DNA of 64,000 bases from the NCBI GenBank assembly GCA_051530055.1, contig CM121342.1, positions 9,687,480-9,751,479 of the forward strand, written 5' to 3'. The DNA comes from Neoechinorhynchus agilis (taxonomy: Eukaryota > Animalia > Acanthocephala). How positions within the stretch are numbered: position 1 is the first letter of the stretch; every line of letters starts with the position of its first letter. Of this stretch, positions 1-64,000 are shown one piece after another. The position numbers and the translations under genes are program-made. The notes under the pieces were generated by a model, which ran no database searches, was not told the DNA's origin, and saw only the letters and a list, made by a program, of their open reading frames with translations.

Positions 1-1024
1 CAATTAAATTTAATCAAAAATTTTATATTTAGCATGGATAAATAGCATACACTTCATATTTTTGTATCTAAAAACTTTAAGCGACAATAGATTAATTTTT
101 AATTAAAATGTCTCATTCATTTTTAATAATTTTACCGCGGAATTACACATAGATCAATTTGCTACAATTATCGCGTTTAATATACAAATTGAGCTTTAAA
201 ATGTATGTAGATTTTTAAACAAAAGCACTTAATATTCAATTCATCGTTATGTACAATGAATGTCAAATCAGCCCTTAAAAACTGAATTCTGTTGACATCA
301 TTAACACTCATTCTAGTGTGGCTCTAAATATGTCGAGGACATAAACTTCTTAAAATATCAAACAAAACCTTAAAAGGTTAAATCGTTTCGCGGTAGGTTT
401 TTTTTACTGATCAGAAAATAATGATATCAATTAAAATATTCCGTAAATTAACTGCAAGATAGGTAAAAGCTATCTTTTTTATTTTCGTATAATGTGAAGG
501 ATTTGATTACAGTGGAATTTAGCTCATTAATGAGCGCCTAAAATTCGTCCATTATTAATGCATTCCAGAAAAATTCAATTTTTAGCGAATTTACACATTT
601 TTTCCTTGTTTCTTAAATATTAGCACATAAATTAGGCACGGAGCGAAAATGCCGAGCGTATGGCATATTTTCAATAACAGCATTTAAAATTTTCTTTTGT
701 TAAAATATATTTTCACACAACAAAAATTAAAATATCGTTACTTAAGCTATTTCTAAGTCTCAGGTTGCTGTGTTATCTAAGCCGAGTTAAATTACAAAAT
801 TGTTTTCAAAATTATATTTAACCAAAATAATTATATTTGAAAATCAAAATGAATTGTTGTTTAGTATTCAGTGTTAAATCTCGAATTCCAAGGTTTATCT
901 CTGAAAATTTATGGAAATAATATTTTCGCGCGTCTCCGATACCATTGATTGTATTTCGAAAGCAACCAAAGAACATTTGAGCAAATGAATAGAAACTAAT
1001 CATTAATTGAAGTGTAAGCCAAAT

Positions 1025-2281
1025 AGCGTTCTTAAAAGATATGAATAGTTTAAAATGTTTGTCGCCTAATTTAAAAAATTATTCCTCTTTAATAAGATTC
1101 TTCGTACCCGTTCAATGGTACTCAATGAACTATTCCTGGTTATTCGGAGTTAGGGTTATATAGTACTTTGTATTTTAGGTGTTTAATTGAGTCATTTTTC
1201 ATATCTTAAATTTCAGTCATTGAATTTTAGCACTTCAATATTTAAGGACGATGAATGAATTGCCCGATTTAAAGAATCAAACATTTTTGAATACCTGTAA
1301 ATATTGATGAAAAATTTGTTCATACAATGACATCGGAAACATTTAATAAAAATCAAAAATTCAAGTTTATTGGATATATTAATTTTGCGATTTTCTTAAG
1401 CTCTTCCAAATGATATAAGCATGGCAAAAATAAAATCGGTACTGTGATCTGACGCCAAGTAATAATATATTACAATCATATTGTAAGATACCAAAAGTCA
1501 AAGAGCTGAATCATAAAATTAGCGTTAAAACCTTGAGAAATGTAATTTTTGAAACGAAAATAGATATTTCAACTCACGCAGAAAAATCTAGTCGATGAGA
1601 TCTTAAAAAGCAATATTTGAAATACAATTAAAAAATATTGTTAGGGATGGAAATATATTTCTGAATGGTAAGGATATTCTGGCAAAAATTCGGCTTTAAA
1701 CGCGCTTAATTATGAGGCAGCTGAATTTTACCGATCAAAAACAATATTAAAAGTTGAAAGAGCAAAAGCTCGTAAAACTCAGACATTTTAACCATCTTGA
1801 ATAAAGAAAAGGGGTGCAAGTGAGCTTATTTTAAGGTTCAAATACACTTTAAATTCAGAATTATAAGTCACAGCGAGCACAATCTTTTCAGACTATCCAA
1901 ACAACCCTCAAAATGGCTTTGTAAGTATTTTGTAGAACTTTCCCGTCGTCTATGGCACATAATGAAGCGAATATGGAAATCAGCGTTATGCAACCATGCC
2001 ATTTTGTTCGAGTCTACCAACATAATGCAATCACTGTTGATTCAAAGGTTCAATTTTTTCCTTTACATCAAGAGAAACGTCTGGGACACTCACGTTTTTG
2101 AAATAATTTTGTAGGCAAACAAGGCGGTAACTACGGTCCACAACAACTCTTGTTTTTATTTGTTTTTTACAATTCTCAAGATGTTTGGATTACAGAAAGT
2201 GCCGTTCATGTGTTCCAGAAGTTCATCCTGGAATATAACAAGGCTGGTAGACTAGTGCGTTCTATTAATCAGACTGTCTAA
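1025..2281 (+). CDS. Intron-rich gene of unknown product with tiny exons; 5' end not located and may extend further upstream
   Basis: Phase-consistent GT-AG introns, e.g. 1820-1858 (39 nt) and 1921-1967, join into ...ILTILNKEKGCKIISHSEHNLFRLSKQPSKWLSNMEISVMQPCHFVRVYQHNAITVDSKANKAVTTVHNNSYVWITESAVHVFQKFILEYNKAGRLVRSINQTV-stop (TAA 2279-2281). No family recognised. Confidence 0.55.
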
Positions 2282-2499
2282 AATGTTCGTAGCGTTTTTC
2301 ATTAATTAGTGGATGCCGCTGGCAAATCTTAAATTTTTTCATAAAAATTAATAATCTACCATTAGATTTTATTTTAATCGGTTTAATTTCCACCAACAAA
2401 AATTTTGATTTAAGCGCTGAGTTCACGGTGAGCGCTGAAATAAATTCCATTGTCATTGAAAAAATTACTTTTCTTTTCCATTTATAAATTTTACAAATT

Positions 2500-5130
2500 C
2501 ATGTCGTGGTTCGATCGAGTTCTTTGAGTATTTTCAGAGATATCCAAGTTCTCGTAAAATGTTCCCCGATTTTCTTCAATCTGGCGGTATTATAGACCCT
2601 TGAACGATTTAATTCCCATTGTCCTTGTCGTAAATATTTTAAAGGATGTTGTTTATATAAACACGTTTTATTAATTAAAAAGAACGATCCATACACTTGC
2701 CAGCATCTATCTTTGCTGAAGGTGTCTGGATGTCGGATGTTGAGGCAGGGAGGTGGGACTTGACTTTGAAGGAGTTTTACAGGTGAATGACCGATTGGGA
2801 GTCTTTCCTTGTTCTCCGGTTGTTAAGGAAAGATTGGGCTTGGGGGACTAAAAGTGGCATAATAAATAATAGCACGTTCATTGGTAAAAAATACAGAATA
2901 GGACCCAAGTACCTTTGGTTCCTCATAAGCACTATAGCTCACAGTTGTTCCAAAAAATCGTATCCGTTAGGATGGGAATATCCAGTCGATGGATGTCCGT
3001 TCGGGAGGTAATATCTCTTCGGAGCGACGGTTCGTTCGGGTGAGGATGTATCCGTTCGATTGAGAATATCCGGTAGGGTTGGAAGGTCCGTTCTCGTTGG
3101 AATTGGCGGATATTGTTTGCAGGAGTGCTTTTAAGGTTGGTCTTTCCTCAGTTTCATTTCAAGTTATGATATCCGAGAAGATTGGGCAGTGTGGAAAAAG
3201 GAGCGTAGATATAGTGAGGTGCGAGGTCGAGGGAGGATGAAACGAATTAGGATTACAAGTGTTGTGTTCGTGTGAAAAGGGAGGCGATATGTGGAACAAA
3301 TTTTGGTGGTAGAGTTAAGAGGCGTTTTGATTGTTTTATGAAAATAGTATCAAGGCATTCGGTGAGAGGGGGAAAATCAACTGTGCAATGAGTGATGAGG
3401 TGATGTCGTTGGCATTAAAGAAAAGTTTAGATTGAGATGAGAGAAGTTTGAGGTTAGGCTGATAGAGCAAGTGGAACGGCGTTGAATGTATTGTTTGCGA
3501 TTCTTAAGATAAGATTCGGGGCAGCGGATCTGCCACAAGTTGAGACCAAAATCGGAGCAGACCCGGAGAAGGAGTAAATGATCCACTGAGTGGAAAGCTT
3601 TCGATAAATCAAGTTGAATGAGACGGGTGACATGGGAGAAATTATTGTCGAGGTTATGTAGGAGCGTGTCATAAATACAAAGTAGGGCATCGGTTGCAGA
3701 AAATCTGGGCCTAAAGCCAAATTGTAGGGGCGATGACTTTTCGCGGAGAAGTGAAAGAAGGCGAGATTTAAAACAATTTTCGATTGATTCGGTGGAAATA
3801 GGATGTCCTTTTTTGGAGGAAGGTAGCGTTAGCAGTTTTCAGGCATAAGGAGTGGATGCCATATAAAAATCTGTGGTTTATAATGTGGGTTAGAGAGTCG
3901 ATGAGTTCGGAGATGATGCAGCGAAGAGCTCAGTTTGGGATTTTCGATTGAGAGGATGGATTTTGAGGTAATTTCATGAGATACTGTAATACTTCATATA
4001 ATGAAACTATGGGAAGTATCGGCGAGTTGACAAAAGTTTCAGATGTGGGCGTGAAAGATTGCATGGAGTCCGACACGGAGCAGCGACTGTAAATTGAGCC
4101 AGGACAGAGTTTCTGATTGATAGTGTCTAGAACCTGTCTTAATTCATTTTAGAGGAAAGAACGTTTTTGCGAGCGATAAGTATTTTATTAGTTAGAGCAA
4201 TTTGTAAACGGGGAAGTATGGAGGGGTTATCCATGGTGGGTCGCGGTTCGAGATTCTAATGAATTTCTTAGGAATTGTCGAAGTTATGGAATTTTTACGA
4301 TTGAGGTTGGGAAGGACATTGCCAAAGAATGGTCATTTATGTTGTCAGAGTGGGATGTGCGGACGTTAAAGCTGAACAATTTTATAAAATTTTGGATGTG
4401 ATGATCACGTTTATGCCAGACGGGTAAACGGGAAGATTTCATACGCTGAGGTGGGGTGGCGGGAGTGATAAAGGCAGAAGAATGGTCAGAGTTCGCGGGG
4501 GGGAGGAAGTTTAGAGGCAGATGATTAGGCGTAGATATTTGTGAACACTTTGTCGAGGTGAGCGTCAAGACGAGTTGGGAAGTCAATAAGTTGACGCAAT
4601 TCGGAGAAGGGTCGAGGAGGAAATATATTATTGAAGTCTTCTGCAATTAAGAAATGGTGTGAATTTGTGGAGTTTATGAGCTCCATCATAAAATCAATTC
4701 GGAGCAAGATGGACTCAGGACGGGAGGCCGGAGAGTGATAGACGCCAGCAATGGTGAATTCTCTAAGGCCGTTTCTCAAAGGAGCTATGAAATGTACTGC
4801 GATGAATTCTAAATCGGCGTTTTGTAGGCCGTACGTAAATTGAGACCCACCTGGACGCTCCTCGCGGAATGTAAGGAAGGAAGAGTACCCGGGAAGGATG
4901 GCTGAATCGCTGTTGAAGGGGTAAGGCACGTTTCTGTTAAGATGACTACGTCGGCTTTTGAGGTTGATGAAATTAATGATATTTCATCTAGTTTAGGAAG
5001 GAGGCTACGAGTACTGGAGTAATAATGTTTAAACTTACTTAACACACACAAATGGATGATGTTAAAAATCCAGAAATGATTCGGACAAAAAAATATATTT
5101 AATTGTAAATGAATAGTGAATGTCATTGAG
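2500..5130 (-). mobile_element. Decayed APE-RT LINE (CR1/L2-like, Jockey superclade)
   Basis: APE motifs VVILTETCL, IAGVYHSP, LIAEDFN, QLIDFPTRLDAHLDKVFTN and SDHS; RT motif KAFDSVDH; frameshifts and internal deletions. Boundaries approximate. Confidence 0.85.
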
Positions 5131-6269
5131 TCTCGATTCGTATATCCTGATGTGCAAATTTCTAATTACAAGTTTCCCCAATTTCAACACTACTTTCATT
5201 GTAATTTAATATGATCACAACTACGTCTTTGTAAATCAACTGTCTTTTTATATCGATATTTGTTCAATCTATAAAAAAAGATAAAATCTTTTCCTTGTTA
5301 GAATTGAGACCTAGAAAGAGTATTTATGATTCAGATCAACTCCACGGTGATAAAAGTGTAAAAGCATTATTTTCAATAATGAAAAAACGCCATAAAGTTC
5401 GAAAACTAAAAGGATTAAGAATGGAAAACCATAGATCAGCCGGATTAGACTCTAGGGCTGTGTTAATTCTAAAGATTTGCATCACATTTGAATTTGCAAA
5501 TGATTATCTTAATATAAATCAATAAGGTTATACTTAGCGCTTTGTTGATGAAGTCAACAATATCAATGAACAATACATGATTTTGTAAATTATGTTTACT
5601 GTAAACTTATTGTAAGATTAAATGTGGTAAACCTTATCTAAAGATAAAAAGCTGTTATATAGGCGCATTGTTGAAATGAATTAAAATTTAGTCAGCTACA
5701 AACGAACATTTCTTACATTAAAATGGTGTATAATTCTTGGATCATTAAGAAATAAAAATTGGATAATTAATCCATAAGGCTTATGAATGAAATATTTATT
5801 GATTTATTACACATGTTAATGTTTGTTAAAATATCAACGACCTTACCTCAAAACGAGCGAAGAATTATTATAAATTCATAAATTAGCAGTTTTACGGACG
5901 AAATTTAAATCAATAATAAAAAAATCCGCCAGCCATTGCTGAACCACTGTAATAAGTTGCAAGAGTACGCGCGTTATACCTACTTTTGATAGGTTATAAA
6001 AGTTTAGGCGCGGGAGGTTGAGAAATTTCGTGAAACATTAAGACAATCACATAAATTGAAATTTTTGAAGCAGATTCTATCTTGTATTTATATCAAAACG
6101 CCCTGCGAATGCAAACTTTATATTTATAACGAAATGTTAAATACAAGCAATATTTTTATTGCACCACATTATGTCGTCTTAATTACAATCTTCGCTAATT
6201 CCGTAAAGAATACGATTTATAAAAAATTATCAGTCGCGTTTAACGATTGACTTTTTTTATAATAGAAAG

Positions 6270-6560
6270 TTTATTTGTTACTTCTGATACAATCACCACA
6301 GTCCGCAAAATTGGAGCTTCGCTCCTACCTCAACTTTCGCTATCACGCTAGCAGCATTGCCTCGTTGTACTGCAAGCGAGATATTTTCTCGCAGGAATAC
6401 ACCTGCTCGTGCGTCGCCGGTCGTTTCTCTCAATTTCTTCGAGAGATCCTGGAGCAGAGTGAGTGCCGAGCTGCCAAGCGCTCCATAGGTCTCTACTCCA
6501 AATGGGGACAAAATAGTGAGTCCTTGCTAAATCCCTATATTTTCGTACCTTCCTCCCTTC
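6270..6560 (-). mobile_element. 3' fragment of CRE-like RLE non-LTR retrotransposon
   Basis: PFGVETYGALG...ISLAVQRGNAASV C-terminal motif, followed on the minus strand by AATAAA and an A-run. Confidence 0.8.
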
Positions 6561-6703
6561 CGCTGATATGGCTGCACCTCCAGCGATTTCGAGAGAGTTA
6601 GATTAAAACGATAGAATAACTAAGCAAGCCAAATCGACAACAAATATAGACGTTATAAATTCAGAACAAATTTAATTGCGCTCAGACGACAGGATTATAA
6701 AAT

Positions 6704-6835
6704 TCACTGAATTGAACATCCGCTGCTTTTTGGAGGAGTCTGTGGACAACAATAGGGTGCGGGATACGAGTAAGCAGTTGGGTAACCATTGTAGATTGGT
6801 CGAGGGTAGTAGGATCCGTAATAACCGCCGTACAT
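6704..6835 (-). CDS. 43-aa Tyr/Pro-rich CaaX microprotein, copy A
   Basis: MYGGYYGSYYPRPIYNGYPTAYSYPAPYCCPQTPPKSSGCSIQ-stop; three paralogues in the window share the frame and the C-x-I-Q-stop end. Confidence 0.75.
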   Translation of the reverse strand: MYGGYYGSYYPRPIYNGYPTAYSYPAPYCCPQTPPKSSGCSIQ

Positions 6836-7202
6836 TTGTTTGAAAGAACTTTGAAACTAAACCAAGTAGTAGATGTTTTCAAAAATGATTTTACATCCTT
6901 TTGTACCGAAAAGTGAGTAATTTTGAGATAATGGGTGGGTGGGTACATGGGTTTTTTTTCGCGTGCGCTAGAGACTCACCGACGAAAAACGTTGCACCTC
7001 AGTCATACACATAAAAGACTTACGTGAATTATTAAAACTCGAATTTTAAGCATTTGAGTAACAATGAACAAAAACAATCAATGGAAACTGATCATCACTC
7101 AGTCTTCTCAATACGACCATCATCGGTCTTAGCCTAAAATCATTGCTCGGTATCAAAATGGGCCACTAACTTTCAATCGGCCGAAGAAGACGACATGGAA
7201 CA

Positions 7203-7490
7203 ATGAGATATGGATTAATGAACCAAGATTTGTTCCAGTATAATCCATACATGAACTCTAATCCTTTGTGTTGTCCGCAGCATCAACCACAGATTTGTCG
7301 ATGCAGCACTTTAACGTCCTTTGGTCAGAATCAATTTCTACCACAACCAATCGGAAGTTTTACCAATCTGGGACAAATGTCGTCTTGTAAAAGAATGATG
7401 CACAGCCTTCCCTTGATAAGTCCATCGCCGAATTGCAATTTTCCAATCATTGGCACTGCTCGAAGCTGTTGTTGCAGTAGAAGTTATTAG
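7203..7490 (+). CDS. 95-aa Gln/Pro/Cys-rich small protein, divergent from CaaX copy A
   Basis: ORF with a CCPQ motif shared with the CaaX peptides and a CCC near the end; a paralogue lies at 15971-16180. Confidence 0.45.
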   Translation: MRYGLMNQDLFQYNPYMNSNPLCCPQHQPQICRCSTLTSFGQNQFLPQPIGSFTNLGQMSSCKRMMHSLPLISPSPNCNFPIIGTARSCCCSRSY

Positions 7491-7944
7491 AGACGAAAGT
7501 TTTTAGAGAAATAAAGATTTAAATACTTGGTTTTCATAGCAGAATAGAACTTTATTCGAAGTAACCCTTTTTTCGAGCAGTGATTAATCTTTTCTAAGCG
7601 GAACGAAAAATAATTATATAATTATAAAAACTATTTTTTATATCAATCAAAATTACGTTGAACAAATCATTTTTTCGTTAATTGCGTAAATTCGATTAAT
7701 ATTCGGCGTAGTTTATATTTCCTGATCCACTTTTGTTTTTTTTTGTTATGAAGTAATTTGACCAGCAATACAAGGTCCGGCACATAAAAGACAACAACTG
7801 AGAGTACTGAATTTTAGAAATATTAACCACCTAGAGCAGTGGGTAACGAATGGGTAACCCCGGTCAACAAAAAATAAATACTTTTAATTGCTCCCTCATC
7901 TTTGAGGAGAGAACAACGTTCTTAAATGACAAAAGTAAACACAA

Positions 7945-8090
7945 CAACTCTTGTTTTTGAAAGTCAATTTCTTTTTCAAATTCTCAAGATGTTTGGATTA
8001 CAGAAAGTGCCGTTCATGTGTTCCAGAAGTTCATCCTTGAATATAACAAGGCTGGTAAACTAGTGCGTTTTATTAATAAGACTGTCTAAA
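7945..8090 (+). pseudogene. Duplicated last intron and exon of the 1025-2281 gene
   Basis: Near-identical to about 2140-2285; encodes VWITESAVHVFQKFILEYNKAGKLVRFINKTV-stop. No upstream exons seen. Confidence 0.65.
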
Positions 8091-8355
8091 ATGTTTGCCG
8101 CATTTAATAATATTTGATGAGATTGAAACGTAATTTTATTAAAATTTTAATGAGCAAACCGTTCAATTTAATTGAAATAATCAGTCGTCTGAAAAAGTGC
8201 TACATTTTGAGCCTCACTTCCCACCTAATTCTCACAAAAACTCTCCACCTAACTCTCTCAAAACTGCCCACCAAATTATCTTAAAACTCCCCACCTTCAT
8301 TGATTATCTACGCAAAAAACATTGTCCCACAAGAGCTTCTGTTCGAAAACATCCA

Positions 8356-10673
8356 TAGCATTGCGTTGGGGTTCGCCGGCGGATACACGGTCCCCCAACT
8401 TTAAGAATGGCGATTAAAAGTCATATAAAGAACATAGCAAGTAAAAAAATTTTCATATAACTGTAGAGTCTAGATTACCCTGTGAAATTCTAATCTACGG
8501 ACGTTGTGGTGCTATGAATCCCGCTAACTCCTTCACGCCATTAAATGTCAGTAGAACAATACGCTCGAAAGTTACGTTTTAGTTTGAGACTTCGGTGAAA
8601 TGGTTGACAATTTAGATGGAGAATCTGAGTATTTTTGTGGCTAAAAGTTGAACACTTTTTGGTGTACATTTACTCCTGCCGTTATTATAACCTTATGTTT
8701 ATGAGATTAAAAAGTTGCGATTTCAGTTCAAACCCATGGTTAAGAGAGAGATGAAGACGCTTAAGCGTTACCTTTGTACGTCTTAAAATACCTGGATAAA
8801 ATCTTCTTGCTCATATTCTGTCTATTATGAACCTATCTAAAACTCACAAAGGATAAAACTTTGAAAAAGCATAGAAATCAAGTAGGGTAACTTTCTTAGT
8901 AATACGTTAAAGTGAGGTAAAATGAATCATTCAGAAATCAACCTTAGCCATTTACGATTCAAACACACAAAAATCCGAGTTTAAGGTACTTTGAGTAAAC
9001 GCTTTCTAACGCTTTGATAAAAATGAAGTCAATCTTTATACTTACGATACTCTGCACGCTGCTACTATTAAATCAAAGTACGAAGTTGTCCAATAAATGT
9101 ATTATATCGTTCGATAAGCCCGATTATGCAATCATCAAATGCGGTGGTGCAGAAAACTCCAGTGAAACGCATTTGAATTTAGAGGATACAGTTAATAAAA
9201 TAATCAAAAACGAAGTTTCTGTACTATTAATGGACGGACTTCCAATTAAAGAAATACCAATGAACTTAAGTGATATATTCCCAAAACTCTCTGAGATATA
9301 CATTCTACAACACACTGCACTATCTTCAAACCTAGCACTGGATTTTGCTGGAAATGTAAAGAAAATCCATCTGCAAGATACAAAGATCGAACAGATTTAC
9401 TTAACAAAAATTTTGCCAGTTGAAGAAATCGTTATTACTGGATCAAAACTTTCATCTATTCATCCAGAAGTAGGCAAAGGGCTTCCATTCTTGAATGTCT
9501 TAAGCTTAAGCAATAACAATCTGAGCAATATCAATACGCTCGTAGGATTTTGCAGTTTAAGAGAACTGAACATAGACGAAAATCAAATAGCGGTTCTCGA
9601 ATTCTCAAAAGAAATGTGCTTTTCCAATTTGAAAAAAATATCGGCTTTGAAAAATCCGACGTATTCGACAAAAATCGACGCGAGTGTAAATTTGAACAAC
9701 CTTCGGGAAATTAAAATTTCTGTAATTGGCGGGATCGGAGTCCATATTCAAGAGTTACAAAAGATTCAAAGTCTACAACGAATCACAATTCAGGGAGGAG
9801 CCGACCGAAGATACGATGCCTCGGAGTTAAAAAATCTTTGGAATTTAAGGTTGTTAGAGTTAATCAAGGGAAATTTAAAAGCAGTACCAAAAGGTGGAAT
9901 CTTGACAAATACGACTATTACGGCACTGTCTGTCGCTTGGAATTCGATTTTAACGATACAAAAATCGGATTTTGAACAATGGACACGACTTGAATATTTG
10001 GACCTATCGAATAATAATATGAAATTTATAACATTTGATGCTTTCGAACTACTCTTCAGTTTACGCATTCTTAGTTTTAAAGGTAATAACGTACCGAAAA
10101 AAGATGTCTTCAGCTCATTATTCCGATTGCGTTGGAAATCGACATCAAATTTGCTTGAAAGAATATTTTTGGCAAAAAAATACAAGAAATATTTTTCCAG
10201 AGTATCGAGTGTCGAAGGATATTGGACCGGCCATTTAGATTTTTGGACTATGAGATTCGGAAAACAATGCGTTAATTAAAGCTATAAATTTTTGTCATGA
10301 GTTGTATTGGACGCTTGATAGGGATAAGCAACAATGCGGCAATTACCTATTTCCACATTTTTGTTTCACCTAATAGTTACATTTAAATTTGATCTAAACG
10401 TCCAGTTTAAATAACGGAATAATACCGAAAATGATAATTGTCAAGTGTGCGGATTAAACACTTAAAAGCAATGACAAATGTTTTGAAAAAATGTCGGAAT
10501 TATCCGACGTGAAATATCGGAAATAAATCCAAAACTACCAAAAGAAAATATCTTTTTCCTATCGAAGACAATAATCAAAGACATTATTTTAGATTTTTCA
10601 ATAGGTCGCGCAAACTTGGAGGCGGAAATATTTTTTGTGGTTAAAAGTAAATTTGCTCAATCTTTGTAAGTTT
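8356..10673. repeat. 2.3-kb segment duplicated in inverted orientation at 37387-39703
   Basis: Direct comparison; shared sequence starts at tagcattgcgttgggg and ends at ctttgtaagttt. Confidence 0.95.
9023..10279 (+). CDS. Secreted leucine-rich-repeat protein, copy 1
   Basis: Intronless ORF (ATG 9023); hydrophobic N-terminal signal; LxxLxLxxNxL repeats (LNVLSLSNNNL, LEYLDLSNNNM); no transmembrane segment seen. Confidence 0.9.
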   Translation: MKSIFILTILCTLLLLNQSTKLSNKCIISFDKPDYAIIKCGGAENSSETHLNLEDTVNKIIKNEVSVLLMDGLPIKEIPMNLSDIFPKLSEIYILQHTALSSNLALDFAGNVKKIHLQDTKIEQIYLTKILPVEEIVITGSKLSSIHPEVGKGLPFLNVLSLSNNNLSNINTLVGFCSLRELNIDENQIAVLEFSKEMCFSNLKKISALKNPTYSTKIDASVNLNNLREIKISVIGGIGVHIQELQKIQSLQRITIQGGADRRYDASELKNLWNLRLLELIKGNLKAVPKGGILTNTTITALSVAWNSILTIQKSDFEQWTRLEYLDLSNNNMKFITFDAFELLFSLRILSFKGNNVPKKDVFSSLFRLRWKSTSNLLERIFLAKKYKKYFSRVSSVEGYWTGHLDFWTMRFGKQCVN

Positions 10674-10719
10674 ATTATAATAATACGTTTTATTTGTTGA
10701 TTCATAAAGAAGAGGAACC

Positions 10720-11700
10720 AATTTACCTTCCCCGCTTGCGTTCCTCTGCGGCAATTGCAGCACTTCATTCGCATTGCGAGGAATATCTTAGATTGGACAG
10801 AGCAAGAATGTCCGCACAAGTAGCGTCCCAGAGAAGGGATTTCCCTTCTCGCCACGGGAACACAGTTACCCCATCCGGTCTTCGACCGTCGAGTCTGCAG
10901 AGGTGACTCGGTTCGAGCAGATTCGGTTGGAAAAGTTGGGAGTTTTAGTGCCTCCGATGGAGGATGTTTTTGGTTCAGGGTTTCGAGAGTTTTCTAGGAT
11001 GCAAACAGCTCCTCGGATATCACCATCAGCAATTTTCGAGGAGGTGCGTTCCCCTATGGACCTAGCCGGAAAATTAGGTGTTCTGTAGGCCCGCGATAGG
11101 TAGCTCGAATTGCGTCTGAAAAGAGTTGATCGAAGGACGCGACCCTTTCTTTGATTGAGGTCACCAACGACCCCTCGGAACTGTCACCAGCGCGAAGAAC
11201 CAGCCTGGTAAAAGCGAAGAGACGTGTCCATGCAATGTCAGAACCGTTCTCTAAGAAATCCCCAAGGATACCGAGCGCCCTTTGGGATCCGTTTCAGGAT
11301 GTTGCTGTGCAGAACGCGCAACATATCAGGGAATGGCGTGAGAATGATCTGAGGCGCTGGGACATTCCGAGGAGGTTGTAGGTCCGAGATGACAGACCTT
11401 GGGGGCGGAAGGAACCAGAACAGCGGGATCTGAAGGGACCGTGCATCCGAAATAACCCGGATTTGTTGAGGCAATAGAAATCACCAAACTCCGAACAAAA
11501 ACTACCAGAGAAAAGGTGACCCGGAGGTTCGATACCTCGGCGTTTTGCTGTAAAGCTGTTGCGTCATCATCATTGAATTCGACGTTGTCCGATTGTCGTG
11601 TGATGGGTGATGATGGTTGAAAATGTTCTGACGAGGAGACCAGGCCTAACGCTTGTTGATTATTACCACTTAATCTCATATTGTTGGAATCCAATGCTTG
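10720..11700 (-). mobile_element. Internally deleted CRE-like element, N-terminal region fused to the RLE domain
   Basis: ILKRIPKGAR, KIADGDIRGAV and LNQKHP join near 10905 to [30 protein letters not shown]; the RT domain is absent. Confidence 0.75.
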
Positions 11701-12242
11701 CTTGTAGGTTACTGTATTTTATCCTGGACTAATTCTATGTGTTGAACATTGCTTGTAAGTTTTTGTTTGCAAGTGTTTAATCGCTAGCTTCTCTACCTGC
11801 TTAGAAAGCTTTCCATGACGTCACAGTTATGCACTACATTGCATAGCTCTGTCCTATGCTTTGCCCTTTAAGGGACTCCGCGAGAGGGAGTCCCCCATTT
11901 ATATCCAGGATTAAAACCTCGTCCAAACACATAAACATTGCTGACGTCATAAGACTAAGCATTTTTCACAATTTTCTATATTTTTCTCCATACATTTGTC
12001 GCTAACACACATTCTTCTTGACGTCTGTTTTCGTCATGAAACTCGATCGAACCATCATAGTTTTTGCAGCGTAAAAAGTATATCTTACTTTAAAATTGTT
12101 GATCGGACCATCATAGTCTTCACAGCATAAGAAGTTTCGTACTTTAACGTATACGCGTTATCATTTTTGAAGTGTTCTCGATCAAAATTGTGTACTATTG
12201 CGTCACTCGGGGGATATGGATGGGTGACGTGCGTCTTTAGCA

Positions 12243-12942
12243 CACAAATCCACCGGTTGAAACGATAAGTCTCAATAGTTCGCAGTTTGGTGGCTACTCT
12301 ACTATTTACGACACGTTTACCGAGAATTAAGTCGTCTGCAAATGATTTAACGCACAAGTACAGCGAGATATTAAACACTTCTGCCAACTACGCTGGTCAA
12401 TTCATTTTATAAGTAGACACTGAGCGCAGATGATGAAGTCGCCGCTGGCGGATAAATCGTCGAGAAGAAACGTAATTTCCGCGTGGAAAACCTCGTTCGT
12501 TCTCACATTTGTAATAAATCCAGACCGCCTAGTGCGCATTAGTGTTGTTGCTCCTAGGTAGGCTTCCGACTTAGAGGCGTTCAGTCGTAATCCTGCGGGC
12601 GAAGCTTACCGAGTGCTTGTACCTGATGTCCAAACCTGCGGTTCCTCTCGTACTTAGCAATCTTTTGCTCTTTCGCTCTATGCGAGGTTTCTGTCCACGC
12701 TGAGATTGCCTTAGGATACCTGCGTTAGGTTTTAACAGATGTACCGCTCCAGTTAAACTCCCAATCAGTCTGTGTTCTCAGACCAGACACTCCTTCGACA
12801 CTAAAGAAAGGATTATATATCGCAATTAGCGAATTAACGCTCGCTGAATCACTGAGTTAGTAAATGAACAATGATGGTAGTGGTATTTCACCGGCGCGGC
12901 CTCCCACCTGTTCTACTCCCATCATGTTTCTTCACAGAGACT

Positions 12943-12980
<38 letters not shown>

Positions 12981-13051
12981 TGGTTTCGCTAGGCTGCAGA
13001 CAGGGACAGTAGGAATCTCAATCACTAATTAGATGACGAGGCATTTGGCTA
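12243..13051 (-). rRNA. Isolated, degenerate 3' part of 28S rRNA (pseudo-rRNA) starting at the R2 target site
   Basis: Minus strand reads TAGCCAAATGCCTCGTCATCTAATTAGTG...GAAGACCCTGTTGAGCTTGACTCTAG...ACTGAACGCCTCTAAGTC...CATTTGCAGACGACTT...GATTTGT; short internal deletions relative to the recalled eukaryotic 28S core. Confidence 0.92.
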
Positions 13052-13640
13052 GTTAAATTTATCAAATACAACAGGCGTTCGTGAGGCCATTCCTCTGATT
13101 GTATCGCGATCATTCTTAGATTATTCCTCTTGAACGAATTGTTTTTCTTGTTCGTCCATAATTGTATCGATTGTGCATGAATGCATTGAACGCTATCAAT
13201 GACTTTTCTGCTGCTGTAAGAACGAGATTCAGCCCGGTTTTCAGATTTAGGTATAGCTTACTCAAAGTTGAGAGAAGGTTATTTGAGATGGTACCTCTGC
13301 TTCCCACGACGATAGGTACTACTTCTATTGCCTCCTTCCTTACCCCAAACACACTAGCTGTAGCGGGCCGTGTATTCTGCGGTTACTAACTCTCGTTCAT
13401 AATAGACGGCAACATCAAATACTTTTACAGCAGCGTTCCTGTTATCATACATTATAATGCCTGGCTTGAAGAGAGCTCCTGTGTCTGTTATAATTTGATT
13501 TTCGGTTCTAATATGGGCATTCTTTATTGCCGGCTTAGTATTCGCATTTTGTATGGCCCATACAAGCCTCTTCTGTACCACGTCATGTAACCTAATCATG
13601 GCTCCTGCGTTGCCTTCACAATCGTTAAGGACATGTGGAT
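13052..13640 (-). mobile_element. 3' end of an R2 retrotransposon (end of CCHC motif, RLE domain, about 65-nt 3' UTR)
   Basis: PHVLNDC...IRLHDVV, KPGII...FDVAV and VVPIVVGSRG motifs; abuts TAGCC of 28S at the canonical R2 site; frameshifted. Confidence 0.85.
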
Positions 13641-15110
13641 TGGTTTAACGGCGTTTGCTGCTCCCCTGGTTTAATAGTGGCGAATTTTATGTTGCTGGCT
13701 GCGAGCGTGTCCACGAACGTGGCATCCCAGAGAACAGATTTGCCTCCGCTCGCCACAGGAATATTGTGGCAACGTCCGGTCTATGGCGGCCATCGAGTCG
13801 GCAAAGATTGCTAGGCTATAGGATGTTGGGCGCATTCACAGTATTCAGGGCACGACTGAGAATTGCGTTCACTTCGGCGTCGTAAGTGCACCTTTCCCCT
13901 GATTGTGACAGACGAGACCATTCCATTCCGATGGCTCCACAGTCGTCCGCAATGGCAGCTGTGGGGTGTACACATCGGTACCCGAAGTCTCAGGTTCACT
14001 GCAATCCCTACTATCTCGTCGGAGAGAAGGTTATGCACAGAAGTTTTTGGGATAGCGTTGAGCCAAGCACCCGATTCTCTTGTACAGACTGCCGCCAGTC
14101 GAGTTCGGTTCACCAGGTCACGAAAATCTGAAATTAAAGAGTTATGAATTCTTGCTACCAGGGGTGAGTCCAAACTGACCGTTTGCAACCATTGACGGGG
14201 ACCTGCTCGCTGCCTGAATCTCCACACCAAAGATTAAGAGCCTCCACGAAATCTCCATCAAAAGTGTAATTCTCGCCAAGAACGGATTGAAATATTTTGC
14301 GGCTTGCTTCATCGGATCCCAAATAAGCTGGCAGAGAAATATCGGCTGCTTTTCGAATACCCAAACCGCCGGACGACCCAGGCAAGGACGCTTGATGCCA
14401 AGCCTCGTCCGAAAACTGAGTATTTAAAATTTTCTCGAGAGAGGCCTTTACCGTCTCATCTAATTTTGCCAGCTTATTCTTATGTCTAAAAAAGGTGCTG
14501 TGCGCAGCTTGTACAGTACTTTTGGAATAAAGAGGGTGTTCTTGATCAGGAACAGGGCCTCGTGTAAAGAGAATTCATCAACTCGTTTGCACAGCACCGA
14601 AAGTTGCGGTTGAAGATTGGCAATCTCTGCTTCAACATTAGAACCGAAAATGCAACTTCCTAGAAGACTCAACCGGTCAAGAATGATCAATTCTATCCCG
14701 GGAGCCGGTTCTGAAAATCGTTCACGATAGTTTGCCTGGACGCCTCATCTTTCACGTTCATCACTAATATCTCGCAATTCGCGGCATTCAATGCCAATTT
14801 TCGCCGTCTTCTTCACGAGTGTCTCAAAATCGCGCAGTACTACAGACGGGTTACCTCCGAGCGTGGCATCGTCCAGATACCAGCCGTTAAGGCTGGACTG
14901 GAGATAGTGCACGACGGGATTGATTGCGAATGAGAAAGCTATTGGTCCCAAAGGATCCCTTTGTTGATCTCCTCATTCTGATCACAAAACGTTGTCATTG
15001 AACAACAAGGGAGCTGAAGTCTCATGGGCATTAACGAAATAGCGAAATGCTTCTGGTGCGTGATATCTTACTACTTCGAGCAAATCTGCTCTGTGAACTG
15101 TGTTGAAATC
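13641..15110 (-). mobile_element. CRE-like retrotransposon RT and partial RLE, decayed
   Basis: QQGDPLGP...WYLDD, GGLGIR, RESGAWLNAIP, LRLR..C..H.C.CG and WDATFVDTLAAS motifs spread across frames. Confidence 0.85.
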
Positions 15111-15561
15111 ACGTTAAGGCTACCAAAAACACTCGTTCAATAACCGGTTTTCTTAGAACCTGCATATAGGAATTAATTCGTTATAAAAAGCTTTCCATTA
15201 TTTCGAACTTTTGATAGAAATTACAGTATCGAAAGTTGAAATAAGATATTTTCTAGCTATTGCCTTTTGATGAATGAAACTGCAGAAAATATTAAATCAT
15301 GAGGAAATTTAATCATTTTTGCGAAAAATGAGCCGCTTATGAGTTCGGAGTGATCATAGGACCTCAATCTCTAAATTTCAAGTTAAAATGAAATACTCAA
15401 TATAGTATTTCTTTGTCAAGGATGAATTCTTTAATAGCGCTGGAACCAATAGAATTGTTGTTTTTAGATCGGATTTGTCAAATTCAGTAATAACGCGATA
15501 AATCCACGCCTAAAACATCAAAAATAAATTAAGTGCCGATTTAATGTTAAGACTATTAATG

Positions 15562-15693
15562 TTATTGAATTGAACATCCGCTGCTTTTTGGAGGAGTCTG
15601 TGGACAACAATAGGGTGCGGGATACGAGTAAGTAGTTGGGTACACATTGTAGATTGGTTGAGGGTAGTAGGATCCGTAATAACCGCCGTACAT
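15562..15693 (-). CDS. 43-aa CaaX microprotein, copy B
   Basis: MYGGYYGSYYPQPIYNVYPTTYSYPAPYCCPQTPPKSSGCSIQ-stop; ends CAA TAA where copy A has CAG TGA. Confidence 0.75.
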   Translation of the reverse strand: MYGGYYGSYYPQPIYNVYPTTYSYPAPYCCPQTPPKSSGCSIQ

Positions 15694-15970
15694 TTCTTGA
15701 AATAGAGATGAAACTAAACCAAGTTGTAGATGTTTTCAAAAATGATTTTACGTCCTTTTGTAACATGTTTTCAAAAATGATTTTACGTCCTTTTGTAACG
15801 AACAGTGAGTAATTTTGAGATAATGTGTGGGTGGTTGTTATTCACGCACGTTTACAGAGCTAAATTTCTCCTTAACTTAGTCACACAAAAATATCGCTAA
15901 TTGTTCAAAATGAATAAAAGCAATAAATTAGCATTTCCAAATGACATCCGAAGATTCACCTACCTCAGAA

Positions 15971-16180
15971 TTAGTTCTCAAACGAAATACCTTTAGACAT
16001 TTGTCCTAGATTGGTAAAACTTCCGATTGGTTGTGGTAGAAATTGATTCTGACCAAAGGACGTTAAAGTGCTGCATCGACAAATCTGTGGTTGATGCTGC
16101 GGACAACACAAAGGATTAGAGTTCATGTATGGATTATACTGGAACAAATCTTGGTTCATTAATCCATATCTTATTGTTCC
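15971..16180 (-). CDS. Paralogue of the 7203-7490 Gln/Pro/Cys-rich ORF with a different 3' end
   Basis: Near-identical through NLGQMS, then diverges at a possible donor (AAAG/gtattt); the first ATG is changed to ATA. Confidence 0.4.
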   Translation of the reverse strand, partial: GTIRYGLMNQDLFQYNPYMNSNPLCCPQHQPQICRCSTLTSFGQNQFLPQPIGSFTNLGQMSKGISFEN

Positions 16181-16500
16181 ATGTCGTCTTCTTCGGCCGA
16201 TTGAAAGTTAGTGGCCCATTTTGATACCGAGCAATGATTTTAGACTAAGAACGATGATAGTCGTATTGAGAAGACTGAGTGATGATCAGTTTCCATTGAT
16301 TGTTTTATTGTAACATCATTGACTCGGATACGTTTTAATTTTTTAGATTTTATGGAAATCCCCCTTTACTGTCACTATGTTAAGCATCTTTTATGTTCGC
16401 CGTGTAAACCTCCCACAATTACTCATTTTTAAGCTCATAAAAAGCATGAACGCATCTTTTCCTTTGAGTCTTTTTCGTTTTCACCATTGTCGTATACGAC

Positions 16501-16635
16501 ATGTACAGCAGCTACTGTTACGGATCCTACTACCCTCGACCAATCTACAATGTGTACCCAACTACTTACTCGTATGCAGCTCCCTATTGTTGTCCACAGA
16601 CTCCTCCAAAAAGCAGCGGATGTTCAATTCAATAA
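16501..16635 (+). CDS. 44-aa CaaX microprotein, copy C
   Basis: MYSSYCYGSYYPRPIYNVYPTTYSYAAPYCCPQTPPKSSGCSIQ-stop; differs from A and B by an in-frame one-codon indel. Confidence 0.75.
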   Translation: MYSSYCYGSYYPRPIYNVYPTTYSYAAPYCCPQTPPKSSGCSIQ

Positions 16636-17227
16636 CTTTAATAGTCCTGTCGTTTGAGCCGAATTAAATGTGCTTTCATCTCGTAATGAATGTAGCCGTC
16701 GGGTTTTCACCTTAGCATTGATATTGCAAAAATTGTGCTTTTTTGAACTTTTTATTCGTTCATATTGCCTTACTATAACTTAATCATATTTTTTGTGGTG
16801 CAAATGCAAAGGTCTGACTTTAAAGAATTCGCGCGCTTGCACAGTAAACTCTAATGCTCAGAATATCATTGCTCATTATTAATGTTTTCGAAGATATTTG
16901 ATGGCGTGCGTTGGTATTGAACGATCTTTTTCAATACAAATGACACTTTTTAATTTTAAGCCGCCGTATCATATAGAAAATGGATTCCTTGGTGAAGGTT
17001 ATTCATTTAAATACAACGATTGGGGTTGCATTTGGCAAAAAATCTTTAGTAGAAGGCATGAGTGTTGCTTGACGTGCTTAAAGTAGTATACAAACGATGA
17101 TAATGACTCGACTAAAAACACTGAAAACGTTCATTAAGTGACTAAGGTTGCCCACCTTGAACTTAGTCACATTTAGATTACAAATGTTCTGAGAAATTTG
17201 CTTAGACATTTCTGCAACAAAATCGAG

Positions 17228-17365
17228 ATGTATCGCGGTTATTCCCAATCGATTTGTTATCCGCGATCAGGCTACAATGTGTACCCTCCATTAACCGTCC
17301 AAGTTAGGTCATATTGTCCACCATGCCCTCCCGAACGTCGTAGACGAAGATGTACGATTCAATAA
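17228..17365 (+). CDS. 45-aa CaaX microprotein, divergent copy D with polybasic tail
   Basis: MYRGYSQSICYPRSGYNVYPPLTVQVRSYCPPCPPERRRRRCTIQ-stop. Confidence 0.72.
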   Translation: MYRGYSQSICYPRSGYNVYPPLTVQVRSYCPPCPPERRRRRCTIQ

Positions 17366-17680
17366 CCTATTTGCTCAATAAATTTGGTCTGACGTATTGT
17401 TTCTTGCTTGAGGCTCCATGGATTATTTTACTCAATAAATATTTTATAAAGATTGTCGCATTCTAAACGGTCATTTCAATAGGGATGAAGAATTTACGCA
17501 GACTAGGGATTTCCCTTTGGAAGTGAACACAATTAAAATTTCGATGCATTTAATAAGCGTAAACACAATCGCCCTTCTCACCATGGGATCGAAAAAGTTG
17601 TTGTGACCAATGAAAGCCTTGTTACCATAACAACTTAATTTCGAATTTCTGCGAGTAAACTTAAAATCGAGCGACCTAGA

Positions 17681-20650
17681 ATGCATATTATACTTCTTGC
17701 TTTTATTTCGTTCATTAAACAATTAAGTTCTTTACCCATTTCAACAATGGACGCAGTTGATGAATTCATATTTTCTACGACAAAGCCGGATTATAATCAA
17801 ATAAAAGTAATGGTCGCACCTTCGCGATTGAAATATCAGCAATCCAATCAACGGGATATCACAAGAGAAAGTAAAGAATTGAGTTCCGCAACCAAAATCA
17901 CGAAATCTACGGATGTCAGCACTCAGGGAGAAGGGCCTGTAAATTTGAGCGAAAAAATGTCAATTGAATCTGGCGATAATGATCGCTTAATGAATAGTCT
18001 GGAAACAACCAAAGAAACCGCCGTGAATCCGTCGGACATTCAAAGGAGTGGCACAATGTTGCAAATTGATCAAAACACCAGTTCTACTTTGATTTCTACG
18101 GAAAGTGAAATCAGCACGGCTTCTTCTAAAGTTGAAATCACCACCTCTAACGATGCCAGCACTCAGGGAGAAGGGTTTGTTAATTTGAACGAAAAAATGT
18201 CAATTGAATCTGACGATAATGATCGCTTAATGAATAGTCTGGCAACAACCAAAGAAACCGCCGTGAACCCGCCGGACATTCAAAGGAGTGGTACGATGCT
18301 GCAAATTGATCAAAACAGCAATTCTACTTTGATTTCTACGGAAAGTGAAATCAGCACGGCTTCTTCTAAAATTGAAATCACCACCTCTAACGATGCCAGC
18401 ACTCAGGGAGAAGGGTTTGTTAATTTGAACGAAAAAATGTCAATTGAATCTGACGATAATGATCGCTTAATGAATAGTCTGGAAACAACCAAAGAAACCG
18501 CCGTGAATCCGCCGGACATTCAAAGGAGTGGTACGATGCTGCAAATTGATCAAAACAGCAATTCTACTTTGATTTCTACGGAAAGTGAAATCAGCACGGC
18601 TTCTTCTAAAGTTGAAATCACCACCTCTAACGATGCCAGCACTCAGGGAGAAGGGTTTGTTAATTTGAGCGAAAAAATGTCAATTGAATCTGACGATAAT
18701 GATCGCTTAATGAATAGTCTGGCAACAACCAAAGAAACCGCCGTGAACCCGCCGGACATTCAAAGGAGTGGTACGATGCTGCAAATTGATCAAAACAGCA
18801 ATTCTACTTTGATTTCTACGGAAAGTGAAATCAGCACGGCTTCTTCTAAAGTTGAAATCACCACCTCTAACGATGCCAGCACTCAGGGAGAAGGGTTTGT
18901 TAATTTGAACGAAAAAATGTCAATTGAATCTGACGATAATGATCGCTTAATGAATAGTCTGGCAACAACCAAAGAAACCGCCGTGAACCCGCCGGACATT
19001 CAAAGGAGTGGTACGATGCTGCAAATTGATCAAAACAGCAATTCCACTTTGATTTCTACGGAAAGTGAAATCAGCACGGCTTCTTCTAAAGTTGAAATCA
19101 CCACCTCTAACGATGCCAGCACTCAGGGAGAAGGGTTTGTTAATTTGAGCGAAAAAATGTCAATTGAATCTGACGATAATGATCGCTTAATGAATAGTCT
19201 GGAAACAACCAAAGAAACCGCCGTGAATCCGCCGGACATTCAAAGGAGTGGTACGATGCTGCAAATTGATCAAAACAGCAATTCTACTTTGATTTCTACG
19301 GAAAGTGAAATCAGCACGGCTTCTTCTAAAGTTGAAATCACCACCTCTAACGATGCCAGCACTCAGGGAGAAGGGTTTGTTAATTTGAGCGAAAAAATGT
19401 CAATTGAATCTGGCGATAATGATCGCTTAATGAATAGTCTGGAAACAACCAAAGAAACCGCCGTGAATCCGCCGGACATTCCAAGGAGTGGTACGATGCT
19501 GCAAATTGATCAAAACAGCAATTCCACTTTGATTTCTACGCAAAGTGTAATCAGCACGGCTTCTTCTAAAGTTGAAATCACCACCTCTGAGGATGCCAGC
19601 ACTCAGGGAGAAGGGTTTCCTAATTTGGGCGAAAAAATGTCGATTGAATCTGGCGATAATGATCGCTTAATGAATAGTCTGGAAACAACCAAAGTAACCG
19701 CCGTGAACCCGCCGGACATTCAAAGGAGTGGTACGATGCTGCAAATTGATCAAAACAGCAATTCCACTTTGATTTCTACGCAAAGTGAAATCAGCACGGC
19801 TTCTTCTAAAGTTGAAATCACCACCTCTAAGGATGCCAGCACTCAGGGAGAAAGGTTTGTTAATTTGGGCGAAAAAATGTCGATTGAATCTGGCGATAAT
19901 GATCGCTTAATGAATAATCTAGAACCAACCAAAGTAACCGCCGTTAACCCGCCGGACATTCAAAGGAGTGGCACAATGTTGCAAATTGATCAAAACACCA
20001 GTTCCACTTTGATTTCTACGCAAAGTGAAATCAGCACGGCTTCTAAAGTTGAAATCACAACCTCAGGTTCGCATCCTGCCGAAACAATGGAATTCAAAGG
20101 GTCTCAACCGTTCCAGAGAAGTACCGATAATGGTGTTGAGGACGATTTGAGTGTAAATGGTGCTAAATCAGCTAACGGAAGCACCGAATTCTCTTCGTCC
20201 GCTGAATTTTCTGATGCGATAGAAGGCCGTACGGCGTTCACAAGTTTCCCATTTTCCTCTAGCATCGGCGTTGCGGAATCCGTTACAAATGCAATCATTA
20301 CTGATGGAACAACATTGTCGATAAGCGAGTACCTCTCTCGGGAGAGTTCTCCGTTGCATTTAAAGAATTCCAGTTCGCTCGGATCAACTTTAACAGCACA
20401 AGTGACCGTCGCACCTAACGTTAGTTTTAATGATACAACGATGCCAAGTCTTCAGAATAAACAAGTAACCATATCAGAGAAGATGTCCATGGCAAATATG
20501 GATAATTCAAAACTCAGTAGTTTCTCAAGTGATGTTTTAAAAATGACATCTATCACTTTAAACGAAATTGCTTTTACGGAAAATGTTAGTCAAGAAGCAA
20601 TTGCATTATCGATTGAGAGTAAATCAAACATTGATGGAAAAAGTGTGTGA
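17681..20650 (+). CDS. Secreted Ser/Thr-rich mucin-like protein, 989 aa
   Basis: N-terminal hydrophobic signal and about nine 80-aa S/T/E-rich repeats. A GTGAGT donor overlaps the last codons, so a further exon is possible. Confidence 0.85.
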   Translation: MHIILLAFISFIKQLSSLPISTMDAVDEFIFSTTKPDYNQIKVMVAPSRLKYQQSNQRDITRESKELSSATKITKSTDVSTQGEGPVNLSEKMSIESGDNDRLMNSLETTKETAVNPSDIQRSGTMLQIDQNTSSTLISTESEISTASSKVEITTSNDASTQGEGFVNLNEKMSIESDDNDRLMNSLATTKETAVNPPDIQRSGTMLQIDQNSNSTLISTESEISTASSKIEITTSNDASTQGEGFVNLNEKMSIESDDNDRLMNSLETTKETAVNPPDIQRSGTMLQIDQNSNSTLISTESEISTASSKVEITTSNDASTQGEGFVNLSEKMSIESDDNDRLMNSLATTKETAVNPPDIQRSGTMLQIDQNSNSTLISTESEISTASSKVEITTSNDASTQGEGFVNLNEKMSIESDDNDRLMNSLATTKETAVNPPDIQRSGTMLQIDQNSNSTLISTESEISTASSKVEITTSNDASTQGEGFVNLSEKMSIESDDNDRLMNSLETTKETAVNPPDIQRSGTMLQIDQNSNSTLISTESEISTASSKVEITTSNDASTQGEGFVNLSEKMSIESGDNDRLMNSLETTKETAVNPPDIPRSGTMLQIDQNSNSTLISTQSVISTASSKVEITTSEDASTQGEGFPNLGEKMSIESGDNDRLMNSLETTKVTAVNPPDIQRSGTMLQIDQNSNSTLISTQSEISTASSKVEITTSKDASTQGERFVNLGEKMSIESGDNDRLMNNLEPTKVTAVNPPDIQRSGTMLQIDQNTSSTLISTQSEISTASKVEITTSGSHPAETMEFKGSQPFQRSTDNGVEDDLSVNGAKSANGSTEFSSSAEFSDAIEGRTAFTSFPFSSSIGVAESVTNAIITDGTTLSISEYLSRESSPLHLKNSSSLGSTLTAQVTVAPNVSFNDTTMPSLQNKQVTISEKMSMANMDNSKLSSFSSDVLKMTSITLNEIAFTENVSQEAIALSIESKSNIDGKSV
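17918..20050 (+). repeat. 240-bp coding tandem repeat, about 9 copies
   Basis: cagcactcagggagaa recurs every 240 bp. Confidence 0.97.
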
Positions 20651-21094
20651 GTGATATGGAAAAAATTGCTCTTTCTTTTTTAATACCATTCTTTGATGAA
20701 TCAAGAGTGAGAAAGTGGATTTTACAAATTGCCTTAAAATTAAGAATTCGCAAAGCAAATTTATTTGTAACTGAAACAAAACCTTATAGGAAAATACTAC
20801 AAAATTGTTCATTAATGACAGCGCCTGAAGTTTTCAGCACTGAAAAAAGTTGTTTGAACGTAATTTTCAACTGATTTCTTTGATTGAATTTGATATCATT
20901 ATGCTTTTACTGTAAACGTCAAATGTAAATGACTGCGCGAATAAAATAGGCCTTTAAATATCAATTTAATTTTAATCAGTTTAACAAATAGGAACTTTAT
21001 TCTTAATTCCTGCAAGCACGATTGTAAAAATGGTTTCTATGGAAATTCTAGCCGCCTAAAGTTCGAATATAAATAAAATGACAATCGTATTTAA

Positions 21095-21505
21095 ATGCCA
21101 TCGCAAAGTCGTCACATTCTTGCAATTTTAAATATTTTGCAGGTTATTTCAGGTGTCATCGCGCTTCTTTTCTTTTCAATCCCACACAAATGCATCTATT
21201 CGGGCGGATTCAATGTTTATCTCCTTGAATATGGAATAGTCATGTCTGCAACAATTGTATCAGTATTCATAGCTCTTTATGGCAAAAGAAACGAACTGTC
21301 CGATCAACGATTTTTAGCGATATGGGCTATATGCATTGGAGATATTGCTTTACTAGTCGGAACAGTGACTCTGTTTATAGGCGTTAGAGAACCCTGCAGC
21401 AATATTTGGGCTGGTGGCATGTTCGCGTTTTGTATGGCTGTATTTTTCTTGATTGAAGGAACGATAAGGGTTTATAGTCCAGCCGAGACGAACGAACAGA
21501 ACTAG
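21095..21505 (+). CDS. 136-aa four-transmembrane protein (MARVEL-like topology)
   Basis: Four hydrophobic segments, short loops and an acidic tail; family assignment from topology only. Confidence 0.7.
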   Translation: MPSQSRHILAILNILQVISGVIALLFFSIPHKCIYSGGFNVYLLEYGIVMSATIVSVFIALYGKRNELSDQRFLAIWAICIGDIALLVGTVTLFIGVREPCSNIWAGGMFAFCMAVFFLIEGTIRVYSPAETNEQN

Positions 21506-21609
21506 AATGATCGATTCTAATAGAGCAACAAAAATATTAGATTGATCTGGTGCGACAATGTGGTTGCGCCTAATTTGAAATATTTACTTAATTTAAATCG
21601 CTTTTTTTC

Positions 21610-21900
21610 GAATGCATAAATTTATTTGTATACAATTTATCTAGGCATTGTTTACAACCTCTCCGCTCCTATTCATCGGCGCCGGCCAAAATGCTAGCCG
21701 CATTGCCCCACTGCACCGCAATGCTTATTTTTTGGGCTAGGAACGAAGTCGATCTTGGCTCTCCAGTCGCCGCGTTGATTCGTTCCCCCAAGTCCTTCAC
21801 GAGGGCCAGTGCCGACCCTCCCAACGCCCCATACGTTTCCACAACGAAGAGGACAAAATGGTAGTTTCGCATTAGCTATCTGTATTCCGAGCATTTCTGC
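21610..21900 (-). mobile_element. 3' fragment of CRE-like element
   Basis: FVVETYGALGG...KISIAVQWGNAASIL followed by AATAAA and an A-run. Confidence 0.8.
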
Positions 21901-22099
21901 TCCTAAAAAATTGAAATCGCTTATAAATACATTTCCATAAAGAATAAGAAGGGTTTTATGGTTGGATTTTAATGACGCGGGTATTAGTCTTAGAAACTTG
22001 AACGAGGTTCATTTATGAAAACATCCAAAAGATTGAGCAGCGAGTCATTTTTGTCTGTTATTGTTGGACTGTTTTTAAATCCATAAAGTATTAATTTAT

Positions 22100-25000
22100 T
22101 TACGTTTTCGCATTTATACCACGCGCTATTTTAGCTTTTGCGTTTCCTTGAATCGATAATTTCCTCATAAGATATAAATAAGCGTCCAATGGCGATTTAA
22201 CGATTCTTTTCGTTGATCTCAGTGCCCATGCCGGTTCCAGGGCAATTGGTCGAAAATTTGTTTGAACCGGGAGGCAGGGAATCGTTCGTTTAAGAGAATT
22301 TAGTTTTCCCATCCAATAAGAATTAGTTTGTACACAAATCGCTAGACTTGGCGCATGTCTAAGTACCTTTCCAAGAAGAACTGAAGAAAAAGCGAGAGTT
22401 TGTGGATTCTTTGAATGTCTAATAAGTAGACAAGTAAGGAACAGTACGCAATTATGTTCGGGATCAACTTGGTCACTATTAATATTTGCCTCCAAATAGT
22501 CTACAAACGATTGAACACTCTGTTTACAGATAGATATGTTTAGTAAGAGAGATAAAATACATTGAATGATCGCTTCGTGATTGGGTGATCGGTTACAATT
22601 AGCCATCACATCCATTAGGACATTCAAACTTTCGGTACTTTGTGCCAGTCGAATTGAACAACCAGCTGACCAGCTCGTAGTGATTTCTAGCTCACCGGAC
22701 GCTTTATGAACAATGTACAGATGCGAAGTAGTTTTGAGAGCATCGATAGCTCGTTTAAATCGCTTTCCTAAAGTCTGTCGTTCATCGCATTTAAACTCAG
22801 TTGGCTGAGTTGGCGAACAAAGTGATGTGTATTGTGATTGGGTCGATTCTAATAATCCATTTAAATGATGAGCATTTATAAATCGAAAATACGCTCTCTC
22901 AATTACACGAGCACTGTGAAGCAGTAGACGGAATCGCTTTCGCCAGTACGAACATTTTGAAGTGCATTTGAAGACAAATGCGATCTTGTAAATATCTTTA
23001 CACCGGACGACGTTCATTCACTCAAAGACAAACAAGATTAGTCTATTTGGAAAACACAAAAAACCACATCCACCAGACGCGCAAGGCAATCAAGACGAAA
23101 AGAAGGAATGAACATCGCCTTTGGCTATTAGGTTCACTATAGTTTACCAGAAACGATATTGGTGAAAGACTTCGTCTTAATGAAACATCCTCGTCTTCAT
23201 ATGAACGAATCGAATCTTCAGAAGATGATGAAAGCTCAACGATGCTTTCTTGTTGGAGTTGAAACGTACAAGATGATAACGACGAAACGTACTCCTGAGT
23301 GTTCAATGAGCTCCTTATTATAACCGACAGATCTCGTGGACATTTAAAATCGCCCTTGAAACTTGGAACGATTACCCGTGAAAGTCGTAAAGATGGCAAT
23401 CGTAAATCAATAAACCTTAAGATTGACGCCCTCGTACTGAGGGAATTGTAAACGACACCAGAAATCGGTTTGATGCGATTTAAGAACTTGTTAGTCGACA
23501 TTGCTTTTGATAGATGCTTAGCAGTGGTTGAAGTTATCCCTAGATTATAATCAATACGAGGAAATACAATTCGTGAGATAGATAGACAAGACTTGTGCGA
23601 ATTGTATATCGTAGATTTTTGTGCCGAAGAATTATACACTAATTTGAGTCTTCGTGTTTTTTGAACGTTAGGGTAATTAAAAGGACACGAAAAGGCCATT
23701 GATATTACTAGACATGACTTACGCATATCCGAGAGTTTCTTGAATGAACGTGTCTTATTCAAATCACGGAACATCTTAGATACCTGTTTAATGGCTTCAA
23801 AATCAGTGAAAGATGCTGAATTCTTAATGGTCGAGATTAAATTTCGCTGTAGCAAAACTCTTGAGAGAGTTAACGATGACTTAAGAGTCACATAAACATC
23901 ATTGATTGTTCCATTTGTGTCCTGTGATTGGAAAAACATCTCGGATATTTTCTTAATATTGTTAATCCACATTGTTGATTCGTTGTCCGATAAAGGAATC
24001 ATTTGACACGAGAAAAAATGTGCAGATTTCCAAAGACGAACTATTTTGCTCAATAACTGAACAGTTATTATTGATCGAAGAAACGTGGTGATTAATCTTA
24101 AATCTACACTATAAGGAAACGCAATGACATCAATTGATCGACATGATCTGAACAACTTATTTAAACCAATTATTGTTTCCGTTCGGTCTTTAAGATTATA
24201 AAAAGATTTTGCCATTACATATTTTCTTTTAATATCATGTGAAATCGGTTGAATTGCCCGGGATAGATGACATGTATTGATCGATATGAGGGACAAATCA
24301 AGCAATATTTTTCGATCGAATATCATAGTTGAAACGTTTACAGCAGCAACATGTAGACGATACAAATCATGGCGACGAGGGAAATGAAATCGGATTGTCG
24401 ATATTCTTAGACAGGTAGTTTGCAGCCTTGATAGATCCGTGATTTTATCTCGAGTTTTTCGATTCTCAATGAAAACCGCCGAGATCTTCTTTATTTGAGT
24501 GACTCCAACGTGAGTGGTGAAAGCAATTGAGGATCGTATAAATGTCGACAGCGCTAGAAGTGATTGTCGTAGCTTTATTATTTCTTCATAAGACCGATGC
24601 GAGTTTTGTATAACGTTGAAAATCCTGATTGAATTTGAAAGTTCAGCAGCGTGTGTGGTATGATCAGAAAGCACGCATATCTCAGACAATCGAAAGATAA
24701 AACTCACTTTCTGATTGATTAAATAAAGTTGTTCGGTAACAATAATGTTCATTTTAAACACATTCGCGAGCTTTGCCGACCTTGTGTGTTCAAATAAATA
24801 CGTTAAAGTTGAAAAAGCGATTTTACCCAATGCGATCTTTAAAGCTGTGATTTTAGTTATTCCTTCGGTGGTTGACTGGCGCAATTTTAGTTCGAGAGAC
24901 AGTCGCTGGCATGAATCGGCGAGATTCTGGAACTGTTTTCGCTTAAATCTCGGTTTAGTGGCCTCGGATATTGAAGATACGCTAAGCAATAGTGAGGCAA

Positions 25001-28000
25001 ATGTTGAATCTTGCCCTTTCATTAGGGCGCTGATTTTTCTCACGTTTGGTACCTCATGACTCACAAAACAATTTTGAGCGAATCCAATCTTCTGAAAATA
25101 TTCGGAGGCTTTAAGTGTTTCCGCTGTTAAGGTTTTTGTCTTGCAAACATGTAAGAACATTTTATGCAATTCGAATCCATTGGATATAACCATATCATGG
25201 TGATTGTTCAATCTTTTAAAGATTCTGTTGATTGCATTCAAAATGTTCTTCACTGCTCGATATTGAGCATTTACTTGAACAGTCGAAGAAAACGCCTTAA
25301 CCGACTCCAAAGAGCGATATACATAGTATCGTTCGATTGATATCGATGATTTTAAGCAATATTCGAGTCTCTTAATAATATCAATCATTGGAATTAAATG
25401 GATACGTTTTTGACGAACAAGCATATTTTGTTTGATCAAAGACGTAAAATCGTTCATTATCCGTTCGTGCTTATTGAAAATGTTTTTAAAGAATCTCCGA
25501 GTTCGAAATTTGAGCCAAGCGTTCCATATGACTCGCGCTGACCTTTGTTCAGTTTGAACCTCGAGCAATCGTGAAGCTAGAAAAGCTAATTGAAGGACAA
25601 CACATTTTTGATCAGGCAGTGTTCCTTCTACACAATCAGATTTCGTCTTTAAGGCGAAATGAGGTGATCGGCCAAGATCGTAGGTGGCCTTTGATACCGC
25701 CCTAAATATCCCAAATGCTTTTTGTGGTGCTTCATGACCATTTACTGTCAAGTCTCGACTGGTGAGCAAATCAGGACGATAATGTGATATTATTAGGTAT
25801 GGTGGTAGACCACTGGAAAATGAAGATGTTAAATTATGCAACTTGAACCCTCGTATTTCACATATAAGATATGCCCATTTGAACAAAAGTCCAATTATCC
25901 ATCTACCCTCTGCAGCTTTTTGCGGCGGAAATAACTTTGAGCTGGCATCGAAACTTCGCTCAAAGTCCCGATCTTCTGCCTGGCATTCGTCTTCTTCGTC
26001 TTCAGTTTGTATAGCACCGAGTCTTTTGCTCTTCACTTAAAGCATTTAAAGAATAAAGATTAAAGTTGATTATTTTGGATTTAGAAGCACGATTGGACAA
26101 ATTTGATGCCTCAAGAGAAAAAGTTTAGTACACCTCTCTATGGTTAAGACAAATTAAAAATGTAACAAACATCTTTTAAACGAAATACCAAATAATGACA
26201 GGCGCAAATGGACTTTGATTACCGAAGTTTCCAAACGAGTTTTAAACAATAATAATTAAAAGAGAATAATTCTCGATGTTCTAACAAACCTACAATCAAA
26301 ATAAAGTGTATTTTGAAATTTCACATCCGAGTTGTGTGATCATTATTTCTTTTTATAGATGCGAAAATCCAGGTTTGGAGAACAAGCAAAAGAAGCTGAT
26401 TTTAATTCAAGTGCAGCTGTAGAATCTTACTTTTTAAACCTTTAAAAATACGGGAAAATCAACGGCACAAAATTCGGTACGTTTAAGAGCAGATTAAGCA
26501 AAAGCTGCTTTTCCATTTCTTCGCTAGTTTTTGACTGCATTGACCGGCTATATCGTTTTAGGAAAAGAATTTCTCGGGCGATCTCAACCACATCCACAAC
26601 GTGTTCGAGTTCGATTCCAAATACTATTCGCCAAAGAAGATCGAGCGTTTGTTTTTTATTACCAAGTGCGAGGTTCCTTGCATCGATTCCACTTAAGTTA
26701 AGTTTAAAATTATTGGACAAAAGCTCTAAAGCATATCTGTGGTTCTGAAGTTTAAGAACAACACTTGAGGCAGGACATCGAATAGAAAATGAATCAAGTT
26801 TAAGTTTTTGCCTACGACAAAGCATTTCTGCAAGACGTGCAAATCGTATTCCATCACGCAAATCCGTATTGATATCATTTAGATTACCGATCAAGCAATA
26901 TTCTTCGATCGGTTTCTGTGAACATTCAGCTGAGAATCCAGCATTAAGTAGTATCTTCATCGTAGTGAGTGCATTAGTAAGGATGAATTCTCGTGAGAAT
27001 TTCATAATAAGATCATGAGTTGATTTTACAGTGCTGCTTGAGGTGAACAAACAGACCGTTTTGAGTTCTGTGTTCAAACGTTTGGCCAGATCAAGAAAGT
27101 GAGCCACTTTGAACACTGTCCATACAACATGCCAAGCGATTTCTTCTTTGTGTCCATCCTTAAAAGCTCTCAAAAGATTAGGAATTGCAAATCTTCGTGA
27201 AATGGATGTGTTGTCAAGCACCAGTTGTTTAATACATCGTTTCAATAGAGAATCATGTCGAGTACGGGAAGGAAATAGAGTTTCTAAGGTCAATTTAAGC
27301 AGAATTGGATTATAGTTGAGCATTAGTTCACAGACAAAATCGCGAGCACCGGCATCGAACGTGAAATATACGTTAGGTTTTAGCTCCAATTTTCGTCGTA
27401 GATCAAATTCGGCTTGTTCGAATCGACAAAATGAATTGGCTTCTTTAATTTGCAAGGATAATTGTGATTTTAAATGAACATATGACCTGGTGATTTCCAA
27501 TTGTCGTGGGCAATTATCTTCTAAAGTATCATCAATCGTCGTACACAATGGATTCGAAAGGATGTGGTTCAGCCATGCAAGTAACGCTTGTTCTTGAAGA
27601 TTAAGAACATTTGCTTCGTTTGGTGGTGGTGGTGGTGGAGATCTAAAATGGTTTGAATCACATTCTTGATCATCTAGTTCAAAGAAGTTGTTGAGTTCTT
27701 TGAGTGGTATTGGATTGGGTGGTGTGGCACCTCGGACGAGGATTAATCGATCGCCGTCTTCTCCAGTTAGCCGTACAATCTTAGGAGTTAAATCATCGCG
27801 AGATTCAGTGAATGATCTTTTTCTTGGAAGATACAATGGATGACCAATGAGTGAACATTCGGGTTCAATTGAACAATTTGGTTTAAGAACTTTAAGACGT
27901 TTTCGCTTAGTCTTTTTGTTTTCTTCGACACATGAACCGAAAGCAGTGATTTGAAGACTAAGTCCACTGTTAAGTTTAAGGACGATAGTACGTCTGAATT

Positions 28001-28250
28001 GTCCAATTTCATTAGGAGAAGAAGAGAAGGTCACCATGGACGACGAGAGTGCATCCACGGTCAATTCAGAAACGTTTGATTTGAACTCACGAGATGAATC
28101 AAGAAACCGAACGGTGATTGGTTTCTTCGTAGGATTAGAGAACACTAAGTGTCTTTCAACAGCCATAGAACCAATTGGAATTGAACCAAAATCCAACTTA
28201 GGAACTTGTTGAAACGGAGCGAGTTTAAGAACGATTGTATCGTCCGTCAT
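22100..28250 (-). CDS. ASPM: Abnormal-spindle (ASPM-like) protein, at least 3 large exons
   Basis: N-terminal ASH-like region (KLDFGSIP...LVFSNP), CH domains (DLRDGIRFARLAEML; LLFKW...SFSSG...IISHYRP; PDQKCVVLQLAFLASRLL), a long degenerate IQ-like region and a helical C-terminus. Exon junctions near 26040-26470 and 23000-23080 not fixed. Confidence 0.85.
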
Positions 28251-28634
28251 CTGTGGGCAATAAAGAGGCCGGGGCGCAAGGTTTTATGCGATGATGACCA
28301 AGCGAGGCGCGTTTCGTATGTGCGTTATGGCGAAGCGCCAAAAGATTAATGAGGCAATTAAAATGTGATTAGACGAGAGAAATAATCTATTCACAAAGTT
28401 TAAATACTGGTTTTTGTTTGAAAAGAAAGGTTTAATCGGTCAAAATTGGACTTTTTTCTTTGAGTCCACGAAAACAATCGGATTCAATCAATTGATTCAA
28501 CCTTGGTTTTCGCTCTTATCTTTGAAGATTAAATTGTTTATGGCACAAGAAAAAGTGAAGCAATTTATTGAATTCGATTGTTTTCAAAGAAACAAACAAG
28601 TTTGTGCGTAGAAATATCGGATTTATAAAAATTG

Positions 28635-28865
28635 ATTCTCAATGGCGAATTGTAACACACTCGAGCTTTAGTATTGAAATATTCATTGCGAATGTTCAAG
28701 GCTTCAGCCTCCTTCTCAAGCACCTAAAAATGGATGTAGTGGGGTGCCTAAGCCTTGACTCGGGCCCCAACACACCCATTTTTAAATGCTTGAGAAGGAG
28801 GCCTTGAAAATTCGCAAGATTGATTTCAATAAAACTCGAGTGTGTAACGATTCGCCATCGAGAAT
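28635..28865. mobile_element. Fold-back/MITE-like imperfect palindrome
   Basis: About 105-bp arms (attctcaatggcgaat... / ...attcgccatcgagaat) around a loop of about 20 nt. Confidence 0.8.
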
Positions 28866-29409
28866 ACACATCCACTCGGAGGAACAATTGGATAGAATAA
28901 AAATTGATGTAACTTCCATGCCGAAAAAACAATCGGATTTAACGAAAATTCGTTTAATTTTCTACTGCCATAAAAAACCATTCAATACAAAATTATTTGC
29001 TTGTTTTGTGGCGGTGAAAAATTAAAGGAATTAAATCCAATTGTTTTTAGCACGAAACATAATCTTGAACGCTTTTTGATCAAAGTTGTCAGTGCGGATT
29101 AAACACTTTAACAACATTGATCAAAATGCGTTCAAGATTGTTTCGCGTGCCGAAAAACAATCGGATTTAATTCAAATTCATTTTTCACTGCCATAAACAA
29201 GCATGAATAATTCACTCTTCAAACACAAAATTATTTGTTGCCTTGAAAAGTTTTTAGAATTGCAAATTATGTAGTTAATGGATGCTGCCGCGTCGACGCC
29301 GATTAAATTAGTGAACTTCTCAAATTTTATAACTTTAGACTTGGTTTACAGTTCAACACTACCTCGTTCTACGTCCAGCTCCTATCAGTTAATCACAGTT
29401 CGATACACA

Positions 29410-29750
29410 AAACGTTCTTTAACTTTCCATTATTTGTTGTTCGGAAGCACCACTTTTAAAGAAGATGGAATCCGCAATCTCTTAAGGGCATTATCCATCT
29501 ACTTATTAAAATAGTGCTCTAAATCTGGATTTATTTTTTGCGGCTATAACGACTTTTCTTCAAACTCAAAAATACCTCAAGGAAACGTTCCTTTGTTTTC
29601 CATTATTTCTTGTCCGTAAGCACCACTTTTAAAGAAGCTAGAATCTGCAATCTCTTGAGGGATTATCCACCTACTTATCAACTGTTGACAAATGATAAAT
29701 CTTAAAGGCTGTAACGAGTTTTCTTTAGGCTTAAAAGTACTTCAAGGCCC
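29410..29750. repeat. Diverged tandem duplication, unit about 172 bp, 2 copies
   Basis: aagcaccactttt...gcaatctctt...ttatcca.ctactt occurs twice. Confidence 0.75.
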
Positions 29751-30449
29751 TTAACTAAAACTGAATCGATTAAAACAAAAACGTTCAAGAAAATATTAGT
29801 TTATTTCGTCTAATCTTTTCCGGCGAGCATTTCGAAAGAGGTGAAACCTCACGATTTCCTTTTTTCAAGTTGTGCGTATGGATTTTTTTCGAGGATAAAA
29901 AGAATAAATAAAGGACTCTTAAATATAATTCGGGTTTAATTAAAGAAATGCGCTCTTATTTTGCTAACCTCCGTTCGGATGTACCTTACGAAAACGTGCA
30001 GCCTACAACTCTTCGCTTTTTGAAGATAAAGTGAAATACCAAAAACGTTGAACAAAACATGAGTGTTTGTCGAAAACTCCATTCTATTTTGGTTTATTCA
30101 GATGCTACCAATTCTCTTCAGAAATCATAAATTGTTAAAATTATAGCGATCATATGAATTTTCTCATAAATTCAGTTATTACATCTAAAGTCGACTATTA
30201 GAAGTCCGAACATCTTCAAATATATTTTTTTAATATGATATAGAAAGTTCTTGGAAAAATGTAACTCATTTGACGAAGCGTGTCCCCAGGAACGTATTAA
30301 AATATTGTGAGCTGCTGATTTCAACTTTTTTCTGTGTCAAACCCTTTGACTTTTCAACTATTCCACCGAAGATGATCGGAATAATTTCTGTATTTTTATA
30401 GCGGAACTGTAAGTTTAAAAAAAATACTTTAATTTTATACGTTTTTTTC

Positions 30450-31415
30450 TTCGACTAAGTGGAATATGTACCTATAAATGCAGCCACCAAAATCCTCGAG
30501 AATTCAATGGCTTATCAAATAGCGTAGAATGTAATTCGTATTTCTTTGGTTTATCTAAAAAGCAGACTGTCACTCGCAGTCTTTATTGTTTCAAAATTAT
30601 ATAAGAAAATTAAAAAGTATAAAATATTATAATTGTTCTCGACGTGAGCGCGTTCGTTCAAACCTTTTTCCAACTATTCTTTTTTTAAATTTTTATCCCA
30701 GCTAGAATCCTTAATGAATACCTTCGCCGGCGCTATTGTTTCTATAAATACATCTAATATAAGCGCACTCATGCGAAATGCTGGTTCCAATAGTAATATT
30801 TATCGTTTTGATCTCTTCGACGAGGCGTGAGAGATTGTCTGTTAGCGTTGGGTTTCGAGTCTGAGACCGTATGGAACTACATAGTTTCTTTAAAAGTCCT
30901 ATAATCTCGTAGTTACATAATACTACGGACGACGGGACGTAAATTCGGACGACGGGACAGTATGACACCTGCGTATATTTGATGGGCTTTGAGAAAAATT
31001 AAAACACCAGGGAAAAAATCCTTCAAATATAACCTTCAACGATTTCTTTATAGTCTTTATCCATGGAGTAGATATTTTTGGTTTTCTATTCAAAAGATGG
31101 GACTAGGTCAAACAGACCAAATAATGATTAAAAATGGAATTTATCCTCCGAACTGCTTCTAAGACTAATATTGTTTCAAATAATTAGTCATATCGGAAAT
31201 AACTTCAAATAAATCGTGATTAAAGTGCTTATATAACCATTAATAAGTGGCCTAAATTTTGTTTGAAGGGTGATTTTCAAGATGGACTAAAATCAAGATA
31301 AACCTTGATTGTGAACGGAGGCTCCTAGGAAAATATTCTGTAGCTCGGTCAAAGATTTGTGAAGAACAAGGACTTTGAGACTACGATGAGAAAATGATGA
31401 TGAATGTCGCATGTT
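30450..31415 (-). CDS. Probable multi-exon gene of unknown product
   Basis: One clean exon (cag/GTGTCATAC...GGCGAAG/gtatt, about 30720-30968) plus upstream candidate exons (MRHSSSF..., ...MDKDYKEIVE/gt). Full structure not resolved. Confidence 0.35.
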
Positions 31416-31580
31416 GAAAATAGCAGTAAATTTAGGTTCATAAATTTTTTTGTTTACCCTTTAAATTTTGTTTATCGGTCAGAAGATTAATATCACTGAA
31501 TAAAATCAGTTCGAAATCCGAATGATGGGCAATTTGTCTGAATTTTAATAACAAACATCTCAAAGCATACCGCGCACTTT

Positions 31581-33575
<1,995 letters not shown>

Positions 33576-33654
33576 CTAACAAATAATTCAATACTTTTTT
33601 CTATCATAAAAGAATATGATGTCAATTGAAGACATTGAATTTGGTGGGAAAATT

Positions 33655-33960
33655 AATGGGAATTTATTGATTCCGAGATGATAACAACCTTGATTAAAGA
33701 CGCGTTCAAGATTGCGCCTGTGAAAATAATTGGATTTAACGAAAATCCTTCGCTTTTTTCAGTGCCATATAAAAATATTCTTTCTTTTGGTAGTTTTGCC
33801 ACCCGGGTTGCTGCAATGACAAACTTTGGGAAAATGTCGGAATTATCCGAGAGGTCAAATATCGGGGAAATAAATTAGTGAATTTAAATCCCCGGGGTGG
33901 CAAAACTAAGAAAAAGAAAGTATCTTTTCCCCCGAGGACAATATTCCGTGAGTCTAAGGA
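33655..33960. repeat. Dispersed repeat with a near-identical inverted copy at about 63370-63650
   Basis: Core tgtcggaattatccga...gaaatatcgg...gggtggcaaaact; related pieces at about 10430-10570, 32050-32200, 37480-37620 and 63660-63800. Confidence 0.85.
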
Positions 33961-34586
33961 ATTAAAGCTCATTTGAATCAATTTGTTCACAAAACGTTTC
34001 GCTTACTCCAATGATAAGTTTTACAATATTGAATCTAGTCAAATCGTAATCGGAAAAATATCTGAACAATGAACAAATCAGTAATTGATTCGAAGGAGTC
34101 TTTAATAGTAGCAAGTTTACTTGAGTTGATTCAGCCGAGAAAAAATTTGATAGACAACATTCTCAGATAAGCAATCAAAGATAAACTTCTCAAATAACGT
34201 TCAATCACTCAAATTCTAACCCAATCAACTCGAAAGAAAGTCTTTGTACGATTGAGATCGATAATATTAGTTTATGTATTGATTTTACCTTTTTTGCACG
34301 TTTTGTGCTTTATTATTGTAAAAGTTTAAAAAAGGAGATTGACAGCGTTTTTACTGCTTCAATTAGTTTAGAAAAAAGGTACTCTTTGAAAATATTTTTT
34401 AACAATTAAACTGCCCATTAATTTCTTCGTTTTTCGAGTTATTCAATTCCGCTGAACATTGATGCATTATTCATTTTTAATATTTTGTAGAACCTTTTCA
34501 CCTTTGTAAGAAATATCTGTCTTTATCATTAAAAAATAGTCACTCATTAAAAACTTCGGAGGTTAGATACTTTCTTTTGGTAGAAC

Positions 34587-34742
34587 ACCGGATTTAAATT
34601 GAAAATTATTATTTCCGGTATTTCACGTCTTCGGATAATTCCGTCATTTTTTCACAAGGTTTGCTATGTCTTCGAGTTTTTCTAATCTCTTTATCCGACG
34701 ACATGAAATATCGGAAATAATTATTTTCAATTTAAATCCGGT
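34587..34742. mobile_element. 156-bp MITE-like palindrome related to the dispersed repeat
   Basis: Terminal inverted repeat accggatttaaattgaaaat / attttcaatttaaatccggt. Confidence 0.8.
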
Positions 34743-35055
34743 GAAGATGTTATAAGTACCAAAAGATCATCTTTAGTTGAGCAAGAGTTTTGGAAAGCGC
34801 ACAAAAAATATTAATTTTACCATGCAATTATTTTCCTTCGCGGAATGACAGTTTTTTGAATCCGTTTTGCTAAGAAGCTGATTGAATCAGTGACGGAATG
34901 CTTGTTGATTATCCTCACCATTATGCTTTCCTTTTTTGTTTTCGTTTGTTGTAGTGGCTGTTTTTACCAAGGTTAATCTAACAATCACGTTGGTGTTTTT
35001 TATACTGCTTCCATCGTTAATTGATTTTCTCTCGAATGAAAATTGGACTTTTGAG

Positions 35056-37167
35056 ATGCGAAAAAGCGACACACCGACCAATAGAAGTTCGAATCACACA
35101 ATATTGATGGTATCCGATTTCTTCTATCCTCAATCTGGTGGAGTTGAAACCCACATTCAGTTTTTATCGGAATCTCTAATGAAGTTAGGACACAAAGTGG
35201 TAGTGGTAACTACTCAAAAACCAGGATTCTACGGTGTGAAATAATGCTCCAGAGATTTTGTTAACGCAGTTAGTGTGTGTCTTTAAACAAAATCCTAGAT
35301 TTCTACATGCGTGTAAATCACACTGATCATCTTAAAGTGTACTATATTCCTTCATTTTCAATCTACAGTGGAGCGTCTCTTCCAACAATCGTTGTAACCG
35401 GTCCTTTAATCCGCTCAATCATTCGGCGAGAAAATATCAGCATTGTTCATGGTCATTGCACTTTTGCAAGTCTTGCTCATGAAGCAATGATACATGCGAC
35501 AATCTTAGGCATTCCGACGGTCTTTACAGATCATTCCTTATTCGGATTCGCAGATTTGAGTTCGGTTATTGTACGCCAAGTGATCACTCTGTCGTTACGG
35601 TGTGGAGCAAGAAGGAACATTTGTGTTTCTTATACAAGCAAGGAAAATCTTGTTTTGAGAGCGGGATTAGTCCCATCGGAGGTCTACGTAATTCCAAATG
35701 GAGTTCAATCATCGGAAATTAGAAAAAATTGTAGGAATCAAAGGTCTTCAGATTTGAGTAGATGTGGTATTTGTCGCTCCATAAAAGTGTTCAATGGACT
35801 TCGGACAATAAATAACCATACAGTGACTATTGTACGAAGTGCTCAGAATTTCATAATGATTGGTTCATCGCTTATACTCCTCTTTCGATTCATTGCACAA
35901 AAATCACTTTAAAATGTACAAAACTAGATTTGTTATGGCATTCTGAAATCGGTTTTGGTTTATTTTGAAATACATTAACAATTCTAAATTTCCTTGCAAA
36001 CATGTATTATCAATAAAATTTTATTAGGTTCGATAATAAGAAGATTTTTGTTCGACTCTTTGAATAAAACGTATCTTTAGGTTCTTTCACCAGTAAGATA
36101 AATTGATGAAATCACCGAACAACAATCGAGTATTAATATGTAGGGATTTTTAGACACCATGTGATTGAGTTATTGAGTGATATTGATACAGACGAATTTT
36201 ACGAGAATTCCATATTAACATTTAAGTCATTTACTGACCACAAATGACCGTCCTCGTAATGATTGTGTCAATAAAAGCTTAAAACGATACGTTTCCCTTA
36301 AGAAATCCCTTCGTTTCAGCGTAATTTCACCTGTTTATTTTTGTTGTGTAATTTCAATGCTATTTTTAATTTAAATTTTTTTGAAACTATAGCAAAATTT
36401 CGAAGGTTAACATCTGAACAGTTCCTGTATTCGCATCAAGAATGGAACACCGAAAGGGAGTTGATCTATTGATTCCAATCTTAATCCAAATGTGTAGACG
36501 TGAGCCAGACGTGGCATTTTTGATCGCCGGCGATGGGAGAAGAGCAAACGATATCCGAGAAGCAATAAAATCGAATCAATTAGAGCGGCAAATTCTTCTA
36601 CTCGGGAATGTAGAACATCGCCACATGGGATGTCTTCTCAGCAAAGGAAATATATTTTTATCATGTTCACTAACAGAAGCGTTTTGTATTGCAATCGTTG
36701 AAGCAGCGGCGGTTGGTCTTCTAATCGTGAGTACGCGAGTTGGTGGGATTCCTGAAGTTTTACCGAGTCCTGGACTTATGATGATGGCTGAACCAAATGT
36801 CAATGATGTCTTGCGCGTTCTAACAAACGCGATTGAACGGGTTAGAAGACGAAGACGGAGACCTATATTAGACCGATATTTTACATGGAAAAAGTATCGA
36901 CATCAAAATGAAATTTTAAGTAAACTGCATCAACGCAAAGCCATTGACAGTATATTAAATGGCAGCTATAATTGGATGAATATAGCCAAGCGAACAGTCA
37001 ATGTGTACAATGAAGTCAATGGTTTGGAAAAACTTGGAATCTATCGAATGATTTGTCTAGCGATCTCAACTGGATTTGTTTCTGGTCCACTCGTTGGTTT
37101 AGTTATCGTCATTGATTTCTTATTTATTAAGCTGTTTGACTTTATAGATCCATTGATTACTCATTAA
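35056..37167 (+). CDS. PIGA: GPI GlcNAc-transferase catalytic subunit PIG-A
   Basis: [44 protein letters not shown] and [28 protein letters not shown] motifs plus a C-terminal TM helix; at least two interruptions. Confidence 0.95.
35835..36429 (+). other. 595-nt insert (putative non-canonical intron or TE) in PIG-A
   Basis: TGTA direct repeat (35831-35834, 36426-36429) and symmetric inverted repeat gaagtgctcaga / tctgaacagttc (10 of 12). Removal gives [15 protein letters not shown]. Confidence 0.65.
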
Positions 37168-37792
37168 TGGAGAGTTCATCTATAAATGAACTGGGAATTT
37201 TGGATTCTACGATTAATGGGAAAATTGCTTTGTGTGGGTGTCTAAAAAGTTAATAAGGTTAGTTTAAAAATCAAATCTTACAAGAACAATGAATCCGATA
37301 TTTTTTTGAAGGTAATCACTCTTTATGATATGAACATTGCCTTAAACTTTCTCGGAATGTTCCATCTTATTCGCCAATCTGGTTAGAAACTTACAAAGAT
37401 TAAACGAATTTACTTTTAACCACAAAAAATATTTCCGCCTCCAAGTTTGCGCGACCTATTGAAAAATCTAAAATAATGTCTTTGATTATTGTCTTCGATA
37501 GGAAAAAGATATTTTCTTTTGGTAGTTTTGGATTTATTTCCGATATTTCACGTCGGATAATTCCGACATTTTTTCAAAACATTTGTCATTGCTTTTAAGT
37601 GTTTAATCCGCACACTTGACAATTATCATTTTCGGTATTATTCCGTTATTTAAACTGGACGTTTAGATCAAATTTAAATGTAACTATTAGGTGAAACAAA
37701 AATGTGGAAATAGGTAATTGCCGCATTGTTGCTTATCCCTATCAAGCGTCCAATACAACTCATGACAAAAATTTATAGCTTTAATTAACGTA

Positions 37793-39037
37793 TTATTTTC
37801 CAAATCTCATAGTCCAAAACTTTAATTTGCGGACATTATATTCCTCGTTAGTCGATACTCTCTCAATATATTTCTTGTATTTTTTTACCAAAAATATTCT
37901 TTCAAGCAAATTTGATGTCGATTTCCAACGCAATCGGAATAATGAGCTGAAGACATCTTTTTTCGGTACGTTATTACCTTTAAAACTAAGAATGCGTAAA
38001 CTGAAGAGTAGTTCGAAAGCATCAAATGTTATAAATTTCATATTATTATTCGATAGGTCCAAATATTCAAGTCGTGTCCATTGTTCAAAATCCGATTTTT
38101 GTATCGTTAAAATCGAATTCCAAGCGACAGACAGTGCCGTAATAGTCGTATTTGTCAAGATTCCACCTTTTGGTACTGCTTTTAAATTTCCCTTGATTAA
38201 CTCTAACAACCTTAAATTCCAAAGATTTTTTAACTCCGAGGCATCGTATCTTCGGTCGGCTCCTCCCTGAATTGTGATTCGTTGTAGACTTTGAATCTTT
38301 TGTAACTCTTGAATATGGACTCCGATCCCGCCAATTACAGAAATTTTAATTTCCCGAAGGTTGTTCAAATTTACACTCGCGTCGATTTTTGTCGAATACG
38401 TCGGATTTTTCAAAGCCGATATTTTTTTCAAATTGGAAAAGCACATTTCTTTTGAGAATTCGAGAACCGCTATTTGATTTTCGTCTATGTTCAGTTCTCT
38501 TAAACTGCAAAATCCTACGAGCGTATTGATATTGCTCAGATTGTTATTGCTTAAGCTTAAGACATTCAAGAATGGAAGCCCTTTGCCTACTTCTGGATGA
38601 ATAGATGAAAGTTTTGATCCAGTAATAACGATTTCTTCAACTGGCAAAATTTTTGTTAAGTAAATCTGTTCGATCTTTGTATCTTGCAGATGGATTTTCT
38701 TTACATTTCCAGCAAAATCCAGTGCTAGGTTTGAAGATAGTGCAGTGTGTTGTAGAATGTATATCTCAGAGAGTTTTGGGAATATATCACTTAAGTTCAT
38801 TGGTATTTCTTTAATTGGAAGTCCGTCCATTAATAGTACAGAAACTTCGTTTTTGATTATTTTATTAACTGTATCCTCTAAATTCAAATGCGTTTCACTG
38901 GAGTTTTCTGCACCACCGCATTTGATGATTGCATAATCGGGCTTATCGAACGATATAATACATTTATTGGACAACTTCGTACTTTGATTTAATAGTAGCA
39001 GCGTGCAGAGTATCGTAAGTATAAAGATTGACTTCAT
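37793..39037 (-). CDS. Secreted LRR protein, copy 2 (inverted duplicate)
   Basis: Protein identical to copy 1 except for the C-terminal 35 aa or so. Confidence 0.9.
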   Translation of the reverse strand: MKSIFILTILCTLLLLNQSTKLSNKCIISFDKPDYAIIKCGGAENSSETHLNLEDTVNKIIKNEVSVLLMDGLPIKEIPMNLSDIFPKLSEIYILQHTALSSNLALDFAGNVKKIHLQDTKIEQIYLTKILPVEEIVITGSKLSSIHPEVGKGLPFLNVLSLSNNNLSNINTLVGFCSLRELNIDENQIAVLEFSKEMCFSNLKKISALKNPTYSTKIDASVNLNNLREIKISVIGGIGVHIQELQKIQSLQRITIQGGADRRYDASELKNLWNLRLLELIKGNLKAVPKGGILTNTTITALSVAWNSILTIQKSDFEQWTRLEYLDLSNNNMKFITFDAFELLFSLRILSFKGNNVPKKDVFSSLFRLRWKSTSNLLERIFLVKKYKKYIERVSTNEEYNVRKLKFWTMRFGK

Positions 39038-40654
39038 TTTTATCAAAGCGTTAGAAAGCGTTTACTCAAAGTACCTTAAACTCGGATTTTTGTGTGTTTG
39101 AATCGTAAATGACTAAGCTTGATTTCTGAATGATTCATTTTACCTCACTTTAACGTATTACTAAGAAAGTTACCCTACTTGATTTCTATGCTTTTTCAAA
39201 GTTTTATCCTTTGTGAGTTTTAGATAGGTTCATAATAGACAGAATATGAGCAAGAAGATTTTATCCAGGTATTTTAAGACGTACAAAGGTAACGCTTAAG
39301 CGTCTTCATCTCTCTCTTAACCATGGGTTTGAACTGAAATCGCAACTTTTTAATCTCATAAACATAAGGTTATAATAACGGCAGGAGTAAATGTACACCA
39401 AAAAGTGTTCAACTTTTAGCCACAAAAATACTCAGATTCTCCATCTAAATTGTCAACCATTTCACCGAAGTCTCAAACTAAAACGTAACTTTCGAGCGTA
39501 TTGTTCTACTGACATTTAATGGCGTGAAGGAGTTAGCGGGATTCATAGCACCACAACGTCCGTAGATTAGAATTTCACAGGGTAATCTAGACTCTACAGT
39601 TATATGAAAATTTTTTACTTGCTATGTTCTTTATATGACTTTTAATCGCCATTCTTAAAGTTGGGGGACCGTGTATCCGCCGGCGAACCCCAACGCAATG
39701 CTACGTTTCTCATTGATTTTTAATAGGTCGCTAGCCGGTAGTTTTAAACTGAAGTTTTGTTTCCTTCCATTGTATTGGAAGCCTCGAAAACAAAGCGGCT
39801 TTTTAGGTTTAACCTTCTCTCCAAAAAATAAGAACCATCAAAATCAGCGCGCGGCGATGTTGAAAAGTCTCTTTGTGATTGGAAATGCCGAGTAATGCTC
39901 AAATCGGCTGCAAGTTTGTTTGTGTTGAGTGACGCTCTTCTTGATGCCCTGCATCGTATGTCTAATTTACATTCGATCACAATGTTCATATTGCATTCTG
40001 TAGATCAAATGAGACGGCTCTGTTTTGCCCTTGCTCTTCAATGTGCTTCTGAGGGGGATTCTTTTATTATTTATTGTATAGGCGAATTCCAATCTTATTC
40101 CTCATAATCGAATAGATCATTCGATTAGTCTCTGATCGTTGATAAAATATACTCTTGCGAACGTCTCTACATAGGATTTTTTATGCGGTCGGTAGTTACA
40201 GCTTTTGATTCCGTAGTCCTCGACTATCCTCGCCTTTTTGCTTATTCCACGCATACGGAAATACGAAGTGACCGGTTAGATTTTATGCCTCATCCATTGA
40301 TGATTAGACTAGTTTGGTAGTGTTCATGGTTCGTTCGGTTTATGAAAAAGTGCACTGAACACTTTGCCTTGCGTTGAACGTTTTATTAGGACTTCCTGGA
40401 ACAAAATCTCACCATTGTCATTCTCGTTATTAACTTTGAACTTTATGTGTGCATCTTAACTATTCAACAATGGATTAGCGAAAATGAAATGTTTGTAAAT
40501 ATGCCCATGAACCTTTGTTAGTGCCTTTAAAGCCTTATTTAAATTGCGACCTACAGTGCGTTCTTTTCTCAACGCTGTTGTATAATAAAATTCTTTATTG
40601 ATGTCTTTTAAACAATTGGCAACGCAAGCTTCTAAGGCCCATCGCAATAACTCT

Positions 40655-41810
40655 CCAGACTTTCCCCGTTTACAAATAGCTCTAACTAATAAAATACTTG
40701 TTACCCTCGAAAACTTTCTGGCGGGCCGTCAAGGACTCTCTTGGTATACGCAACCCTAATTAATTCTAAAATTTGTCATCTTGTGAGCTAATGCATGTTC
40801 TTGACTCCATTAATCAGACCCTTTGCCCTGACTCAAATTACAATCACATTTCTAAAACTTTTGTCAACTCGCCGATACTCCCCTTAGTTTCGATCTCAAG
40901 AAATTATCTCGAAATTCGTCCTCTCAATAGAAATCCCAAACTGGGCTCTTAGCTACATCATCCCCGAACTCATGGACCCTCTTATCTTCATTATTAATCG
41001 CAGCTTTTTATGTGGCATCGACCCTCATGCCTGGAAACTGCTGATATTATCCTTCTTCCAAAAAAGGACATCGAATTTCCACCGAATCATTCCGTCCAAT
41101 ATTCATTCTACCCGCCGCTATTTCAAAAATCATCGAAAAATGTTTTAAATCTCGCCTTCTTTCACTACTCAACAACAAATTATCGGCCCTACAATTCGGA
41201 TTCCGGTCCAGATTTTCTCAAACCGATGCCCTACTTTGCATTAATTGCACGCTCCTACGTAACCCCGACAATAATCCTTTGCTCGTCACCCGTCTCATTT
41301 AACTTGATTTATCGAAAGCATTCGACTCCGTGGACCATTCACTCCTTCTCCGGGCCACCCTACGAGTCACCTCCCTCCGAATTCTGGGTCGATAGCATTG
41401 ATGTCATTGTCATACAGACGAATCATCCAATTAAGACCGCGGATTTGGTAATCGCACATTTGGCCATATGTCTGTTCGAGTGAGAATTTCCGGCAGGGGA
41501 TGTCCATTAGGGTAGGAATATCCGGTCTGGGTTGGAGGATATTATTTGTAGAAGCGCTTGTAAGGCTAGTCTTTCCTCAGGTTCATTACAAGTTATGATA
41601 TCCGAGAAGATTGGGCAGTGTGGAAAAAGGAGCGTAGATATAGTGAGGTGCGAGGTCGAGGGAGGATGAAACGAATTAGGATTACGAGTGCTCGTGTGAA
41701 TAGGGAGCGATATGTGGAAGAAATTGTGGTGGTAAATATTTTTCGATGATTTTTGAAAGAGCGAGCAGAATCGATATTGGACGGTAGAGATTCCGTTGAA
41801 ATCGGGTGTC
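40655..41810. mobile_element. Two opposed fragments of the CR1/L2-like LINE (plus strand about 40655-41390, minus strand about 41480-41810)
   Basis: Matches the 2.5-5.1 kb family; ADIILLPKK, KAFDSV and YRPISILLALSKIIEK motifs. Confidence 0.8.
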
Positions 41811-42426
41811 TTTTTTTGGACCGCTAAACCACCAATCCCCACCCAAACTAACTTCTGAGTTCACCAAATTCGCATTCCATAGTTTCAATCCAGTATTGTT
41901 TATCGCTCAAATAACGATTATACTATCTTCATCAAAAACAATTCCACATCGAAGACCCAAATTTACTCGGGTCCAAATCTTGTTAACTAGCAAACAATTA
42001 AACGTATTATTATTATGCTGATAAGAGAGATAATTGAGTCGTAAAAATTCTGGATGTGTGTGAAACTACGTTAAATCGCAAACCTGTACGGGTGCTATTT
42101 TTGTTTCGACCGAAGGAGCAGCTAAATCGAAGAAACTAAAGATTTTTTATAAATATATCCAACAAATCGTTTAAACACAAAGATGTAGAAAATTATGGGT
42201 TTTAAGAGAACTAGGATATAAGGTTTGTTTTTATTAAACATCGGGAATTTTGTTTATTAAAAGATAGAAAGCTTTCCGATATAATTTAGACGCTTAAAGC
42301 AATTTCGCCTAAGTCAAAATTTGTAGTGAGGAAATCAATTTTTGGAATGGTATCATTATCTAAACCTTGTTGTCCTATTTTTAAATTTAAATTTCGTTTA
42401 AGATAACAAAACGTATCAATTTTTCA

Positions 42427-43407
42427 CTAGTGTCTTCGTTCATCCACCCTATCTTTTCGATGTTCACGACGAGGACTTCTTCTTGCATACGGATCCAATC
42501 GATTTCCCTCAATTTTTGATCGCTGATATCTTTGTTCCGGTCCGATTCGATCTTGATTGTCTCCTTGTTTCGATTGCTGTAGAAACGAAGGAGGTGGAAC
42601 TTCAGAAACGGACGGACTTGGCGACCTACGTCTCCTTGTCGGTCCATTGGGTCTATTAAAATCCCTAAACCGATTATAACTCTCCTGTTGAGCCCTTAGT
42701 TCATTTTCACGAACTCGTCTCAACATGCTGGCTTTATATCGGTCTTCTGAGTATTGTTTGAGAGCATCACATTCCTCCAAAGCCTTTTCAGCGGCCTCGT
42801 CATGAGCCTCTTTAATACTCATTGCTTTTCCGTCGTAGAACTCGTCTCCGATCTTAAGACGAACATGAAATAATGGCTCTTCATCGTCGTCAATATGATC
42901 AACTAATTCGAATAGAGTATTTATCTTGAGAACGTTGGCTCGGTGAGTCAGCTTCTGACTCGGACGGTTGCGACTAGTTACAATGGCCTCGAAATGAGCT
43001 TCCGCCGCTGCTACAGCTGCAGAAGTACTTCTCCAGTTTCGAGGCGAAGGTGAACGTCGAAGAGCTTCAACTACTGGTGGAGCTTTCGGCGCCTTTTTCT
43101 TCTCTTCATCAGTTGGCTTCTCGTCGTCCACCGGCTCACTTAATACCGCTTTAGCTGCTGCTTTAGCCATGCGAACCTTTTTCAAATGCTTCAGACCTGT
43201 AACGTGAGTCCGCCATACTGCTTCGCTGTTCACTTCGATCTCACAATAATCACATCGCATTGTTCGAGGCCGGCGTCGGGCAACTGCGGACGAACGGTGA
43301 CTTCGGAGCTGTGGAAGTAGTGCTGCAGGATTGGCAATAAACGGAGTTGCACCCGCAGCGACGAACGGAAACGCCGTTGCATTGAACGGAAGCCTCGGTG
43401 GTTGCAT
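42427..43407 (-). CDS. U1/matrin-type zinc finger + dsRNA-binding domain + Arg/Ser-rich tail protein
   Basis: CDYCEIEVNSEAVWRTHVTGLKH; F.V...IG...Y.G...S.KEA...AAE.ALE; RRSPSP repeats; intact 326-aa ORF. Confidence 0.8.
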   Translation of the reverse strand: MQPPRLPFNATAFPFVAAGATPFIANPAALLPQLRSHRSSAVARRRPRTMRCDYCEIEVNSEAVWRTHVTGLKHLKKVRMAKAAAKAVLSEPVDDEKPTDEEKKKAPKAPPVVEALRRSPSPRNWRSTSAAVAAAEAHFEAIVTSRNRPSQKLTHRANVLKINTLFELVDHIDDDEEPLFHVRLKIGDEFYDGKAMSIKEAHDEAAEKALEECDALKQYSEDRYKASMLRRVRENELRAQQESYNRFRDFNRPNGPTRRRRSPSPSVSEVPPPSFLQQSKQGDNQDRIGPEQRYQRSKIEGNRLDPYARRSPRREHRKDRVDERRH

Positions 43408-43524
43408 TTTCTATTTTTTTGATGTCTAAAACCCATAAATTCGCAATTTGTAACCAAAATTTTATTAAAATGCCGGATTTAACAAGCCAATTCAATTTTC
43501 CCAAGTAACGAAATTTATTCCTAT

Positions 43525-43800
43525 GGTGAAAAAAGACTGATCTTTAATCATTTCCATAGTTTTCAATTGTGTGAATTTCGTAGACATGAAATCCATTCGT
43601 TGCCGATACGAAATTTTTTGTCGAAAATAGCTGCGAAATCTCCGATTTTTTGGCAAGGACTAAAAAATGTTTTGTCTATATTCGTACCAACAACTCCTTT
43701 TTGCAATTGAAAATTGGGTCTAATGTCGAAAATTAGTCTCATGGTGAAAAACACACTGATCTTTAGTCATTTCCATAGTTTTCAATTGTGTGAATTTTGC
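43525..43800. repeat. Local duplication, period about 217 bp
   Basis: ctgatcttta.tcatttccatagttttcaattgtgtgaattt occurs twice. Confidence 0.7.
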
Positions 43801-44209
43801 AGTGTCGCGTAAAAAACAGTTACGAAAAATCTTGTCGAAATCCTGGATTTTTAATAAGTTTTATAAATTGAAAATTGGCACTTGGTATGTTATAATGACA
43901 ATAATAAAAATCTTTATTTTCCAGTTTTCACTGTTTTACGCCTTCCACAGGAAGCGTAAGCCGTAAGACCGCGAACCTTCGGAATACAACACACCAAGTG
44001 TCCAAATTCGAAATTACGAAACTTTATCAATCATTCGGCTAGAAAACCAAGCAGTTCACATGTCTTTTTGGAAAGGACTGACAAATCTCTTGTGTTCTTC
44101 CGTGGCAGCACGAATATAAAACTGACGACCTTGATAAAAAAAGCACGAGATTGTGCCGTTGGAATATCGGATTTAATAAATTCTTGCGTAAAGATTTAGT
44201 CTAAGCTTG

Positions 44210-44570
44210 GCGTCGAGGCGCTCGGATCGTTTGGTACCGTAGCGCAGGACCTGGTCAAACGATTGAGACGAATAACTGGCGATCCGAGATCAGGAACATT
44301 CTTCCTACAAAACATAAGTCTGGCTATGTAACGGGAGAACGCTGTATCCGTCCTTTCGACCGTTACACCAGGACGGCAGCTGATTGATCCAGAGTTGTGG
44401 TGTGAATGATTTCTGCTCCTAGATTCTGAAGGTAATAAATTAACGACTTTGCTAAAAAAATTGGCAGTCTCTACAAGAGAATCGGGAGCATGGTTAGAAA
44501 CCTTACTCATTGCATCCGTGGGAACACTCCTCGTAGACGAAGTAGTTCCGATCGGAGTTTCCCTCATGTC
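44210..44570 (+). mobile_element. Two CRE-like fragments in scrambled order
   Basis: LVKRLRRITGDPRSGTFFLQNISLA (C-terminus) precedes STRESGAWLETL (normally upstream). Confidence 0.7.
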
Positions 44571-44639
44571 GACGGTGGCGATTGTTGAAATGTTTTGTTG
44601 TTGTGTGTATCAAAAAGTGTAATAAAATAAACTGTTTCA

Positions 44640-45300
44640 AAAATTACTTACTAACTTATCGTTCATCATGATTGTTCGGCAGCTTCTTTGATGGCCGCAG
44701 CATTGCCGCGTTGGATCGCCGCGCTGATTCGCTGCAGCAGGAAGCTGCTGGAGCGCATGTCGCCGGTGGCATATTTCAGCATCTTTCCCAGTCGGGAAAG
44801 GAAATAATCGGCTTCTTTTCCGAGGCATCCCAGTGTTTCCACCGCATTCGGGATGAAAATATATTGATGCCCATGGAGCGAGGAGTACTTATGCCGCTTC
44901 TTTTCCTCGCTGAAGCAGGCGACTGCTCCCGCCTTTGAGGTGGCATCCCGTAAGTGAGATGCTGCGAGCGTGTTGGGACAAGTAAAATCCCAAACCAGTA
45001 TTTTCCCGAAAAATAAAATTTGTTTTGGATTTTTTTCGACCAAAATAGTTCACCCGACAGCATGGTTTAAAAAGACGGATGCAGTGTTTACCGGCTGAAT
45101 AAGAATTGTAAATGCGTCATCGTTTACCCTGCAATTTCATCCGAAACAAAACGATCAATAATTTTAATGTCCTGGACATTATGACGTAAATGCCCAGTCC
45201 ATCCAAAAATTAGAGAAGTTCACGTGGAACCCCCTGGGGTGATTTTCAATGGCTAGCACGCCGATCCTCACTTTCGATCATTGAACCGGACGTCCCCATT
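44640..45300 (-). mobile_element. CRE-like RLE domain, 3' fragment
   Basis: LVWDFTCPNTLAASHL...AVETLG...QRISAAIQRGNAAAI. Confidence 0.85.
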
Positions 45301-46018
45301 GAGAAGGACTAAGAGCCATTTTTGAAAAAAGTACACGGTTGGCTCTTTTTGATTTGAGAATGAGAAACTTCTTCAGTACTTACGTTGGCGGAAACGTTCA
45401 TCATAATGCGCTAATTTATTGAACTTCACATAGAGCGCAACAATCAATTGTGACGTATTTTAAAGATGTTTGAAGATTGAACCATCCTTTATGGTTGTTT
45501 TATGGCGAAGAAATTGAAATGATTTTATTTAAAAACCTGATTGGTTTCGGCGAGGCACAATCTTGTACGCTCTTTGATCAATGTTGTCTTCGAAGAAAAA
45601 TTCGAGTGAGCTTATCCGAATTTTTCTTCGAAAACAACTTTGATCAAAAGGCGTATGAGACTGTGCACCGGCGAAACCAATCGGGTTTTTAAAATAATTT
45701 TAATTTCTTCGTATTTTAAAAAACAAAGGTTCTTTCGTATTGCGTTCCCGACTTGTTATTCTCAAAAAAGATATTGTTAAAATGTCGATAGTTATTTAGG
45801 TAAAAAACTTCGAACTTCGTCGGGTTCATCTTTTAATAATCCGCTGCGAGGCTCGAAACGTTTTTAAGGAATTATTTACCGGTTGAAGATTTTAAACAAA
45901 ATATTCTAGATATTGGTGGTTTTTACTAGGTCAACAAATATATTCTGCATTTTACTTTCAGGCAAATTAACACTTTTTTTAGTGCTCAAAGAGTTTCCCG
46001 TAATTTCGTCTCTGATAG

Positions 46019-49000
46019 ATGAATCGTCGTCGTGGCTACAAACTATCGGGCAGTATTGTCCGTCTTCAATCTCTGGCGAGAATCGATCCTCAAGCCTACC
46101 GCGATGACTATACTTCTCAACTCGCTAGCGTTCAATGTCAAATTAATCCAAATTCAATAAAGGCCATTGAATATAGTGACTCTTTAGCCGAGTCCTTGCT
46201 ATTCGTTTGCCAGGTTTGAGCTATAATTTCGTGAAATTTAAATCAAACACTTTAATTCGTCCAGTTATCTGCTCTTTATCCGGATATATCGTCGAATCTG
46301 TGCCATATCCTTATTTGTGTTTTAAAGGAGGGCCAAATGGATCGCAAAGTTAGAATGGTGCGCCATTTTTGATTGTTTATTTAAAATTTCGGTATTCGTA
46401 TTATTTTTTTGTAATAGTTAATTGTTAAATCAATCTTTATTCTGCAACGGAAACACCTTTTCTCGGACACATCCGAGGTTTATACTCTTCTGCTGGGGCT
46501 TTGTCGAGAGGAAGATCGACAACTTCGAAAAGCTATCCAAGGATTCGTGATCGGCGATGTGGCTGCTCTTAACCAAAAACACAGAAACAAAACTTTGAAC
46601 AATCAATTACAGAGATTAGTAGGAAACTTTTTGAACTCTGATGAATATCCACAAAAAGTGAATTCTGCTGCTTTGGTTAGATTTTTTTGTCAATTGCCAC
46701 CATTGATATAGTTTAAAAAACGTTCAGGAAATTTTGATTAGTCTTTATAAAAAACAAGTGTGGTCAGATGAACACACATTGAACATAATTGCATCGCAAT
46801 GCTTGTCGTCTTTGACAAAGGTTAGTCGGATTTCAGCGAATTCAAAGCATTTCTTTTTTAGAATTAGTGTTTAGAAGTCTTCACCCGCACTAAATGATTA
46901 TTTATCAAAGACGTTCTGCGAACCTCACCGTTGGTTCATCATCAGTTTGTTCGCTAAGCGTCTATTACTAACAAACTGATGATGAACCTCCGGTGAGGTT
47001 CGCAAAACGTCTTTAATAAATAATCATTTGTTGCGGGTGAAGACTTCTAAACAATAATTCCAATCACATTCCCCCCGGTACCTGCTCACATATCGACATT
47101 TCGTTTTTAGATTTCAGTGAAGGCTGTGCAATTTATGCTTGGAAATCTAGGAAAAGACAATGAATACTCCAAGGATTCGGATGAAGAGGAAGATGATGAT
47201 TTGAACGTTAAAAATATTTTACTTGGTCATCGAGTCGGGAAAAAGACGAAAGGTCGAAGAAAAAAAAAGGAAAAACTTATGCAAACTTTAAAGGTAGGGT
47301 TTTTAAATAGTAGCTGGAGCAGTAGTATCTTTCGACTTATGGAATTTTCGTGATGTAAAATGAAGAAATTGGAATGAAGTCCAACCTAGATCAGATTTAC
47401 GGTTTAAAGACGACTTAAAAAATTCACGAATTCAATTACTAAGACTGTTAAAAATTGCATTTCAACCTTCGAATTCACGACATTGCGACTGAAACATTAT
47501 AAATAAAATCGTTTTTAACCTTTTCGAGAAAAATCTTTCTTCGGGATTTTTTGACCGTCTTAAAAACGAATGAAATAATCTGTTTTTTATGGCGGTGAAA
47601 ATTGAAGGAATTTATTAAGTCCGATTGTTTTCGAAGCCACTATCGTGTGCGCTTTCATCAAGAATGAAAAACTTACGAGCAACCTTGATCAAAAGGCGTA
47701 CGAGATTGTGGCTCCGAAAACAATCGGATTTAATAAAATTCCTTCAATTTTCTACTGCCATAAACAAACATAAAATAATTTTGAACCAGTTTTGAGATAA
47801 TATTTTTAAACTTTGAGATTTTATTTACTGTTTTGAACTATATTTACAAAAAAACTCGATACTTTGGCCAAAGTGTCCAATTGAAACCAATTTGTTTTTT
47901 TAATGATTTTTCGCAAGTTTATTTTAGCGTAAGCGAGACCGTCTAAAAAAGGACAAATTCGACATAAATAAGCTTTACCAAATTCGAGATCCTCAAGGTA
48001 TTTTTAATATTTCAATATAAATAATCGCTGCTCTAATTTAGGCTTCACTGAGCGGCTTTACAAAGCTCTTGTCAATAGTCGTGAATGTTATCAAGTTAAA
48101 CTTCTCTTCCAAGAGCTCATATCAAAACTCATCAGCATTCATCAATTGATAATAATTAGTTTTTATCCTTTTCTAGAGCGGTACCTCTTTCCGAAACAAG
48201 AAGATGTGACTCGCATAATAATGTTTTCCGCCGAAGCCACTCATCATTTGGTACCACCTGATGTTGTTTCTCAACTGATCACTACTATAGCCAATAATTT
48301 TGTCTCAGATCGTAATTCAGTGCAGGCTATGACTGTAGGATTGAATGCCATTCGTGAGATATGTGAAAGATGTCCTCATGGAATCACTGAAGTCATAGCT
48401 GAAGATGTCCTTCAATACATTGGATATAAAGACCGTAGTGTATCCATTGCTGCCAAATCGTTGGTTAATACCCTAAAAACGGTTAATCCTTCAACAGTAC
48501 CAAAAAAGTATCGATCACGACCGACTGAGAAGAACCAGTATAAGAAGAAAGTGGTATTTGGAGATGTTGGTGTTGTGGATATTGTTCCTGGAGCAGAGGC
48601 ATTGGTCACTGCGTTAAATACCGAGGACGATGAACGGGATGACCTCTTAGATGTATCAAGGTTTGCGTAGTTCCAAACACGCTGTGGGATTCTTTAGTCA
48701 AAACTCTATGCATTCTAATAAGTAATGATGATGAAGTTGTCATTGAGACGGACGAAGATGTTCATAGCAAGGCTAAACGTTTGCTTGGTTCACGACTTTT
48801 GACTTCAGAGGAATTGACGTTAATAAAAGCTGAACAGATTATGGAGGAGTCTGGGGTAAAGCGGGGACGGCAATCGATATCCGATTCCAAATGCTTTGTT
48901 GATGGAGATGACATATACAAATATGTAAAAAAGACGAAACGATCAAGAGAAGAAATCTTGGCCGAACTTGAAGAACACAGGGCTAATAGGCCAAAGTTTA

Positions 49001-49167
49001 GACGAAAGCCTAAAAAGGCGAAATGTTCAACTACTAATAAGGAAAAGAATAAGAGCAAAGCATTCGCGATGATGAAGCACAAATATAAGACAAAAAAGAA
49101 CCGGTCTTTCCAAGAGAGGCAACGCTGTCTACAGGCAGCCTTAAATAAAAGGAAGAAATTAAAGTAA
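46019..49167 (+). CDS. SDAD1: SDA1 ribosome biogenesis protein, about 8 exons
   Basis: All junctions resolve with GT-AG introns into SDA1-like motifs (DPQAYRDDY, KHRNKTLN.QLQ, LYKK.VW.D, ERYLFP.Q.DVT, VGLNAIREIC.RCP, STTNKEK.K.K.F.MMK). Confidence 0.92.
46861..47060. mobile_element. 200-bp palindromic MITE in an SDA1 intron
   Basis: TIR gaatta.tgtttagaagtcttcacccgca; degenerate relatives at about 32240-32395 and 55050-55085. Confidence 0.85.
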
Positions 49168-49348
49168 GCGTTTATTTAAAAAAATGTGAAAAATCAATTC
49201 CGTTTCAGTAATTTTTAATATTTTTAAACTAGGCAATGGTTTTCATTCAATCAGCGTTTGTCGCAATCGCATGAAAGCTTTTATTGATCTCTACATTTAG
49301 ATTTGTTCGTAAGTAATCCATTTTTCAACTGAAAAGGAGCATAAAATA

Positions 49349-50093
49349 TCAGGACGATTTCCCAAAACTAGCCTCAATGAACATTTCCCTAACATTTTCA
49401 TCGAATATTCTCATCCACCTTTTTGCCACCTCAGTGGTTTGCTCTTTTGTTTGCCAAGGTTTCGATTTTCCAAGAAAATGAACGATTTTGTTCGTGTGAT
49501 TCACACAGCGAACGCTGGACAATTGTACGAAATTGGAAGACGCTTTCGAATCTCATTCTCATACCATCTATTGAAGAAAAGATTTAGAATTCCTTGATCA
49601 GCTCCGTCGTAGCTTCGACTTTTGTTGACAAGCTCCATTAATTTGTGAAATGTGTTCATGTTTGGGTTGAAAACGAACAGTCCGGAATTGAAACAATCTG
49701 GCCATCCAAAATCCGGCACTGCAGAGAGTTCGTCCCTTTCGAAAAGATCATCAATGTTTGCCAATACCAAAACTCTATGAATATAAATGTCCAACAATGT
49801 AATTTGGTGTAAGTACAACCTAGCTCCGGACGCCCGAGAATATTCAGTCGTTCAGTATCTTCAGAATCGATCATATCAACTAATTTTACACGATCAAAGA
49901 TTTGCTCTAATACATTGACCATTGTAATCGAAACTTCGGGTGTTATGAGAATGCAAACCTTTCCGTGAGATCCAGTTAGTCTGATCGATTGACATAAGAC
50001 GATCGCAGCGATTGAATACGTATCATTGGTCGCCAGAGTTACAAATGCCTGCTGGGTGTTTTCATTAGTTTTCGAAAGCTTGAGTTGTTCCAT
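49349..50093 (-). pseudogene. GYG: Glycogenin with deletions and two frameshifts
   Basis: AFVTLATND.Y, RPELG..TKLHCW, VLANIDDLF, GWPDCFNSG, DGADQGILN and VHFLG..KPW present; the DxD motif and YSY segment are missing. Confidence 0.8.
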
Positions 50094-50169
50094 CTAAAAT
50101 TGGTTGTCATAGTAACATTTTTAAACACATTTCACAGTCGTTTTCTAAATCTCAATTTGTCTTTAATCA

Positions 50170-51075
50170 ATGGGCTCTTGTGGTTCCAGATCAATGCGGA
50201 ACGACCTTGTTGACTCTAGAATAGATAACCTCCCAAACAAAGTAAAACCGTACGTTTTATCCGTATGGAGGGACGAGGATATTCTTCAACAAGTCGTTTT
50301 TCCAAAATGCCCAGTTGTTGTATTTTACAGTGGACCGAACTACAATAACAAACAAGTAGAACTCGACATACGCCGTTATCAGGATAAATACATTTTCGCC
50401 GCCTATCGATGTTTTGAGAACAATCCACCTAGTCTTAGTCTAACAAACGGAACTATTCCCTGTGTTGTCTTATCTGCTGATTTTTTATCCAGATACGACG
50501 AACGAAGATTTATTCAGCTTACAAAAGACAAATCGAAAAATGCCCAAAGTCTCGAGGAACTATTTAAGCTGTTTGAAAACCATGAAGTACCTAATTGGTT
50601 GAAAGTTGTAAAGAACGCAGATTCTTATCAAGAGACTGGATCAAACGAGTTTTGTCTCCTCATAGCAAGTCGATATCCGCTATCCAATATCAGTCAACTT
50701 ATTTGTAGTAAATTTAGCAACTATCGTGAACGAATGAATGTCGTTCTAGTCCTTGATGACCACGGTACTTTCACCGATACACATTGCCGATTTTATGAAA
50801 ACAATACTCAAATCATGGAACAATCTGTTAATTCTTCTCTTGAAGAGTTTCTGAATAAGGTGTTTTTGTATATGAATGAAATACCAATATTTATTGACCG
50901 CACCAAATATGAAGAAACGTGTTCAGGAAGGAAAGTCAAGCTTCAACCAGCTAGTGCTTATATTGAAATTTGTGATGAGTATAAAAATGAAGAGAATGAG
51001 GAGTTTATTATGCTGAATGGAATCTATGCTTCACCCAAAGGAATTGGGTCTTTTAGATGCGGGAATGTTAGCTGA
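50170..51075 (+). CDS. 301-aa protein with predicted N-myristoylation/palmitoylation (MGSCGS)
   Basis: Intact ORF with alternating alpha/beta segments; a thioredoxin-like fold without CxxC is a guess. Confidence 0.75.
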   Translation: MGSCGSRSMRNDLVDSRIDNLPNKVKPYVLSVWRDEDILQQVVFPKCPVVVFYSGPNYNNKQVELDIRRYQDKYIFAAYRCFENNPPSLSLTNGTIPCVVLSADFLSRYDERRFIQLTKDKSKNAQSLEELFKLFENHEVPNWLKVVKNADSYQETGSNEFCLLIASRYPLSNISQLICSKFSNYRERMNVVLVLDDHGTFTDTHCRFYENNTQIMEQSVNSSLEEFLNKVFLYMNEIPIFIDRTKYEETCSGRKVKLQPASAYIEICDEYKNEENEEFIMLNGIYASPKGIGSFRCGNVS

Positions 51076-51349
51076 TTAAGACATGAGTTGTGTACTTATA
51101 AATTACTAACAACTAAACTGCTTTCTTGTCATTGGTATCTCGTAGTCCACTATTCTTACCTTTTTTTAGGGATTATCACTTGTTTCCTTAAATTACTTAT
51201 AACTTTAATTTCACTTACTCTTCAATCTACAAATATTGTTATTTCGTTTGGGGTCGAGAAAATAAAGATTAGGGTAGCCATCCTGACCTACCCTTTAGAC
51301 CTGAAGAAGTCCGACAAGACGGACGAAATATTTTGAAATGGAATCAATA

Positions 51350-51715
51350 AATGCGAATGCTCGCGGTGTTTCCCCGCTGCATTATGTTTTGCGGCAAAAG
51401 CATTGGTTCGCGATTATCCTTTGTTATTCTTGCCACTGGCAGACTCATTTCTTCGGTCATCGACAACGAACCATAGATTTCGACGCCGAACGCTGCAAAG
51501 ATGAGCTGTATTTGGCAACTTTGCTTCGCTCCGCAGCAATGGCGACTTTGACGGCGCCTTCGCGTTCCACATAAGACAACGCCCTTGGCTCTACTAGAAG
51601 ACGGTCACTCCATCCGGACGTCTTCCGTCGAGACGTCCTAGATTGCTTAGCTCGAGGACGTTGGGAATGTTAATGCGGGACAATACTCTGCTGATTATAC
51701 CATTGAGTGCCGTGA
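51350..51715 (-). mobile_element. Deleted CRE-like RLE fragment
   Basis: [15 protein letters not shown]...FGVEIYG...QRGNTASI on the minus strand. Confidence 0.75.
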
Positions 51716-51921
51716 AAATAATAATAAATCAATCTCTATTTTCTCAATAACCAAACAATATCCATGAACTTCTTTACAAGACTGCGTTCATGTTTGATTC
51801 GTTCCTCTAACTTGCAAGTAATGTGACCGACCTTGGATGCGTTATAGCTCTCCATCCCGATGTTTTATGCGCAAGTTAGAACATTAACAAGCCAATCATT
51901 GTCCTCGGGGTAAATTTGATC

Positions 51922-52158
51922 GTACGTTGGCGAATCCTGTCCCCGGTGTAATCGATACTCATTTATTTGAGAAATATTTCACAAGGTTTTCTTTGCCTCT
52001 TCAGTCGCCATTGATTGTAAGTTTTTTTTAATCGTGAATGCGTCTCAGTTTAAAAAAACTTACAAACAATAGCGACTGAAGAGGCAAAGAAAACTTTGTG
52101 AAATATTTCGCAAATAAATGAGTATCGATAACACCGGGGACAGGATTCGCCAACGTAC
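51922..52158. mobile_element. Near-perfect fold-back MITE with TA flanks (Tc1/mariner-type target)
   Basis: About 108-bp arms, TA-cgttggcgaatcctgtcccc... / ...ggggacaggattcgccaacg-TA, around a 20-nt loop. Confidence 0.88.
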
Positions 52159-53089
52159 AATAAGAATAAGTGTTAAAAACGTGGTTGAAAATATTTTCCG
52201 CCACTAAACCAACTTTGGTTTGACTGAAAATGCCATTTCTTAAAGAAATCGCAAATTTGTTTTTTAATGAGTTGGTTTTCGGTTCAACTGCTACTCAAAT
52301 ATGAACTGGATTGGATCTACAACAAACTAAAAAGGGGGTACATTGAGAAATGTATGAGGTAAGCTGACAATGCTTCTAATTTTCAAGTATTTTCTGAATC
52401 AAACATCGCTAATTGAAACTGGAGATATAATGAATAATTTCTTTACAGCTTACTATGGTCAAACAAGGCTAAACTATTTCAGTGAAGTCGAGCGCTAGGG
52501 CACTCGGTCCCATGGCACGGCCTGTTGACTTCGCCTCAGTAAACTTGTACCCGAGTAAAGACTTGGAAAGAGGAACTTTTTGGAAGAAAACGTAGGAAAT
52601 TTCGCGTTTTTAGAAAAAAGAAATTCTTCATTCGATACAAAAAGAGAGCTTGGACTATAAGAGTTCCCTTGAATGGTTGCGTGCTTTAATTCCGTCCTCA
52701 AAAATTAATAGAAATTTACACTTTTTGGCTCTTTTTCTCGCAGTTTGAAAGAAATTCCCAATTCTTCACTTGTGATCTCCATTAGTAAAAAAGTCAAATA
52801 GTTTACAGCCGATTTTACGCTTCTCAGAATTTGCTCGTTTTTAAATATCTTGAATTGCCCGCGAATGTTTTATCACATTTCGCTAGCCAAATTCGTCATT
52901 CTTTTCTGAAGAAAATCCATGGTCATCTCGATCGGAGATGCAATCAACGTTTTTAAACAAAAAGTTTGAATTTTATATTCAGATTTGTTCTGTTTAAAAA
53001 GTTCACCAATAATAACACTTTTTATTTGCTAATTAATAAAAAAAATGACCCATGTACCTTTGGGTAATTTCGTTGTTTATTTTTTTTGG

Positions 53090-53420
53090 AGTGGATTATT
53101 GGGTTCGGTCGAACGAGAATATCCGGTCAGTTGGGAAATTTGTGGTAATTGTTTGTAGAAGAGTTTGTGATATTGGATCCTTCTGCAGGTTTATTTCAAG
53201 TTATAATATCAGAGAAGATTGGGCAGTAACGATCCGAAGTAGAGGAAACAACCTAATCACTAAAACCAAGTAAAGAAGATTCATTCCACAGTTTAACATT
53301 AACAAAGTTAATGATTTACCCACGCTGTAGCGATGATTTTAGGGGTGGAGGTTGAAGGAGGATGAGAGGAATTGGGAATACGAATTTTATGCCCGTGTTA
53401 AAAGGGGAGGATTGGTTAAG
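53090..53420 (-). mobile_element. Short CR1/L2-like LINE fragments
   Basis: Shares caagttataatatcagagaagattgggcagt and related blocks with 3050-3300. Confidence 0.6.
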
Positions 53421-53714
53421 GATCGACGACTGCGACGACACTGTGCTGATTTAAACTTTGGCCGCTATGCTGACTGGAGTGGTGGTAGCGTTGAGAGGTG
53501 TCTTCTTTCTTTGATGAAATTTACAGAGCTCGTTTATAGAGTTTATTCATTAGAAAGAATAAAAAGTTGAAATATTTAGAATAAAAAGTAATTCTTAGAA
53601 AACTCAACCATTTTGTTGTTCAGCATTCATATAAAAGCATTGAGCGTCGTGAATAAATGACGTGGCGAAAGGAGGAAACTAAAGGTGTTTCCCTCCTTTC
53701 GCTCCATTTTCACG

Positions 53715-56026
53715 ATGAACGAAGACAAAGCTTCGAACTATAAAACGCCAATAAATTTAATCAAGGAATTATTCAAAAAAGTTATAAAGGAAACTTTCGG
53801 TATTAATGATCCGGTAGTTGATATTTTAACAGATCGCCAAACAGACTTTAAATCTTCGTGTTCCTTTTTTATTTCTAAACTAATAAATAGCGATCCTTAT
53901 GATGTCGCTAAACAAATAGCCGTTAACTTAAGAAAATCATCTAGTGGATCATTCATTGAAGAAACGAGTATTTTTGTATCCGGAAAAGGATTTATTGTAT
54001 TTGACTTGTGCAAGAAACATTTAACCAGTTGATGTTTTAAAAGGAAGGCTCCATGAGACATCATCTGCATTAGCTCAGTACTTGAGAGATCTTCTGAAAC
54101 GAAAAGATGAAAACGGAATGATCCGCTTTCCGGATCCCAATCCAACTGGACTGAAAATAATCATCGATTATCCATCTCTTATGGTTGCAAAGAGCATCCA
54201 CGCTGGTCACTTTAAAGCTGCAATAATTGGCGAATCTTTAAACCGCTTTTTAACAATACTTGGAAATCAAGTTATTGCCATTAATCATTTAAGTGATTGG
54301 CGTCCAAGTTTATCGTCATTAATTGTTCTGCTTCTTGAAAAATACGGACAACGACTCTCAACTCAATCCGCTTCCACGTTGCTTTCATTTCAAGATATTG
54401 TTAAGATCCACACCGATGCCGAAGAGAAATTCAATAAAAATATATCATTCCAAAATAAATCTCTCAAGGCACTCCGGAATTTAAGATCTTTTCGCGAGCC
54501 CGAACTGAGTGTATGGAAACTCATTTCTAATATTTCAAAACAGTATTTCCGTGAAACATTTAGCGAATTTGGGTTAAGCTCCATTAATCGCCCCGAGTCC
54601 TTTTACGTGGATTATGCAATGGAAACCATTAAGGACTTGATAAAGAAGGATTTGGTAACTGAGGAAGATGGTTGTACCATAGTTCGACCGAGGCTAGTTT
54701 TGCAAATCAAGAAGCCGATGGTATTGTTGGATGAAAACGGACATTTCACTCGAAATGCCTTGGAGCTGACGGCTCTAAGACATCGATTGGTAGAAGAAAA
54801 CGCCGATTGGGTTCTCTATGTGCTTGATTCTGGACAATCCTCGAAGTTTGACAATATTTTCAAAATTGGCAAAGCTGCTGGATGGATTGTGCCCAACGTT
54901 CATCGCGTTGAGCATGTAAAATACGGAGTAGCGCTTGAATTACCGCTCAAAAAGCTTGTCCCGGAGTCCAAGGAATCTTTACTTGTCGGTAAAGGATTAC
55001 GAATAGTTGAGCAGCCAATTATTTTCACTGAAATTACTATAAAAATTGATATAATTATTGTTTAGGTCTTCACCCGGTAAACGTTTCCAACATTTTCCGA
55101 TTAATCATCCTTTTAATAACTGACAAAATGATGATGAATCTGAAGAGGTTCGAAAGGTTTTCAATACAAAATTATTTACCGAGTGAGCCCTATTCTATTT
55201 ATTATGCTTGTTGGGATGCCCGAATTTTCAATCGAAATTGGAAAATATTTTCGCAATTTAAAGAGATTGCGAATTCTGTGCTTGTTTTTTCTTGGGTTTC
55301 AAACCATTATTCTCATATGCCCAATGGATACGATGTTCAATAAGAAGTCTGATTATTAATCGAACAAAGTTCTAGTTCCATTTCTATATTTTCTCAGCTA
55401 CTTTCGAAATTCCCTATCGTCATATAAACCTTGAAAGGTACTTACGCCCTCAATTAGATGACTTAAAAAATCATGATATAAATTATCAAGGTATTGAAGA
55501 ACACGAAAAGCAGCAAATAAAACAATTAATTATTTACGCGGCGGTCAAGTACAACAACCTATTTCATAATCGCATTCTCGACGAACCATTTACACATTGG
55601 AGAAATAGGCAAAGAAACTCTCGACATTATGACTTGCTTTACGTATTTGCTCGTGTTCAATCGATTATTTCAAAGGTTCCCAGAGGAGCAAATGAACATT
55701 GTCTTCAATTCTTAAATCAATGTGCGAGCGTTCCGGCTTTTATTTATAAAGAAGAATGGGATCTGATAAAAGCTTTAATGATGCACGAAGAAATTATTCC
55801 AAAAGTATCAAACGATTTCCTACTTCATCGGATTTGTCATTATTTCGACAAACTAACAAAAGCCTTTAATATTTTTGCGAACAAACATTATTGTTTGAAT
55901 CAACTTAAATTGTCTGATGAAATTATAGCGGTTCACTCAAACCGAGTTGCATTGGTCTCAGCAACTGAATATGTAATGCGAACGATGCTCTTTATGCTCA
56001 ACATTGAACCCCCGAGACACGTGTGA
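53715..56026 (+). CDS. RARS: Highly divergent arginyl-tRNA synthetase-like protein, 3 exons
   Basis: GFI.F N-domain end, HAGH, IIGESL.R, ESFY, YV.D.GQ, VKY..L.HNR, LLYVFARVQSI and DALR-type C-terminus. GT-AG introns at about 54028-54073 and 54987-55397 (coordinates approximate). Confidence 0.85.
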
Positions 56027-56439
56027 GTATTGGAAATTAATGAATTTGTTTCTTCCTAGCATGCGATTTATAACATTGATGCTAAGATCAATAAATTCTC
56101 CGAGAAATTAAAATAAAGAAATACCCATTTCACGTATTGCAAAAAATAAAATGTTTGTGCGGCAATTAAAATTCTTTATTCTTCAATTTTTATTGATATT
56201 CTTAATAGCTGATTCTGAGTATTACGTTGATAATTAATTACAATTTTTAGGTCGTAATCTCTTTATTTTGGAACATATAAACCATTTAGTGACTTCGGGA
56301 CATAGATTAAAATTTGAATAGTATCAATATTATTTCTAAATTATAGGCGCTATAAACTTCTCAATATATCTGTCGAGTCGTATAAAAATCAGATCGAACT
56401 TCTTTTAAAGTCACCATGCAAAGTCGGTGTAAAATGATT

Positions 56440-57690
56440 ATAAAGCTATCATTTTGGGCTACAATATCCGAGATGATTGGGTAATGTGGGAAAAGGAGCG
56501 GAGGATGCAATGAATTTGGATTTCGAATGTTGGGCTCATGTTTTAGGGGAATAAAATGTGATAAAAATTGGAGGCGTTTTGGTTGTTTTATAAAAATTTT
56601 ATAAATGCATTTGTTGAGGGGGGGGAAATCAACTGCGCAAATTTTAGATGCTCTTCTATGAAGGGTTTCAATGCGACAGATTTGTGTTTGGAAGAGGTTG
56701 CAAAAGACGGGATAACCGTAGCTGAGGGAAGGTGTGATATAGCTAAAGTGAGGTAAATTTTAGTGTAATGTGCGAGTTCCATTTAAGATCTGATTGTGAT
56801 CAGAGACCCAGAATTCTGAGAGAATGAGATGTGGGGGTGAATGGGTGTTGAGGGTGATATCGTTGGCATAAAAGAAAAGTTTACAGTGAGACGAGAGAGG
56901 TTTGAGGTCGTTTAGGAAAATATTAAAAAGACGTGGTGACAGTACAGTACCCTGAAGTACACCTTTAGTGAGGAATAGACTGATAGAATAAGTAGATCGG
57001 CAGTGGATGTATTGTTTGCGATTGTGAAGATAAAATTCGAGCCAGCGGATCATCCACAAGTTAAGACCAAAATCGGAGCAGGCCCGGAGAAGGAGTGAAT
57101 GGTCCACGGAGTCGAATGTTTTCGATAAATCAAGTTGAATGAGACGGGTGACGAGCAAAGGATTATTGTCGGGGTTACGTAGGAGCGTGCCATAAATGCA
57201 GAAAATTTGGGCCGGAATCGGAATTGTAGGGCCGATAATTTGTTGTTGAGTAGTGAAAGAAGGCGAGATTTAAAACATTTTTCGATGATTTTTGAAATAG
57301 CGGCGGGTAGAATGAATATTGGACGGAATGATTCGGTGGAAATTCGATGTCCTTTTTTGGAAGAAGGATAATATCAGAAGTTTCCAGGCATGAGGGTCGA
57401 TGCCACATAAAAAGCTGCGATTAACAATGAGGATAAGAGGGTCCATGAGTTCGGGGATGATGTAGCTAAGAGCCCAGTTTGGGATTTCTATTGAGAGGAC
57501 GAATTTCGAGATAATTTCTTGAGATATTGTAGTACTTGGCAAGACGCAACTAAGGGAAGATTCGGCGAGTTGACAAAAGTTTCAGATGTGGGCGTGAAGG
57601 ATTGCGTGGTGTTAAACGTGGAGCAATGATTGTAATTTGAATCAGGGCAGAGATTCGGATTGATAGAAATTCAGAAGAGGACACATTTTA
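56440..57690 (-). mobile_element. CR1/L2-like LINE, RT region
   Basis: LDLSKTFDSVDH, GVLQGTVLSPRLFNIFLNDL, FFYANDIT. Confidence 0.88.
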
Positions 57691-58199
57691 AAAAAAGCCG
57701 CTAATAAATTCTCAGTTTTTTTAACTGAAGATGGTTCAGCATCTTGAACTGCATTGATTAAATGAAGTTCGTAAATCTCAAGACCAATGTCAGAGCAGCT
57801 TTATAGATACAACAAAAAGTTTTTCATTTCAGATTAATCAAGGTTTTTAGTTCCTGAAACCTGTTTGCGATTCTCGAAGCGACAAATAATAATGTTTTTA
57901 TAGGATTTTTGTATGTAGCTTCGATCGTTTTTGAAAATCAATCGCACTTTGAAATCCTTCCCGACTAGACAGAAACGCTACGTATTATTTGGACCCATAA
58001 AACAGTTGACAAAGTTCAGATGCTACTCGAGGACAAAATCGCTAATTCAAAGAACTTGAAGAATGCAAACATCATCAAATCGTTCAGCATTGACGGGTCT
58101 TCTACGGGAATCGCTTTTTGATTAGATACACCGTTACTTTCGCTCAACGAAATCCCGGCATTCGATGTAACAAGATTATCCATCTTTTTGAACCAATTT

Positions 58200-59520
58200 A
58201 TCGAGCCAGCGGATCTGCCACAAGTTGAGACCAAAATCGGAGCAGACCCGGAGAAGGAGTGAATGGTCCACAGAGTCGAATGCTTTCGATAAATCAAGTT
58301 GAATGAGACGGGTGACGAGCAAAGTATTATTGTCGGGGTTACGTAGGAGCGTGCCATGAATTCTCGATTTGAGAAAATCTGGGCCGGAATCCGAATTGTA
58401 GGGCCGATAATTTGTTGTTGAGTAGTGAAAGAAGGCGAGATTTAAAACATTTTTCGATGATTTTTGAAAGAGCGGTGGGTAGAATGGATATTAGACGGAA
58501 TGATTCGGTGGAAATTGGATGTCCTTTTTTGGAAGAAGGATACCTTTGGCAGTTTTCGGGCATGTGGGTAGATGCCATATTAAAAGCTGTTGTTTCTAAT
58601 GTGGGTAAAAGGGTCTATGAGTTCGGGGATGAGATAATTTCTTGAGATGTTGTAGTACTTGGTTTGACAGTAGTGTATGTTGTGGGAGTGAACGATTGTG
58701 TGGTGTCTGAGGTGGAAATGTAATTGTAATTTGAGTAAGGGCAGAGGTTCTGATTGATGGAGTGTAGAACATGTTGCAGTTCAGTTGAGGTCAAATTAGG
58801 GAAGGGATCAGGGTTGCGTAGACCAGGTCAGAGTTCGCGGGGGGGAGGAAGTTTAGAGGCAGATGATTAGGCGTCGATATTTGAGAACACTTTGTCGAGG
58901 TGAGCGTCAAGACGAGTTGGGAAGTCAATAAGTTGACGCAATTCGGAGAAGGGTCGAGGAGGAAATATATTATTGAAGTCTTCTGCAATTAAGAAATGGT
59001 GTGAATTTGTGGAGTTTATGAGCTCCATCATAAAATCAATTCGGAGCAAGATGGACTCAGGACGGGAGGCCGGAGAGTGATAGACGCCAGCAATGGTGAA
59101 TTCTCTAAGGCCGTTTCTCAAAGGAGCTATGAAATGTACTGCGATGAATTCTAAATCGGCGTTTTGAAGAGAGCCTGTCCCCCTCCTGGACGGTCATCAC
59201 GGTAGGGAAGGAAGAGTACCCGGGAAGGATGGCTGAATCGCTGTTGAAGGGGTAAGGCACATTTCTGTTAAGATGACTACGTCGGCTTTTGAGGTAGATG
59301 AAATTAATGATATTTCATCTAGTTTAGGAAGGAGGCTACGAGTACTGGAGTAGAATACGGCGGGAAGGGAATTTTAGATTTCGAAAAATCGGGGGCCGAA
59401 GTGAGGGAGATTGGAGTTGCCTAGGTCGTCGCGGGCGATAAATTAAGGAAGAAATCGTTACAAGTTGCCAATATAGAACGATTGATTATCCCAAAGAGAG
59501 AAGTCAGGGAGCGAATAGAA
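58200..59520 (-). mobile_element. CR1/L2-like LINE, APE plus partial RT, with internal deletions
   Basis: 58.8-59.35 kb nearly identical to 4480-5020; FRLISILPTALSKIIEK and LQFGFRP. Confidence 0.88.
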
Positions 59521-59769
59521 AATTTGAGTTGGGATGAGTGATAATTTTTTATATGTTTCGCGAGGAGACTATATTAGAGTTAGCGAAAACAAGAAAAAAA
59601 CACTTCATGAGAAATCAAAATTGTTCAAAAGCACAAATAAATTTAATTAGGAAGAAATGTTTAAAGCTAACGGATTCATTTTAATAATTGCGGAAATGTC
59701 ATCCGTCAAGATTTTAGTGTTCCTCATAACTTTTTGAACCCGAACGCGTTCTCTTTTTTTATTTGCAAT

Positions 59770-60820
59770 TCAAGTCTTGGTGATACTGGTAGCCAACAGT
59801 TCATTTATCCTCGTCCTGGGTACTCGTTCAATGAGCTTGGTAAGTGATTGAGGTTTTTTCTTACGAGCATTACAGTAGTTGACTTTTAGAACGGCAAATA
59901 TAATATCATTAATACGTTGAAGGTCCAAATCGACATTTATAATCCAATCACTGAGGCACTTTGTCCTCGAATGCAAGTTCCCTACAACAACAGAGGCAAG
60001 TGCAATTTCTTTAGGTGAATAAAGAAGAGGGACATCAGTCTTATAGCAGTCGTTGAGAAAGCTCCAAGCTGAAGTAAGCATATCATCGTATGACCGAACA
60101 TCTATTTTATCAACATTTAATCGGTTCAATGCGTTCGATAGAACCTTTCCTTGGACTGGTAGAGAAGGTTTCGGTGAACTCGGGACGATACTGGTCTGAT
60201 CAACCGAGCATGAATTAGTCGAATAAGCATTACCGGTTTGAACGTTTGAATTGAGTATTTGCTCGACTAACTTAATAAAAACGCGATATGGATGAAAAAC
60301 AATAAGAGAACAGTCCATAAGTTCAACCAACAGAAATTCACAGTCGTACACGTCGCTTTGAATGACAGAAAATTCGGAAAATTGAAGTATTGGTGAAAAT
60401 CGATTTCTTTTGAAGTCTAATTTTAAAGAAGAAATACGCGCTTAGACTTACAAGATTAGAGGTTTTTGCCATCGACGAACAAACTTGAAGCAGTCGAGTA
60501 CACGACAAGACAGAGAATTCGTCGATTTTACTAGCCAAAAGGAGAGAACTCGGCGAGGTCACTAGAGGATCAACGTCCTCCAACGAATATTTGACGTAAA
60601 AACGTCGAAAATAGACAATGGCAGTCGAAATTACTTGCTGGTGAAACTTTAGTGCTTCACCGACTGCTTGAATGAACTCAACGTAGACATTCAAAAGGGA
60701 CAAGTATTCCGCTTCGGAGATTTTGAGATTTGTACAGTCTTTGTATCGCATTTTGACAATGTCCGATCCACTAACCAACCAAATGCCATAATGAGAACTT
60801 TTTTTGAATGAGCCAGCCAT
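59770..60820 (-). CDS. CCNC: Cyclin C
   Basis: MAGSF..SSHY, QQVISTAIVYFRRFY, LASKIDE, CEF.L.ELMDC.LIVFHPYR and ND.YKTDV.LLY.P..IALA; one interruption near 60412-60466. Confidence 0.93.
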
Positions 60821-60838
60821 TTTGTGTAAAATGAAAAA

Positions 60839-61340
60839 TCCAAGATGATTTTCTTCGATGATTCTTCCTGATAATAAAATAATGACGAATGTTTTGTTTA
60901 TTTAATTTTAAATCTGCGTTTCATTTTAAAATATTATAAATTGAAACCAACACGTATAAAATGGAGTCCAAGACGGTTTTCTTCGATGATTCTTCCTGAT
61001 AATAAAATAATGACGAATGTTTTGTTTATTTAATTTTAAATCTGCGTTTCATCTTAAAATATTTTAAATTGAAACCAACAAGTGTAAAATGGAGTCCAAG
61101 ATGGTTTTCTTTGATGATTCTTCCTGATAATAAAATAATGACGAATGTTTTGTTTATTTAATTTTAAATCTGCGTTTCATCTTAAAATATTTTAAATTGA
61201 AACCAACACGTATAAAATGGAAAATCCAAGACGGTTTTCTTTGATGATTCTTCCTGATAACAAAATAATGACGAATGTTTTGTTTATTTAATTTTAAATC
61301 TGCGGTTCATCTGAAAATATGTTTAAGTGGAAAGTACACA
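60839..61340. repeat. About 127-bp tandem repeat, about 4 copies, abutting the cyclin C start
   Basis: tccaaga.g.ttttctt.gatgattcttcctgataa.aaaataatgacgaatg recurs four times. Confidence 0.92.
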
Positions 61341-61862
61341 CGTTCCAATTTCTTAAAATTGTTTTGATCTCTGCGTACTTATAATCGGAGTTCCTTTAAA
61401 ATTTGAATATTTTCCTTAGTTTTCTCAACTTTTTTCTACTCATGAATATGGCTAATGTGCAGGGGTCGTTTGAGAGAGAAAATCTGTGGATTTAATGATA
61501 GCCTAAAGACGAATACTACGCGTTAACTTGTGTTTTAAAATATTAAAAAACCTTCGACGTTTTTTTACGTTGGTCTTAAACAGAATAACTAAAAATTGCG
61601 CCGTTTATTGTTGCATAAGTGTTTGTTTTGCAAATCATTCAAACTTAAATAGCCCATAGAATCCTTCAGTAAGGAAAGGTTCTTAAAAATGCGATGGACG
61701 TTACGTTGTCAAGGCTGTTGCCTGAAAATTAAAGTTTTTAAAAGATAAGAAGGAGCTTTACGTTCGAAGGTATCCAGATTGTGAGATATATTTATTATTA
61801 AGTATAAATGTGTGGCCTTTTATCACGACTGATAAAATTCAATGGCCCTGAATTGACAAATC

Positions 61863-62075
61863 AAAAAACTGGCTGAGTTTGACATTCCGTAGTAGTGTTA
61901 AGGTGTTCAAGTGAACTAATGCTCTTGATCGACGTTAAGAGTCAACTGGTTCGAATCCGTTACCACCAATGACGCACAACCAAAGGGGTGAAGTGACGCT
62001 GAAGGTAGGAAACTCACTGATGAGGCCCGCCTCCTCGGGAGGTATCTGAGAATCCGGAGGAGCGTACAAACTCTT
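61863..62075 (+). ncRNA. tRNA-like Pol III head plus permuted hammerhead-like RNA, copy 1
   Basis: Weak A box, B box GGTTCGAATCC, ACCACCA, then GGGGT-GAAG / CTCA-CTGATGA-GGCCC / GGTATC-TGAG. Confidence 0.65.
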
Positions 62076-62248
62076 AACCGTGCGTTAGAGACTATGTGGT
62101 TATATCACTTCTCTAATTTAATTTGTTTGGCGTTATACCTACAAAATAAGCCGGACAAAAAGGGACAAACTAAAATTTAATGATGATATGAAAACAAACC
62201 AACTTGCCAGTAAAACTTAAAATAGAATACAGCGCTCACCCTGAGTCG

Positions 62249-62465
62249 AAAAACTGGCTCAGTTTGACATTCCGTAGTTGTGCTGAGACGGCCAAGTGGA
62301 CTAATGCTCTTGATCCAAGTTAAGGGTCAACTGGTTCGAATCCGTTACCACCAATGACGCACCGCCAAAGGGGACGAAATACCGCTGAGGGGAGGAAACT
62401 CACCGTTGAGTCCCGCCTCCTGGAGGCATCTGAGGATCCGGAGAGATGTACAACCTCATACCGGA
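62249..62465 (+). ncRNA. tRNA-like Pol III head plus permuted hammerhead-like RNA, copy 2
   Basis: A box CGGCCAAGTGG, B box GGTTCGAATCC, then GGGAC-GAAA-TACC / CTCA-CCGTTGA-GTCCC / GGCATC-TGAG. Confidence 0.65.
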
Positions 62466-64000
62466 TGATTCAGTGTATTGAGTTATTTAATTACTTCTCT
62501 GAACTAGATCGGTGGGCTGTATGCCCAAGGAAAGTTATCAGCCGTGATAAAAGGCCACACATTGATACTTAATAAGTTACAGGCTGGCCAGTTTTCAAAA
62601 ATTGATTTACTAATAAATATTTCGTCCGTCTCGTCGGACTTCTTCAGGTTTGTTTGTACGAAAAACTTCCAAGTAACCTGAAGTTCGACGAGACCGACGA
62701 AATATTTTTGAATTAATAAATCAAACTTCGTTATAGCAATTAAGTTTGTAAAAACCATTAAAAGTTGAAAAATCTTCACGATTACAATGTAGCGACATTT
62801 TTGCGCTGAAATTTATTTGAAGATTTATATCTTAACATTTAAAAATTTTTGAATGGTTTTCGAACATCATCCCGGCTCGCACCAGTTATTGTAAATAAAT
62901 CTAATCGACTTAATATTTACCATCCCGAAGGATCTTCTTGATATGATTATTTAAGAAATGTGTCGAGACTAGCGAATAAATTAGCAGTCCGTTGTTATAG
63001 TCGTACCCAAGGACCATTGGTATAAAATTAGAAACCGTTTTCATAGCAGTGGAGTTTACAAATTTCACCTTCTCCTGGCGTGGAAATTTTTTTATTTAAA
63101 AAACAAAGGTGCACGTATAGGACACAATCAGTCAAAGTCTACGATGCTCACTTTTCTTCTAGAAAAAGAATCGCTTGGAAATTCGCAATTTAGGAATTGA
63201 ATTTGTTTTAAATTGCCCATCGATATATTTGAATATTTTCAGGCTTAAATATCGATCGCAATTTCGAAATTAAAAACAAAATTTTAAACGTTTTTCCTCC
63301 GCACCAACTTTAGGACGGCTGTAATCTTACGAGGTTAAAGCATAAGTAAATTTAGACTTTTATGTTATCAGAACAAATCTAGTCAGTCTTTCTTTTTCTT
63401 AGTTTTGCCACCCCGGGGATTTAAATTCACTAATTTATTTCCCCGATATTTGACCTCTCGGATAATTCCGACATTTTCCCAAAGTTTGTCATTGCAGCAA
63501 CCCGGGTGGCAAAACTACCAAAAGAAAGAATATTTTTATATGGCACTGAAAAAAGCGAAGGATTTTTGTTAAATCCAATTATTTTCACAGGCGCAATCTT
63601 GAACGCGTTTTTTGATCATAGCTCGGACTCAATAAATTCCCATTTATTTTTCCGTCGAATTCTATGTTAAAACACTTACTCGACAAACCTTGGGAAAATG
63701 TCGGAATTATTCGACGTGAAATATCGAAAATAAATTAATGAATTTAAATCGGGTTGGCAAAACTTAGAAAAAGAAAGTCTCTTTTCCTCCGAAGACAATA
63801 ATTCAAGAAATATAGTCGATTTGAACTTTATAGGGCCTTAGTTTTTAGTATGTAATCTGAAAAGATTAAAGCTTAAGATTTTTTTTACGTCGAACGTTTC
63901 AAACCCCTTATTTGTAAGGCACAATATTGACATTTTGAGGCATTCAATTTCAGAGTTTGTTCTTTAAAAAAGAAGTTTAGGTTCACAACTTATTAAAATA

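Follow-up and report, generated by a model that had tools for sequence, protein, structure and literature searches.

On chromosome C2 of Neoechinorhynchus agilis, five intact open reading frames (ORFs) clustered within ~38 kb show the constraint expected of protein-coding genes, as judged from sequence comparisons in which site counts are small. The best explanation, with about an even chance of being correct, is that they are real, lineage-restricted, single-exon genes for farnesyl-anchored low-complexity microproteins, in which a cysteine pair or a polybasic run would act as the second membrane signal. The transcription and translation of these genes, and the farnesylation, palmitoylation and structural role of their products, are things that we infer from the DNA.

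Four of the ORFs lie in the window, that is, the whole 64,000-nucleotide stretch of DNA that was analysed. The ORF listing bore out the original prediction of four ATG-initiated ORFs of 43, 43, 44 and 45 aa. Copy A occupies 6704..6835 of the minus strand (coding bases 6707-6835, stop codon TGA at 6704-6706) and ends in CSIQ, as does copy B (15562..15693, minus strand), which stops with TAA. Copy C (16501..16635, plus strand) has one additional in-frame codon and the same CSIQ end, while the divergent copy D (17228..17365, plus strand), in which a single frame is open, has the tail PPERRRRRCTIQ and ends in CTIQ. All four start with MY and finish in C-S/T-I-Q-stop in the alignment, as had been described, and the codon alignment likewise recovered the in-frame 3-nt insertion of copy C and the CAG TGA end of copy A against CAA TAA in the other copies. 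Two further copies were found in the genome. One of them, E (42 aa; C2:9668985-9669113, 18.4 kb before the window), is the fifth intact copy; its tail PERRRGCSIQ carries RRR, and it has the CC pair as well. The other is a sixth, broken copy on chromosome C1. The family thus totals six members in the whole genome, of which five form one cluster; a family profile search of the genome recovered the five intact copies only, the C1 copy being found separately.

Copies A, B, C and E share 88-93% protein identity, and their flanks are about as similar as the ORFs themselves (for B and E, 93% in the ORF and 96% in the flanks); they are evidently young duplicates. Copy D shows 42-44% identity to copy A and has no other DNA match in the genome. 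A transposon origin was rejected on account of this isolation of D, of the small number of copies in the genome and of their clustering. A retrocopy origin of E and B was also rejected, given that their likeness extends ~300 nt beyond the poly(A) hexamer and also covers the partner gene on C1, which points to segmental duplication. The cluster is rich in retroelements, and the orientation of the copies relative to neighbouring genes varies.

The partner gene, here called F, is a small ORF whose first copy, F1 (95 aa, 7203..7490, plus strand), is rich in Gln, Pro and Cys, ends in CCCSRSY and stands head-to-head with copy A as part of the duplicated unit. F2 (15971..16159, minus strand) stands head-to-head with copy C and is truncated at the end of an inverted repeat. 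F1 is not detectably a member of the CaaX family. BLASTP aligned F with the family at 9/20 identities over YxxxxPxCCPQxxPxxxxCS; nevertheless, the idea that F is a decayed family member was rejected as unproven, its family HMM score being no better than that of 82 of 1000 shuffles. A word search with F gave no match, and a Pfam scan with E up to 10 returned nothing useful for it.

A predicted peptide of 43 residues has 10 tyrosines, 8 prolines and 3-4 cysteines and starts with MYGGYYGSYY. AlphaFold modelled the peptides with a mean pLDDT of 53 and without secondary structure, disorder being predicted, and inspection of the sequences revealed no hydrophobic leader or stretch in any copy. A Pfam scan of copies A, C, E and D, with E up to 10, assigned them to no family, including KRTAP, G-gamma and the fungal pheromones. 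A word search with the five-sequence alignment found no match in a 5.8-billion-protein set, and a profile search of 1.84 billion protein representatives gave no true relative and one spurious 981-aa repeat protein. The ESM Atlas provided no usable match, with a query that was off by one codon. The exact sequences were absent from a 15-billion-protein collection, meaning that the genes have so far escaped gene calling, and a full-text literature search returned no paper joining the terms microprotein, CaaX and farnesylated. By these searches the family is without known homologues.

The C-terminus of the family is conserved. In 5/5 intact copies a cysteine stands four residues from the end, Ile occupies the a2 position and Gln the X position, a combination of the farnesyl and not the geranylgeranyl class. 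The claim that a CaaX box with X=Q is a farnesylation signal agrees with the documented farnesylation of CxIQ in PDE6A (CCIQ) and RAP2A (CNIQ), listed in the same table as the CSIM end of lamin A (PMC7674641 Table 1). How often such an end arises by chance was assessed with the 607 ATG ORFs of 25-150 aa found in 104 kb around the cluster. A C-x-[VILMF]-[SMAQC] end was carried by six of them, five being the microprotein copies, so that the background amounts to one in the 602 other small ORFs. The last five codons have undergone the changes CAA>CAG, TAA>TGA, ATT>ATA, CAA>CAG and TCA>ACG (Ser>Thr), and C-[S/T]-I-Q-stop was retained through every one of them; such synonymous and stop-to-stop changes argue against constraint at the nucleotide level. 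Moreover, the genome encodes the enzymes that would process the box. An FTase-beta-like gene lies at C2:5272901-5274253 (best PDB match FTase beta at 1e-31, versus 1e-6 for GGTase-I beta), an FNTA-like (FTase alpha) gene on chromosome C3, and an ICMT gene and an Rce1-like gene are also present.

As to the second signal, CC was indeed found at residues 29-30 in copies A-C, and RRRRR abuts the CaaX cysteine in D; in E an RRR run ends one residue before it. The proposed division between cysteine-bearing and polybasic copies is real, and E combines the CC pair with RRR. Copies A-C have one Lys, and their CC pair lies 10-11 residues before the CaaX cysteine, farther than in known two-signal cases. 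The overall reading of the original prediction, that of lipid-anchored microproteins, gains in part from the coding constraint, the kept C-S/T-I-Q end, the encoded enzymes, the predicted disorder and the lack of a hydrophobic leader.

The same peptides could, however, be made and left unlipidated, as small cytosolic matrix proteins that would act in the manner of mammalian high-glycine-tyrosine keratin-associated or cornified-envelope proteins and be cross-linked through Tyr and Cys, the C-terminal Cys among them, in hooks, tegument or egg envelopes, a role that is compatible with farnesylation as well. Their size and Tyr-, Pro- and Cys-rich composition, their predicted disorder and the arrangement of tandem single-exon genes paired with the Cys/Pro/Gln-rich small ORF F speak for this alternative, which we regard as unlikely though the strongest of those considered. 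It leaves unexplained why C-[S/T]-I-Q-stop was kept through five changes and why a polybasic run, which classically accompanies a farnesyl anchor, precedes the box in D and E. In addition, the Pfam scan, lenient as it was with E up to 10, brought up neither KRTAP nor another family.

A slightly less probable alternative is that the ORFs are untranslated, having been left open by their composition in a recent duplication, and perhaps belong to a non-coding RNA or to a regulatory region of F. The young copies lend it some weight, because A, B, C and E are recent duplicates with equally similar flanks, and the preservation of their frame tells little by itself. All three forward frames are open in A-C, a composition effect, one copy of the family has decayed, no gene caller has produced the proteins and the cluster is retroelement-rich. 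Since the young ORFs are no better conserved than their flanks, the coding case rests mainly on copy D and on the pseudogene on C1.

Copy D argues against this alternative in several ways. Frame 0 is open in 5/5 copies and is the only frame to be so, there being stops in frames +1 and +2 of D and one stop in frame +2 of E. Between E and D, 50/129 positions are substituted (39% of aligned bases), yet in the codon alignment the indels of D are all in frame and no internal stop occurs. In neutral simulations at the E-D divergence, the ATG, the open frame and the stop survived together in 0.45% of cases (P ~0.005), and the CaaX box survived as well in 0.01% (P = 0.0001). Moreover, the likeness of D is confined to the ORF: in the multiple alignment it matches the other copies between ATG and TAA only. 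The local alignments B-C, C-E, B-D and E-D share a common start at -3 of the ATG, and those of B-C and C-E stop ~11 nt past the stop codon. Estimates of dN/dS fall between 0.2 and 0.55 in 9/10 pairs, which is moderately low and based on few sites, and the E-D differences show no third-position excess (19, 12 and 19 by codon position). TAC makes up 7/10 Tyr codons in A, B and E, as compared with 34% for the long ORFs nearby (P = 0.02), and 2/6 in D, a codon bias that was set aside as coding evidence for being too weak.

The broken copy on C1 supplies a neutral control. Its identity to B amounts to 79% within the ORF and 78% in the flanking DNA, and this near-equality indicates that it is drifting neutrally. 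It is already interrupted by an 11-nt insertion that brings in a premature TAA and by a CGA>TGA change, and two deletions have removed 21 nt and 2 nt; it is an ordinary pseudogene. It is younger than D yet broken, whereas D is far more diverged yet intact, and measured against this control the five intact copies are stronger candidates for real genes. The original prediction had been staked on copies not freely accumulating frameshifts and losing the CaaX box across the genome; frameshifts were seen in one dispersed copy only, and the other five are intact.

The untranslated reading is further opposed by the synonymous changes and the exchange of one stop codon for another among the last codons of the ORFs and by the existence of a copy of F, F5, without a microprotein partner, which indicates that the microprotein ORF is not needed as the promoter of F. 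Also against it stands a poly(A)-signal hexamer past each stop. ATTAAA starts 27 nt past the stop of A (6671..6676, minus strand), 16 nt past that of B (15540..15545, minus strand) and 27 nt past that of C (16663..16668, plus strand), and AATAAA starts 11 nt past that of D (17377..17382, plus strand). One of the two hexamers is found 11-27 nt past every stop, against a background rate of 10% per 46 nt and in about three independent lineages. Upstream of the ORFs, a motif of the form TTAsTCA occurs as TTACTCACTTTT ~80 nt before the ATG of A (6909..6920, minus strand), as TTACTCATTTTT ~76 nt before that of C (16419..16430, plus strand) and as TTAGTCACATTT ~59 nt before that of D (17163..17174, plus strand). 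These are its three matches in the window, all oriented with the genes, against 0.33 expected for a pattern that was chosen post hoc; the motif may possibly be an initiator or transcription start.

It is very unlikely that the ORFs represent final exons of unrecognised, larger spliced genes. AG dinucleotides do occur in the 7-17 open in-frame codons upstream of the ATG; nevertheless, the ATG is invariant and is the very point at which similarity sets in for C and D, the stretch between it and the nearest upstream in-frame stop is unconserved, and the orientation to neighbouring genes differs by copy. Hardly credible at all is the notion of precursors of exported farnesylated lipopeptide signals of the fungal a-factor type, a class known, to our knowledge, from fungi only, since the precursors of ~40 residues, the CaaX end and the several diverging copies that suggest it are met by the lack of a Pfam pheromone match and of any receptor or exporter context seen, and by polybasic tails in D and E that fit membrane retention better than export.

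Under the preferred reading of farnesyl-anchored microproteins, each gene would produce a peptide of 42-45 residues that is cytosolic, intrinsically disordered and rich in Tyr, Pro and Gly, with C-S/T-I-Q as its CaaX box. Farnesyltransferase would attach a farnesyl group to the CaaX cysteine, Rce1 would then cut off the last three residues and ICMT would methylate the new C-terminus. The processed peptide would settle on the cytoplasmic side of the membrane to which it binds, its binding being reinforced by the polybasic run (RRRRR in D, RRR in E), by the palmitoylatable Cys pair (A, B, C and E), or by both. The Tyr/Pro-rich body would then form a membrane-tethered, sticky low-complexity segment, offering a cross-linkable or docking surface.

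The intrasyncytial lamina, a dense protein layer under the plasma membrane of the tegument, defines rotifers and acanthocephalans, and we know of no description of its molecular make-up. As a speculation with a small chance of being right, the CaaX microproteins together with F could be membrane-tethered building blocks of this layer of the syncytial tegument, or of the hooks; a matrix rich in Tyr and Cys, and open to cross-linking, would be fastened to the membrane by the farnesyl group. If made and farnesylated, these would be animal proteins consisting of little beyond a lipid anchor and a 40-residue sticky low-complexity segment, and no described family of that kind is known to us. If true, the reading would also reveal a gene class missed by standard annotation in a parasite whose genome is strongly reduced, and provide candidates for protein components of the body wall, hooks or egg envelopes in acanthocephalans. 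Were the genes unexpressed, they would merely be a well-preserved family of small ORFs in a duplicated region.

Three known systems bear comparison with the family. The precursors of fungal a-factor type, whose CaaX box is processed by FTase, Rce1 or Ste24, and ICMT, are similar in having 35-45 residues and the CaaX box as the sole conserved feature. They differ from the microproteins, which have an animal host, polybasic tails, no mating-locus or receptor context and no sequence similarity to them. Among mammalian high-glycine-tyrosine keratin-associated proteins, KRTAP6 and KRTAP19-22 are very small, Tyr/Gly-rich proteins with few Cys and no signal peptide, which start with M-x-Y-Y and are encoded by single-exon, clustered genes. 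The microproteins resemble them in their tiny, tandemly clustered single-exon genes and in their Tyr-rich products with few Cys and no signal peptide; unlike them, they are Pro-rich rather than Gly-rich, have a conserved CaaX end and show no Pfam or profile similarity. The phylum being different, this likeness would be convergent. Finally, K-Ras4B and the PRL/PTP4A phosphatases combine a polybasic run with a farnesyl group, and H-Ras and paralemmin combine a palmitoylated cysteine with it. Unlike proteins of the Ras and PTP4A type, the microproteins are devoid of a GTPase, phosphatase or other folded domain and of sequence homology to them, and their CC pair lies farther from the box than the cysteines of Ras. 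Their tails are nonetheless built alike, with a cysteine in position -4, Ile as a2 and Gln as X, a pattern shared by PDE6A and PTP4A1 (CCIQ) and by RAP2A (CNIQ), and with a flexible polar linker before the box that is accompanied by an Arg run (D and E) or by upstream cysteines (A-C and E).

The four ATG-initiated ORFs for Tyr/Pro-rich microproteins ending in a CaaX box appear in the ORF listing of the window at exactly the positions originally predicted: copy A at 6704-6835 (minus strand, 43 aa), copy B at 15562-15693 (minus, 43 aa), copy C at 16501-16635 (plus, 44 aa) and copy D at 17228-17365 (plus, 45 aa). As claimed, all start with MY and end in C-S/T-I-Q-stop, with CSIQ in A-C and CTIQ in D. 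Identity to A is 93% for B, 88% for C and 42-44% for D. The codon alignment bears out both the 3-nt indel (one additional in-frame codon in C) and the change at the terminus, A having CAG TGA and the other copies CAA TAA. A search for further copies had been proposed; when the whole genome was searched in six frames with A, D and a family profile as queries, one more intact copy, E, came to light (C2:9668985-9669113, 42 aa, 18.4 kb ahead of the window). A sixth, broken copy, on another chromosome (C1:17994490-17994969), emerged from a search with the DNA of B and its flanks. The tail of E, PERRRGCSIQ, carries the CC pair of A-C plus an arginine run as in D, and E thus links the two tail types. 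The main difference between B and E is a single 21-nt in-frame patch, TPPKSSG becoming PERRRG.

Over the six copies, changes in the last five codons comprise CAA to CAG twice, ATT to ATA, TAA to TGA and TCA to ACG (Ser to Thr), and C-[S/T]-I-Q-stop survives every one. Of the 602 other ATG ORFs of 25-150 aa in the 104 kb surrounding the cluster, just one has a C-x-[VILMF]-[SMAQC] end. The reading of a CaaX box with X=Q as a farnesyl signal holds up, since the farnesylated proteins PDE6A (CCIQ), RAP2A (CNIQ) and lamin A (CSIM) provide precedent for C-x-I-Q and for Ser at a1 (PMC7674641, Table 1). The genome of this parasite is reduced (46,219,100 bases in 102 contigs in the assembly; a 46.2 Mb draft with 94% in three contigs, PMC12690905), and the enzymes were therefore searched for. 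A whole-genome search that scored just the best candidates turned up two loci for prenyltransferase beta subunits: an FTase-beta-like one (C2:5272901-5274253), whose closest PDB match was FTase beta at 1e-31 as against 1e-6 for GGTase-I beta, and a Rab-GGTase-beta-like one (C2:13313285-13314278). No GGTase-I beta was seen among these candidates, an absence that is tentative; if it were real, every CaaX protein of the worm would rely on FTase. Also present are an FNTA-like alpha subunit on C3 (1e-45 to FTase alpha), a Rab-GGTase alpha on C2, ICMT (C2:6216995-6217294) and an Rce1-like protease (C1:17558340-17558642).

The peptides lack a hydrophobic leader. AlphaFold with the five-sequence alignment gave a mean pLDDT of 53 without secondary structure, and their C-terminus is expected to be exposed to the cytosol. 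The stretch ahead of the CaaX box is either polar and flexible (PQTPPKSSG) or polybasic (PPERRRRR), a polybasic run being a classic companion of the farnesyl anchor. We infer from these features that the microproteins are farnesylated; there is about an even chance that they form a lineage-restricted family of disordered, Tyr/Pro-rich peptides that carry a farnesyl anchor and second membrane signals of two kinds. The same peptides could be non-lipidated, cross-linked matrix proteins resembling the high-glycine-tyrosine keratin-associated proteins, a role that is compatible with farnesylation and that we regard as unlikely.

Slightly less probable again is that the ORFs are untranslated. A, B, C and E are young duplicates with mosaic relationships, the near upstream region of A being common to B and E, its far upstream region and 3' end common to C, and 300 nt downstream common to B and E. 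The frame is indeed kept among A-C, as the original prediction had argued in favour of coding, but this argument is weak by itself because the flanks of A, B, C and E are about as alike as their ORFs (B-E: flanks 96%, ORF 93%) and the three forward frames of A-C are all open, an effect of composition.

The strong evidence for genes comes from D and the C1 copy. Frame 0 alone is open in all five intact copies, both other frames of D having stops. When D is compared with the remaining copies, or C with B or E, the similar stretch begins at -3 of the ATG; for C it runs out about 11 nt past the stop codon. Between E and D, 50 of 129 aligned bases differ and all indels are in frame; when 50 substitutions were randomly placed over the ORF of E in a neutral simulation, ATG, open frame and stop survived in 0.45% of trials, and the CaaX box as well in 0.01%. 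Values of dN/dS were 0.2-0.55 in nine of ten pairs (Nei-Gojobori, on small site counts), and the E-D differences per codon position (19, 12 and 19) are without third-position excess. The C1 copy provides a natural control: its ORF (L021:2153-2272, plus, about C1:17994552-17994671) is 79% identical to B and its downstream flank 78%, hence neutral drift, and although far less diverged than D it is already broken by an 11-nt insertion that places TAA after codon 7, by deletions of 21 nt and 2 nt, and by a CGA codon turned into TGA. AATAAA or ATTAAA begins 11-27 nt past the stop in every ORF, the ORFs representing about three independent lineages; of 46-nt segments drawn at random from the window, 10% contain a hexamer of this kind. 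The pattern TTAsTCAyNTTT, with CCCAC just ahead, occurs upstream of A, C and D at a distance of 59-80 nt, its only three matches in the window (0.33 expected); having been derived from the very sequences being tested, it offers no more than a hint of a transcription start. The 5' region of B contains a perfect 35-bp tandem duplication (15730-15799) repeating part of the stretch from this motif to the ATG. The microprotein ORFs are quite probably translated genes.

It is very unlikely that the ORFs are the last exons of genes that have escaped recognition. Least probable of all are exported lipopeptide signals.

Copies A, C, E and the C1 pseudogene lie head-to-head with members of a second family, F (95 aa, Gln/Pro/Cys-rich, ending in CCCSRSY), which has five copies in the genome: F1 (7203-7490, plus), the truncated F2 (15971-16159, minus), F3 (C2:9666443-9666727), F4 on C1 adjoining the broken microprotein copy, and the solo F5 (C2:9675988-9676272). 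In segment coordinates, the family lies outside the window at L019:8961-9308 (minus), L018:8509-8793 (plus) and L021:1529-1876 (minus). F is probably a gene too, since F4 is intact, of the same length, and shows dN/dS of about 0.4 against F1 and F3. No homologues of F and no Pfam match were found, and its local likeness to the microproteins was not significant against shuffles. The expected site of the partner of F5 is taken up by an (ATT)n microsatellite some 240 nt long (L018:7860-8100).

The gene content of the window is animal, with an ASPM-like protein (ASH and CH domains), LRR proteins and retroelements. The microprotein cluster also includes an LRR gene (9014-10279, plus), LRR fragments, retroelement ORFs and, between A and B, the 3' third of a eukaryotic 28S rRNA (12246-12986, minus; Rfam LSU, 280 bits), which sits amid retroelement ORFs and not in an rDNA array. 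Just upstream of E are two LRR fragments (L004:24-569 and L004:1193-1381, plus), the second duplicating part of the first and terminating at the start of the E unit, as though an LRR gene had received a copy of that unit. Immediately downstream of D, a 989-aa ORF (17681-20650, plus) contains nine tandem repeats of 240 nt (80 aa) at 17912-20064, with 96% identity and only weak, probably spurious Pfam matches.

For the microproteins, Pfam gave no family at E up to 10, a word search of 5.8 billion proteins with the family alignment no match, a profile search of 1.84 billion representatives only one spurious repeat protein, and the Atlas no usable match; the exact sequences of A-E are absent from a 15-billion-protein collection. 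This absence of relatives carries little weight, since annotation of eukaryotic genomes seldom calls ORFs of 43 codons. A role of lipid-tethered low-complexity microproteins in the membrane-apposed tegumental skeleton of the worm is speculative and rather improbable. The microproteins fall in no known protein family and, by motif alone, fit the class of CaaX proteins; they differ from all members known to us in lacking a folded domain altogether.
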